Assembly: GCA_964388715.1 (NCBI GenBank)
Contig: CAYMBN010000010.1
Span: forward strand, 1-53,162
Direction: 5' to 3'
From: an uncultured Methanosarcinales archaeon
GTDB lineage: Archaea > Nanobdellota > Nanobdellia > Woesearchaeales > CAYMBN01
Length of the DNA stretch: 53,162 nucleotides
The stretch's first letter is position 1. Each line of letters begins with the position of its first letter. The notes under the pieces are model-generated. The model saw only the letters and a list, made by a program, of their open reading frames with translations. It did not search any database and was not told the DNA's origin. Both the position numbers and the translations under genes were made by a program. This document shows positions 1 to 53,162 of the stretch, in pieces.

Positions 1-911
1 GATGGAGCATTCTTTTCAGCATCTTCAAACTTTTTACGAAGATTCTCTTCACTTTGCCCATAATATTTAGACATTATCTCAGGACCGTTGATAGTGATTA
101 AATAAGCGTTTGTTTCATTTGCAACTGCTTTAGCCAATAAAGTCTTACCTGTTCCAGGTGGACCATGTAATAAAACTCCTTTTGGAGGTTCTATTCCTAA
201 TTTTTCAAAAATTTCAGGATGTTTTAATGGAAGTTCAACCATTTCTCTTATTTTTTTAATTTCTTGATTAAGTCCACCAATATCTTCATAAGTAACATCA
301 ATCATACCTTCTTCTTGTACTTCAACAGCTTCAGGATTAAGTTCAACAGTAGTGCTATCTGTTATAACAACAGCTGTTTTAGCAGGAGTAACTCCAGCAA
401 TTACAAATTTGATTTCGCCAAAACCAAAACTTGCAAAGCTAGGATCAAGGATTTTGAAAATGTCTTCATCAAAAAATCCACTTCTTCCCATTGTAGAACG
501 TTTTCTTCTAGCACCACCTAGTGCAACAATATCCCCTTTTACAACACTTCTACCAAGTAGACCTTGTTTGAATAATTCTGCAGAACCTCTTATTAAAATA
601 CCTTTTCTTGCAGGTGCAAGTGTTACTTTTTTAGCCTCTTTAACATCAGCTCTTCTTATTTTTACAACTTCACCAATACCTGTCTTAGCATTTCTTCTTG
701 TAATACCATCCATTTTTACAATGTTAAGACCAATATCACCCGGATAAGCTCTATCAACAATAGCAACTGTTTTTCTCTCACCTTCCAATTCAACAAAATC
801 ACCAGGTCTTACACTAATTTGTTGCATAAAAGTTGTGTCAACTCTAACAATGCCTTTATCAACGTCATCTTGTACTGCTTCTGCAACTTTTAGCTCGATT
901 TCTTTTGTCAT
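1..911 (-). CDS. cdc48: Cdc48/VCP (VAT) family AAA+ ATPase, N-terminal part (runs off the window's left edge)
   Basis: Not in ORF track. Manual translation from ATG at 911: [25 protein letters not shown]...[78 protein letters not shown] (N-domain and D1 Walker A). Confidence 0.97.
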
Positions 912-974
912 TTTGTCAAAATGTTTGTTACCTCACATTTTTTCCAGATTAGTTTTTCCTTACAGAAAAATAAT

Positions 975-1418
975 CTAACCAATATAATTCTTTTCTTTAG
1001 GAGCACCTGCTGCAACTTTAGGCATTGGAATTGGAGGTGGCAGGTTAACTGTTTGACTCATTATCAATGCTTGTACATTACTTTTACCAAGTGCAGCATT
1101 TATAATTTGTGTCATCATATCCTTATCCAAAGATTTTTTCTCTTTCCAATCTTTAAGAACTTTCTTTATATTCTCAGGTTTGTCAACAAAAATAACTTCT
1201 CCACCAAGAGATATTTGACCAATCTCTTTTTTCTTTTCATCCTCATACTTTGTTACAAACTTAAATACAAATCTAATACCTTTTTGCTTTGTACTACCAA
1301 GAGTAAGCTCTTTTTCTTCTACTTTTTCAATACCAACATTATTGTTAATATTGATTTTACCTATCAAAGGTGCCTTTCTTTCAGCATCCATTTTCATAAA
1401 ATTAAATCCTACTATCAT
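975..1418 (-). CDS. Conserved archaeal hypothetical protein, possibly SecB-like fold
   Basis: GGTGA RBS 5 nt before ATG at 1418 (MIVGFNFMKM...). Beta-rich N-half, then a helix ending in NLPPPIPMPKV. Co-oriented with and directly upstream of cdc48. Confidence 0.6.
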   Translation of the reverse strand: MIVGFNFMKMDAERKAPLIGKININNNVGIEKVEEKELTLGSTKQKGIRFVFKFVTKYEDEKKKEIGQISLGGEVIFVDKPENIKKVLKDWKEKKSLDKDMMTQIINAALGKSNVQALIMSQTVNLPPPIPMPKVAAGAPKEKNYIG

Positions 1419-1507
1419 GTACATCACCTAAAAACTGCTATTTTTAACTCATATTTAAATTTTTAGGAATTAAATATATAAATGACCAAAAATTACCACT
1501 AATTCTA

Positions 1508-2407
1508 ATGAAAAAAACAATCATAATTGGCACAGTTGCACTAGATGATATTGAAACACCTTTTGGTAATATGAAAGATTTACTAGGAGGTTCTGCTACT
1601 TATGCAAGCTATGCAGCCTCATTTTTCACAAAACCAGGCATTGTAGCTGTTGTAGGAGACGATTTTCCACAACAGCATATTGATTTATTCAACAATCGTG
1701 GGATCTGCATAAAAGGCCTACAAAAACAAGGTAAAACATTCAGATGGCAAGGTTATTATGAATTTGACATGAACGAAGCAAAAACCCTAAAAACAGAACT
1801 CAATGCTTTAGAAAGCTTTAAACCAACGCTCCCTGAAGAATACAAAGATGCAGAATATGTATTTCTTGCAAATATTGACCCAGAACTACAATTAATGGTA
1901 ATTGAACAACTCAAAAACCCTAAACTTATCATAATGGACACAATGAATTTCTGGATTGAGAATAAAAAAGACAAAGTTCTTGAAGTAATAAACAAATCAA
2001 ACATTGTTTTATTAAACGATGGTGAAGCAAGACAACTTTTCAACACAACAAACCTGATACAAGCAGCAAACAAAACATTAGAGCTAAACACAAATACTGT
2101 AATAATCAAAAAAGGTGAACATGGTGCACTTTTATTTTGTGATGGAAAACATTTCAATGCACCAGGATACCCTTTGGAAAATGTTAAGGATCCAACAGGT
2201 TGTGGTGACACATTTGGTGGATCACTTCTTGGTTACCTTGCAAAAACACAAGACTTAAGTGAACCAAACATAAGAAAAGCTATTATTTATGCAAGTGCAA
2301 TTGCATCACACAATGCAGAAGATTTCTCACTAAATAATATGAAAAAAATAACTTTAGAAGATATAAACAAACGTTTCAATGAAATGAAAACAATGCGAGA
2401 ATTCTAA
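1508..2407 (+). CDS. PfkB/ribokinase-family carbohydrate/nucleoside kinase
   Basis: N-terminal GTVALD/GGSATY motif; C-terminal signature DPTGCGDTFGG. Confidence 0.92.
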   Translation: MKKTIIIGTVALDDIETPFGNMKDLLGGSATYASYAASFFTKPGIVAVVGDDFPQQHIDLFNNRGICIKGLQKQGKTFRWQGYYEFDMNEAKTLKTELNALESFKPTLPEEYKDAEYVFLANIDPELQLMVIEQLKNPKLIIMDTMNFWIENKKDKVLEVINKSNIVLLNDGEARQLFNTTNLIQAANKTLELNTNTVIIKKGEHGALLFCDGKHFNAPGYPLENVKDPTGCGDTFGGSLLGYLAKTQDLSEPNIRKAIIYASAIASHNAEDFSLNNMKKITLEDINKRFNEMKTMREF

Positions 2408-2697
2408 TCAACAGTAAACAACTCATTATCTCCATCAACATCAAATAATCCTAATCTTGCACCAGCATCTAACCAACCATGTGCATAATTCAATGCTGCA
2501 AATGCAGTTACAATATCACCTTTTTCTTGAAAGTGTTTTGCATCACTATAATACCTCTGTGCCATATCTAAAAAGTCTTCTGCACTCTTTTTCCAATCAA
2601 CACTCTTCTCACTGCCAATTTTAACCTTTTTCAGAGCTCTAGCTGTCACATCAAAGTACTTTTCAAGTTTTTCTCGTGTAATTTTGTTCATTTTCAC
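2404..2697 (-). CDS. DUF357 family protein
   Basis: Characteristic DMAQRYYSDAKHF..KGD.VTAFAALNYAHGWLDAGARLG. Confidence 0.9.
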   Translation of the reverse strand: MKMNKITREKLEKYFDVTARALKKVKIGSEKSVDWKKSAEDFLDMAQRYYSDAKHFQEKGDIVTAFAALNYAHGWLDAGARLGLFDVDGDNELFTVD

Positions 2698-2744
2698 TTG
2701 TTTTAATAGTTAAGTTTATAAAAGTTTGTCTTTTTTTAAAAAAT

Positions 2745-3791
2745 ATGATCACATTATTAGCAATTGGAGATTTAAAAGACTGGGATTCATATAAGAAGTT
2801 TATTAGACAGAAAAAATATTTCAGGAAACATAGTATCAAACTTAAGAAAGTTAGTTATGATTCTGTGTTAAATAATAAACTTCCAAATGTAAAAACTGAG
2901 AAATTAGTTATATTTCCTTTTTTCTGTTTTGAATATTGGGATAATAATATTGAAACTAAAAAGTATAAAGGTGTTTATGGTAATAGAATATTTTATTTTA
3001 AGTTTCAAAAGTTCTGGAAAACTATTGAGAAGAAAATTAGAGAATATTATAAAGGAAAGAAAATCTTTTTTGTTAATAATCCTAAAAAAATATATTATGA
3101 ACGTGATAAAGAACTCACAAAGAAGATTCTTAAGAAAAATAAAATTCCTGTTCCTCAACCTCATTACACACATAATCTAAAAGATGTTCTTAAGCTAGTT
3201 AATCAAGGAAAAAAACTTTACATCAAAGTAAGATATGGTTCAATGGGTAAAGGAATTACATACCTTGAAAAAAATAGATGGTTAACAAACTTCCGCTTTA
3301 GAAGAGGTAAAATAATAAGCAAAAAATCTGATTATGGATGGACTTTCAGAGATATAACTGGAAATAAACCATTCTTAAAAACATTATTAAAAGAAGATAT
3401 TATAATTGAAGATGCAATTAATCCTTTCTTATTAAAAGGAAGAAAATTTGATTTAAGATTATATGTTTGTTTTGGCAAAGTACTTTACATTTATCCAAGA
3501 AGTAACGATTGTGTTAAGATTACAACTAATATTTCTCAAGGAGCTACAGGGGAAGATAAGAAATTTTTAAATAGTGTACCTCCTAAACTAATGAAATTAT
3601 CTATCAAACATGCAATTAAATCTACAAGGGTAATGGGCCTTAATTTTGCAGGTGTTGATATAATGCCTGGTAATAGTGGAGGAAAAATAAAAGTTATTGA
3701 AGTTAATGCTTACCCAGGATTTCCAAGGATGAGAAGTTTTAATCTTTCTAAATATATTATCAAGGAGATAGCAAGTCAAAAATGGAAATAA
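2745..3791 (+). CDS. ATP-grasp ligase (RimK/YheCD-like)
   Basis: YIKVRYGSMGKGI, KFDLRLYV, TTNISQG, FAGVDIM, VIEVNAYPG ATP-grasp motifs. Confidence 0.85.
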   Translation: MITLLAIGDLKDWDSYKKFIRQKKYFRKHSIKLKKVSYDSVLNNKLPNVKTEKLVIFPFFCFEYWDNNIETKKYKGVYGNRIFYFKFQKFWKTIEKKIREYYKGKKIFFVNNPKKIYYERDKELTKKILKKNKIPVPQPHYTHNLKDVLKLVNQGKKLYIKVRYGSMGKGITYLEKNRWLTNFRFRRGKIISKKSDYGWTFRDITGNKPFLKTLLKEDIIIEDAINPFLLKGRKFDLRLYVCFGKVLYIYPRSNDCVKITTNISQGATGEDKKFLNSVPPKLMKLSIKHAIKSTRVMGLNFAGVDIMPGNSGGKIKVIEVNAYPGFPRMRSFNLSKYIIKEIASQKWK

Positions 3792-4246
3792 GAAAAGCAG
3801 AAAGGGATGATTTTGATGAATTACTCAAACTTAAACTAGAAGCAAAAGAACAAGAAAAAAAGTTTAATCCAAAACTAAAAACAAGCAACGACGTTCTTAG
3901 ACACTATAAAAGATATTTAACTCGGGACCTAAATAGTGAATGGAGAAAAATCCTTATTGCCACTAAAGGTAATCAAATAATTGGAATGATTCTTGGAAAG
4001 ATATTTCGTTCAATGTACATCAATGGCCATGAAAGAATAGGTTATATGACTAATCTTTATGTTAAAGAAGAGTATAGGAAGAATGGTGTTGCAATGAAAT
4101 TAATAAACTCTCTATTCAACTGGTTTAAATCAAAGGACTGCAAAGAACTCACTTTAGAAGTCTACGAAAAAAACAACAAAGCAAAACAACTCTTCACTAA
4201 GTTAGGCTTTGAGAATTATTCTGTGAAGATGGTTAGGAAGATTTAA
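3782..4246 (+). CDS. GNAT family N-acetyltransferase
   Basis: Acetyl-CoA motif LYVKEEYRKNGVA and N..A..LF.KLGF. Overlaps the ATP-grasp stop codon. Confidence 0.9.
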   Translation: MEIRKAERDDFDELLKLKLEAKEQEKKFNPKLKTSNDVLRHYKRYLTRDLNSEWRKILIATKGNQIIGMILGKIFRSMYINGHERIGYMTNLYVKEEYRKNGVAMKLINSLFNWFKSKDCKELTLEVYEKNNKAKQLFTKLGFENYSVKMVRKI

Positions 4247-5267
4247 ATCCACTTGCTTCTAAAACTTTTATACTTATCTTTTTCATGATTAATTCTTCTT
4301 TACCAAACACAAACTCTCCTTCTTTTGTCATAAGTCCTTTATTTATCTTATCTCTGTTTGCAACAGAAAGAACATATGGAAATATCATTGTACTTAAATG
4401 AATAGAACTTTCTCTTGGAATTGCAGAAGGTAAATTATCAATACATATGTGTGTGATCTCTTCAGATTTATACATAGGATTCTCCCATGTTGTTGGGATA
4501 CATGTTTCAACTGCCCCGTTTTTGTCACAAGAAATGTCAAGAATAAGAGATGTTTTTTTCATGTGTTTTAACATGTATCTTTTAAGCAGCTGTGGATCAG
4601 AAGGATACCAAACAACAGCATTCACAAGAATATCAATATACTTAAGATAACTAATCAAATTAGGTGTTTTTGTTCTGTCAAGAATGATCGGATTAATACC
4701 AGCTCTTTTAAGAATTAGTTGAACACCTCTTGAAACATTACCATTACCCATTATTGCAACAATTGGTTTTTTACTTATACTAGATAATTTCTCATAAGCT
4801 ACTTTAAATCCTACTTTTCTTAACCTTGGAAATTCTTTATTAAAAAATCTTAATCCTTCATACATACCAACAAGACCAGCTTCATAACCTAAATTAACAA
4901 GTCTTTTCTTATCATCATCCCTTATTTCTTCATAAGCATAACTTTCCACATTTCTTTTTATCAAAGTATTAAACAATTCAGGATTTTGCCCTTTTTCTAT
5001 ATGTAAATAACCCATAATAATTTGACTTTCTTTGATTGTGTTAATATTTGGTTCTTTAACTCTCACAACCATTTCACAATCATAAACTTTTTCTTTAATC
5101 TTAGCACCAGCCTTAACATATTCTTCATCAGAAAAACCAGAACCAACTCCAGCACTTTTCTCAACAAAAATCTTATGCCCAAACTCACTAAGTAGTTTCA
5201 CGTGTTTTGGAATCAAAGCTATCCTAAACTCACTATTCTTTGTTTCCTTTGGTATTCCAATTTTCAT
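4233..5267 (-). CDS. AlaDH/PNT-superfamily oxidoreductase (lysine-ketoglutarate reductase / N5-carboxyethylornithine synthase-like)
   Basis: Start reassigned to ATG 5267 (MKIGIPKETKNSEFRIAL). Rossmann IMGNGNVSRG, then LDISCD and IDNLPSAIPRESS. Confidence 0.8.
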   Translation of the reverse strand: MKIGIPKETKNSEFRIALIPKHVKLLSEFGHKIFVEKSAGVGSGFSDEEYVKAGAKIKEKVYDCEMVVRVKEPNINTIKESQIIMGYLHIEKGQNPELFNTLIKRNVESYAYEEIRDDDKKRLVNLGYEAGLVGMYEGLRFFNKEFPRLRKVGFKVAYEKLSSISKKPIVAIMGNGNVSRGVQLILKRAGINPIILDRTKTPNLISYLKYIDILVNAVVWYPSDPQLLKRYMLKHMKKTSLILDISCDKNGAVETCIPTTWENPMYKSEEITHICIDNLPSAIPRESSIHLSTMIFPYVLSVANRDKINKGLMTKEGEFVFGKEELIMKKISIKVLEASGFKSS

Positions 5268-5324
5268 CCTATTTAACAAAAAAAGCAATCTATTTATAAA
5301 CTTAACCAATTTTAATAAAAAATT

Positions 5325-6293
5325 ATGAAGATAAAACAACAATGTGAAGACTTTTTTGTAAAAGAAATCAATAAATTAAGTTTCAACAAGACAGGAAATT
5401 ATAATTATTTCTTATTAGAAAAAAAGAATTTCACAACAGAAAGAGCAATTGAAAAAATATGTAAAATCCTTAATATTAAAAGAAAAAACATAGGTTATGC
5501 AGGTAATAAAGACAAAATTGCTGTCACACAACAATATATCTCTATTTTTAACTGCAAAAAAAACAATAACCTTAATCAAAACAATATCAAATTAACTTTT
5601 CTAGGAAAAGGCAATGAAAGAATCTGTCTAGGCGATTTACAAGCAAACTATTTTGAAATTGTAATTCGAGATTTAAACAATTATAATATAAAAACTCCTC
5701 AAAAAATTTTCAATTACTTTGGAGAACAACGTTTTAGTAAAGATAATGTTGAAATAGGTAAAGCAATAATTAAAAAAGATTTTGAAAAAGCAATTAATCT
5801 TCTCATCAAACACACTGGCGATTACGAACAAAAAATCAAACAATACATAAAACAAAACCCAAACAATTACATCAATGCATTAAGATTAACTCCAAAAAAG
5901 ATACTGCAAATATTTGTGCATTCATATCAATCTTATCTTTGGAATAAAGTAATTAATACTTACAATGTAAGTATAAATAAAAAGAACACCAATACTCACA
6001 ATGTAAGTATCCCTATTTTGGGTTTTGGAACAGAGTTTAAGGATAAGAAAATTGAAGGTATTTACAATCAATTGATGGAAAAAGAAGGTATCACACAAAG
6101 AGACTTCATAATAAGATCCTTACCTCAATTATCAAGTGAAGGTACTGAAAGAAACATGTTTGCAGAAATCAAAGACTTCAAAATCATAAATAAATCAAAA
6201 GACGAACTAAATAACAAAAAATATAAAATAAAAGTCAGATTCACACTTCCAAAGGCAAGTTATGCTACTGAGGTAATACGTCAACTAATATGA
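5325..6293 (+). CDS. truD: tRNA pseudouridine(13) synthase TruD (compact form)
   Basis: IKQQCEDFFVKE, catalytic YAGNKDKIAVTQQ, NYFGEQRF, HSYQSYLWN, FTLPKASYAT. Confidence 0.95.
   Translation: MKIKQQCEDFFVKEINKLSFNKTGNYNYFLLEKKNFTTERAIEKICKILNIKRKNIGYAGNKDKIAVTQQYISIFNCKKNNNLNQNNIKLTFLGKGNERICLGDLQANYFEIVIRDLNNYNIKTPQKIFNYFGEQRFSKDNVEIGKAIIKKDFEKAINLLIKHTGDYEQKIKQYIKQNPNNYINALRLTPKKILQIFVHSYQSYLWNKVINTYNVSINKKNTNTHNVSIPILGFGTEFKDKKIEGIYNQLMEKEGITQRDFIIRSLPQLSSEGTERNMFAEIKDFKIINKSKDELNNKKYKIKVRFTLPKASYATEVIRQLI
5956..6010. repeat. Two 19-bp palindromes in tandem (36-bp period) inside truD
   Basis: ATACTTAC-AAT-GTAAGTAT at 5956-5974 and ATACTCAC-AAT-GTAAGTAT at 5992-6010. They encode NTYNVSI and NTHNVSI. 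Confidence 0.85.
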
Positions 6294-7705
6294 CATGGAT
6301 ATTATATGGACAAAGAGAAGGAGCAGATCCAATTCCAGTAGAACTTAAAATATGTTTTCAACATAATAATGATAAATTACGTGAATTCTTTGGTATTGAA
6401 CAAATGAGAACATTTGGTTTTTGGAAAAAAGGTTTTTGTTACTATTATTTTAATGAAGAAGATTCTAATAATATGAGTAACTCTTGTTATGACAAAATAA
6501 TAAATGTTCCTAATTTCTCAAAATTAGTCATTGAAAGAACAGAAACACTATGCAAAAAAGCTATAAATTTTGTTAAAAATTGGGAACCAGAATGGCTATC
6601 AAAACAATCTAATCAAGAATTAGCAGACAACTTCAACAAATGGCGTGATTACTATCAATTAGCATTTATGTCTGGGTTTATAACTACCATGGGCGTTAAA
6701 ATACTTCAAAGGGAATTGATCAGAATACTTGAACAAAAAGAACAAGATCCTTCCAAAAGAAACATTATGATGGCTATTTTAACAAAACCAAAAAAAACTT
6801 CTTTACTTACTAAAGCAAATGAAGAACTTAAACAGTTAGCTGATAAAGTAAAAAATGGACAAAAAATTTCTGACGAAATTTTAGAACAATACAGGAAAAA
6901 ATATATTTGGTTAGGACATGATTATTGTGGCCCTGCATTAACAATAGAAGAAGTTAAAAAAAGATTTAAAACCCTTATTAATCAAGAAGATAAAAAACAA
7001 ACAAGTTTAACATTTGAATCATTAGTTAAAAAATACAACCTAAACAAAAAAGAACAATCCTTATTTACAACAATGGGTGATCTTTCTTACATCAAAGAAT
7101 ATAGAAACACAACAGATGACTATATACATTATCATCTTAATATTTTTCTTAAGGAAATTGGTAAAAAATTTAATGAAACAGTTCCTAACCTAAGGTATTA
7201 TTGGGCAGATGAATTATTTAACCTTCTTTCAACAGGAAAAAAACTTTCACCAGACATCATCAAAGCAAAAAAATCTGCTTGTTTAAGTGATCCAACAAAT
7301 AACTTACATTTAATAGGAGAACAAGCAATAAATCATTTTAATAAAGAAATTGGAGAAGAAAAAATTGACAAAAATATAAAAGAATTCAAAGGAATCACAG
7401 CATCTCCAGGTAAAGTTCAGGGTAGGGTAAAAATAGTAGAAACAGTAAAAGATGTTAATAAAGTAAAACAAGGAGATATCCTTGTTTCACCAATGACTTC
7501 CCCAGGATATATACTTGCAATACACAAAGCAGCTGCAATTGTTACAAATGAAGGTGGTCTTACTTGTCATGCAGCAATAATCTCAAGGGAACTAAATATT
7601 CCTTGTGTAATCGGCACTAAAATAGCCACAAAAATCCTCAAAGACAATGACATCATAGAAGTAGACGCAAACAAAGGTGTTATAAAAAAACTACAGCATC
7701 AATAA
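6290..7705 (+). CDS. PEP-utilising-enzyme mobile (phospho-His swivel) domain protein with uncharacterised helical N-terminal region
   Basis: C-terminal KGITASPG...GDILVSPMTSP...[30 protein letters not shown]. No ATP-grasp or PEP-binding barrel recognised. Confidence 0.85.
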   Translation: MTWILYGQREGADPIPVELKICFQHNNDKLREFFGIEQMRTFGFWKKGFCYYYFNEEDSNNMSNSCYDKIINVPNFSKLVIERTETLCKKAINFVKNWEPEWLSKQSNQELADNFNKWRDYYQLAFMSGFITTMGVKILQRELIRILEQKEQDPSKRNIMMAILTKPKKTSLLTKANEELKQLADKVKNGQKISDEILEQYRKKYIWLGHDYCGPALTIEEVKKRFKTLINQEDKKQTSLTFESLVKKYNLNKKEQSLFTTMGDLSYIKEYRNTTDDYIHYHLNIFLKEIGKKFNETVPNLRYYWADELFNLLSTGKKLSPDIIKAKKSACLSDPTNNLHLIGEQAINHFNKEIGEEKIDKNIKEFKGITASPGKVQGRVKIVETVKDVNKVKQGDILVSPMTSPGYILAIHKAAAIVTNEGGLTCHAAIISRELNIPCVIGTKIATKILKDNDIIEVDANKGVIKKLQHQ

Positions 7706-8315
7706 CCTTTTTTACATCTGCAAAAATCTCATTAGGACTACCTTCTGCATCAATATTTTTAACCCTTTCTTCATAATACTTTATCAAAGGTTCTGTTTCC
7801 TTATGATATGTTTCTAACCTTGTCTTGATTACATCAGGTTTTTCATCAGGTCTTTGGTACAATTGTCCACCACATTTATCACAAACACCTTCCTCTTTAG
7901 GAGGCATATTTTTTAAATGGAATATTGCACCACATTCCTTACATATTCTTCTACCAGATAACCTTTCTACAATTGTTTTCTCACTTGCTTTGAGATTAAG
8001 AATAATGTCAATTTTCTGTTCTTTAAGTGATTCAGCTTGTTCAATTGTCCTTGGATACCCATCCAATAAAAAACCATATTTCTCAGAATCTTCTTTACCA
8101 ATCCTATCAAGCATCATTTGAATAATAATTTCATCAGGAACAAGAGTACCTTCCTCCATATATGGTTGAGCTTTTAACCCTAACTCTGTCTTTAGCTTAA
8201 GATTTTTCCGTAAAATATCACCACAAGACAAATGCATTAAACCATATTTTTTTGTAATCATTCCTGCAATTGTACCTTTTCCTACTCCTGGTTGTCCCAA
8301 TATTATTATATTCAT
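7680..8315 (-). CDS. adk: Adenylate kinase (bacterial-type, Zn-finger lid)
   Basis: GQPGVGKGT, HLSCGDILR, LDGYPRT, lid RRICKEC...CDKC. Confidence 0.95.
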   Translation of the reverse strand: MNIIILGQPGVGKGTIAGMITKKYGLMHLSCGDILRKNLKLKTELGLKAQPYMEEGTLVPDEIIIQMMLDRIGKEDSEKYGFLLDGYPRTIEQAESLKEQKIDIILNLKASEKTIVERLSGRRICKECGAIFHLKNMPPKEEGVCDKCGGQLYQRPDEKPDVIKTRLETYHKETEPLIKYYEERVKNIDAEGSPNEIFADVKKVIDAVVFL

Positions 8316-8881
8316 TTTTTAATACCTCTCTCCTGCATAAACTTGTCAATTTCCTGGTGAAATTCTTCAATCTTCTTAAAGTTATTGTTTATAGTAAAAT
8401 TAATATGTGGAAAAACATCTCTTCTTGTATGAAATGTATTTTCTTCTCTTTCATTCTGTTCAAGAAATTCTTCCCATGTTTCAGGATCTTTATCACGTCC
8501 TCTTTTATTTAATCTTCCAAATCTTACTTTATCATCAGCATGAATACAAATCAATTTATAATCTTCTTCTAAATATTCTTTTAATACAGAATAATCATAT
8601 ATCTGTCTGGTACCATTAAAAAGAGCCATCTTAGCATTACCTTCCTCAATACCTTTTATAATCTGTTTAGGCCAATACTTAACATCTTCATCAATCCTCT
8701 TTTTACCATGATCAACTTCATTTTTTCTTCCTTTAGGTAAACCTAACTGATCAAGTTCTCTTCTAACTAAAAAACCAGTTGAAAGATGTAAAAAACCATA
8801 TTCTTTTTCAACATAATCACAGAACATATCTTTACCTGACCCTATCAGTCCAGTAACCCCCCAAATAATTCTATCACTCAT
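8312..8881 (-). CDS. P-loop kinase, dephospho-CoA/NMP kinase-like
   Basis: Start reassigned to ATG 8881 because the upstream ORF extension lies within the tRNA. GVTGLIGSGKD Walker A, R..RL..RGR lid. Confidence 0.75.
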   Translation of the reverse strand: MSDRIIWGVTGLIGSGKDMFCDYVEKEYGFLHLSTGFLVRRELDQLGLPKGRKNEVDHGKKRIDEDVKYWPKQIIKGIEEGNAKMALFNGTRQIYDYSVLKEYLEEDYKLICIHADDKVRFGRLNKRGRDKDPETWEEFLEQNEREENTFHTRRDVFPHINFTINNNFKKIEEFHQEIDKFMQERGIKK

Positions 8882-8889
8882 TTTGAAAA

Positions 8890-8977
8890 AGCCTCTGATG
8901 GGAATTGCACCCACGACCTGCGGCTTACTTTGAAGTATCTTACAAGGCCGCCGCAATAGCTACTATGCTACAGAGGC
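8890..8977 (-). tRNA. tRNA-Thr(TGT) with a 15-nt intron at canonical 37/38 (intron 8926-8940)
   Basis: Minus strand: GCCTCTG TA GCAT..TTGC G GCGGC CT TGT A [AGATACTTCAAAGTA] A GCCGC AGGTC GTGGG TGCAATT CCCAT CAGAGGC T. TATA box TTTATAAA at 9002-9009; CCA not encoded. Confidence 0.93.
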
Positions 8978-9012
8978 ATATAATCAAAAGATAAACCACT
9001 ATTTATAAAATT

Positions 9013-9035
9013 TTTGGAAATCAAGGATTTTCAAA
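9013..9035. repeat. REP-like palindrome (triloop family)
   Basis: TTTGGAAATC-AAG-GATTTTCAAA (one G.T pair), followed by the linker AAACAGTTT. Confidence 0.6.
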
Positions 9036-9118
9036 CAGTTTAAAAATTATTTAATTTTTAAAATTTATTGTTTTATTTAACCAAAAGGTTTAAATACAAT
9101 CTTTTCTTAAATATCAAT

Positions 9119-9754
9119 ATGCCAACTCATACTATATTTAAACAACCTAGAATGGCACCACTTAATCCTAGAATCTGGTCTTGTTATTTCAGAGTAAAGT
9201 ATAAAGAACTGTTTCATGGAAAACTATTCTATAAAACATTACACGAATGGCTTGATGAATATGAATGGGTAGATAATGAAACAGGAGTTGCAAAATATCA
9301 TGAAGACATTTATATAGATAGAACAGACCAATATGGTCTAAGAGAAATATGGATTTTTTGGCGTGTTAAACAAATACCACGCTACCTTAAGTCAAATAAA
9401 TACTATGAATACAAAATGGCAATTGATTTTCATTATGTTGCTTTAAAAGATGTAGAAATCATGCATGAAGGAAAAAAACTTAAAGTCAATAGTGGAGAAG
9501 TTGAAATGAAAGTTTGGCTATGGATAGAACTAGACTACAAAAAAATGTGGCAAAAAAGCAAAGTTATGAGAATATTTTCACAAATATTTCCTAGACGTAT
9601 ATTCAAAAATGAATTAAAAGCACACGAAAGAGAACTTTACCGACAAGGTCACGAATTACAAAAAGCAATGAAACAATTCTTTAGGTTAAAACACTTTGAT
9701 CCCACTGGTGATCTTGAACCATTCCATCCAAGTAGAGCTTATCACAAGTATTAA
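9119..9754 (+). CDS. Hypothetical protein
   Basis: Long open frame. Likely ATG 9119 (MPTHTIF) about 30 nt after TTTAAATA; aromatic-rich; no motif recognised. Confidence 0.7.
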   Translation: MPTHTIFKQPRMAPLNPRIWSCYFRVKYKELFHGKLFYKTLHEWLDEYEWVDNETGVAKYHEDIYIDRTDQYGLREIWIFWRVKQIPRYLKSNKYYEYKMAIDFHYVALKDVEIMHEGKKLKVNSGEVEMKVWLWIELDYKKMWQKSKVMRIFSQIFPRRIFKNELKAHERELYRQGHELQKAMKQFFRLKHFDPTGDLEPFHPSRAYHKY

Positions 9755-9766
9755 TCAAAAATTTTC

Positions 9767-9841
9767 TTTCGACTCCGTCGAAAACTTTTAGAAAAAGTAA
9801 AGCTTTTTCTAAACGGTTTAGGAAATTGAAAATTTCCTAAA
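9767..9841. repeat. Cluster of three REP-like palindromes
   Basis: TTTCGAC-TCC-GTCGAAA (9767-9783), TTTAGAAAAAG-TAAAG-CTTTTTCTAAA (9787-9813), TTTAGGAAATT-GAA-AATTTCCTAAA (9817-9841). Confidence 0.85.
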
Positions 9842-9873
9842 ACTATATAAATCTATAATTTATTCTTTTTTTT

Positions 9874-10569
9874 ATGGAATACAAACAAGCTCTACAAAAA
9901 GTTTTTGATGAAATTATACTACCTTCTTTGAGTGAAATATATAAACCACAAAATAATTTTTTTATTGTAGCCATTGTAGGTATGGGTGGAGCAGGAAAAA
10001 GTAGTGTAGCTGAAGTTCTAAGATTACATAATTTTGAAGACATTCGTTTTGGTGATATAACTGACGATGTTGTAAAAAAAGCTTGTGGATTATCAGGGAA
10101 AAAGTTTGAACTAACAGAAGACAATGAAAGACCAGCAAGAGAAGGTATTCGTGAAAGATTTGGAATGGACATTTATGCAAAACTAAATATTCCAAAGATC
10201 AGTGAATTTCTTAAAAAATCAAATGTAATTATAGATGGTTTATACAGTTGGGAGGAATACAAAACTCTTTCACATTATTATCAAGGAAGAATTGTATTTT
10301 TATCAATATGGTCACCTCCTGATGTTAGATATGCTAGACTTGAAAAAAGAAAAATAAGATCTCGACCAAGAGAAAAATCTATTAGTCGTGATTATGCTGA
10401 CATTGAAAACATACAAAAAGCAGGCCCAATTGCAATGGCAAGTTATATAATAGCAAACAGAGAAAACACTCTTAAAGAACAGCTTGATAAAAAAGTTTTT
10501 AGATTTTTACAGGTAATGCGTGAAAGAGAAGGTTTTGATATTAAACAGAAAAAGTTAGGAGATTTTTAA
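9874..10569 (+). CDS. P-loop kinase, archaeal dephospho-CoA-kinase-like
   Basis: IVAIVGMGGAGKSS, IRFGD, VIIDGLYSWEE, R..RD..D...I.KAGPIAMA. Confidence 0.75.
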   Translation: MEYKQALQKVFDEIILPSLSEIYKPQNNFFIVAIVGMGGAGKSSVAEVLRLHNFEDIRFGDITDDVVKKACGLSGKKFELTEDNERPAREGIRERFGMDIYAKLNIPKISEFLKKSNVIIDGLYSWEEYKTLSHYYQGRIVFLSIWSPPDVRYARLEKRKIRSRPREKSISRDYADIENIQKAGPIAMASYIIANRENTLKEQLDKKVFRFLQVMREREGFDIKQKKLGDF

Positions 10570-10794
10570 TATTTTTTCTTTACTTTTTAAGCCACTTGTA
10601 ATTCTAACTTTTCTCTTCAACTTCTTAGAAAAAAACTTCACAACTTCAATATTAGCTTTATTTTTCTCAGCAGGAGCTTTTACAGCTACTTTTAAAGCCC
10701 CTCTCCCTTCATCATAACCAATTACTTCATTCTTTTTAGAATTAGGTTTTACTAATATTCTCAAACAATTATCTTTTACATATTTATTAATCAT
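10555..10794 (-). CDS. DUF167 (YggU/UPF0235) family protein
   Basis: VKPNSKKNEV...LKVAVKAPAEKNKAN...ITSGLKSKEK. Confidence 0.9.
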   Translation of the reverse strand: MINKYVKDNCLRILVKPNSKKNEVIGYDEGRGALKVAVKAPAEKNKANIEVVKFFSKKLKRKVRITSGLKSKEKILKIS

Positions 10795-11102
10795 GAATAA
10801 TCTCGCCAGATATGTTTACATTTCTCACATTTAAGAAATTTAGTAGCAGGTTCATCAGATGCTCTTGTTTGTACTTCCCAAAAATAAGCTTTCTTGTGTT
10901 TACATTTTGGACATTCCGCTTCTGTGAGTGGATAAGCCTCAATTTCTTTATCAACAACATCTATTTTCTTTTCATCTTGTCCAACAATTTCTTTAATTTG
11001 TGCTTTTTCCATATTTTTATCTTTGCAACCACATCTTGGACAAACTAACATTTTCTTATCCTTTTTTGGCAACATTATTGAACCACATTTTTGACAAAAC
11101 AT
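10791..11102 (-). CDS. tfs: Transcription factor S (TFS, transcript cleavage factor)
   Basis: Two Zn ribbons (CQKC..CPRC and CPKC..CEKC) with the acidic hairpin QTRASDEP. Confidence 0.95.
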   Translation of the reverse strand: MFCQKCGSIMLPKKDKKMLVCPRCGCKDKNMEKAQIKEIVGQDEKKIDVVDKEIEAYPLTEAECPKCKHKKAYFWEVQTRASDEPATKFLKCEKCKHIWRDYS

Positions 11103-11106
11103 CTTC

Positions 11107-11922
11107 CTACCCCATTAAACCAATAAATTTCATTATTTCAACAAACCATATTTTTACATAACCCAAAAATGGTACTCTTAAAACAGCCTTTCCAATTAAT
11201 CTATCTTGACTAATCTTTTCTTCTAATATTCCACCATGGATACCATAGTTATGATCTCCTTTTGTCTGGAAGTAAATAATACCATTTTCATTATACTTTT
11301 TAACAACTCTGTGTATAATAGGATCACTTGTAACACTTCTGAAAACAATCACATCACCTATTTTTATATTTTCTGGTTTATAACCAAATAATACCATAAT
11401 ATCTCCTTTGTTAAATCCATTCTCTAGTGAAAAACTCTTAAACTTTTCAAAACTAATATTTTTTTCACTATACCATTCCCGTTGCAAACAAGGTCCTTTA
11501 ATACACATTGCACCTGAGTTCCACCATTGATCAAAATTACCATCATGTTCCATACTACTACTTACAACAGCAACAACAGGATATCCAGTATTAAACACTA
11601 AACCCAAACCAGGATAAACAATAAATTTTATAAGAATAAATGCAACAATAATATTAGCAATCCAACTCCAAATAGAATCGTCTTCCCAGATAAACCACCA
11701 AAACCACTTAAGCCATGATTGCAATTGAGCAAGTTTTTTAACATCCTTTTTTTCTTGTTTATTAATCTTTTTTTTATACTTTTCAAGTTTTTCCTCTTTT
11801 TTATTAATTTCTTTTATAATCTTACCCTCATCTCTAATTTTTTGTTTAAGTTCTTCCTTAATATTCTTAATTTTACTACTAATTACCTTCTCATTTTTCC
11901 TTACTTTATCTAACCCTTGCAT
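11107..11922 (-). CDS. sec11: Signal peptidase I, archaeal/ER-type (S26B), with N-terminal Lys-rich coiled coil
   Basis: TM helix, then VVSSSMEH (Ser), PIIHRV (His), KGDHN. Confidence 0.9.
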   Translation of the reverse strand: MQGLDKVRKNEKVISSKIKNIKEELKQKIRDEGKIIKEINKKEEKLEKYKKKINKQEKKDVKKLAQLQSWLKWFWWFIWEDDSIWSWIANIIVAFILIKFIVYPGLGLVFNTGYPVVAVVSSSMEHDGNFDQWWNSGAMCIKGPCLQREWYSEKNISFEKFKSFSLENGFNKGDIMVLFGYKPENIKIGDVIVFRSVTSDPIIHRVVKKYNENGIIYFQTKGDHNYGIHGGILEEKISQDRLIGKAVLRVPFLGYVKIWFVEIMKFIGLMG

Positions 11923-11976
11923 ACATTAACATAATAAGCAAAAGTATTAAAAAGCTTTTGGTTTTTTATCACTATA

Positions 11977-12699
11977 ATGAAATCAAAATCAAAAAAAATC
12001 AAATACTGTGTAAAATGTAACAAATTCCTTTTTAAGAATAAATGGGGCAAGAACAAAGATTTTGATGAACAATCAATTGAAAAAACAGTTTGTCCAAAAT
12101 GTTCCAAACAAGGTTCAAAATACTTTGAAGGAATTTTACAAGCAAGAAACATTGATAAAGAAATCAAAGAATTCATTGAATCACAAGTGATAAAACAACA
12201 TAATAAAGGAGTTTTTATCACAAAGAAAGTTAATCAAAAAAATGGTATTGATTATTATTTATCTTCAAAGAAATTCTTAGCTTCCATAAGCAAAAAACTA
12301 ATTGCTTCGTTTGGTGGTATAATCAAATCCAATGCAAAATTATTTAGCAGAAACAAACAAACAAGCAAAGACATATTTCGTGTAAATGTTTTATACCAAG
12401 CACCAGAATTCAAAAAACATGACATAATTAAAATAAACAACCATCTCCTAAAAATAACAAACATTAGCAAAAAGATAAGTGGTATTGATCTAAAAACAGG
12501 TAAAAAAGCAAGTTTCATATATAAAAAATCAAACCCAATAAAATTAGAAAAACACAAAACAATTGTTTCAAAGATTAAACCACATATAGAAGTTCTTGAT
12601 CCAATTACATATCAGTCAACCAAAGTAGAAAATAAAGCCAAAGTTAAACCTAATCAAAAAGTTTCCGTTGTTATAGACAAAGGTATTTTTATAATTTAA
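11977..12699 (+). CDS. nmd3: NMD3 family ribosome-biogenesis protein
   Basis: CVKC, CPKCSK..SKYFEGILQAR, GIDYYLSS, KLFSRNKQTSKDIFRV, C-terminal VLDPITYQ. Confidence 0.88.
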   Translation: MKSKSKKIKYCVKCNKFLFKNKWGKNKDFDEQSIEKTVCPKCSKQGSKYFEGILQARNIDKEIKEFIESQVIKQHNKGVFITKKVNQKNGIDYYLSSKKFLASISKKLIASFGGIIKSNAKLFSRNKQTSKDIFRVNVLYQAPEFKKHDIIKINNHLLKITNISKKISGIDLKTGKKASFIYKKSNPIKLEKHKTIVSKIKPHIEVLDPITYQSTKVENKAKVKPNQKVSVVIDKGIFII

Positions 12700-13318
12700 G
12701 TTTAAGTAATATCTTTAACAATTTCTTATCTTTTATAATCACTAAATTAAGTTCCTTAAGAATTCTATCAACATCAAAAATAAGCTTATTTACTTTTTCA
12801 ATATTGTCAACAATCTTTTTATTCAATTTAATCTTTTTCAAATAAAAAAATACCCTTTCCAATGCCTTTTTTGAATTTTCAATTTCATCCCACTCATATT
12901 TAACAAGTGTAATCTGTTTTGCTTCCCCTTTAAACAACTTTCCTAATATTCCTTTTACTCCTGGCTCAGAAAATCTCAGATGCAACTTAATCTTTGTTAA
13001 ATCTCTATCCTCACCTTGCACATATTTATTAAGTGTTTCAGCAATATTAAGTGCAATAGCAAGGTTATGTTCAATATCATATAAAAGTTCTAATATTATA
13101 TTATAAGTATACAAATCTTTCTTAATTACTTTAACTTTATTTAAACTCCTAATAGTATTTACTAATAACTGTAAATTTTCATCTAATCTTACAATTTCTT
13201 GTTCAAGAAATTTTTTCTTTTGAATATCAATTTTTACAAACCGTTGCAATTTAATCTTTCTTTTTTCAAGTTCACCTTTATGCTTTCTTTCCACTTCACT
13301 AAAATCTTTATACCTCAT
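12689..13318 (-). CDS. Hypothetical helical protein
   Basis: 209-aa ORF coupled to the upstream membrane protein by an ATGA-type overlap; no motif recognised. Confidence 0.6.
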   Translation of the reverse strand: MRYKDFSEVERKHKGELEKRKIKLQRFVKIDIQKKKFLEQEIVRLDENLQLLVNTIRSLNKVKVIKKDLYTYNIILELLYDIEHNLAIALNIAETLNKYVQGEDRDLTKIKLHLRFSEPGVKGILGKLFKGEAKQITLVKYEWDEIENSKKALERVFFYLKKIKLNKKIVDNIEKVNKLIFDVDRILKELNLVIIKDKKLLKILLKLKL

Positions 13319-13902
13319 ATTTTAAGACCTCCTAAATCAAACGAATCCTTTGTTTTAGAACTTTCTCCTAATCCAAGATCATTAGATTCAGATCCTTCGG
13401 CTTCTGGTAAAAATCTCCTAATCAATGCAAAAATTCCTACAATAATTGGATAGAGAATAACTAAATCAAGTATAACCCACCATGTTAATATTAATGAACC
13501 ATAGGCCCAAAGTACAGCTACTGTTGATAAAAAGTATATTGGACTTGGATCAGCTAGTAAAAAAGTTGTTTTTGCACTAAACTTGTGCTTAAAAGTAACA
13601 ATTGTTACAAATAACCCATAAATCATTATCAATAACACAGCAATAAACTTTGCCCATGTAAAATTTTCTCTTGAATTTTCAAAAAGAAACTTCATCAAAG
13701 CAATAGTTATCCATGTCAAACTGATTCCATTTCCAAGTGCAGTATTCCAACCAAGCTTTTCATTTTTATATCTTCCAAAATAAAGTTCTAACATTATCCA
13801 CAGAATAATAACAGGAGTTAAAACCCACCAAACACTTAAATCTACAAAAGGAGCTTTTAATATTGCTTTAAACGCTTCCCACATACTTACCCATATCACC
13901 AT
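13315..13902 (-). CDS. Hypothetical multi-pass membrane protein
   Basis: About 5 hydrophobic segments; LGWNTALGNG motif. Confidence 0.75.
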   Translation of the reverse strand: MVIWVSMWEAFKAILKAPFVDLSVWWVLTPVIILWIMLELYFGRYKNEKLGWNTALGNGISLTWITIALMKFLFENSRENFTWAKFIAVLLIMIYGLFVTIVTFKHKFSAKTTFLLADPSPIYFLSTVAVLWAYGSLILTWWVILDLVILYPIIVGIFALIRRFLPEAEGSESNDLGLGESSKTKDSFDLGGLKI

Positions 13903-13953
13903 CTTACATAAATTTATAACCTTTTGGTTAATAAACTTTATGTTTTTTTATAT

Positions 13954-14076
13954 TTGCATAGTGTCTGTACCACCTTTTTGTAAAAAACAAATATTCATAT
14001 TGTAAAACAATAATATCAAAAACCCTAAAGCAAAAGATTGAGTTTTTGTGTTTTTTACAGGTACGGCACTATGCAA
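13954..14076. other. Structured intergenic element (candidate ncRNA or MITE)
   Basis: Ends pair (TTGCATAGTG/CACTATGCAA, GTACC/GGTAC, TGTAAAAAACA/TGTTTTTTACA), enclosing two inner hairpins. Confidence 0.5.
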
Positions 14077-15096
14077 TTATGTTTTTTCTCTTCTTTCTCT
14101 TTTATACTCTTCAACAACTTTTCCAAGAATATTATGTTTTTTAATCTCTTTTTCAAAATCTTTTCTGTTAATTATAATTAAATCATTTGTTTCTTTTGCT
14201 TTTAACTTTTCAATTATTTTTTTGTTTATCTTACCAATTCCCTTAACGAGATATTCAACTTTTCCATGTGTTTTTAATTTTTGTACAATTAAAATATTGT
14301 TTATATTTGAAAAAATATACTTCAACAATTCGTTCAACCTTTTAATCTCTTTTTGCTGAAACTTAATCTGTTTAGCTAAAAATTGTATATTCTGTTCCTT
14401 ATACCTTAACTTATTCTTAACATTATTATCCTGCATTATCTTAACTTCTTTTTTAACAGGCCTTTTTTTCAACTTATTAACATAATTTTTTAACAATACA
14501 TTTTCTTTTTTCAAATTTCTAAACTTTTCATATAACTTAAAAAAATCATATTCACTATGTTCATTCTTTATTACTTTTTTAATAATCTTAACTTCTTCTT
14601 TCTCAGGCTCTTCAATAATTTGTACAGCAGTTTTTATAGGAATACTATTAAACAAAACAATTTTAATAATTTCATCCAAAATCTTCTGCTTTCCATTTTT
14701 CTCAACAAAATGTTTTATTTTATTCAATAAAGATTCATATTTTTTATATGCAAATAATGCAGAAGCAAGTGCATCTCTTTGATGATCATCATTAAACTCA
14801 TACTCAGAAGTTATCAAATTCTTATCTCTAACCAATATATCCTTTTTAGGTTCAAATAACTTTGCACCAAACTGTGTTGTAAATTTATAAACTATTTCAG
14901 GAGACTTACATTTATCAGCACCAACAATTATGGGTGTACCATATTCAGTTACAATCTTAATCAACGAATTAAGATCAAAGTGCAATTTTGAACCTATCTT
15001 AACAACATTCAAATTAATATCAAGAAAAGCATAACCTACAGTAATACCCGGATCAATACCAACTATGAGCAATGGCTTTCTTATCATTTGACTCAC
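14077..15096 (-). CDS. DUF460 family protein (RNase H-like fold plus coiled coil)
   Basis: IVGIDPGITVGYA, IIVGAD, DDHQRDALASA. Confidence 0.85.
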   Translation of the reverse strand: MSQMIRKPLLIVGIDPGITVGYAFLDINLNVVKIGSKLHFDLNSLIKIVTEYGTPIIVGADKCKSPEIVYKFTTQFGAKLFEPKKDILVRDKNLITSEYEFNDDHQRDALASALFAYKKYESLLNKIKHFVEKNGKQKILDEIIKIVLFNSIPIKTAVQIIEEPEKEEVKIIKKVIKNEHSEYDFFKLYEKFRNLKKENVLLKNYVNKLKKRPVKKEVKIMQDNNVKNKLRYKEQNIQFLAKQIKFQQKEIKRLNELLKYIFSNINNILIVQKLKTHGKVEYLVKGIGKINKKIIEKLKAKETNDLIIINRKDFEKEIKKHNILGKVVEEYKRERREKT

Positions 15097-15144
15097 CTAT
15101 ACCACTATAATATAAAAACTTTTAGAAAGATTATTTATAAACCA

Positions 15145-15167
15145 TTTAGAAAACCATGTTTTCTAAA
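15145..15167. repeat. REP-like palindrome (triloop family)
   Basis: TTTAGAAAAC-CAT-GTTTTCTAAA, flanked by half-copies TTTAGAAA at 15121 and 15171. Confidence 0.8.
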
Positions 15168-15213
15168 AACTTTAGAAAACATTTAAAAATAAAGACATCT
15201 CATTCTTTTTCAT

Positions 15214-18200
15214 ATGAGAGTAAGAGGTGTTTTGGTACTGTTTTTAATAGTATTATTAGTTTTAACTATTTCTACAGCAGAAACCAACTCAAACATCAAA
15301 GTAGAAGACCAAGTTATTGAAAAACTAAATGATCAAGATCAAGTATCAGTAATAGTCTTTCTTAAAGATGAACCAATTAAAGAAGATAGAAGAATTAGAG
15401 CAATAAACATAGAAAGAATAAACCATGAACAAAGAAAACAACTTGCAGAACAAAGAAAACAACAGATCAAACAAACACAGGATTCAGTATTAATTGACTT
15501 AGAAAAAACAAAACAAAAAAGAAGATTTTTAGGAATACAAATCGCTAAAAAAGAAGCTGATTACAAATTAAAACACAAATATTCTAATATAAATGCAATT
15601 TCTATTAAAGGCGATAAAGAAACAATAGAAAAATTAAAAGATAATCCTGATGTTAAAAAAATTGTACTAAATAAACAAGTTCATATTGCTATGCAAGAAT
15701 CAAATTCTATTATTAAATCAGATCAAGTATGGCCATTACAAACCAACTTAATTAATCTAACAGGTTCAACTAAAACAGTTTGTGTAATAGATACTGGCAC
15801 CAATTACAGTCATGCATCTTTAGCAGATGCATATTTAGGCGGCTATGATTTCGCAGATGACGATGATGATCCAATGGATGATAATGGTCATGGTACACAC
15901 TGTGCAGCAATAGTAGCTTCTAGAAACAGTACTTATCCAGGAGTTGCTCCTGGTGCAAACATTGTTGCACTAAGAGCACTAAAAGATCTTGATGGGATAC
16001 CAGGTGGTTCAGCATCAGGCTCTGAAGCAGATGTTGTTGCAGCAATTGATTGGTGCATTGACAACTCAAGCAAATATAATATTTCAGTAATCAGCATGAG
16101 TCTTAGTGATAGTGTTGAATATACTAGTGCTAATTGTCCAAGCACTTATAATGAAATTATCGCTGCTGCAACTGCACAAAATATAATGGTAGTTGCTGCA
16201 ACTGGTAATGAAGCTTATAGCAGTGGAACCTCAGCACCAGCATGTACACCAAATGTTACAGGTGTTGGAGCTACATATGATGCAAACCATGGTTCACTTG
16301 GTTTTTCATCTTGTACTGACAGCACAACAGCACTAGATAAACTAACATGTTTTACCAATCTAGGTGATACAGCAGATCTTCTCGCACCAGGTTCAAGAAT
16401 AATGGCAGCAGATATTGCCACAGGTTATGTTAATAAAGATGGTACATCAATGTCAACACCAATGGTCGCAGGAGCAGTTACACTAATTCAACAATATTAT
16501 GATTTACTTTTCAACCAAAACGCTACTCCACAACAAATTGAAACCATACTAAACACAACAGGTAAAAACATAACACGTGGTGCACACACTTTAACAAGAA
16601 TCAACATTCTTAATGCAATAATTTCTATTGATAACCAAACACCAACCTACACAATAAACTCACCCACTACCATAAATCAAACAACTAACTACAATTACCT
16701 AACAATAAACCTCAGTTTCAATGAAAAAATCAATTACACTTTTGAATGGAATACAACAAATGAATCCTCTGCAAATTCATCCTCTTTTTCAACATCAAAA
16801 ACAGCTCTTTCAAAAGGCAATTACTCATACAAAATTTATTTGAAAGATATTGCAAACAACACAAATATTTCTTCTGCCTGGATTTACATAAACAATTCAG
16901 AACCAAACATAACCTCTTACACTCCAGCAAATCAAAACCCATCAGTCGCAGAAAACTCTTCAATATTATTCAATCACACTTCAAATGACATTGAACAACC
17001 TTCCTTAAATTATCAATGGTTACTAAACAACTCACAACAATCCACAAACCAATCCTGGCTTTATCAACCAGATTTTGACGCAGCAGGTTTCTACAATATT
17101 ACTCTAATTGTTATCGACAACTTCTTAAACACTTCAACATCATGGAGCCTTACTGTTAACAACACAAACAGAGCTCCGATAATTAATTCAACTAATACAA
17201 CACAAACAATCAACGAATCAGATATACTTTACCTCAGCTTTAATGCATCTGATGCAGATAGTGACTCATTAACATATTACATCCACAAAGATAACACTCT
17301 TGTATCAAGCAACAATACTTATAATTGGACAACCAATTATTCTGATTCAGGAACATATACCTTTATCTTTTTTGCAAATGACAGCAACAATGCAAGTATT
17401 AACTACTCATTCAATCTTACAATTCTCAATGTAAACCAAGCACCAATTTTACAAAACATATCCAACATAACAATCAACGAATCAGACAATCTTACAATAA
17501 CTCTTAATGCAAGTGACTTTGACCAAGACAACCTTACCTACTTCATAAACAACACAGAATTTACCCAAAACAATAACACATTCACATGGCAAACCACCAT
17601 ACTTAATAGCGGAGAATATTATTTTAATGTAACAGCCTCAGATGGCTCACTTAATTCATCAATACTTGTATACGCTTTAATCATTGATACAGAAGATACT
17701 GATAATGACGGCATAAACAACACACAAGACAATCTTATAGGTAACATAAACTCAATTCAAACATTAGTTACAAATTTAACTATATACATCAATTCTTCTG
17801 ACAATGTTACTAAATCATTCAATCAAATAGAATATGTTCAACTAAAAAGAAATAATATAACACTAATTGAATTCAGCTTCAACTTCAGTAATAAACTAAA
17901 CCTTTCTAATATTACATTTGATACACAAACAACTAACACAACAGCTAATTACGTTTTAGTAAAAAATCTTAATCTACAATCAGGAACTACTAAAAATTTC
18001 ACTCTAACAAAATATGTTTTCACAACAAACGCTCTTTGTATCAAAGATGCTGAAATAGATTCTATAAACAATATAAGTTCAGCTTGTGATCAAAGTGGAG
18101 AAACAAGATTATCTTGTCCAGGCACTTCTGGCCAATACACTTGCACTTTTAATAATTCAGTTTACAAAGTAACTGGCCTGACACATAGTGGTGCAAAAGA

Positions 18201-18747
18201 AATCTGTGTTGAATCATGGTCATGCAATTCTTGGACAGCTTGTTCAGGAAGCTCTCAAAGTAGAACTTGTACTGACGCAAACAGCTGTGGAACAACCTAT
18301 GATAAACCTTCTGTAACCCAATCTTGCACTGTGACCACAAATAATGGTAACACAGGAGGAGGTGGAGGCGGTGGTGGTGGAGGTATTGCAAGTGCCACAA
18401 CCACATCAACTTGCACAGAAAAATGGAATTGTACTAACTGGTCTAAAGATAATTGCGGAACAAGAACATGTACAGATCAAAACAATTGTGACACTACCAA
18501 AAACAAACCATTAGAAACACAAACCTGTAAACAAGATTCAGAACAAAAAAATATAAATACAAGTTCCCAACTTAATCAAGAAGAAGAACAAGATCAATCA
18601 ATGGCTATGGTTACAGCACAACCAATTGTTGATATATTAACTTCACCTATTAAAAAGAAATTTGGTATTGCTATCATTATTGGTATCTTTGTAATAACTG
18701 TTTTATCACTTATAATCTTTGAATATGAGAAGAGGCACAAAAAATGA
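15214..18747 (+). CDS. Membrane-anchored S8 subtilisin-like serine protease with Ig/PKD-like repeats and Cys-rich repeats
   Basis: Signal peptide, propeptide, triad VIDTG / HGTHCA / GTSMSTP, NxAP-initiated beta repeats, two CxExWxC..RTCTDxNxC repeats, Gly linker, C-terminal TM plus KRHKK. Confidence 0.93.
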   Translation: MRVRGVLVLFLIVLLVLTISTAETNSNIKVEDQVIEKLNDQDQVSVIVFLKDEPIKEDRRIRAINIERINHEQRKQLAEQRKQQIKQTQDSVLIDLEKTKQKRRFLGIQIAKKEADYKLKHKYSNINAISIKGDKETIEKLKDNPDVKKIVLNKQVHIAMQESNSIIKSDQVWPLQTNLINLTGSTKTVCVIDTGTNYSHASLADAYLGGYDFADDDDDPMDDNGHGTHCAAIVASRNSTYPGVAPGANIVALRALKDLDGIPGGSASGSEADVVAAIDWCIDNSSKYNISVISMSLSDSVEYTSANCPSTYNEIIAAATAQNIMVVAATGNEAYSSGTSAPACTPNVTGVGATYDANHGSLGFSSCTDSTTALDKLTCFTNLGDTADLLAPGSRIMAADIATGYVNKDGTSMSTPMVAGAVTLIQQYYDLLFNQNATPQQIETILNTTGKNITRGAHTLTRINILNAIISIDNQTPTYTINSPTTINQTTNYNYLTINLSFNEKINYTFEWNTTNESSANSSSFSTSKTALSKGNYSYKIYLKDIANNTNISSAWIYINNSEPNITSYTPANQNPSVAENSSILFNHTSNDIEQPSLNYQWLLNNSQQSTNQSWLYQPDFDAAGFYNITLIVIDNFLNTSTSWSLTVNNTNRAPIINSTNTTQTINESDILYLSFNASDADSDSLTYYIHKDNTLVSSNNTYNWTTNYSDSGTYTFIFFANDSNNASINYSFNLTILNVNQAPILQNISNITINESDNLTITLNASDFDQDNLTYFINNTEFTQNNNTFTWQTTILNSGEYYFNVTASDGSLNSSILVYALIIDTEDTDNDGINNTQDNLIGNINSIQTLVTNLTIYINSSDNVTKSFNQIEYVQLKRNNITLIEFSFNFSNKLNLSNITFDTQTTNTTANYVLVKNLNLQSGTTKNFTLTKYVFTTNALCIKDAEIDSINNISSACDQSGETRLSCPGTSGQYTCTFNNSVYKVTGLTHSGAKEICVESWSCNSWTACSGSSQSRTCTDANSCGTTYDKPSVTQSCTVTTNNGNTGGGGGGGGGGIASATTTSTCTEKWNCTNWSKDNCGTRTCTDQNNCDTTKNKPLETQTCKQDSEQKNINTSSQLNQEEEQDQSMAMVTAQPIVDILTSPIKKKFGIAIIIGIFVITVLSLIIFEYEKRHKK

Positions 18748-19928
18748 TAACTCCAGCAAAAAGAATGGAAAAGATAACTTACGCAATTCGTGACGTAGTT
18801 GTTGAAGCAAAAAAATTAGAAAAACAAGGTAAAAAAATTCTTTATCTCAACATAGGAGATCCAAACAAATATGATTTTCAAACTCCTAAACATATGTGGA
18901 AAGGTATTGTAGATAATGAACAAAAATCAGAATGTTATGGATATGCCCTTGGTATAGATGAAGCACGTGTAGCAATAGCTAAAGATGCAAAGAAAAAAGG
19001 TGTTAATTGTAGTGAAGATGATATTATAATTGGTAATGGTGTAAGTGAAGTAATTCAAATGGCAGTTGCAGCATTAGTTAACAATGATAATAATATACTA
19101 ACTCCCAGCCCAGGTTATCCTTTGTACACTGGATTAGTTAATTACTTTCAATTACAAATGAATGAATATAAACTTGATGAAGAACAAGAATGGGAACCTG
19201 ATATTGACTCTATAAGAAAAAGCATAAACGAAAAAACAAAAGCACTTATTTTAATCAACCCAAATAATCCAACAGGTGGTATCTATAGTAAAAACAAACT
19301 TAAATCTATTTTAGATGTTGCAGGAGAACATAATCTTGTTATTTTTGCAGATGAAATCTATGATAAAATGCTTTTAGATGATGATTTAACACACCATTCT
19401 TGCGCAAATCTTGCAAAAGACTTACCAACTTTAACATTTGGTGGTTTAAGTAAGAATTATTTATGCCCTGGTTGGAGAGTTGGCTGGGCTTGCTTTACAG
19501 GTAATGGAATTGAAAATTATAAAGGAGCTGTTGCACAACTAGCAAGAGCAAGACTATGTAGTGTACATCCTCAACAATTTGCAGTAAAACCAGCTTTAGA
19601 AGGACCTCAGGACCACATACCTAAAACAAATGCTAAATTAAGAAAAAGAAGAGACTTAACCTTCAAAAGATTGAATGAAATTCCTGGATTAAGTTGTGTT
19701 AAACCAAAAGCAGCTTTCTACGCATTCCCAAAAATAAATTTAAATGTTGACGACAAAGAATTCATTATGAAACTATTACGCGAAGAAGGTGTATTAGGTG
19801 TATTTGGTTCTGGTTTTGGCACACTTGGAAAAGGACATTTCAGAATAGTATATCTTGCCCAGGATGATGTTCTAGCTAATGCTTACGATAAAATAGATAA
19901 TTTTGTGAAAAGAAATTATGTAAAATGA
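18744..19928 (+). CDS. PLP-dependent aminotransferase class I/II (alanine aminotransferase-like)
   Basis: YAIRDVV, LNIGDP, INPNNPTG, ADEIYD, GGLSKNYLCPGWRVGW. Confidence 0.93.
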   Translation: MITPAKRMEKITYAIRDVVVEAKKLEKQGKKILYLNIGDPNKYDFQTPKHMWKGIVDNEQKSECYGYALGIDEARVAIAKDAKKKGVNCSEDDIIIGNGVSEVIQMAVAALVNNDNNILTPSPGYPLYTGLVNYFQLQMNEYKLDEEQEWEPDIDSIRKSINEKTKALILINPNNPTGGIYSKNKLKSILDVAGEHNLVIFADEIYDKMLLDDDLTHHSCANLAKDLPTLTFGGLSKNYLCPGWRVGWACFTGNGIENYKGAVAQLARARLCSVHPQQFAVKPALEGPQDHIPKTNAKLRKRRDLTFKRLNEIPGLSCVKPKAAFYAFPKINLNVDDKEFIMKLLREEGVLGVFGSGFGTLGKGHFRIVYLAQDDVLANAYDKIDNFVKRNYVK

Positions 19929-21676
19929 AAAAAATAATTCTTTTACTATTAATTTTTTTATTAGTACCATGTGTTTTCGCTAAACAAGGCCATATGAAAC
20001 TCTTAGCTGTTTCAGAAACACCTACTGGCTATATTGGCAAAGACGCTGACCTTTATTTAGAAATTTTACCAGGTAATGGTCGTGTTTTTATCGAAACTTT
20101 TCCTTTAGCAAAACTTGACACACAAATCTCAACAAGGTTTGCAAAAGAAATTGCCTGTGACTTCCTAGAAGTTGATTGTAATAATTTTGATTTTATCTAC
20201 ACTATCAAAGCTAATAGTCCCATTATTGGTGGTCCTAGCGCAGGATCTTCTTTAACAATTTTAACAATATCTTTACTTGAGGAAATCCCTCTCAGAAAAG
20301 ATGTTGCAATCACAGGAACAATCAATTCAGGCGGTTTCATAGGTTCTGTTGGTGCTATAAAAGAAAAAATTGACGCAGCAAACAACGCAGGTATAAAAAC
20401 AGTTTTAATCCCAGAAGGAGAATCAATAATCAACGAAGAAGTTGACTCACTTTGGAAAGATCTGCCAGATGTAATTAAAGGAAAAGCAATAAACCAATCA
20501 AATATAACTCTTACTGCAGAAGATTATGCAAAAAAATACAATATAACAGTAATAGAAGTTTCAGACCTTTCAAAAGCATTTGAAGTTTTCACAGGAAAAA
20601 GATTTTACGAAGAAGAAGTTGAATTAACAATTGATGACAGCTATGAAGACACAATGAAATTACTAGGACAAATGTTATGTAATAGAAGCAAGGAACTATG
20701 GGCTGATATACAAAAATTAGACAAAAATAAAATTCAATTAAATATTGAATTAATTGAGTCAGCTGTTAATTTAAGTGATAAAGGTACTCAAGCATTCAGT
20801 AATAAAACTTATTATAGTGCAGCCTCTTTCTGTTTTGGAGCTAATTTTAATTTTCAACAAGCAATTGTAAATGCAAACAACTACACAAAACAAGAAAAAC
20901 ATTCTTTGTTTGAACAACTTAAACAAAAACAACTAGACTTTGAAACAGAAATAGACTCTTACCAAATAAAAACAATAACAGATTTACAAGCATACATGGT
21001 TGTTAAAGAACGTCTTAAAGAAACAAAAGAATTTCTTAACAAGAACGATACTTATAGTTTAGCATATTCTGCAGAAAGACTATTCAGTGCACAATCCTGG
21101 GCACATTTCTTTAACAAAAAAGGTAAAGAATTTGATTTCAACAAACAAATACTTAAAGAATCCTGTGAAAAAAAACTTTCTGAAGCAGAAGAACGATTTC
21201 AATATGTCTCATTCATGTTACCAGGAGTATTGGAAGACACAAGAAAAGAAATTGATTATGCTATCAAAGATAAAAACAATGAAGATTTCGAACTTTGCCT
21301 GTTTAAAGCATCAAAAGCAAAAGCAGAAACAGACATAATCCTAAATTTAATAGGTGTAAGTGACGAAAATGTCAAAAATATGATTGATAGTAAGATTAAA
21401 CTTGTCAAAAGACTCATATCAAAACAAATTAAAAAAGGAATTTTCCCAATCCTTGGTTACTCCTACTATGAATACGCTTCAACTTTAAAAGATGAAAACA
21501 AATACTCTTCCTTACTTTACCTTGAATACGCACTTGAACTAAGTAATCTTGAAATTTACTTCAAAGAAAAGAAAGATTTTGTATTTACTGACTTTAATAG
21601 TAAATGGTTTTTAATTGGTTTGCTTTCTGGTTATATAATATGTTTAATTATTAAACCCCTGGGAAATCCTCAATAG
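19925..21676 (+). CDS. Secreted/membrane-anchored S16 (Lon-like) serine protease without ATPase domain
   Basis: Signal peptide, IGGPSAG (Ser), ITGTINSGG.IGSVGAIKEK (Lys), helical C-domain, C-terminal TM. Confidence 0.88.
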   Translation: MKKIILLLLIFLLVPCVFAKQGHMKLLAVSETPTGYIGKDADLYLEILPGNGRVFIETFPLAKLDTQISTRFAKEIACDFLEVDCNNFDFIYTIKANSPIIGGPSAGSSLTILTISLLEEIPLRKDVAITGTINSGGFIGSVGAIKEKIDAANNAGIKTVLIPEGESIINEEVDSLWKDLPDVIKGKAINQSNITLTAEDYAKKYNITVIEVSDLSKAFEVFTGKRFYEEEVELTIDDSYEDTMKLLGQMLCNRSKELWADIQKLDKNKIQLNIELIESAVNLSDKGTQAFSNKTYYSAASFCFGANFNFQQAIVNANNYTKQEKHSLFEQLKQKQLDFETEIDSYQIKTITDLQAYMVVKERLKETKEFLNKNDTYSLAYSAERLFSAQSWAHFFNKKGKEFDFNKQILKESCEKKLSEAEERFQYVSFMLPGVLEDTRKEIDYAIKDKNNEDFELCLFKASKAKAETDIILNLIGVSDENVKNMIDSKIKLVKRLISKQIKKGIFPILGYSYYEYASTLKDENKYSSLLYLEYALELSNLEIYFKEKKDFVFTDFNSKWFLIGLLSGYIICLIIKPLGNPQ

Positions 21677-21780
21677 AGAACTTCCGAGGGGAAAAAGAGG
21701 TGATAGATAAATTAAATCTATCTGGGTATTATTAAGAATAGATTTTATTTAAACCTTTCTATTTTAGAGTACTCCAGAGT
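21653..21780 (-). ncRNA. Candidate structured ncRNA (unassigned family)
   Basis: Three minus-strand hairpins. The last, CCCCT-C-GGAAGTTCTC-TATT-GAGGATTTCC-C-AGGGG, has G.U pairs only on this strand. TTTAAAGA TATA-like box upstream. Confidence 0.4.
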
Positions 21781-21831
21781 GGTAATGAAAATATCAAATT
21801 CTTTAAATATAGGCTCTCTTTTTTATGAATT

Positions 21832-22329
21832 ATGAAATGTATCAAATGCAAGAAAAAGCAATTTTCTCTAATGTACTTAGATAAAAAACTCTGTAAAAAT
21901 TGTTATCTTAAAGTCATCGAACATCGGTTACGAAAACACATGAGAATTAATAAATTATTCAAAAAAAATGATACAGTACTTGTTAAAGATCCTATTTGTG
22001 AATACCTATTACAAGATTTCCCAATCAAAATCATAAAGAAAGGCAAATACAACAAAAAAGTACTTGCTTGGACACTTGATGATGAAGACAACATGTTCCT
22101 TGAATACTTATTTGAGAACAAAAACATCAAAGAAAACAAAAAGGATATCAAATTACTACTTCCAATCGCAGATGAATACATTGCTCAATTCTGCAAACTA
22201 AAAAAAATCAAATTCAAGCCAAACAAAGGCAAGTACAAGTATTTCTTAAACAAAGTAGGAGACAAAAGCATCAAATATAGCCTTGGCAAAAGCATCAGAA
22301 AACTCAAATGTATTCTAAAGGATAATTAA
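21832..22329 (+). CDS. Truncated TtuA/Ncs6-like protein (Zn finger retained, PP-loop absent)
   Basis: CIKC..LCKNCYLKVIEHRLRK..LFKKND, then WTLDD (HxLDD-like) and IKLLL..EYIAQFC. No SGGKDS; only 165 aa. Confidence 0.6.
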   Translation: MKCIKCKKKQFSLMYLDKKLCKNCYLKVIEHRLRKHMRINKLFKKNDTVLVKDPICEYLLQDFPIKIIKKGKYNKKVLAWTLDDEDNMFLEYLFENKNIKENKKDIKLLLPIADEYIAQFCKLKKIKFKPNKGKYKYFLNKVGDKSIKYSLGKSIRKLKCILKDN

Positions 22330-22364
22330 ATATTTAAATTTTACATTTTTAATTAATTATAACA

Positions 22365-23720
22365 ATGAAATATCTTCCATTAATCCTAATCTTACTCCTC
22401 ACTTCTTGTTCTACAGAAAAAATCCAACTAATCCCAGAAGAATCTGCAAAACACATGCAAGTATATTTTTGCCCAAAAGATGATTGTAATGGTGAACTTA
22501 CCAAAACAATTCTCTCTGCCAAAGAATATGTTTATTGTGCACTCTTTGATCTCAATCTAGAAGATGTTAAAGAAGCATTATACAATCAATCTGAAAAAAT
22601 CAATGTTAGTGTTGTTGTTGATGATCACAATTACAAAAAAGTAAATGAATTTGACTTTGTCAGAAAAGATACCTCAGGCCAACTAAGCCATAACAAATTC
22701 TGTGTAATTGATGATAATCTAGTTTGGACAGGAAGTTTCAATCCAACAGAAAACGGAGCATTCCTAAACAACAACAATGCATTAAGAATTCCTTCTAAAC
22801 TACTTGCACAAAACTATAAATCAGAATTTTTTGAATTATGGAACAAAAAATTTGGCAGAGGTTATAAAGTAAAAAACCCAAAAATAATTTTAAACGGAAA
22901 ACTAATTGAAAACTATTTCTGTCCAGAAGATTATTGCGGTTACAAAGTAATAGATGTCCTAGACAACGCAAGAGAATCAATTTATTTCATGATCTTCAGC
23001 TTCACTCATGATTACATTGGACAAAAAATTCTTGAAAAACACAACCAAAGCCTTGAAATAAAAGGTGTTTTTGAAAGAACACAAAAAAACGCTTACACAG
23101 AATTTGATAAATTCAATGAATCAGGCATGGAAATCAAATGGGATATGAATTCTAACAACATGCATCACAAAGTTTTCATAATTGACAATAAAACAGTTGT
23201 AACAGGCAGCTTCAACCCGTCAAAAAACGCAGATACAAACAATGATGAAAATGTTATCATTATCCATGATCCAAAAATAGCTCAAAAATATCTTAAAGAA
23301 TTTGAATTTGTCTGGAATCCTTTAGCAGGAGAAATAACAGACTTTCTTTTCATAAGCGAAGTGTATTATGACACAGATGGAAAAGACTCTGAATTAGAGT
23401 TCATAGAATTGTATAATCCTTTTGATTATGATATTGATGTTAATTACTGGAAATTAAATAGAAAAAAAATAAATCATAGATTAAAAGGTATTATAAAAAG
23501 TAAAGAAACAATGGTTATTAACCCTAAATTTAGCTTACCAAACAAAGGAGGAACACTTTTTCTAAAAAACAAACTTGGCCAAGAAATTGATAAAGTATCT
23601 TGGGAACTAAACTCTTCATTAGAAGCACAAAAAGGTCAATCAATCCAAAGAAAAACCTTCTACAAAGTAAACAACGAAGAAGAATGGTTTGTATCAGAAC
23701 CAACTAAAGGAAAAGTTTAA
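22365..23720 (+). CDS. Phospholipase D-superfamily (two HKD) nuclease/lipase with C-terminal lamin-tail domain; lipoprotein-like signal
   Basis: LLLTSC, HNKFCVID..WTGSFN, HHKVFIID..TGSFN, ISEVYYD..EFIELYNP. Confidence 0.88.
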   Translation: MKYLPLILILLLTSCSTEKIQLIPEESAKHMQVYFCPKDDCNGELTKTILSAKEYVYCALFDLNLEDVKEALYNQSEKINVSVVVDDHNYKKVNEFDFVRKDTSGQLSHNKFCVIDDNLVWTGSFNPTENGAFLNNNNALRIPSKLLAQNYKSEFFELWNKKFGRGYKVKNPKIILNGKLIENYFCPEDYCGYKVIDVLDNARESIYFMIFSFTHDYIGQKILEKHNQSLEIKGVFERTQKNAYTEFDKFNESGMEIKWDMNSNNMHHKVFIIDNKTVVTGSFNPSKNADTNNDENVIIIHDPKIAQKYLKEFEFVWNPLAGEITDFLFISEVYYDTDGKDSELEFIELYNPFDYDIDVNYWKLNRKKINHRLKGIIKSKETMVINPKFSLPNKGGTLFLKNKLGQEIDKVSWELNSSLEAQKGQSIQRKTFYKVNNEEEWFVSEPTKGKV

Positions 23721-24439
23721 TTTTTATTTGGTTTAGCCATATCCCATAACATCTTAATGAAATTTCTAAAAGATTCCGCAAAATGCTTGTTGTAGATTAA
23801 AATTATTGTTAAAGGTTCCCAGATATGTAGGGCAACGAAATCTCCAAAGACCATTGCAGGATTTGGATTAAAATGTTGTTTTGATATGAACCTATAATGG
23901 GTTGTGGGATTATCATATAAGAATTTTGCACCTTCTTGGACAACACAATATTCATGAATATTTTTTTCTTTCAATTGTCTAAAGTATTGTTTCATTACAA
24001 TAGGGAATAATTTTTCATATTTTGATTCGTCAAAACCTATTGTCCAGCCATCTTTTCCTTCTCTTATAACAGAATTGAGTAATGCTTTCCAACCTTCCCT
24101 ACCTCTTAACACTTCTACTTTTATATCTTCTTTTTTGTAATTAGCTAATTTATTTAATTCTGGTAAGATTTGTTGTAAATGATCTCTTTTTTCATTAAGA
24201 AAATCCATCAATCTATTTGGATGTGTTGCTTGGTAATAATGTTTATTTTTCTTAGTAACATAGCTAACTAATGCTTTGTTAATCAGTTTTTCAATAAAAT
24301 CATAAATTGTGGTTCTGTGCATGCCTGTTTCTTCTTTTATGTGGCTTACAGGGCATGGTCCTAGTTTAAGCAAGGCTAAATAAACCTTAATTTCGCCTTC
24401 AGAAAGCCCTAATTCTGCTAATACAGTTCTTGTATCCAT
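23717..24439 (-). CDS. TrmB-family transcriptional regulator
   Basis: LGLSEGEIKVYLALL wHTH, HRTTIYD..L..KALV, C-terminal effector domain ending F..LW..AK. Confidence 0.9.
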   Translation of the reverse strand: MDTRTVLAELGLSEGEIKVYLALLKLGPCPVSHIKEETGMHRTTIYDFIEKLINKALVSYVTKKNKHYYQATHPNRLMDFLNEKRDHLQQILPELNKLANYKKEDIKVEVLRGREGWKALLNSVIREGKDGWTIGFDESKYEKLFPIVMKQYFRQLKEKNIHEYCVVQEGAKFLYDNPTTHYRFISKQHFNPNPAMVFGDFVALHIWEPLTIILIYNKHFAESFRNFIKMLWDMAKPNKN

Positions 24440-24475
24440 ATAATGCCTTAAGCTTAAGAACTATATAAATCTTCC

Positions 24476-24503
24476 TATTGTTGTCGGAAAAACGACAACA
24501 ATA
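24476..24503. promoter_or_regulatory. Perfect 11-bp inverted repeat (probable TrmB operator) between divergent TATA boxes
   Basis: TATTGTTGTCG-GAAAAA-CGACAACAATA, with TTTATATA boxes on either side (minus 24462-24469, plus 24505-24512). Confidence 0.65.
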
Positions 24504-24563
24504 TTTTATATACTCTCTTATTTTGTTATTACTTTAAAATAACAAATTATGGAAGGTGATCAA

Positions 24564-25298
24564 ATGTCAGAACAAGAATCAAATGAAAATACTGAAGAAT
24601 CAAGTCAGGAAGAAATGACTTTGGAAGATATTGTTAGTCAGAAAGCTCAGAAAGGTGAAGAGGTTGTTGTTGAAGTTATCTGTACTGGTAATAGTGGAAG
24701 AAGTCCTCAAGGTGAAACTTATGGAAACAATTATGTTAAAGAGAAAGGTCTAGACAAAAAAATCAAGTTTGTTTCTAGTGGAACAGGTGTTGAATCTATT
24801 GAAGAAATGACTTTATCAGAAAAAGATCAATTACTTTACATTAAGATTGCTCATGAACATGGTGCTTTCAAAGGTGAAGCTAAAGCTGTTGCAGATGAAA
24901 TTCTTTCTAGAAATAATACAGACACTAAAACAATTAAATCATATGCAGTACACGCTATGAAGGCTTTAGAATATGAAGAACATATGCATAGAGATAATGT
25001 ATTATTTAGTTATGGTTTAGTTTTGGATCCTAATTTTAAGTCAAAACAGACAATAGCAAGTTCAGAAGTAACAATTGTTCTTCCAATGAAACAATCAAAT
25101 GCTGATCAAGCTAAAGAAATCTATAACAAAGCTGGACTACACCCACACATTGAACCACTAAATAGCTTTGCAGATTTACCAGGAGACATTCCAGATCCTT
25201 TTGGTGGAAACTATGAAACTTTTGCAAAATCAGGAGCTGCAATAAAAAAAGCTGTTGAACTTTCTGTTGATAAAATAGTGGAGTTGTATGTAAAATGA
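24564..25298 (+). CDS. Low-molecular-weight protein-tyrosine-phosphatase/ArsC-fold protein with internal insertion
   Basis: GGTGAT RBS before ATG 24564. P-loop [26 protein letters not shown]. Confidence 0.8.
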
Positions 25299-26773
25299 TA
25301 ACCAAAAAAAGGGGTAACTTTGAGTTCTCTTGGGGAGAACAACACTCAATGATATCAATAGAATTATGGTTAAAATCATATCCTCATTTTAGAGATGTTA
25401 TTGCAAATGAAAATAAGAGTGTTTTCATGCGTGTAAAAAAAGGAATGGTTCATACATATAATCTCAAAAAAGATTTTGAAGGTGCTTTTGATGTTGGGAA
25501 GAAACTTGTTGAAAAAGGCTTTTTAGATAGACATCTTAGTGTGTCTAGGTTTGTTAGAACTAGGTTTAAGAGTCTATTTAAAGAAATTTCTAAAGTCAAT
25601 TTAAAAACATTAAGTAACTTAAAATTAAGTAATTATTTACACCTTCAAAGAGAGTTACGTGAACAAATTTTTGCTTTCTTTAAAGTTTCTCAACCAGAAT
25701 ATTTGAAATTTGCAGAGAAAATATTGAAAAAATTACTTGAGAAAAATTTTGATCAGAAAGAACAAATGGTTAGTGCTTTTATCACACTTACAACTCCAAC
25801 TGAATTTGATATAATCAAAGAAGAAAGGATTGCAGCTTTGAAATTATCTTTTAATAAAATTCTTACAGAAAAGAATTTATTAGATTATAGTCAAAAGTTT
25901 CCGTGGTTGTTCTTTAACACTTATGATAAATCATTAGTTATTAAATTTTTAAAAGAAAAATTTTCTGGTTTACAGAAAATACCTATTGTTGAAAGGAAGA
26001 AAGAGTTAGAATCAATATATAAAGAACTAGAGGAACACAAGCAAAAAATTCAAGAAGTTCTTTCTATGATTCAATATGATCAAGAAGAAGTAGAAAGATT
26101 GTCAAATGTATTTTGTTCATTAGCAGTTGATAGGTTAAAACTAAAAGCATGGTGGGGTGGAGTTGATTATTTATTTTTAGGTTTTTTTACTGAGATAAGT
26201 AATCGTGTTGGAATTCCTGTTGAAGATTTTTTAATGACATACAGTTTTAATGATATGATTGATTTTTTAGATACAGAAAAAGTTCTTTCTCAAGAAGAAA
26301 TGAATCTTAGAAGAAATTTCTATGTTCTACATCTTAACAAAAATTCTTTAAATCTTCTTGTTGGAAAAGATGCACATTCTCTTTATTTAAAACATATTGG
26401 TGAACATGTTAAAGAAAAAACAAAGAAAGAGATTAAAGGTACTTCTGCTAGCATAGGAAAAGTAAGAGGACGTGCTCGTATAATTAGAGTTGAAGGTTTA
26501 AATACATTAATGAAAGACATGAAGCAATTTCAAAAAGGTGACATAATGGTTACTACAATGACACAACCTACAATGGTTCCTATTGCTAGGAAAGCAGCTG
26601 CAATAGTAACAAACGAAGGTGGAATAACATCACATGCTTCAATAATTGCAAGGGAATTTGAAATACCATGTGTTGTTGGCACCAAAGTAGCAACTAAAGT
26701 AATCAAGGATGGTGACTTGATAGAAGTTGATGGTGATAAAGGGATTGTTAAAATCACCAAAAATAAAAGTTAA
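25295..26773 (+). CDS. PEP-utilising-enzyme mobile (phospho-His swivel) domain protein, second paralog
   Basis: [53 protein letters not shown] overlap with the upstream phosphatase-fold gene. Confidence 0.85.
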
Positions 26774-26804
26774 TTTTATAAACATCCTCCCAAATCCTTC
26801 TTCC

Positions 26805-27455
26805 ATGAAATACAAACTAGTAGTATTTGACCTTGATGGTACAATTGTTGATGATGTTATTTTTATTTGGCAAACCCTACATGATCATTTTAAAACAGAT
26901 AAAAAAGAACGACAATGGGCAATTGACCAATTCCACTCAAAAAAATTAACTTATCATGATTGGGCAATGTATGATTTTACTTTATTCAAAAAGGCAGGTG
27001 CACTAAAAAAGGATTTTCTCGATGCATTTGAGCCATTAAAACTGATTCCCAATGCATTAGAAACACTAAAAACACTAAAGAAAAAAGGTGTAAAGCTTGT
27101 TGTAATCTCTGGTTCACTTAATCTTGTTATTGAAAAATTAATTCCTAATCACAAAGAACTTTTTGATTATGTCCTTATTAATGAAATTCACTTTAACAAA
27201 GATGGTACTTTAAAACAAATGATACCAACTAAATATGATTTTGAACATAAACTAACAGGGTTAAAAACTATCACAGAAAAAGAAAATATCAAACTAGAAG
27301 AATGTGTTTTTGTAGGTGATCATTATAATGATGTCCAGATAGCTGAAAAATGCGGTTTAAGCATTGCATTCAACTGTAAAAGTGATGAATTAGCACAAAT
27401 ATCAGACATAATCATCAAAAAAAAGGACTTAAAAGAAATCCTTAATTTCATCTAA
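26805..27455 (+). CDS. HAD-superfamily phosphatase (phosphoserine phosphatase-like)
   Basis: Start reassigned to 26805. VFDLDGT, VISGS, K, FVGDHYNDV. Confidence 0.88.
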   Translation: MKYKLVVFDLDGTIVDDVIFIWQTLHDHFKTDKKERQWAIDQFHSKKLTYHDWAMYDFTLFKKAGALKKDFLDAFEPLKLIPNALETLKTLKKKGVKLVVISGSLNLVIEKLIPNHKELFDYVLINEIHFNKDGTLKQMIPTKYDFEHKLTGLKTITEKENIKLEECVFVGDHYNDVQIAEKCGLSIAFNCKSDELAQISDIIIKKKDLKEILNFI

Positions 27456-27546
27456 TTCTGGTAACAAAATCCCTTTAATTCAATCATAAACTTTATAAAT
27501 AAAAGTGCAAAATTAAGATATATTGGTTATTGGGGAGGTTAATACT

Positions 27547-27720
27547 ATGAGCGCAGCAGGAAAGTTTTTTAAGATTTTATTTGGACTTTTGTTAATTGTA
27601 GCAGGTGTACTAAGTTACACAAGATGGTACATGGAATTACTAACATTAATAAAAGGTGCATTAGGTTTATTTGTTATGATGCTAGGCCTATTATTCTTAG
27701 TAATCGGCTGGTCTGATTAA
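27547..27720 (+). CDS. Small two-helix membrane protein
   Basis: GGAGGT RBS before ATG 27547; two hydrophobic segments. Confidence 0.7.
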   Translation: MSAAGKFFKILFGLLLIVAGVLSYTRWYMELLTLIKGALGLFVMMLGLLFLVIGWSD

Positions 27721-27756
27721 GAAAACCTTATAAATCATACAATTATTTCTTTTTTT

Positions 27757-28536
27757 ATGTTAATAGATATACATTCACATCTAGACCATCCATTAATATA
27801 CAAACAAATAGATAAAGTAATCTCTGAAAGCAAAAAAAATAATGTCAAAGTAATAATTACTTCTGGAATCAACAAATCCTCAAACAGAATCGCTTTAGAA
27901 CTCAGCAAAAAATATGACATTGTTAAATGTTCACTTGGCTTATATCCAATTGACGCGCTAGTAACAGAGATGAGTTCAGGAGAATACGCTTACTTAAAAG
28001 AAGAATTCAATATTGATGAAGAACTTGCTTGGATAAAAAACAACAAAAACAATTGCATTGCAATCGGTGAAATAGGAATGGACCTTAAAACAGGCTCAGA
28101 TATCAATTCTCAAAAACAACTTTTCATTAAACAACTTGAACTTGCAAAAAAACTAAAAAAACCAGTTATTATTCATTCACGTAAAGCAGAAAAACAAGTT
28201 TTTGAAATACTCCAAACAATAAAACCAAAAAACATCATAATGCATTGCTTCGGAGGAAAACTAAAACTAGTTAAAGAAATGACTGAGCAAGGATATTATT
28301 TTTCTATCCCAGCAAGTGTTGTCAGAACAGAACACTTCCAAAAAATAGTAGAAATAGTAAACATAAACCAACTCCTAACAGAAACAGACGCACCTTTACA
28401 ATCTCCTTACAAAGACAAAATCAACATGCCATGGTATGTAATTGAAACAATAAAAAAGATTGCAGAAATAAAAAACCTAACTCCAGAAGAAGTAACAAAC
28501 AACATCTTCATGAATTATCAAAAGGTTTTCTTATGA
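27757..28536 (+). CDS. tatD: TatD family nuclease
   Basis: IDIHSHL, IGEIGMD, IIHSR, MHCF, LTETDAP. Confidence 0.95.
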   Translation: MLIDIHSHLDHPLIYKQIDKVISESKKNNVKVIITSGINKSSNRIALELSKKYDIVKCSLGLYPIDALVTEMSSGEYAYLKEEFNIDEELAWIKNNKNNCIAIGEIGMDLKTGSDINSQKQLFIKQLELAKKLKKPVIIHSRKAEKQVFEILQTIKPKNIIMHCFGGKLKLVKEMTEQGYYFSIPASVVRTEHFQKIVEIVNINQLLTETDAPLQSPYKDKINMPWYVIETIKKIAEIKNLTPEEVTNNIFMNYQKVFL

Positions 28537-29600
28537 TAAAAAACACAAAACACTTTTCAAAAAAAATAAACTCTTTAGCAAAAGGTTGTAAATACTGTGT
28601 AAAAGGTTCTAAATTAGTCCTCTTCATCACAGGTCTCTGCCCAAGACATTGTTATTATTGTCCAATCTCTGACAAAAAATATCAAAAACATGTTACTTAC
28701 GCAGACGAATGGAAAGTAACAAACATAAACCAAATAATTCAGGAAGCCAAACTTATAGATGCAGAAGGTGCTGGTATTACAGGCGGTGATCCTTTATGTA
28801 AACTCTGGAACACTTGCTTTGCAATAAGACAATTAAAAAACAAGTTTGGTAAAAAATTTCATATTCACTTATACACATCACTCAATCTCGTAACAGAAAA
28901 CACTCTAAAAAAACTTCATAACGCAGGTTTAGACGAAATCCGGTTCCACCCAGACATAGACAACAACAAACTCTGGCACAAAATCAACCTAGCCTGGAAA
29001 TTCAAATGGGATATTGGAGTTGAAATCCCTGTAATACCTAACAAATTCAAACAAACAAAAAAACTAATTGACTATTTCCATGACAAAATCTGTTTTCTCA
29101 ACCTAAACGAACTAGAAATTGCAGATAACAAAGTAAACAAACTAACTCAACTAGGTTTTAAAACAAAAAACAAATTAAGTTATGCTATAAAAGGCTCAGA
29201 ACAGACCACTCTTAAACTATTAAAATACATAAACAAAAAATACCCTAAGCTAAATACTCATTATTGTACTGCAAAACTCAAAGATGGTATTCAGCTAAGA
29301 AACAGAATCATAAGAAGAGCAAAGAATGTTGCAAAAGATTATGATATTATCAATAAAGATGGTACTTTAACAAGAGGTGTAATCTTCTATAAACAACTTT
29401 CTCCATTAAAAAAACTAAAACAAAAATACAAAATACCTACATCTTTATTTTACATTGACAAAAAAAACAAAAGAATCCTTACAAGCATAAAAGTAGTATC
29501 AAAACTCAAAAAACAAATCCATACATTAAAAGCAAAACCAGCAATAATAGAAGAATATCCTACTGCTGATAATTTTACTGTAATGGTTAATTTCTTATAG
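28533..29600 (+). CDS. Archaeal radical SAM protein
   Basis: GCKYC..GSKLVLFITGLCPRHCYYCP (CxxxCxxC), ITGGDP, LDEIRFHP. Confidence 0.9.
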   Translation: MIKNTKHFSKKINSLAKGCKYCVKGSKLVLFITGLCPRHCYYCPISDKKYQKHVTYADEWKVTNINQIIQEAKLIDAEGAGITGGDPLCKLWNTCFAIRQLKNKFGKKFHIHLYTSLNLVTENTLKKLHNAGLDEIRFHPDIDNNKLWHKINLAWKFKWDIGVEIPVIPNKFKQTKKLIDYFHDKICFLNLNELEIADNKVNKLTQLGFKTKNKLSYAIKGSEQTTLKLLKYINKKYPKLNTHYCTAKLKDGIQLRNRIIRRAKNVAKDYDIINKDGTLTRGVIFYKQLSPLKKLKQKYKIPTSLFYIDKKNKRILTSIKVVSKLKKQIHTLKAKPAIIEEYPTADNFTVMVNFL

Positions 29601-29636
29601 TAACATTTAAATAAACTAACCCCATAAATCCTTTCT

Positions 29637-29942
29637 ATGAAAATCACAATTGACACAAAAGAAGATTCTCATGAAGATATTAGAAAAGTAGTTGCACTAT
29701 TATCAGAATTAGCACACAATAAACCTAAATCAATGGACATTTTTGGAAGTTCAGAACCTGCTTTACCAACAACAGCACCAACAAGAGACAATGATCCTGA
29801 ACCAGTTAGTTCAGGAGGCGGATTATTTAACATGTTTGGAGATAGTTCTTCATCAAGCTCTTCTTCAGATGATTATCCAACTTTAAAGGAAGAAACAACA
29901 GAAGAACCAGAAAAAACATCATCAAAAGTTTTAACTTACTAA
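29637..29942 (+). CDS. Hypothetical protein (short folded N-terminus, low-complexity acidic tail)
   Basis: MKITIDTKEDSHEDIRKVV followed by a Ser/Glu-rich tail; abuts archease. Confidence 0.65.
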   Translation: MKITIDTKEDSHEDIRKVVALLSELAHNKPKSMDIFGSSEPALPTTAPTRDNDPEPVSSGGGLFNMFGDSSSSSSSSDDYPTLKEETTEEPEKTSSKVLTY

Positions 29943-29943
29943 A

Positions 29944-30354
29944 ATGAAATACAAATTTCTACCACATACAGCAGATGCAAAGTTCCAAGCATTTGGGAAG
30001 ACTTTAGAAGAAGCTTTTTCAAACGCAGCTCTAGCAATGTTTTCTATAATATCAGAACCAGACAAAATCAAACCAGAGATTGAAAAAACAATTGAAACAC
30101 AAGCAAGTAACAAAGAATCTTTGTTATACAACTTTCTAGAAGAATTACTCTTTCTACTCGACTCAGAAGGTTTTTTCTTAAATAAAATAAAGAAAATCAA
30201 AATAAAAGACAACCAACTAACAGCAACAATTCTAGGAGACAACGATCCAAGCAAGTATGACTTACACGGTGAAGTAAAAGCAGTAACATACAGTGAAATG
30301 TTTATTAAAAAAACCAAAAACAAAGTAACACTCCAAGTTGTTGTTGATTTATAA
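29944..30354 (+). CDS. Archease (RtcB activator)
   Basis: FLPHTADAKFQAFGKTLEEAF..A, EELLFL.D, EVKAVTYSEM, VVVDL. Confidence 0.95.
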   Translation: MKYKFLPHTADAKFQAFGKTLEEAFSNAALAMFSIISEPDKIKPEIEKTIETQASNKESLLYNFLEELLFLLDSEGFFLNKIKKIKIKDNQLTATILGDNDPSKYDLHGEVKAVTYSEMFIKKTKNKVTLQVVVDL

Positions 30355-30360
30355 AAAGAT

Positions 30361-30403
30361 TTTAGAAAACTTCGTTTTCTAAACTGTTTCGACTTTGTCG
30401 AAA
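30361..30403. repeat. Pair of REP-like palindromes
   Basis: TTTAGAAAAC-TTC-GTTTTCTAAA (30361-30383) and TTTCGAC-TTT-GTCGAAA (30387-30403), joined by AAACTGTTT. Confidence 0.85.
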
Positions 30404-30438
30404 AATTTATAAACAAAACACCTATTTTTAAACTTAAA

Positions 30439-31041
30439 ATGAAAATACTCGCATCAGGAGATATACATGGAGACACTGAACTAGCTAAAAGACTAGCTAA
30501 AAAAGCTGAAAAAGAACACGTTGACCTAGTCATCCTTTGCGGAGACCTAACAATGGGTGAAATGTCAACTAAAAACATAATTGGTCCTTTTGTTAAACGT
30601 CACCAAAAAGTACTTATCATTCCTGGAAACCATGAAACAGTTGCAACAGCAGACTTCCTAGCAGAAGTTTACGGTGTAAAAAATATCCACGGCTATTCTG
30701 TCAAATACAAAGATGTTGGTATTTTTGGAGCAGGTGGAGCAAACATTGGTTTGTTTCAGTTAAATGAAGATGATATTTATGGATTACTAAAAAAAGGTTT
30801 TGAAAAAATCAAATACCTAAAAAAGAAAATCATGGTTACACACGTACATCCAAAAGGAACTTTAATGGAAAAATTTACAAACATCTTCCCAGGTTCAGAA
30901 GGTATAAAAAAAGCAGTTGAAAAACTAAAACCAGACATTCTTTTATGTTCTCATGTGCATGAAGCAGAAGGTTTAGAAGAAAAAGTAGGCAAAACAAAAG
31001 TAATCAATGTAGGCAAAGAAGGCAAGATCATCGAGATTTAA
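30439..31041 (+). CDS. Calcineurin-like metallophosphoesterase
   Basis: GDIHG, LCGDL, IPGNHE, VTHVHP, CSHVH. Confidence 0.92.
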   Translation: MKILASGDIHGDTELAKRLAKKAEKEHVDLVILCGDLTMGEMSTKNIIGPFVKRHQKVLIIPGNHETVATADFLAEVYGVKNIHGYSVKYKDVGIFGAGGANIGLFQLNEDDIYGLLKKGFEKIKYLKKKIMVTHVHPKGTLMEKFTNIFPGSEGIKKAVEKLKPDILLCSHVHEAEGLEEKVGKTKVINVGKEGKIIEI

Positions 31042-31115
31042 TCTAACTCCAGTAATAAAAATAACTCTTTCTCACCAAAAACATTAAATACTAGAATTGT
31101 TGATGAAAAATTAAG

Positions 31116-31895
31116 ATGGGAAAAAATATACCTGATGGAGAAATACATTCAATTTTGGGAAATATATCTCCTCTTGGTTCTGAAAGTGAAAATTTAACTG
31201 ACCTTGTTAATGCTGAGTTTGGAGTTCTTACAAATGAAGTAAAGCAACTATCTTGTCCAGATACCTACTGGCCTGCAATTGAAGATGCATTAAATAAAGC
31301 AAGAAAAAATATTATTGGACGTATTGAAGGAGAACATATATTAAAACAAATATCAGATTTATCTCTTATAGATTACTCTAATCTGGCCAAACAAATATCA
31401 AAGTTAGCCTCTGCGTATCTTGGTTGTGATACTGTTTCTACAATTACTTGGTATGAAAAAGAAAATAAAAGATTCATGAGACTCCACTTTATTGAAGAAG
31501 GTATTGGGGGAAAAGAAGAAAATAAAATGCTTACTTTTAGATACAAAGATCTTGAGCTTGGTGGAGTAGGTATAGCTAACAGTGTAATTACAAGATACTT
31601 AAATGAAGAAACAGAAGAAAGTATTATTGATGATGCTATTGTTGAAAATGCCTTGAAAAATAAGAAACATGATACTAAAACAAGAGGAGAATTTGGATTA
31701 AAGTTTAAATCTGAAATGTGTATTCCACTTTATAATCCTGAGGATGGTCAATTTCTTGGTATAATACAATGCTTTTACAGTGATAAACAAGAAAGAGGAT
31801 TTTTAGAACAAGTTTATCATACAAAAGGTAAAAAACTTGCAAATGTTGTTGCAGGACTAGTTTCTAAATACAATATGAACAGACCTTACCAGTAA
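31116..31895 (+). CDS. GAF-domain protein (stand-alone)
   Basis: LGCD.VS, GVGIA..V, KSEMCIPL...GQFLGIIQ are GAF-like; no output domain. Confidence 0.7.
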   Translation: MGKNIPDGEIHSILGNISPLGSESENLTDLVNAEFGVLTNEVKQLSCPDTYWPAIEDALNKARKNIIGRIEGEHILKQISDLSLIDYSNLAKQISKLASAYLGCDTVSTITWYEKENKRFMRLHFIEEGIGGKEENKMLTFRYKDLELGGVGIANSVITRYLNEETEESIIDDAIVENALKNKKHDTKTRGEFGLKFKSEMCIPLYNPEDGQFLGIIQCFYSDKQERGFLEQVYHTKGKKLANVVAGLVSKYNMNRPYQ

Positions 31896-31902
31896 TCATA
31901 AA

Positions 31903-32712
31903 ATGACAAAAATAATATTTGACTTAGACAGAACTCTTAGACCTTATAGTGCAGAACCTGTTGAAGAAATATTTAGAGGACATCTTACTTCTGAAGAAAA
32001 TGGACTATTTGAAATAGTTAGAAAAGATGTATTAAGAGAACCTCACAAATACAATTGGATCTATCAAAAGATTCCAACAGCATATGCTGATGAAGGACAC
32101 TTTGAACAAAAATATGCAATAATTCAAGAATTCTTTAAAAGACATCCTGAAGTCAAAGATTCTTTAACTTCACCAGGTAAAGATTTTGCTTATTATACTG
32201 AAGATCAATTAATTGATGAAATATATAAACAAGCTAGTGCTACATGTTTTGGTAAAATACCTGAAGAAAATAAACAAACATTAAGTGAATTAGTAAATCA
32301 AGGCCACACTGTAAAAATCCTAACTAATAGTTCTAGTGTCATGGAAGAATTACCAAGAGGGGTAACAATGGAGGAAGGTGCAATGAAACATGTTGTTAAT
32401 CCACATTATGAAGAACATACAATTCCTTCTTCAGTATTCTTCCAAGGAAGAACAATTCATTTAAGAAGACCTTATTACCATGAAGCACTTATCAGAGAAC
32501 AACCAGACTATGTAGTTGGTGATATAATTAGTTTTGACATTGCATTAGTACAATACTTAAGACAACGAGGGGTCATAAACACAGTCCCAATCTTAAAACT
32601 AGATGAAGATTTCAAAACACCTCAATGGGCAATAGATTATTGTAAACACTACAACATCAAAACGATAAAAAACATTTCAGAACTTCCAGACTTACTCAAC
32701 TCTCCTAACTAA
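31903..32712 (+). CDS. HAD-superfamily hydrolase
   Basis: IIFDLDRT, ILTNS, K, VVGDIISFD. Confidence 0.75.
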   Translation: MTKIIFDLDRTLRPYSAEPVEEIFRGHLTSEENGLFEIVRKDVLREPHKYNWIYQKIPTAYADEGHFEQKYAIIQEFFKRHPEVKDSLTSPGKDFAYYTEDQLIDEIYKQASATCFGKIPEENKQTLSELVNQGHTVKILTNSSSVMEELPRGVTMEEGAMKHVVNPHYEEHTIPSSVFFQGRTIHLRRPYYHEALIREQPDYVVGDIISFDIALVQYLRQRGVINTVPILKLDEDFKTPQWAIDYCKHYNIKTIKNISELPDLLNSPN

Positions 32713-35094
32713 TGATTCAACATTATAAACATTAACAGGAATACTCTTATTCTTAAACATGACTAATCCTAAATGTTCTGCTTTAACATTCTCTCTAACA
32801 TCATCATAAGTTGACTTTGAAACAAGTATCTGTCTTACATCAGCTTTATCAACTAATCTTGAAGCAAGATTAACACTATCTCCAATAGCAGTGTATTCCA
32901 TTATTCTATCAGTACCAATATTACCTAATATAACCTTCCCACTGTTAATTCCTATTCCAATATCCAAAGGTTTTTTCTTATTTCTTGTCAACAAATCATT
33001 CATAACTTTAACTTCAGCTAACATATCAAGGGCACATTTAACAGCATTCAATGCATGATCTTTATCTTCTTGATGTGCATTAAAAAACGCAACAACAGCA
33101 TCTCCTATTAACTGTGCAACAACTCCACCATACTTATAAACAGACTTAGTAACATACTTAAAATAAAGATTAAGATATCTAATCACTTCTTCATTATCCA
33201 TCTCTTCACTCATACCTGTGAAACCACGTATATCAACAAACAAAATACTTATCTCTTTTTCCTGCCCTACTAACCCTTTATTCTCAGGTGCAGTTGCCAT
33301 CTTAACCAATTTAGGATCAACATACTTATTAAACAACTTTTGAGTTTCATTCTTTTCCTTATAAGCATCTTTAATAGACTCTTTCAACTGTTTATTTATG
33401 TCAACATGCTTTTCACCAAGCTTTTTATGAAACTTAAGCTCTTTCCCAACCTTCTTCATCACAGTAACAAGTTTCTGATGATAAATAAGATTAAACCCAA
33501 CAATTCCAATCAAAACCAAAAACACTAATACCATAATAACACCATACATCTTATCCTTGTCAGTTGCTAAGATACCAGTACTCATTCCAGTAACAGAACT
33601 AATACCATCGAAAGCTTTTTTCATTACAGGTCTTTGATCCTCAACATTTACATTATGTGACATAGGCTGTTGTTCAGGAACAAAAATTTCAACTTCATAA
33701 TTTCCAGTAGGTAACTCTTTTGCTAAACTAATTTCTTTTTCTTCACCAGGCTCAAGGTCAACCTTTTTCTCAAAAACCACTTCTTTACCATCTCTTTCAA
33801 GATTAAATGTAATCGCTTTTTTATACCTAACATTACCTATATTTCTAACTCGCACTAAATCACCATTAACATCAACTATTATTCCTTCTTTTTCCAAAAT
33901 ACTTATTTTCTTTTCATCACTAAATTCTTCATATTCTGCTTTAATAATCTGTTCTCCAGGTTCAGTATTTTCAGGAACAACAATATAACTTTCCTCTCCA
34001 GAAACAACACTCTTATTTATTTTAGCAAAATAAACAAAAACTTTTTCATCAACAACATCATCGGCCTGATCAACTAAATTAACAGTAAATTTAATCTTTT
34101 CTTCAGGCATAAATGAATCTTTATCAAGCTCAACTTTTATTTCTGTTATAATAGCTTTTACATCAATCAAAAGCTCTTCAACACCTTTATTACCAATCTT
34201 ATCTTCAATATTTATGTCAAGATTATTATCACCAGACTTAACATTCTCAGTTATCTCAATACTTGCACTAAACTTATTTCCCTCAAATTTAAGTTCATAT
34301 TCTTTATCATTAAACCAAATAAACCCTTTAAGTCCTTCAAAAGCATAATCAATATCAGAAAAAACTTCACCACTTACAATAATAGTTTCTCCTGGTAAAG
34401 CTTCTCCAACAAATGAATCTGTTCTAATATCAATCTTATCACTGACCTTAAACTTAATCTCTTCAGAATAAAACTGTTCATTACCAAAAATATCTTTTAT
34501 ATTAATATCAACATAATATTCTCCAGGCAAAACAGCATCAATTCCATACTTAAACTGTGCATCAACAATCTTACCTGTTTTCTTCATAAACTCTTCTCCA
34601 TCTACTTTAATTGTTAATTCATACATACCACTTAACTGTTTATCATTAAGATAGGTAACATAAGCATTTAACTCATTCTTTTGTCCAAGTTGAACCTCGT
34701 CATAATCAATATTAAAGATTGAATTAAGTGAATCACTTATTGAAAACACATTTGAATCAGCTGACTCAACAACCTCTCCATCAGAATAAAAATCAATAGA
34801 TATCCTACATTCTCCTTTAATATTTGGAATTAACAATTCTTTTGAAAAATTATATTGATTATTCATACCAACTCTTTCTGTCTCAAGAATAGTTTTAACA
34901 TCTCCACACCGTAATATATACTTCATAATTCCTGTGATTCCATCTTCAACATAAATTATACCTTTAACATTTATTGTATCACCATAATTAAACACTTCTT
35001 GCTCAATATCTTCTATATCAATTGAAGATAACACCATAGGTAAAATTATAAGAATTGTTACTAAATAAACACTAATCAACCTCATTTTTTTCAT
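32692..35094 (-). CDS. Membrane-anchored class III nucleotide cyclase with large extracellular beta-sandwich region
   Basis: Signal peptide, about 490-aa beta-rich ectodomain, TM, coiled coil, then LFVDIRGFT, AQLIGDAV, IGIGINSG, YTAIGDSVNLASRL. Confidence 0.92.
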   Translation of the reverse strand: MKKMRLISVYLVTILIILPMVLSSIDIEDIEQEVFNYGDTINVKGIIYVEDGITGIMKYILRCGDVKTILETERVGMNNQYNFSKELLIPNIKGECRISIDFYSDGEVVESADSNVFSISDSLNSIFNIDYDEVQLGQKNELNAYVTYLNDKQLSGMYELTIKVDGEEFMKKTGKIVDAQFKYGIDAVLPGEYYVDINIKDIFGNEQFYSEEIKFKVSDKIDIRTDSFVGEALPGETIIVSGEVFSDIDYAFEGLKGFIWFNDKEYELKFEGNKFSASIEITENVKSGDNNLDINIEDKIGNKGVEELLIDVKAIITEIKVELDKDSFMPEEKIKFTVNLVDQADDVVDEKVFVYFAKINKSVVSGEESYIVVPENTEPGEQIIKAEYEEFSDEKKISILEKEGIIVDVNGDLVRVRNIGNVRYKKAITFNLERDGKEVVFEKKVDLEPGEEKEISLAKELPTGNYEVEIFVPEQQPMSHNVNVEDQRPVMKKAFDGISSVTGMSTGILATDKDKMYGVIMVLVFLVLIGIVGFNLIYHQKLVTVMKKVGKELKFHKKLGEKHVDINKQLKESIKDAYKEKNETQKLFNKYVDPKLVKMATAPENKGLVGQEKEISILFVDIRGFTGMSEEMDNEEVIRYLNLYFKYVTKSVYKYGGVVAQLIGDAVVAFFNAHQEDKDHALNAVKCALDMLAEVKVMNDLLTRNKKKPLDIGIGINSGKVILGNIGTDRIMEYTAIGDSVNLASRLVDKADVRQILVSKSTYDDVRENVKAEHLGLVMFKNKSIPVNVYNVESLVRRVE

Positions 35095-35129
35095 TATAAT
35101 TATTATATGTACGTATACATATTTAAAAT

Positions 35130-35528
35130 TTATCCTTTAGTTACACTTATTTCTTTAATAACACTATTAATTGAATCTAAACGTTTAACCAAACTATTGA
35201 AAAACCAAGGAGATTTATCATTAAATTCTCCAACCACATAAATTAAAGGCTTCCCTTTTGTTTTTGCCAACATCAAAGCAGCCCCAAACTCCATAGGTAA
35301 AGTAGTACCTTTTTCATCACTTAAATATATAAATATATCACACACAGAAATTCCATTAAGTTCACTATTACCATATTGTACAGCAATCTCTTGATTATTT
35401 ACATATGGTTTTATATGTTTATGTGTTGTCCAATCATAAGAAACAGAATGTCCAAGTTCTTTAATCTTTTCATAAACTTTTTGGATTAATTCTTTTTTTT
35501 CAAACTTACCAGCAACATAAATTTTCAT
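35130..35528 (-). CDS. Nucleoside 2-deoxyribosyltransferase-like protein
   Basis: KIYVAG, YDWT, CDIFI, GTTLPMEFGAAL (catalytic Glu position). Starts 2 nt after the rtcB stop. Confidence 0.7.
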   Translation of the reverse strand: MKIYVAGKFEKKELIQKVYEKIKELGHSVSYDWTTHKHIKPYVNNQEIAVQYGNSELNGISVCDIFIYLSDEKGTTLPMEFGAALMLAKTKGKPLIYVVGEFNDKSPWFFNSLVKRLDSINSVIKEISVTKG

Positions 35529-35530
35529 AT

Positions 35531-36946
35531 TTATCCTTTCATAACACTAATTGGTACAACTCTTGTAACAGGATTTCCAATACCTAACTCAGCACTTACT
35601 CTTATAACTTCATCAATATCTTTATACATTTGCGGTGCTTCTGCTGCAATTGTTTTCCATGAAGTAGCTTTTACTTCAATACCTTTTTTACTCAACTCAT
35701 TCTTAATATTTTCTCCTCTTAGCGTTCTCAATGCTTCACTTCTACTTGCAACTCTACCAGCACCATGCGCTGTACTACCAAAACTTAATTCTTCTGCCTT
35801 TTTTGTTCCAACTAATACATAAGAAGCAGTTCCCATACTACCTGGAATTAAAACTGGTTGACCTACTGAACGATAATCTTCAGGAACTTCATCTCTACCA
35901 GGTCCAAATGAACGTGTTGCACCTTTTCTATGTACGCACAATGTTCTTTTTTCCCCATCAACAACATGTTTCTCAATCTTTGCAATGTTATGACAAACAT
36001 CATAAACAACATTTATCTTCACATCACCATAAATCTTGTTAAAAGTTTCCCTAATCCAATGAGTTATCATTTGTTTGTTTGCAAATGCAAAATTTGCAGC
36101 ACCACCCATTGCTTTCAAATATTTCTGCCCTAAGTCAGAATTAATTGGTGCATTAATCAACTGTCTATCAGGTAAATGTGAAAATCCTTGTTTTTGTTCC
36201 ATCTCTTTAATATAATCAGAAGCAACTTGATGTCCTAAACCACGAGAACCACAATGTACCATAATAACTACATTATTTTTATCATCAACACCAAATACTT
36301 TTGCAATTTTTTCATCATAAATCTTATCAATTTGTTGAATTTCTAAAAAATGATTTCCAGCTCCTAAACTTCCTAACTGTGGCATTCCTCTTTTCATTGC
36401 TTTATCACTCACAAAATTAGGATCTGCTTCTAAACAACCATTATCTTCTGTATGCATATAATCTTCTTTAACACCATAACCTTGCTCAACAGCCCATTTA
36501 GTTCCTTTTGCTAACACTTCTTTTAATTCATCATAAGAAAACTTTTGTTTTCCACCTCTACCAACACCACTAGGAACATTAACAAACAAAGCTTCAATTA
36601 TTTCTTTTCTTTTCTTAAGAAACTCATCAACACTCAAACCAGTTGACAATAATCTAACAGAACAATTAATATCAAATCCAACACCACCAGGTGAAATAAT
36701 TCCATCATTAGCATCAAATGCAGCCACTCCTCCTATTGGAAAACCATATCCTTGATGTGCATCAGGCATTGTATAAGATGCTTTCAAAATCCCAGGTAAA
36801 TGTGCAACATTCTTAGCTTGCTCAATAGTCTTATCCTGCTTAATTTTCTCCATCAATTTCTCAGAAGCATATATGATTGCAGGAACTTCCATCCCACCTT
36901 CTTTAGCTATTTCCCAAGTCAAATCATTTATTTTTTTAATTTCCAT
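35531..36946 (-). CDS. rtcB: RNA-splicing ligase RtcB
   Basis: MPDAHQGYGFPIGG, GFDINC, GAGNHFLE, VHCGSRG, DVCHN, HRKGAT, HGAGR, YKDI. Confidence 0.98.
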   Translation of the reverse strand: MEIKKINDLTWEIAKEGGMEVPAIIYASEKLMEKIKQDKTIEQAKNVAHLPGILKASYTMPDAHQGYGFPIGGVAAFDANDGIISPGGVGFDINCSVRLLSTGLSVDEFLKKRKEIIEALFVNVPSGVGRGGKQKFSYDELKEVLAKGTKWAVEQGYGVKEDYMHTEDNGCLEADPNFVSDKAMKRGMPQLGSLGAGNHFLEIQQIDKIYDEKIAKVFGVDDKNNVVIMVHCGSRGLGHQVASDYIKEMEQKQGFSHLPDRQLINAPINSDLGQKYLKAMGGAANFAFANKQMITHWIRETFNKIYGDVKINVVYDVCHNIAKIEKHVVDGEKRTLCVHRKGATRSFGPGRDEVPEDYRSVGQPVLIPGSMGTASYVLVGTKKAEELSFGSTAHGAGRVASRSEALRTLRGENIKNELSKKGIEVKATSWKTIAAEAPQMYKDIDEVIRVSAELGIGNPVTRVVPISVMKG

Positions 36947-37031
36947 CTTAACACAGAAAAAATATGTTTTGTTTATAAATTTTTACATTTATATAGTAAA
37001 TTATTTATATCCACTAAATAAACAAACTATT

Positions 37032-37778
37032 ATGAATATTTTAATTCAAATTATATTCACTTTTTTTATAGGAGTTTGCTCTAGTTTTATAGGTTCAATG
37101 GTTGGTGGTGGGGGATTAATATCAATCCCTTTCTTAATGTTTTTAGGGTTACCACCTAGTGTTGCAATAGCAACAAATAAATTTGGATCTTTAGGTCTTA
37201 GTGCAGGCGCTTTTATTAAATATTTTAAAGAAAAAAAGATTCAATGGAATTATATCTTACCTTTATCATTAATTAGTATAATCAGTGCAGTTATTGGTGC
37301 AAACATATTAATTTCCTTAAACAAAGAAATCCTATCAAAAGCAATTGGAATTATTATACTAGTTTTATTACCTCTTATTGTATTCAATAAAAAAATCGGA
37401 CTCAAAAAAATAAATCCTTCCAAAATAAAAAAAATAATTGGTTTTATTCTTTATTTTTTTGCAATGATATGGGGTGCTTTTTTTGGAGGTGGAGGAGGCA
37501 CTCTGGTATTTTACATATTCATTACTTTTTTTAGATTCACAATTATACAAGCAAGTGCAACAAACAAAATACCTTGGTTTATCATGGGCATTATTAGTGT
37601 TGTAATCTTTGCACTTAACAACATAATTAACTATTTCTTAGGAATTTTTTTACTTTTGGGAATGTTCTTAGGGGGATATTTAGGTGCACATACAGCAGTT
37701 AAAAAAGGAAACCAATGGGTTAAAGTTATTTTTGCTATTGTTGTTATAATATCAGCTATAAAATTATTATTCTTTTAG
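37032..37778 (+). CDS. TauE/SafE (TSUP) family membrane transporter
   Basis: Start reassigned to 37032. GGGGLISIP..GLPPSVAIATNK, GAFFGGGGG, about 8 TMs. Confidence 0.9.
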   Translation: MNILIQIIFTFFIGVCSSFIGSMVGGGGLISIPFLMFLGLPPSVAIATNKFGSLGLSAGAFIKYFKEKKIQWNYILPLSLISIISAVIGANILISLNKEILSKAIGIIILVLLPLIVFNKKIGLKKINPSKIKKIIGFILYFFAMIWGAFFGGGGGTLVFYIFITFFRFTIIQASATNKIPWFIMGIISVVIFALNNIINYFLGIFLLLGMFLGGYLGAHTAVKKGNQWVKVIFAIVVIISAIKLLFF

Positions 37779-37783
37779 AAAAC

Positions 37784-38356
37784 TTACCTTTCCCTAACCT
37801 TCACACCATTACCACTCAGATTAACAATAGTAGAAGCATGCCCTTTAATTGGACCTTCATAAATTGCAAAATCAACATGCATTTCAATCTCTTCATCCAA
37901 ATCCTCAATCTTTGTCATAAACATACTTCCAGTCACATTTGCAGATGTTGTTACAATTGGAACATCAAGCGGCCTAAAAAATAATGTTGTCCAATGTTGA
38001 GGAATCCTTATACCAACAGTATCAGCCTCAGGATTAATACTGGGAGCAACACATTTCTTATTCTTTAACTTCAAAATAAGTGTGTATGGCCCAGGAATCT
38101 TTTTTATCCATTCCTCTGCTTTCTTAGGTACAACACAATTCTCATAAATCCAATCACGAGATGGTGCAATAACAGAAACAGGTTTAGTAGGAATCTTCTT
38201 AATCTTTCTTAACTTCTTAACAGCTTTCTCATCAAGTGCATTACACCCAATACCATATATAGTATCAGTTGGATAAATAAAAAGAACACCCTGAAGAATC
38301 CTCTCCCTCAACTGCTTTTTCATTAATTTAGTTTCTTCCTTACTATAAACTTTCAT
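37784..38356 (-). CDS. sua5: Threonylcarbamoyl-AMP synthase (Sua5/TsaC, single domain)
   Basis: YPTDTIYGIGC, PGPYTLIL, VGIRIP, TTSAN, STIV. Confidence 0.92.
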   Translation of the reverse strand: MKVYSKEETKLMKKQLRERILQGVLFIYPTDTIYGIGCNALDEKAVKKLRKIKKIPTKPVSVIAPSRDWIYENCVVPKKAEEWIKKIPGPYTLILKLKNKKCVAPSINPEADTVGIRIPQHWTTLFFRPLDVPIVTTSANVTGSMFMTKIEDLDEEIEMHVDFAIYEGPIKGHASTIVNLSGNGVKVRER

Positions 38357-38388
38357 GTATAGAACAATGTTTTTAGTGTTTTTATATT

Positions 38389-39939
38389 TTACTGAATATC
38401 TTCATCTTTTTTTTCTGTTAATTCTTTTGTATTATAACCAATTGTTTTTTTTTCAGATTCTAACTTATTAGCAATTTTGTAATCTTTAATAGCTTCAATA
38501 ACTGTTTGAGTTGTGTAAACAGCTGGTGTTCCAGTTTCTCTATAATGTTTACCACCCATTGTTGTTATATTATTTATTACAATTGCAATATTGTCTCCTA
38601 AGAAACCTTTTGCTGCTTCTACAATCAAATCATAGTCAATCTCTTTAAATGGTGCTTCACCACCATGTTCTTTTACTAATGCATTTGACTTATTAATATA
38701 AATTTCAAATGTTTCTTTTACATAATTATCATCAAAAGGACCAAGTCTGATTTTATTTGGAAATCTTCTTTTGAATGCATCTTCCAGATCTTCTTCTGTG
38801 TGAGTAGCACCTATTACAGTTAAATTTCTATATTTTTTAACACCATCAAGATGGACAAGTAAAGAATTATGAGCTTCATTTGAACTAGTTTCAACTTTTT
38901 TACCAGTACTTTGAAGTTCATCAATAAAAAGTATACTATGTATTCCCCTTTCTTCATTTTCTGAAACTATTTGGAATACTTTGTTAAGAAAATCTTTTTC
39001 AGCACCTCTCCATTTGCATCCTATATCATTGTAACTAACATGATACACTTTAACCTTGTCTTTTAATTTAAGTATAAGTTCATTTGCCAGTGCCTGAACA
39101 AGATAAGTTTTTCCACATCCTGGAGGACCAAGCAACAAATATCCTTTCTTCTTATATGGATCTTTTCCTGATAAATAACATGATTCTGGGTCAAGTATTT
39201 CTCCACTAATCACTTTTAACTCTTCTTTTGCATCATAAAGTCCTCCAACATCAGACCACCGAACAGGGTCAATGTGCATTGTAATCATTGAATTAACTTT
39301 TTTCTTTGAAATACCAAATAAAGAATCCATACTTTCGTGAAGTGAATCTATTTCATCTTTCCAATAATTTAATTCATCTTCATCCTCATATCTTTTTTTA
39401 TTTACTCTAGAACCACCAGCTATTTCCGGAACAGGTATTTCAGGTTTAAGTACCTGAATTTTATTATTTGGACCTTGCAATTTTAAAAACTGATAAACAA
39501 TATTTGAAAAATCCTGTAAAAATTGGAAATAAAACTTTACGTCTTTTCTAAAGATTTCTTTTGAAGAAACATCTATTCCTGTAGATTCTTCAAAATTTGT
39601 TTCAATTCTAAAACTTAAATTATTGTAATTTACTTTTATTTTAGGTTTTTCTTCTGAATTAATAATAAAATTATCTCTAGAATAGCTTTGAATCTCATAT
39701 TTTTCCTTTATTAATTTAATCAATTTTTCATATTCTGTTTCAAATGTTAAATCCCACCCCATATAATCTCTATTAGGATACATAATTGTTGCTAGTCCCT
39801 TATTTTCTTTTGTTATAACTGCACTTTTGAATGGCCTGTTTAACTTAAAACTCATTAAAGAACCATCACTATCTTCTTTAGAAAATATTTCATAGAATTT
39901 ATCAATTCCTTTTTCATCTAAGATAAGTTCAATCCCCAT
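38389..39939 (-). CDS. Single-ring classical-clade AAA+ ATPase with uncharacterised N-terminal domain
   Basis: VRWSDVGGL, GPPGCGKT, pore loop KWRG, LFIDE, SRH IGATH..LEDAFKRRF. Confidence 0.85.
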   Translation of the reverse strand: MGIELILDEKGIDKFYEIFSKEDSDGSLMSFKLNRPFKSAVITKENKGLATIMYPNRDYMGWDLTFETEYEKLIKLIKEKYEIQSYSRDNFIINSEEKPKIKVNYNNLSFRIETNFEESTGIDVSSKEIFRKDVKFYFQFLQDFSNIVYQFLKLQGPNNKIQVLKPEIPVPEIAGGSRVNKKRYEDEDELNYWKDEIDSLHESMDSLFGISKKKVNSMITMHIDPVRWSDVGGLYDAKEELKVISGEILDPESCYLSGKDPYKKKGYLLLGPPGCGKTYLVQALANELILKLKDKVKVYHVSYNDIGCKWRGAEKDFLNKVFQIVSENEERGIHSILFIDELQSTGKKVETSSNEAHNSLLVHLDGVKKYRNLTVIGATHTEEDLEDAFKRRFPNKIRLGPFDDNYVKETFEIYINKSNALVKEHGGEAPFKEIDYDLIVEAAKGFLGDNIAIVINNITTMGGKHYRETGTPAVYTTQTVIEAIKDYKIANKLESEKKTIGYNTKELTEKKDEDIQ

Positions 39940-40022
39940 ATTAACCTTCAGGTAAATCTCACTTATAAATATTTATATGATATTAATTATATAACAAATA
40001 ACCTATTTCTTAGAATATAACT

Positions 40023-41069
40023 TTATGCTGCTTCAGCTGCTTCCTCACTCTCTTCTTCAGCAGCTTCTTCTTCACTAAGTATTTCATTAATCTTACTCTC
40101 AATATTTTTTGCAGCTTCTCTTGCTTTTGCATCCTTATTCCTAATAGGAACATCAACTATCTTTTCTCTTCCAGTCTCAGGATTATACAAATAAACCCTC
40201 ATAACACTACTTTTATTTGAATAACCAATTGGAACAACTCTCACACCTTTATAATTATAAGGATTTGACAAAATATGTAAATGTCCACAAATAAAATTAA
40301 TATCAGCATTAGGATATGCTTCTTTTAATTTATCAATAACTTCATCAAGTGCTTCTTTCATTTGAACTTTTCTTTTCATTAAAGGAGTTGGATAAGGATT
40401 TTCATGTGTAAACAAATAAACTCTTTTTACATTCTTATGCTGTTTTATAACTTCCTTAGCTTGATCAGCATATCTTTTAGCTTCATCTTTAACTTGTGAA
40501 AAAGGTAAATATATTGTAAGACTATTACCATTCAACTTAGATTCAACACTATTCAACCTTCTAAAAGCATTACTACCATTAATAACATCCATATTAGTTA
40601 TACCAGATTTTCCAATTTCTTTATACGCTCTCTTTATATGTGGTTCAATTGCAAGATCAGAATTACCTACTGTATCAATTACCTGTGGAATCTTTCCTTT
40701 TGTAATTAAATTTTCCATACATTCATGTTCATACTTTGTTACATGGCTCATCTTTACCTGTTCTCTTACAAGATAATCTCTATTTTCACTCCAGACCTTA
40801 TCTACAGCTTTTCCTACATCTTGACCTTTTAATCTTGCACCAACAGCAGCATCCCTAATTAAAGACCTTCCACCTGTTTTATAATCAATACCAGTTCTAT
40901 CTCCAACAAGAACAACACTTTCTGGTTTTTTCCCAACATACTTATTAATAACATCATTAAGAGTTCTTCCCATACCTAAAACATGTTGATCAGAATACGC
41001 AACATGAGTTAAACCCTTTTGATAACTAGCAAAATCAACTACATTTCCTAGATTACCACTATAACTCAT
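40023..41069 (-). CDS. Divergent calcineurin-like metallophosphoesterase with acidic C-tail
   Basis: YSDQH, LVGD, VGNSD, FTHENP, ICGHLH. Ends EEEAAEEESEEAAEAA. Confidence 0.7.
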   Translation of the reverse strand: MSYSGNLGNVVDFASYQKGLTHVAYSDQHVLGMGRTLNDVINKYVGKKPESVVLVGDRTGIDYKTGGRSLIRDAAVGARLKGQDVGKAVDKVWSENRDYLVREQVKMSHVTKYEHECMENLITKGKIPQVIDTVGNSDLAIEPHIKRAYKEIGKSGITNMDVINGSNAFRRLNSVESKLNGNSLTIYLPFSQVKDEAKRYADQAKEVIKQHKNVKRVYLFTHENPYPTPLMKRKVQMKEALDEVIDKLKEAYPNADINFICGHLHILSNPYNYKGVRVVPIGYSNKSSVMRVYLYNPETGREKIVDVPIRNKDAKAREAAKNIESKINEILSEEEAAEEESEEAAEAA

Positions 41070-41209
41070 TGTTTATCCCCCTCTTGCAAGAATTTCTTAA
41101 CAGCATGTTCAATAAGATGAGACTTATTCCTAAACAAACCATCTCTCATTTTGTCCTGCACCTTAAGTACAGTCTCAAAATCCACTGATATGCTTAGTTT
41201 ATGTTTCAT
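41066..41209 (-). CDS. Ribbon-helix-helix (CopG/Arc/MetJ) DNA-binding protein, 47 aa
   Basis: Not in ORF track. MKHKLSISVDFETVLKVQDKMRDGLFRNKSHLIEHAVKKFLQEGDKQ; ATGA overlap with the downstream gene; TATA box 30 nt upstream. Confidence 0.85.
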   Translation of the reverse strand: MKHKLSISVDFETVLKVQDKMRDGLFRNKSHLIEHAVKKFLQEGDKQ

Positions 41210-41215
41210 ACACAC

Positions 41216-41239
41216 TACTTAGTATTACTAGTATTTAAA
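41216..41239 (-). promoter_or_regulatory. Leaderless promoter with overlapping TAGTA/TACTA inverted repeats (probable RHH autorepression operator)
   Basis: Minus-strand TTTAAATA at 41232-41239, followed by TACTAGTA and TAGTA-N-TACTA palindromes before ATG 41209. Confidence 0.55.
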
Positions 41240-41379
41240 TCTTTCTATTTGTAACTACTCAAGAGTGATACTAAAACCTTCAAAAAGGCACAATTTGACC
41301 ATTTCAAACCCCCCAAAACACGCTCCTCAGCCCCCCAAACCAATAATTTTATATATCCTCATTTAATCCCAATTTAATA

Positions 41380-42039
41380 ATGAATGCCTTAAGTCATGAA
41401 TATTGTAATTTATTGCCAGAAGACCTTGGAAGCACTATGGGTAATTTATGGCCTGATGCTTTTAAATATTCAGGTCAAAAAGTTGATTCTCATTCTATAG
41501 ATAGATTATGTAATATCAAAACCAATGATCCTTTGATGAGAAAAATTATGGCAGGTATGTTAAATCATATTATTTTTGATGCAAGATTTCACAATTCAGA
41601 ATATTTTAAAAATAAGGTTTCACATGTAAAAGGAATAATCACCAAAAATGATGGTGTTATTCCAAGCCCTGAAACTTTTTCTCATGTATTAGTTGAACTT
41701 ATGATTGATGTTTACCTACATGAAAAACATCCTGAACTTGCTGGAAGGATACACAATGCTTTTGATAAGATACAATTAATACCTGCATTAGAAGAAGTTT
41801 CCCCACATTATGGTTTTAACCCTCAGACAGTTGGGCAAGCAATTAATAAATTTTTATCAGATGGTTGTCTTACATCTTACATTAACCCAGAAGCAATGTT
41901 TTCAACAGTTAGTCATTTCTTTGATGTTGTTATGAATACAAACCTAACACCTTACAAGGAACCTTGTTTAAGGATTATTGAACTATCGTATCCTTTAATG
42001 GAAGATTTTCCTTTACTTTTTCAAGAAATTAAACCATAA
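41380..42039 (+). CDS. AcpH/DUF479 (ACP phosphodiesterase) or Zn-phospholipase-C-like helical metallohydrolase
   Basis: MNALSH, GNLWPD, G..NHIIFD..FH, HVLVELMID..L match the spacing of the AcpH motifs MNxLAH/GNxxxD/HxxxD/DxxxD. Confidence 0.6.
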   Translation: MNALSHEYCNLLPEDLGSTMGNLWPDAFKYSGQKVDSHSIDRLCNIKTNDPLMRKIMAGMLNHIIFDARFHNSEYFKNKVSHVKGIITKNDGVIPSPETFSHVLVELMIDVYLHEKHPELAGRIHNAFDKIQLIPALEEVSPHYGFNPQTVGQAINKFLSDGCLTSYINPEAMFSTVSHFFDVVMNTNLTPYKEPCLRIIELSYPLMEDFPLLFQEIKP

Positions 42040-42072
42040 ATTTTTAAAACCAATTCTAATTATAACTGTTAT

Positions 42073-42214
42073 GGACCTGTAGCCTAGCCTGGTAAACATG
42101 GTTTAGGCAAATAGGGCGACAGCCTCCTATTTCAAAGCTTCGCTTTGTAATCCTTCAAAAAGCGAGCTTTTTGAAGTAAGCTGTAGATCGAGAGTTCGAA
42201 TCTCTCCAGGTCCG
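42073..42214 (+). tRNA. tRNA-Arg(CCT) with two introns (18 nt at 19/20, 42093-42110; 49 nt at 37/38, 42130-42178)
   Basis: Spliced product GGACCTG TA GCCT AGCCTGG|ATA GGGC G ACAGC CT CCT A|A GCTGT AGATC GAGAG TTCGAAT CTCTC CAGGTCC G is a typical archaeal tRNA-Arg. The D-loop intron forms a full hBHBh'. Confidence 0.92.
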
Positions 42215-42217
42215 TTC

Positions 42218-43300
42218 ATGCAAATATCATTTATTACAGAAGGATTCAGAATGTTTTGTAATAGATTCAGGACTCCAACTAAATACAAAGGTAATGCACA
42301 ACAAATATGTGAACAAATCATCAATGACTGCTGGAATGGTACTTTTTTCCAAACATCAAAAAGAAACTTTTCTCAATTCTGGACAAGAGATTTTGGAATG
42401 TGCTGTGAATCTTTAATAAAACTTGGTTACAAGAATAAAGTTAGAATGACACTTAACTATGCACTTTCAATCTTTCAAAAACACAACAAAATCACAACAC
42501 ACATTACTCCAAAAGGAAAACCAATTGATTTTCCCAATTACACACCAGAATCACTTGCTTACATTATACACTGTCTAAAACTCCTCGGAGATAAAAAATT
42601 AATAGAAAAGTACAAACCTTTTCTAAAACAACAAGTAAAATATTGTTATGATATTGCTTTTGATCCTGTGAATGGGATTGTTAGAAGGAAACAAAAATTT
42701 TCAACAATGCGTGATCATTATGTAAGAGATTCTTCAATGTACAATAATTGTATGTTAGCAATGTTATCAAATGATTTATACAAACTAAAATTAAACAACC
42801 CATTCGAATCTTATGATTTTGAAAGTATTTTAAAAAAATTATTCTGGACAGGCTCATATTTCCAAGATGACCTAAACAAAGAAAATTATATTAGCGGTGA
42901 CGCAAACATCTTTCCATTCTGGACAAAAACATTTACAGATAAACAAATGTTTAAAGCTTGTTTAAAATCAATAAACAAAACCAACCTAGATAAACCATTT
43001 CCACTTAAATACACTAACCAAAGATTAAAACATAAAGAAAACTCATACTCTTTCTTTGCACCAAACTATGAAGGAAACACACTCTGGCTTCATCTTGGTT
43101 TATGCTTTGTAAAAACAGTCAAGATGTTCAACAAAAAACTAGCTCTAAAGTATATCAACCAATACACTGAACTAATAGAAAAACATAAAAATTTATTAGA
43201 AGTCTTTAATCCAGATACTACACCATATAAAACTTTATTATACAAAACAGATTCATCAATGTTATGGGCAGCAATCTATTTAGAACTAATAAAATGTTAA
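42218..43300 (+). CDS. (alpha/alpha)6-barrel glycoside hydrolase-like protein (amylo-alpha-1,6-glucosidase/GH63-like)
   Basis: FWTRDF motif, DANIFPFW, YEGNTLW, LLEV, MLWAA. Upstream of two GT2 genes. Confidence 0.65.
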   Translation: MQISFITEGFRMFCNRFRTPTKYKGNAQQICEQIINDCWNGTFFQTSKRNFSQFWTRDFGMCCESLIKLGYKNKVRMTLNYALSIFQKHNKITTHITPKGKPIDFPNYTPESLAYIIHCLKLLGDKKLIEKYKPFLKQQVKYCYDIAFDPVNGIVRRKQKFSTMRDHYVRDSSMYNNCMLAMLSNDLYKLKLNNPFESYDFESILKKLFWTGSYFQDDLNKENYISGDANIFPFWTKTFTDKQMFKACLKSINKTNLDKPFPLKYTNQRLKHKENSYSFFAPNYEGNTLWLHLGLCFVKTVKMFNKKLALKYINQYTELIEKHKNLLEVFNPDTTPYKTLLYKTDSSMLWAAIYLELIKC

Positions 43301-43992
43301 GCATAATAATTCCAGCATACAACGAAGAAACAGTAATATCTAAAACACTTGACTCACTTAAACAACAAACCTTTCAAGATTTTGAAATCATTGTAATTGC
43401 AAACGGTTGTAAAGACAAAACAGCTTCAATTGCAAAAAGATACACCCAAAAAGTAATCACCACAAAAGCATTAGGAGTAGCTAATGCACGTAACTATGGT
43501 GTAAAATACGCAAAATATGAACAAATAATGTTTCTTGATGCTGATACTGTTCTACAAAAAGATTTCCTTGCAAGAGCAATGACAGAAATCAAAAAAAGAA
43601 ATCTTGATGTTGCAGCATGTAAAATAAAATCAGCAAATGGCATGATTTTAGTTGACCTTGGCTTTACAATCTACAACTATTTCTCCTTAATCAGCCAATT
43701 CTTTCACGCATATGGCATAGGTTGTTGTATTTTTTCAACAAAAACAGCTCACAAAAAAATAAAAGGCTTTGATTCAAGAATAACTTTAGGAGAAGACCAT
43801 GCTTATGTTGATCTTGCAAGAAAACATTTCAAATTTAGAATATTAAAATCAGTTATTCTTCACATTAACATGCGAAGATACAAAAAATTTGGAGTAATAA
43901 AAATCTTTGCAGAATACTTAATGGTAGGTTTTTACAGATTCTTTTTTGGAGAATGGAAAAGAAAGATTAATTACAATTATGATTACAAATGA
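43294..43992 (+). CDS. Glycosyltransferase family 2
   Basis: Start reassigned to 43294. SIIIPAYNEE, ARNYG, FLDAD, GFD..GED. Confidence 0.93.
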   Translation: MLSIIIPAYNEETVISKTLDSLKQQTFQDFEIIVIANGCKDKTASIAKRYTQKVITTKALGVANARNYGVKYAKYEQIMFLDADTVLQKDFLARAMTEIKKRNLDVAACKIKSANGMILVDLGFTIYNYFSLISQFFHAYGIGCCIFSTKTAHKKIKGFDSRITLGEDHAYVDLARKHFKFRILKSVILHINMRRYKKFGVIKIFAEYLMVGFYRFFFGEWKRKINYNYDYK

Positions 43993-44687
43993 TATCAATA
44001 ATAATTCCAACATTAAATGAAGAAAAATATTTACCTAAACTTCTTAATTCAATCAAACAACAATCTTTCAAAGATTATGAAATCATAATTTCAGACGCAA
44101 AATCAAATGACAACACCCTCAAAATAGCAAAACAGTACAAAACAAAAATCATTTCCTCAAATCCAAATATCTCATTACAAAGAAACCTTGGCGCAAAACA
44201 AGCAAAAGGAGACATTCTCTTTTTCATGGACGCAGACACAATCCTTCCACACAACAACTTTCTAAAAAATATAACCTTCCTCTTCAAAAACCCAAAAATA
44301 ACCTCAATCACAGTCAAACTAAAACCAACAGATAAATCATTCAAAGCACAATTTTGGTTTAATCTTTTTCATTTAGTATACAAAACATGTCATTTTCTAG
44401 GAATTCCATCAGGCACAGGTGCAACACAATACATAAGAAAAAACATTTTTAATAAAATAAATGGTTTCGATGAAAAAATGTTAATCAGCGAAGACATTGA
44501 TTTATTAAGAAGATTAAATAAACACGGAAAAAACATATATTATAGCAAAGAATTCATTTTCATCTCAACAAGAAGATTTGACAGGCACGGATATCTTAAA
44601 GTAATATTTTTGCAATGGAATATAAACAATTTATGGCTATTCCTATTCAACAAACCATTCATGAAAAAACAAGAACCAGTAAGATAA
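43989..44687 (+). CDS. Glycosyltransferase family 2
   Basis: SIIIPTLNEE, QRNLG, FMDAD, GFDE..SED, STRRF. Confidence 0.93.
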   Translation: MISIIIPTLNEEKYLPKLLNSIKQQSFKDYEIIISDAKSNDNTLKIAKQYKTKIISSNPNISLQRNLGAKQAKGDILFFMDADTILPHNNFLKNITFLFKNPKITSITVKLKPTDKSFKAQFWFNLFHLVYKTCHFLGIPSGTGATQYIRKNIFNKINGFDEKMLISEDIDLLRRLNKHGKNIYYSKEFIFISTRRFDRHGYLKVIFLQWNINNLWLFLFNKPFMKKQEPVR

Positions 44688-46502
44688 CTAACCTCTCTCT
44701 TTCTTCAACATCTCAACAATCTTTTTACCGTCTGCTTTTCCTTTCAGCTTACTCATTACAATTCCAATCAATGCTTTGAATGGTAGATCTTTATTCTTAG
44801 AAACAATAACCTTAATCTGTTCCCGCAACTCTTTATCACTCATCAGCTCATACTTACTAATTACCTGCACAACAGGTTTATTCTCTTTCAAGATACTCAG
44901 AACAGAGTCTTTTGAAATCCTTCCTTTATTCAATTCCTTAAACAACAACCTATAATCTTCGTCACTTGGATTAATCTCAACATTAAACTGTCTTTTAATA
45001 GAACGAGGCGCAGTTAAAATCACTTCTGCAATAAATCCAGGCTTAATCTGTTTAAACTTCTCAGCAAACTCTTCAAACAAATCAACTTTATTAGATTTAG
45101 CTAGTAATTTAGCAAGATCCTCACCCAACTTATGCTTCTCCCTGTAACGTTTTGATTTATCAGAAATTAACTCAGGCAAAACAACATCTTTTGTATCTGT
45201 TTTAATTACTTTAATATCAGTCTCAGGATACATTCTCGCAGAACCAGGCATTGGTCTCAAATAAGATGAAGTACCATCATCATTTGCCTTCCTAACTTCG
45301 CCTGGAACACCATCAAAAACCTCTTTAGCTCTTTCAACAACAGCATCAAGTGCTCTCTCACACTTATCTTTCTGATCAGCAACAATAACAAACCCATCAC
45401 TTTTACCGCACTTCAACAACTTGTTCACTTTTTCAACTTCTTTTTCAGTTATACCATACTTAGGAAGTTCATCAGAATGAAATATTCCACCTACCCCTGC
45501 TTTTACTTTAGCTCTCTCATTCATTTCAGTACCAAGCCTTTTTCCAACTTGAACTTCTTGACCAATAAAACCTTTAAAACCTTCAAGTTTAACACCAATA
45601 ACAACATCTTTTTTCAAAGCATTCTTAATAATATTAGAATCACACTTTCCAAAAGCTTTAGAAACATCAACTTTCCTACCAATTAACTTTTTCTTCTTAA
45701 TTTTTTTCTTTATATCAATCAAATTAATCTGCCTAATAACCTCATTCTCAACTAACTTTGGAATCATTCTAAGATCTTGTGCACCTTTAATTTCTATTCT
45801 ACTTCCACCAATAATACTAACATTAACATCCTGTCTTATCGTACCAAGTCCTCTCTTAACCCTACCAGTACTTCTAAGAATCATTCCTAACATACCTGCA
45901 GTTTCTTTACATTGATCAGGATAATGTATATCAGCTTTAGTTGCAATCTCAACCAACGGAATCCCTAACCTATCAAGCCTATACCTTACAAAATCACCTC
46001 CTCTCTCAATTATCCTTGCAGCATCTTCTTCAAGACAAACAGTATCAACATGTACTCTACCTTTTTTAGTTTCAATAAAACCATGTCTTGCAATCAAAGC
46101 AGTCCTTTGAAAACCAGAAGTATTACTACCATCCACAACAGTTTTTCTCATAACTTGTATATAATCAACAGGCTTTGACTTTAACATCAAAGAAACCTGC
46201 AATGCAACATTAAGTGCATCATCATTAAGTGGATGAGGTGGCTCTTCATCTAACTCAACAAGACAAGTACCGTTAGAATATGCTTCATAAACATAATATT
46301 TTTCTTTCTTCTGCTCATGCTCAGCTGCAATATCAACCTTACCAGTCTCACCAGCAGCAGCTCTCAATCTTCTTTTAATAACAACATCAGGAACATCATC
46401 TCTTAATACACCATCACAATTACAGAATAACTTCTTAGTATCAAGCTGTTGATGAATCTCAATCCCACATTTCAACCCCAACTTAACATAATCCAACACC
46501 AT
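44688..46502 (-). CDS. gatE: Glu-tRNA(Gln) amidotransferase subunit GatE
   Basis: Start reassigned to 46502. LKCGIEIHQQL, MRKTVVDGSNTSGFQRT, RLGIPLVEI, RGLGTIRQDVNVSI, FHSDELP, RMYPETD. Confidence 0.97.
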   Translation of the reverse strand: MVLDYVKLGLKCGIEIHQQLDTKKLFCNCDGVLRDDVPDVVIKRRLRAAAGETGKVDIAAEHEQKKEKYYVYEAYSNGTCLVELDEEPPHPLNDDALNVALQVSLMLKSKPVDYIQVMRKTVVDGSNTSGFQRTALIARHGFIETKKGRVHVDTVCLEEDAARIIERGGDFVRYRLDRLGIPLVEIATKADIHYPDQCKETAGMLGMILRSTGRVKRGLGTIRQDVNVSIIGGSRIEIKGAQDLRMIPKLVENEVIRQINLIDIKKKIKKKKLIGRKVDVSKAFGKCDSNIIKNALKKDVVIGVKLEGFKGFIGQEVQVGKRLGTEMNERAKVKAGVGGIFHSDELPKYGITEKEVEKVNKLLKCGKSDGFVIVADQKDKCERALDAVVERAKEVFDGVPGEVRKANDDGTSSYLRPMPGSARMYPETDIKVIKTDTKDVVLPELISDKSKRYREKHKLGEDLAKLLAKSNKVDLFEEFAEKFKQIKPGFIAEVILTAPRSIKRQFNVEINPSDEDYRLLFKELNKGRISKDSVLSILKENKPVVQVISKYELMSDKELREQIKVIVSKNKDLPFKALIGIVMSKLKGKADGKKIVEMLKKERG

Positions 46503-46619
46503 TTTACTTAAATTATGAAAGTATTGTTTATTAATGTTTCTAAAAAAACCATTATTTACCATAACCTTTAAATATGCCCTGTTTTTTACATATTTTTATT
46601 ACTCAAGGGGGTATATAAA

Positions 46620-48254
46620 ATGTCAGATAATAAACAAGTACAACCTATATTCATTATGCCAGAAGGTACTCAACGAAATACAGGAAGGAGTGCTCAACGT
46701 ACAAATATTCTAGCTGCTAAACTAGTAGCAGAAACAGTTAGAACAACTTTAGGTCCAAAAGGAATGGATAAAATGATTGTTGACTCATTAGGAGATGTTA
46801 CTGTAACAAATGATGGTGTTACAATCCTTGATGAAATGCAAATTGAACATCCTACAGCTAAGATGATTGTTGAAGTAGCAAAAACACAAGAAGATGAAGT
46901 TGGAGATGGTACAACTACAGCTGTTGTTCTTGCAGGTGAACTATTAAAAAACGCAGAAAATCTTATTGAACAAAACATTCATCCTACAGTAATTTCAAAA
47001 GGATACAGATTAGCAGCAGAAAAAGCTGCAGAAATTCTTGATAAAATTTCAGAAAATGTTTCAATCAAAGAGGATAGTATCATGAAAAAGATTTGTATGA
47101 CTGCAATGACAGGTAAAGGTGCAGAACATGCAAAAGAACAATTGTCTGACATGGCTGTAAGAGCTGTCAAAAGGGTTGTTGATGAAAACAATAGTGTTGA
47201 CAGAGACAATATTAAGATAGAAAAGAAAAGTGGCGGTTCTGTAGAAGAATCTGAACTAATTGAAGGTATTGTTTTAGACAAAGAAAAAGTACATTCAGGA
47301 ATGCCTTCTACTATTGAAAATGCAAGAATTGCACTTTTAGACATTGCTATTGAAATAAAAAACACAGAAATCGACGCTAAAATCCAAATAACAAACCCAG
47401 AACAAATGCAAGCATTCCTTGATCAAGAACATATGATGTTAAGAAACATGGCACAAAAAATAATTGATTCTGGTGCAAATGTTTTATTCTGTCAAAAAGG
47501 TATTGATGATCTAGCACAACATTTCCTAGCAAAAGCAGGTATATATGCTGCAAGAAGAGTAAAAAAATCAGACATGGACAAACTTAATTTGGCAACCAGT
47601 GCAAAAATTGTTAGCAACCTTGATGACTTAAACGAATCTGATCTTGGTAAAGCAGGATTAGTAAGAGAAGTAAAAGTTGGGGATGAAGAAATGACTTATG
47701 TTGAACAATGTAAAAATCCTAAAGCAGTTACAATGTTAATAAGGGGCGGAACAGAACATGTTATTGATGAAGTTAAACGTGCTGTTGAAGATGCAGTTGG
47801 TGATCTTGCTGCAACACTAAAAAACGGAAAAGCAGTTTCAGGCGCAGGCTCAACAGAAATAGAACTTGCAAGACAACTTTTCAAATATGCAAAATCATTA
47901 GGTGGAAGAGAACAACTTGCTGTTGAAGCTTTTGCAAATGCAATGGAAGTTATTCCAAAAACACTTGCAGAAAACGCAGGTCTTGATCCAATTGATGTTA
48001 TTACAGAACTTAAATCAGCACATGACAAACAAGAAAAGAATGCTGGTATTGATGTGTTCAGTGGAAAAGTAATTAATGCATGGAAAAAAGGAGTTATTGA
48101 ACCACTTAAAATCAAAACACAAGCAGTAAGTTCAGCTTCTGAAGTAGCAGTAATGATATTAAGAATTGATGATGTTATTGCAGGTGGACCTTCAAATGCA
48201 GCACCTCAAATACCTCCTGGTGGTATGGGAATGCCTCCTGGCGGTATGATGTAA
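46620..48254 (+). CDS. ths: Thermosome (group II chaperonin) subunit
   Basis: [24 protein letters not shown]-terminal GGM tail. Confidence 0.98.
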
Positions 48255-48270
48255 TTAATTTTCTTTTTTC

Positions 48271-48493
48271 TTTTACTTACTTGATAATTATTTTACTTAT
48301 TTAATAATTAACTTAATAAGTAATTTTTCTTACTTACTAAATAATCAATTCCAAAAAACATCAACTTGAATAATAATCTTTTTCTCCCATTTAATAATCC
48401 TAAATACTTATTTAATAATTATTTTACCTATTTAATCATCACATGATAATCAAAAACCAAAACATTTATATATAAAATCCACTTACTTAATAT
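48271..48493. repeat. Array of degenerate direct repeats TACTTAYTTAATAAT with about 20-bp phasing
   Basis: Copies start near 48274, 48294, 48331, 48405, 48425 and 48480 in an AT-rich intergenic region. Confidence 0.65.
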
Positions 48494-48610
48494 TTATTCT
48501 TGGGGTCGGAGCAACAAAAGTAGCAGGTATTGTAGAAAATCACAGCAGAAAAAGAGATTGAAACCAATAAAGAACTTAATTTAACTAATCTAGAATCTGA
48601 TTTTCAAGCT

Positions 48611-49063
48611 TTGATAAAAAAACTAGAAAAACACTACAAACTCAGCTCAAATGAAATCTATGCTTTATTCACACTCAAAGCTCGTTCTGTTTTGAAAAAA
48701 CCAACAGAAATTCTCATTCCAATTTCAATCTTTACTTCTTCCCTTGGCTCTCTTGAAGCAATTGTCAAATTCCTAAAAGAAAACTATCATCTAAAATACA
48801 AACAAATTGCTCAATTAATCAACAGAAATCATATTACAATTGGCTGCACATACAGAAACGCAAGAAAAAAAATGCCAGAACCATTCAAAATAGAACCTTC
48901 TGAATACACAATCCCTGTCTCAATCTTAAAAGACAGAAAAATTCCAGTTCTAAAAAACATTTCTCTTTACTTAAAAAACACTTATGATTTATCTTATCAT
49001 AAAATAGCTGTTTTACTAAAACGAAACGATAGAACAATCTGGACAACATGCAATCGAAAATAA
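48611..49063 (+). CDS. Tandem-HTH DNA-binding protein (two internal repeats); start uncertain
   Basis: IPISIF..LGSLEAIVKFLKE..LKYKQIAQLINRN and IPVSIL..PVLKNISLYLKN..LSYHKIAVLLKRNDRTIWT. Confidence 0.75.
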   Translation: MIKKLEKHYKLSSNEIYALFTLKARSVLKKPTEILIPISIFTSSLGSLEAIVKFLKENYHLKYKQIAQLINRNHITIGCTYRNARKKMPEPFKIEPSEYTIPVSILKDRKIPVLKNISLYLKNTYDLSYHKIAVLLKRNDRTIWTTCNRK

Positions 49064-52000
49064 AATTTAATTGGAAAGTGAACATAATCTTAGTAATCTT
49101 ACTAATCCTAGCAATAGCTTCTTCTGCAGAATCATCAATAACAGGATATGCAGTTGGAATACAAACAGATGAAACAATCACAGCAAACCCAGGACAAATA
49201 TTAAACATTGATATAAACTTATCAGATCTTACAATAGGTGAAACTTTCACATTTGAAGAAAAAACACCTAAAGACATTGAATTACTTAACTGGAATGTTC
49301 CAGATGTAACAGAAATCAACACAAGATTCTTAGAAGATGAAGGAAGATATGCATGGTCATTCAAACCATCAGCAGAGGAAATTGACTTATCATACCAACT
49401 TAAAGTTTCAGTTGCACCAGGCATGTATACATTAGATGCAATCTGGTTTAGTAGAGATGGCATGAGCAGAAAAATAAGAACACTTAATGTTTCACAACCA
49501 CTAACAATTCAATGCGGAGATTATGTTTGTGATGAAACAGAACTAGGTTGGTGTGCAACTGACTGTGATAACCAAGCACCATCTGTTGTAATTAATGAGT
49601 CAACAGCAGACACATCCTACAACCAATTAGGTATTTCACATATTTATGTTACAACAAAAGATGATTATGAAGTTGCAACTGTAACCCTTTTCTACAGAGC
49701 AATAGATGGTAATTGGGCTTCTATTGAAATGAATGAAGTACAAGAAATATTAACAGCACCAGCAAAAACAAGATCACTAATATACATCATACTCATCTTA
49801 ATCATCCTAGGAATATTATTTTATTACAGAAAAACAATAATTAACCTTTTCCACAAAAATAAAAAAACCAAAACATCTCCAATAGCACAAAAACTTGAAA
49901 AAGTTAAATCAGAAAAAGCAAAATTAAGAAAAGAAATCAGAAAAATAAAACTAAAGAAATTCCTAACCTTCTTCGGACTATTATTACTCTTTACATTAAC
50001 AATCATCGCACTCACAGACACAAAACTCTTTGAATTCAAACTTGAAAATGTAACACAAGAACTTGAATATTATATTGTTGTAACAGACACAGCAGGAAAC
50101 ACATACACATACAACAACAATGGCCAACCATTTAAGATAGAAGAAAAACTATTAGAAATCCCTCCTCCAACAATTCTTCCAGGAATCAATTTCCTACCTC
50201 CAACACCAGAAGATGAAGAACAATTAAACAAAACTCACTTTGAAGTTAATGTTTCAATAATCAACATCAGCAATGTAAACTCAATAATTTACAACTGGGA
50301 CAATACTGAAACTGATTACCTTGATGATTCCTTAATCTTAATGTATAACTTTGACAATGTGAGTGCGATTGGTGAAAGTATTGTAAAAAAAGGGGATAAA
50401 ACAATTGACATAAGCACACATGGAAATGATGGTATCTCTACAAGCTTTGGAAGTTACAGTCCACCAACCTGGACTGAAAATGGTAAGTACAATGGAGCTC
50501 TTAATTTTGGTGGAAGAGGATTTGTAGTAATTCCTGAAACCCACTACCCAGACTTTGACAACCTTAATGCATTTACAGTTGGAATGTGGTATCATCCAAC
50601 AACATTTGACCATGGCCATGCTCTCTTTACAAACGGAAACATCTTTTACTTACATTATGATACTAGACCAGGCTATGGCTTAGGTCTTGATATTTATTAT
50701 GATGGAGGCAATAAAAAACATGTAAGTGGAAAAAATGTTAATCTCAACGAATGGCATTATATTACTGCTAGATGGGATGGAAATAAAGGTTATCTTTACT
50801 TAAATGGAGAAGAAATTTCTAATTTCAATGCTCCAAATACTTTAGCAGAAAGAACCTTAACATCAAAACTATCTATTGGCCATCACTGGAATGTACAATA
50901 TATGGATGGCATGTTAGATGAAGTTAAAGTATGGAACAGAGCACTCTCTCCAACAGAAATAAAACAACAATACAGTTTAAACCTAAACAAATATGACACA
51001 AACAAATGGTGGTTTTACCTAAACCAAACAGATTTAGAAGAAGAAACCTATACTTACAAAATATCTGTTTCAAACCAAAGCAACGATTACTCAACAGAAC
51101 AAAGAACCATTATAGTTAAACCAACAATCCCTAAAATTACCTTCCTTTCACCTGAGAAAAATCTCACAACAAACAAATCAAGCATTAATATCAGTATAGA
51201 CTTAACCAGTGTAAAAGATCTAAACTCTATAACATACAATTGGAATAATAAAAACCATTCTTATTATGATGATTCTTTATTATTAATGATGAACTTTGAC
51301 AAACTTGAAGAACTAGAAGAAACAGACACACAAGTCGCAGATTTAAGCACATACAAAAACAATGGTGAAGTAAGGAACGGTCCTACCTGGACATCACAAG
51401 GAAAGCATGGAGGAGCATATAGTTACCCAGGTTCACGTCCAAACCTAATTGATGTAAGTAATGACAAATTTGCAAACCTTAATGAACTTACTTTTAATGC
51501 ATGGGTTAACATAACAGGTGACGGTTCTCCTTATAAAATGGGTTGTATACTATGTCAAGATTACATGGGTTATGGTGCAAACTTCCCAGATACAGTTGAT
51601 GGCCCAGGATTATATTACCTCCAAGGCAATATTTACTGGAAAGTAATTGGTTATGAACAAAAAGATTCAAAAATTGCCCTACCAGCTTCACTTAACAAAT
51701 GGTATTATATTACAGCAACCCTAAACTCAACTCACCAATGTTTATACCTGGATGAAAATAGTGAATGTATTGAACATGGACTTACACCAAAACCAGATAA
51801 CACAGGAAGTCTTTTTATTGGTACAAACCCAGATGACAGTGCAGGTTATATGGGCTTTAAAGGAATTATTGATGAGGTTTATGTTTGGTCCAGAAGTCTA
51901 ACCAAACCCGAAATTGAACAAAACTATTTCAGTCACTTAAAACAATATGATACTAAGAAATACCTTCTTACCATTAACCAACAAGAAGGAATTAACAATC

Positions 52001-53162
52001 CTCTTAGCAAAGCCCAATACACTTACCAAACATTTGTAAAAGTTGCCAAAGCTCACACTTTCTCAGAAAAAAGAACAATCACAACAAATTACTCTCAACT
52101 AACAGCCAATCCTGAAGACAATTCAGAAGTTGATACAACACCAATTAAAATCAACGCAACAATCCACAATAATGACTTAAAAGAATTTATTTATACATGG
52201 AATAACACTGACTTTTACTTATATGATTCAGATCTTGTTGCAATGTATAACTTTGATAATCTTAATGCACTAGGTGAAAACTTCTCAAAAGTAGTTGATT
52301 TATCAAGATATGAAAATGATTGTGAAGTAATGCATACAGGATATACTCCTTGGGAACCAAATGGAAAATATAATGGTGCTTATAAATTCAAAGATGGTTA
52401 TCCAAAAACAACACAAGACTACATCAACTGTGGTAATGGTGACTACCTTCACATAAATGGTCCATTTACAATCAGTACTTGGATTAAACCATCAACAATG
52501 CCAGAAGATGGTTCTTATAGAATGATCCTTTCCAAAGGAGACATTGCAGCACCAAATGGTGGATATGGTTTACGTTTCGTTACAAACCAAAACACCTTAG
52601 GTTTCTGGACAACTTCGTGGTACTCTAGTTCAGGTAGTAATGGTATAAAAGGAGTTAACTGGAACTATGGTGATGAATCAGAGATAATTGATAAATGGTG
52701 GCATATTGTAGGAATTTATGATGGTACAAATAATTCCCTTTACATAAATGGTGAACTTGTTGGTACTGATGTAGGTTCTACACCAGGTGTTAATACTGAT
52801 TACATACTTAAATTAGGTAAACGTGGTACTGCTACAGGAGGTGCTTGGGGAAGTGCTTATGTTGGCTTAATTGACGAAGTACGTATCTGGAAAAAACCAT
52901 TATCAAAAGAAGAAGTTTACAAATTATACTCATCTAACCTAAACAAATTTGACACAGAAAAATGGTATTTCCAGATTGATCAGAACAAAAACCTTAACCA
53001 AGAACTAAATTATGGAACCTATAATTATAGTATAACTATTTTTAATGAATCAGAAGAAATCCCTTCTGGCACTAGAACAATCCAAGTAACAACAGACGCA
53101 ATCCCTGCAAAAATAGAATTCCTTCCACCAACTCCAGAAAACAATCAACAACAGGAACAAAC
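49048..53162 (+). CDS. Giant cell-surface protein with Ig-like and at least three LamG (concanavalin A-like) domains; 3' end outside the window
   Basis: Not in ORF track. Frame from ATG 49048 (MQSKIKFNWKVNIILVILLILAIA..SITGYAV) reads open wherever checked, through the window end. LamG motifs LxxxYNFD..GKYNGA..W.HI...G.IDEV.IW.R.LS..EI occur at about 50320-50990, 51270-51940 and 52220-52945. Confidence 0.9.
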   Translation, partial: MQSKIKFNWKVNIILVILLILAIASSAESSITGYAVGIQTDETITANPGQILNIDINLSDLTIGETFTFEEKTPKDIELLNWNVPDVTEINTRFLEDEGRYAWSFKPSAEEIDLSYQLKVSVAPGMYTLDAIWFSRDGMSRKIRTLNVSQPLTIQCGDYVCDETELGWCATDCDNQAPSVVINESTADTSYNQLGISHIYVTTKDDYEVATVTLFYRAIDGNWASIEMNEVQEILTAPAKTRSLIYIILILIILGILFYYRKTIINLFHKNKKTKTSPIAQKLEKVKSEKAKLRKEIRKIKLKKFLTFFGLLLLFTLTIIALTDTKLFEFKLENVTQELEYYIVVTDTAGNTYTYNNNGQPFKIEEKLLEIPPPTILPGINFLPPTPEDEEQLNKTHFEVNVSIINISNVNSIIYNWDNTETDYLDDSLILMYNFDNVSAIGESIVKKGDKTIDISTHGNDGISTSFGSYSPPTWTENGKYNGALNFGGRGFVVIPETHYPDFDNLNAFTVGMWYHPTTFDHGHALFTNGNIFYLHYDTRPGYGLGLDIYYDGGNKKHVSGKNVNLNEWHYITARWDGNKGYLYLNGEEISNFNAPNTLAERTLTSKLSIGHHWNVQYMDGMLDEVKVWNRALSPTEIKQQYSLNLNKYDTNKWWFYLNQTDLEEETYTYKISVSNQSNDYSTEQRTIIVKPTIPKITFLSPEKNLTTNKSSINISIDLTSVKDLNSITYNWNNKNHSYYDDSLLLMMNFDKLEELEETDTQVADLSTYKNNGEVRNGPTWTSQGKHGGAYSYPGSRPNLIDVSNDKFANLNELTFNAWVNITGDGSPYKMGCILCQDYMGYGANFPDTVDGPGLYYLQGNIYWKVIGYEQKDSKIALPASLNKWYYITATLNSTHQCLYLDENSECIEHGLTPKPDNTGSLFIGTNPDDSAGYMGFKGIIDEVYVWSRSLTKPEIEQNYFSHLKQYDTKKYLLTINQQEGINNPLSKAQYTYQTFVKVAKAHTFSEKRTITTNYSQLTANPEDNSEVDTTPIKINATIHNNDLKEFIYTWNNTDFYLYDSDLVAMYNFDNLNALGENFSKVVDLSRYENDCEVMHTGYTPWEPNGKYNGAYKFKDGYPKTTQDYINCGNGDYLHINGPFTISTWIKPSTMPEDGSYRMILSKGDIAAPNGGYGLRFVTNQNTLGFWTTSWYSSSGSNGIKGVNWNYGDESEIIDKWWHIVGIYDGTNNSLYINGELVGTDVGSTPGVNTDYILKLGKRGTATGGAWGSAYVGLIDEVRIWKKPLSKEEVYKLYSSNLNKFDTEKWYFQIDQNKNLNQELNYGTYNYSITIFNESEEIPSGTRTIQVTTDAIPAKIEFLPPTPENNQQQEQ

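Follow-up and report, generated by a model that had tools for sequence, protein, structure and literature searches.

A dispersed double-hairpin repeat as a candidate source of the anticodon intron in an archaeal tRNA-Arg(CCU) gene

The anticodon intron of the archaeal tRNA-Arg(CCU) gene described here is best explained, at a probability that we place a little above even, as deriving from a dispersed DNA repeat of about 50 bases that forms two hairpins. By alignment and reciprocal models, which are partly circular, this intron appears to be a full-length member of an order-wide double-hairpin module, copies of which occupy tRNA genes and positions next to tRNA ends, promoter arrays, and the spaces separating unrelated genes. 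A 50-bp repeat found in free form and also as an entire intron that congeners lack makes one route of intron gain directly testable.

The tRNA-Arg(CCU) gene and its introns

The window (the whole stretch of DNA analysed, 53,162 nt) is contig C10 of an archaeal genome of 1.3 Mb and 31 % GC, labelled G000. None of the genomes compared with it belongs to the same genus or family, and hence they provide no pair of empty and filled sites from close strains. The region 42093–42178, in which the sequence-only reading had seen tRNA introns assembled from palindromes, has as its outer limits the start of the D-loop intron and the end of the anticodon intron of tRNA-Arg(CCU). The features of this locus are:

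42073–42214, plus strand: tRNA-Arg(CCU) gene, three exons, 75-nt mature form; missed by both default ARAGORN and Rfam
42093–42110, plus strand: D-loop intron (position 20/21), 18 nt, strict BHB
42130–42178, plus strand: anticodon intron (37/38), 49 nt, relaxed BHB; apparently one complete double-hairpin module
42129–42151, plus strand: first hairpin of the module, closed by a loop of 3 nt and containing a T.T mismatch as in intergenic copies; the outermost pair uses exon base A37
42153–42176, plus strand: second hairpin of the module; the final four bases double as the BHB strand pairing with exon positions 32–35

Intron limits were set by intronless orthologues (L005, L022 and L024) together with a BHB-scored search. 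Removal of both inserts leaves a complete cloverleaf, a 75-nt tRNA-Arg(CCU) that matches the intronless orthologues. The D-loop intron has four of four pairs in the central helix of a strict BHB, and the anticodon intron has three of four, with the intron-side helix absent. Judged from their sequence, both inserts are archaeal BHB tRNA introns, with excision as the predicted outcome. A single EndA gene was found in G000 (177 aa; C2:54148-54678, minus strand; TIGR00324 above cut-off), with no second subunit at E ≤ 1, though many introns of this genome have non-canonical or relaxed junctions. The BHB form at the anticodon is absent from the MFE fold of the bare precursor, and in most homologues of the anticodon intron a long-rod fold rivals that with two hairpins.

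When introns are allowed, ARAGORN gives the gene a SeC identity; this is a mis-call, and the gene is tRNA-Arg(CCU). Contigs of four DNA sequencing runs contained no intronless allele of the G000 strain, and the variant letters and one 49-base skip seen in these contigs belong to less alike contigs from other organisms. A search of viral contigs returned 0 matches, and a metagenome scan using the exon–intron motif hit a real tRNA in 1 of 38 stretches. With regard to the surroundings, the ORFs on either side of the tRNA (window 42218–43300 and 41380–42039) have no Pfam match at E 0.001; the downstream one begins 3 nt past the tRNA and is followed by two genes read from the sequence as glycosyltransferase-like.

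Across G000 as a whole, 54 introns (1725 nt) were catalogued in 33 of 38 tRNA genes, at the D-loop, 37/38, the variable region, the T-stem and the T-loop, in a census that may be incomplete and in which a few boundaries were set by hand; Rfam finds just 15 tRNA genes. In genes for Ser, Glu, Lys and Arg (C1:214769, C3:122495, C11:12350 and C2:142335, respectively), the T-loop introns (32–36 nt) are related, and the T-loop sequence of the exon recurs inside each of them, which suggests tandem duplication and transposition. The long anticodon introns of Trp, Met and Cys genes (C2:33495, minus strand; C1:262371, plus; C2:114967, minus) are likewise similar to each other and harbour C/D-box-like motifs; they are probably guide-RNA introns. 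Within the window, a tRNA-Thr(UGU) gene at 8890–8977 (minus strand) has a 15-nt intron at 37/38 and a palindrome array just upstream (9010–9062). Elsewhere in the genome, a GUG anticodon occurs in two different tRNA genes (C1:13682 and C12:6170), an Ile-type tRNA has a UAU anticodon (C8:41293), and the 16S rRNA gene (C15:2268-3877, minus strand) extends to 1610 nt against a model of 1478 positions.

The double-hairpin module inside and outside tRNA genes

The anticodon intron is present in 10 of 401 genomes of the order (G000 and nine others), spread over 10 families. Alignment of 17 two-hairpin Arg introns of 45–49 nt, 11 from Arg(UCU) and 6 from Arg(CCU), after setting aside six non-tRNA matches and two versions with a single hairpin, gives a mean column identity of 75 %. 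Both hairpins covary, with 82 % of cells paired and 22 double changes (0 of 500 shuffles), counts that are inflated by relatedness and by a structure derived from the same sequences. A comparison with relatives had been proposed by the sequence-only reading as a search for intronless alleles, and such orthologues exist: congeners of carriers lack the intron at the same site in genus g32 (three of three other genomes), g5 (two of three, the third having a different intron) and g192 (the sole other genome, the unpublished G303). A different intron is present in genus g84, and two shorter versions in g56. This patchy spread is also compatible with repeated precise loss.

A model built from Arg introns only (R1) was run on 150 genomes of the order, and 24 of its non-training loci were inspected. 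Six are tRNA introns (Arg, Gly, Ile and Asn) and four are clear intergenic double hairpins, the remainder being partial or inside duplicated RNA-gene ends (four) or chance-like (10). Deeper searching brought the intergenic copies to 4–5 in each of two genomes, G023 and G148, where they lie next to unrelated genes. The intron and intergenic consensus sequences have in common the unpaired T.T mismatch of hairpin 1, the linker, the arm lengths and the 3′ end, and a free copy in G000 itself (C9:38726-38775) has the same length and end letters as the anticodon intron. A signature pattern returned 12 matches in 401 genomes versus 3 for a reversed control, and an HMM of 14 intergenic copies scored the anticodon intron at 20.5 bits, a value reached by none of 200 structure-preserving nulls, and 30 other G000 introns at no more than 8.7 bits.

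A second model (R2) was made from eight intergenic copies of three other genomes and holds no G000 sequence, but is partly circular, as these copies were found via R1. In G000 it ranks the anticodon intron second of nine matches, at 35.7 bits; six of the others lie in promoter-type arrays and one is just 3′ of tRNA-Gln. At E ≤ 0.001 it produced 28 matches in 12 of 150 order genomes, eight of them being the training copies; the 20 non-training matches include four tRNA introns, and six come from the unpublished genomes G120 and G131. Of 19 intron loci tested with R2, the element scored in 14 and was missed in five; the one match of R2 in approximately 130 genomes of other orders is itself a genuine module. 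In three promoter arrays of G000, hairpin 2 is of the intergenic type and almost the same as in G023, and intermediate forms join the order-wide module subtype to a local AT-rich palindrome subtype. Using a sequence-only HMM of the 16 other Arg introns, two free G000 copies score 10.0–10.4 bits, within the decoy range (top 11.3), and a pattern for the tandem intron-type unit was uninformative in 61 genomes, as its 21 matches are mostly unstructured. For most intron carriers no intergenic copy was detected, and for most genomes with intergenic copies no module intron was detected.

The module also occurs in tRNA genes in reverse. In Thr(GGU) of G074 a module-type intron of 49 nt is reversed, with a central helix of four pairs including one G.U, and both Asn introns of G000 are module-type on the minus strand (20–22 bits). 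Pairing of the trailing end with exon bases 32–35 is perfect for Arg(UCU) and Gly(UCC), in forward orientation, and for Thr(GGU), reversed. Repeats of 2 bases flank several introns and the copy in the Gln trailer, and are absent around intergenic copies; no consistent target-site duplication was seen in the flanks of module copies.

A separate observation is that some intact tRNA genes, and one 16S rRNA 3′ end, have beside them a partial duplicate of their own end, with a hairpin-rich spacer in between that is in some cases of module type:

L063, L070, L080, L081 and L092 (G034), L210 (G077) and L212 (G094): loci with duplicated RNA-gene ends

These data can be set against a reading in which an ordinary structured intron spreads only among tRNA genes, as in the Thermoproteales, and is often lost, with the intergenic likeness resulting from convergence of AT-rich hairpins and from search selection. 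Introns of different tRNA types in G000 do resemble one another, with 16 pairs scoring at least 26 versus 2.7 ± 1.6 under the null, some of these pairs presumably being C/D-box guide introns. The best partners of the Arg anticodon intron are introns of Asn (scores of 43 and 40) and Lys (34, with an exact 15-mer), where the null maximum averaged 29.5 and reached 40 at its highest in 100 runs. Similar introns in at least two tRNA types of one genome, the Thermoproteales-type criterion, are thus found in G000 for Arg, Asn and Lys. The outcome of the sequence-only decoy comparison, and the lack of k-mer enrichment from the local palindrome family (below), also favour spread among tRNA genes. Convergence does not readily account for the features that intron and intergenic consensus have in common (T.T mismatch, linker, lengths of the arms, end letters), nor for an intergenic HMM that singles out the anticodon intron or for the excess of signature matches over the reversed control, and introns in both orientations require a DNA step. 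Confinement to tRNA genes strikes us as quite unlikely.

The direction of travel might also be the opposite, with the module arising in the anticodon arm of tRNA-Arg(UCU) by fold-back and tandem duplication, and then escaping to other tRNAs and to intergenic sites, to be amplified there. This arm has the same three bases on either side of its loop, and the intronless form matches the centre of one intergenic subtype at 11 of 12 bases. Arg(UCU) moreover supplies 11 of the 17 aligned introns and forms a perfect BHB helix, in 2 of the 17 the intron end is an exact reverse complement of the arm over 9 bases, and the four T-loop introns of G000 with inner exon copies lend the idea further weight. 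The flanks of intergenic copies, which R1 does not cover, are no more exon-like than chance on either the 5′ side (129 and 289 of 2000 nulls as high) or the 3′ side (1506 and 1758 of 2000), and the central part ranks Arg(UCU) second of 41 tRNAs, after Thr(UGU). We deem birth within Arg(UCU) unlikely, and retain insertion of a dispersed repeat as the preferred reading.

Local AT-rich palindromes of the genome

The sequence-only reading had sought the source of both introns in palindromes elsewhere in the window, named by their positions 9787, 15145 and 30361. All three are present, and the two hairpins that it described in the anticodon intron are confirmed at 42133–42147 and 42153–42176. The arrays concerned are:

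9767–9841, no strand: array of AT-rich palindromes (local subtype) close to a promoter; no more than distantly related to the anticodon intron
15145–15182, no strand: local palindrome array with an 11-mer match to the D-loop intron, a match due to chance
30361–30403, no strand: tandem palindrome of the local kind, with a TATA-like box downstream

The family is intergenic, mostly just upstream of TATA-like boxes, and has 25 strict copies in G000 versus 1 for a reversed control; 26 tandem elements were found, none inside tRNA genes, and 0 in each of three shuffled genomes. For the intron tests a catalogue of 39 local-family loci was used.

Assembly of both introns from pieces of the palindromes at 15145, 30361 and 9787 is highly improbable. 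The quoted sequence matches exist, and the D-loop core was said to equal the reverse complement of the 15145 palindrome centre; an exact 11-mer does link 42094–42104 to 15151–15161, but at chance level. It has 8 genomic copies versus 4.5–6.3 expected (Markov orders 1–5), shuffles that keep the structure yield a match of equal length in 14 of 200 cases (plain dinucleotide shuffles, in which the hairpin is destroyed, in 0 of 200), and 11-mers of the family occur in 6 of 54 introns versus 5.1 ± 1.8 expected. For the anticodon intron, proposed to consist of pieces of 30361 and 9787, the longest exact family match is 9 nt and is equalled in 157 of 200 shuffles.

Nor are palindrome k-mers enriched in the 54 introns, with a count of 78 at k=9 versus 71.9 ± 11 for dinucleotide shuffles and 66.8 ± 12.8 for structure-plus-dinucleotide shuffles; for k=8–13, 44–237 of 300 of the latter nulls were as high. 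Enrichment is seen under a single-base hairpin shuffle (k=9, 78 versus 32 ± 9) and with random intergenic DNA as donor in place of the family (1 of 300 as high), which would favour the local palindromes, but was set aside because neither control keeps A/T runs and the effect disappears once these are kept. Family k-mers match random intergenic DNA as often as they match introns (74.6 ± 16.7), and hallmark 8-mers number 0 in the 54 introns versus 27–30 in the family. With neither hallmarks nor k-mer sharing above null level, the anticodon intron falls outside the strict local subtype. The local AT-rich profile gives it 4.1 bits (61 of 200 nulls as high) and puts the intergenic subtype just marginally above null (11 of 200); for the 17 Arg introns jointly, which are not independent, it reaches 2.81 versus a null of 0.96 ± 0.49. 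Conversely, R2 gives the three named palindromes 10–14.5 bits, which is not significant. Three introns, in the T-stem of two Ser genes and the D-loop of a Cys gene (C9:46341, minus strand; C1:247056, plus; C2:114967, minus), are nearer to the local subtype than other introns are, a resemblance that speaks for the local palindromes and that is borderline after multiple testing (for the best two, 10 and 1 of 200 nulls).

The distribution of the introns among relatives is also at odds with a local origin, as both occur in genomes with 0–1 strict copies of the family. Of 26 Arg genes from relatives, 10 have an insert at this D-loop position, eight of these 10 being in genomes with 0 strict copies, and two further inserts in these genes lie at other positions. 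All nine other genomes with the anticodon intron have 0–1 strict copies each, versus 25 in G000. Because there is no k-mer enrichment, and because the introns exist in lineages without the family, the literal palindrome reading is refuted. The intron in the D-loop is of the ordinary BHB kind, old, at a widespread position and unrelated to the repeat. The broader idea of a palindrome carried as a tRNA intron, and rendered harmless by splicing, survives for the anticodon intron only, and by way of the other, order-wide subtype, the local palindromes having dropped out as the source; that insertion created this intron is what we infer. There is weak support for the local AT-rich palindromes being a locally amplified and diverged subtype of the module superfamily, and as such cousins rather than donors. 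It follows that k-mer tests against the most obvious repeat of a genome can overlook a real donor subtype.

A possible route of intron gain and its relation to known systems

Woesearchaeota-like archaea possess a superfamily of 45–55 bp repeats, each with two adjacent hairpins and a short CC-containing linker. As the module sits in tRNA genes in either orientation, it most likely moves as DNA. Upon landing at 37/38 with a last end, of whichever orientation, that can pair with exon bases 32–35, it would generate a BHB-like junction, from which the sole EndA of G000 is predicted to excise the insert, so that the insertion could persist as a new intron. The promoter arrays of G000 would share ancestry with the module, and intergenic copies may serve as a protein-binding operator or cruciform. 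In its fullest form, this proposal would have the element insert either way round, turn at once into a BHB intron where its trailing end pairs with the exon, represent the first sequence donor identified for archaeal tRNA introns gained de novo, and have amplified descendants in the promoter palindromes of G000; this is possible, although we hold it at somewhat under an even chance.

By analogy, candidate mobilisers are a transposase of the HUH type, acting in trans on single strands, or template switching during replication. No Y1 transposase was found in G000, the module does not flank the IS200-like genes of G023 and G148, and 11 Y1 loci in G023, G148 and G041 contain no significant full module. 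The neighbours of 23 module loci (46 ORFs) include no common mobility gene at E 1e-5.

These tRNA genes are like known archaeal BHB-intron tRNA genes in having several introns per gene, sites in the D-loop, at 37/38, in the T-stem and in the T-loop, and BHB junctions; they differ in that one G000 intron appears to be a dispersed genomic repeat over its whole length. The single EndA of 177 aa resembles the situation in ARMAN-4/5. An Asgard preprint did not find a general route of arrival, and the literature searched, which mostly excludes subscription journals, describes no dispersed non-tRNA donor of tRNA introns and nothing on the module. In the Thermoproteales, introns are reported to transpose between tRNA genes (Fujishima et al. 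2010, via PMC4090602, bioRxiv 10.64898/2026.10.13.758758). There, as here, a single genome has related introns in several tRNA types, and a step at DNA level is supposed; in the present case, related sequence is also found away from tRNA genes, at more than one tRNA position and in either orientation. Gain of an intron in Caldiarchaeum tRNA-Thr is tied to a 1.8-kb integrating element bearing a recombinase (PMC3293823). Both cases implicate mobile DNA and have duplicated tRNA fragments nearby, although in G000 a non-coding repeat of 50 bp is itself the intron.

The closest parallel outside tRNA genes is found in REP/BIME elements, which are described as short palindromes, single or in mosaic clusters, between unrelated genes and without MITE-type signatures (PMC3184786). 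The module is similarly a dispersed, multi-copy set of palindromes with mosaic clusters and unrelated neighbours. It differs in being AT-rich and often promoter-proximal, in showing no GTAG foot, in having no RAYT/Y1 gene found flanked by it, and in having copies inside tRNA genes as introns. Overall, the module works like a REP/BIME-type repeat, one copy of which apparently serves as a BHB intron.
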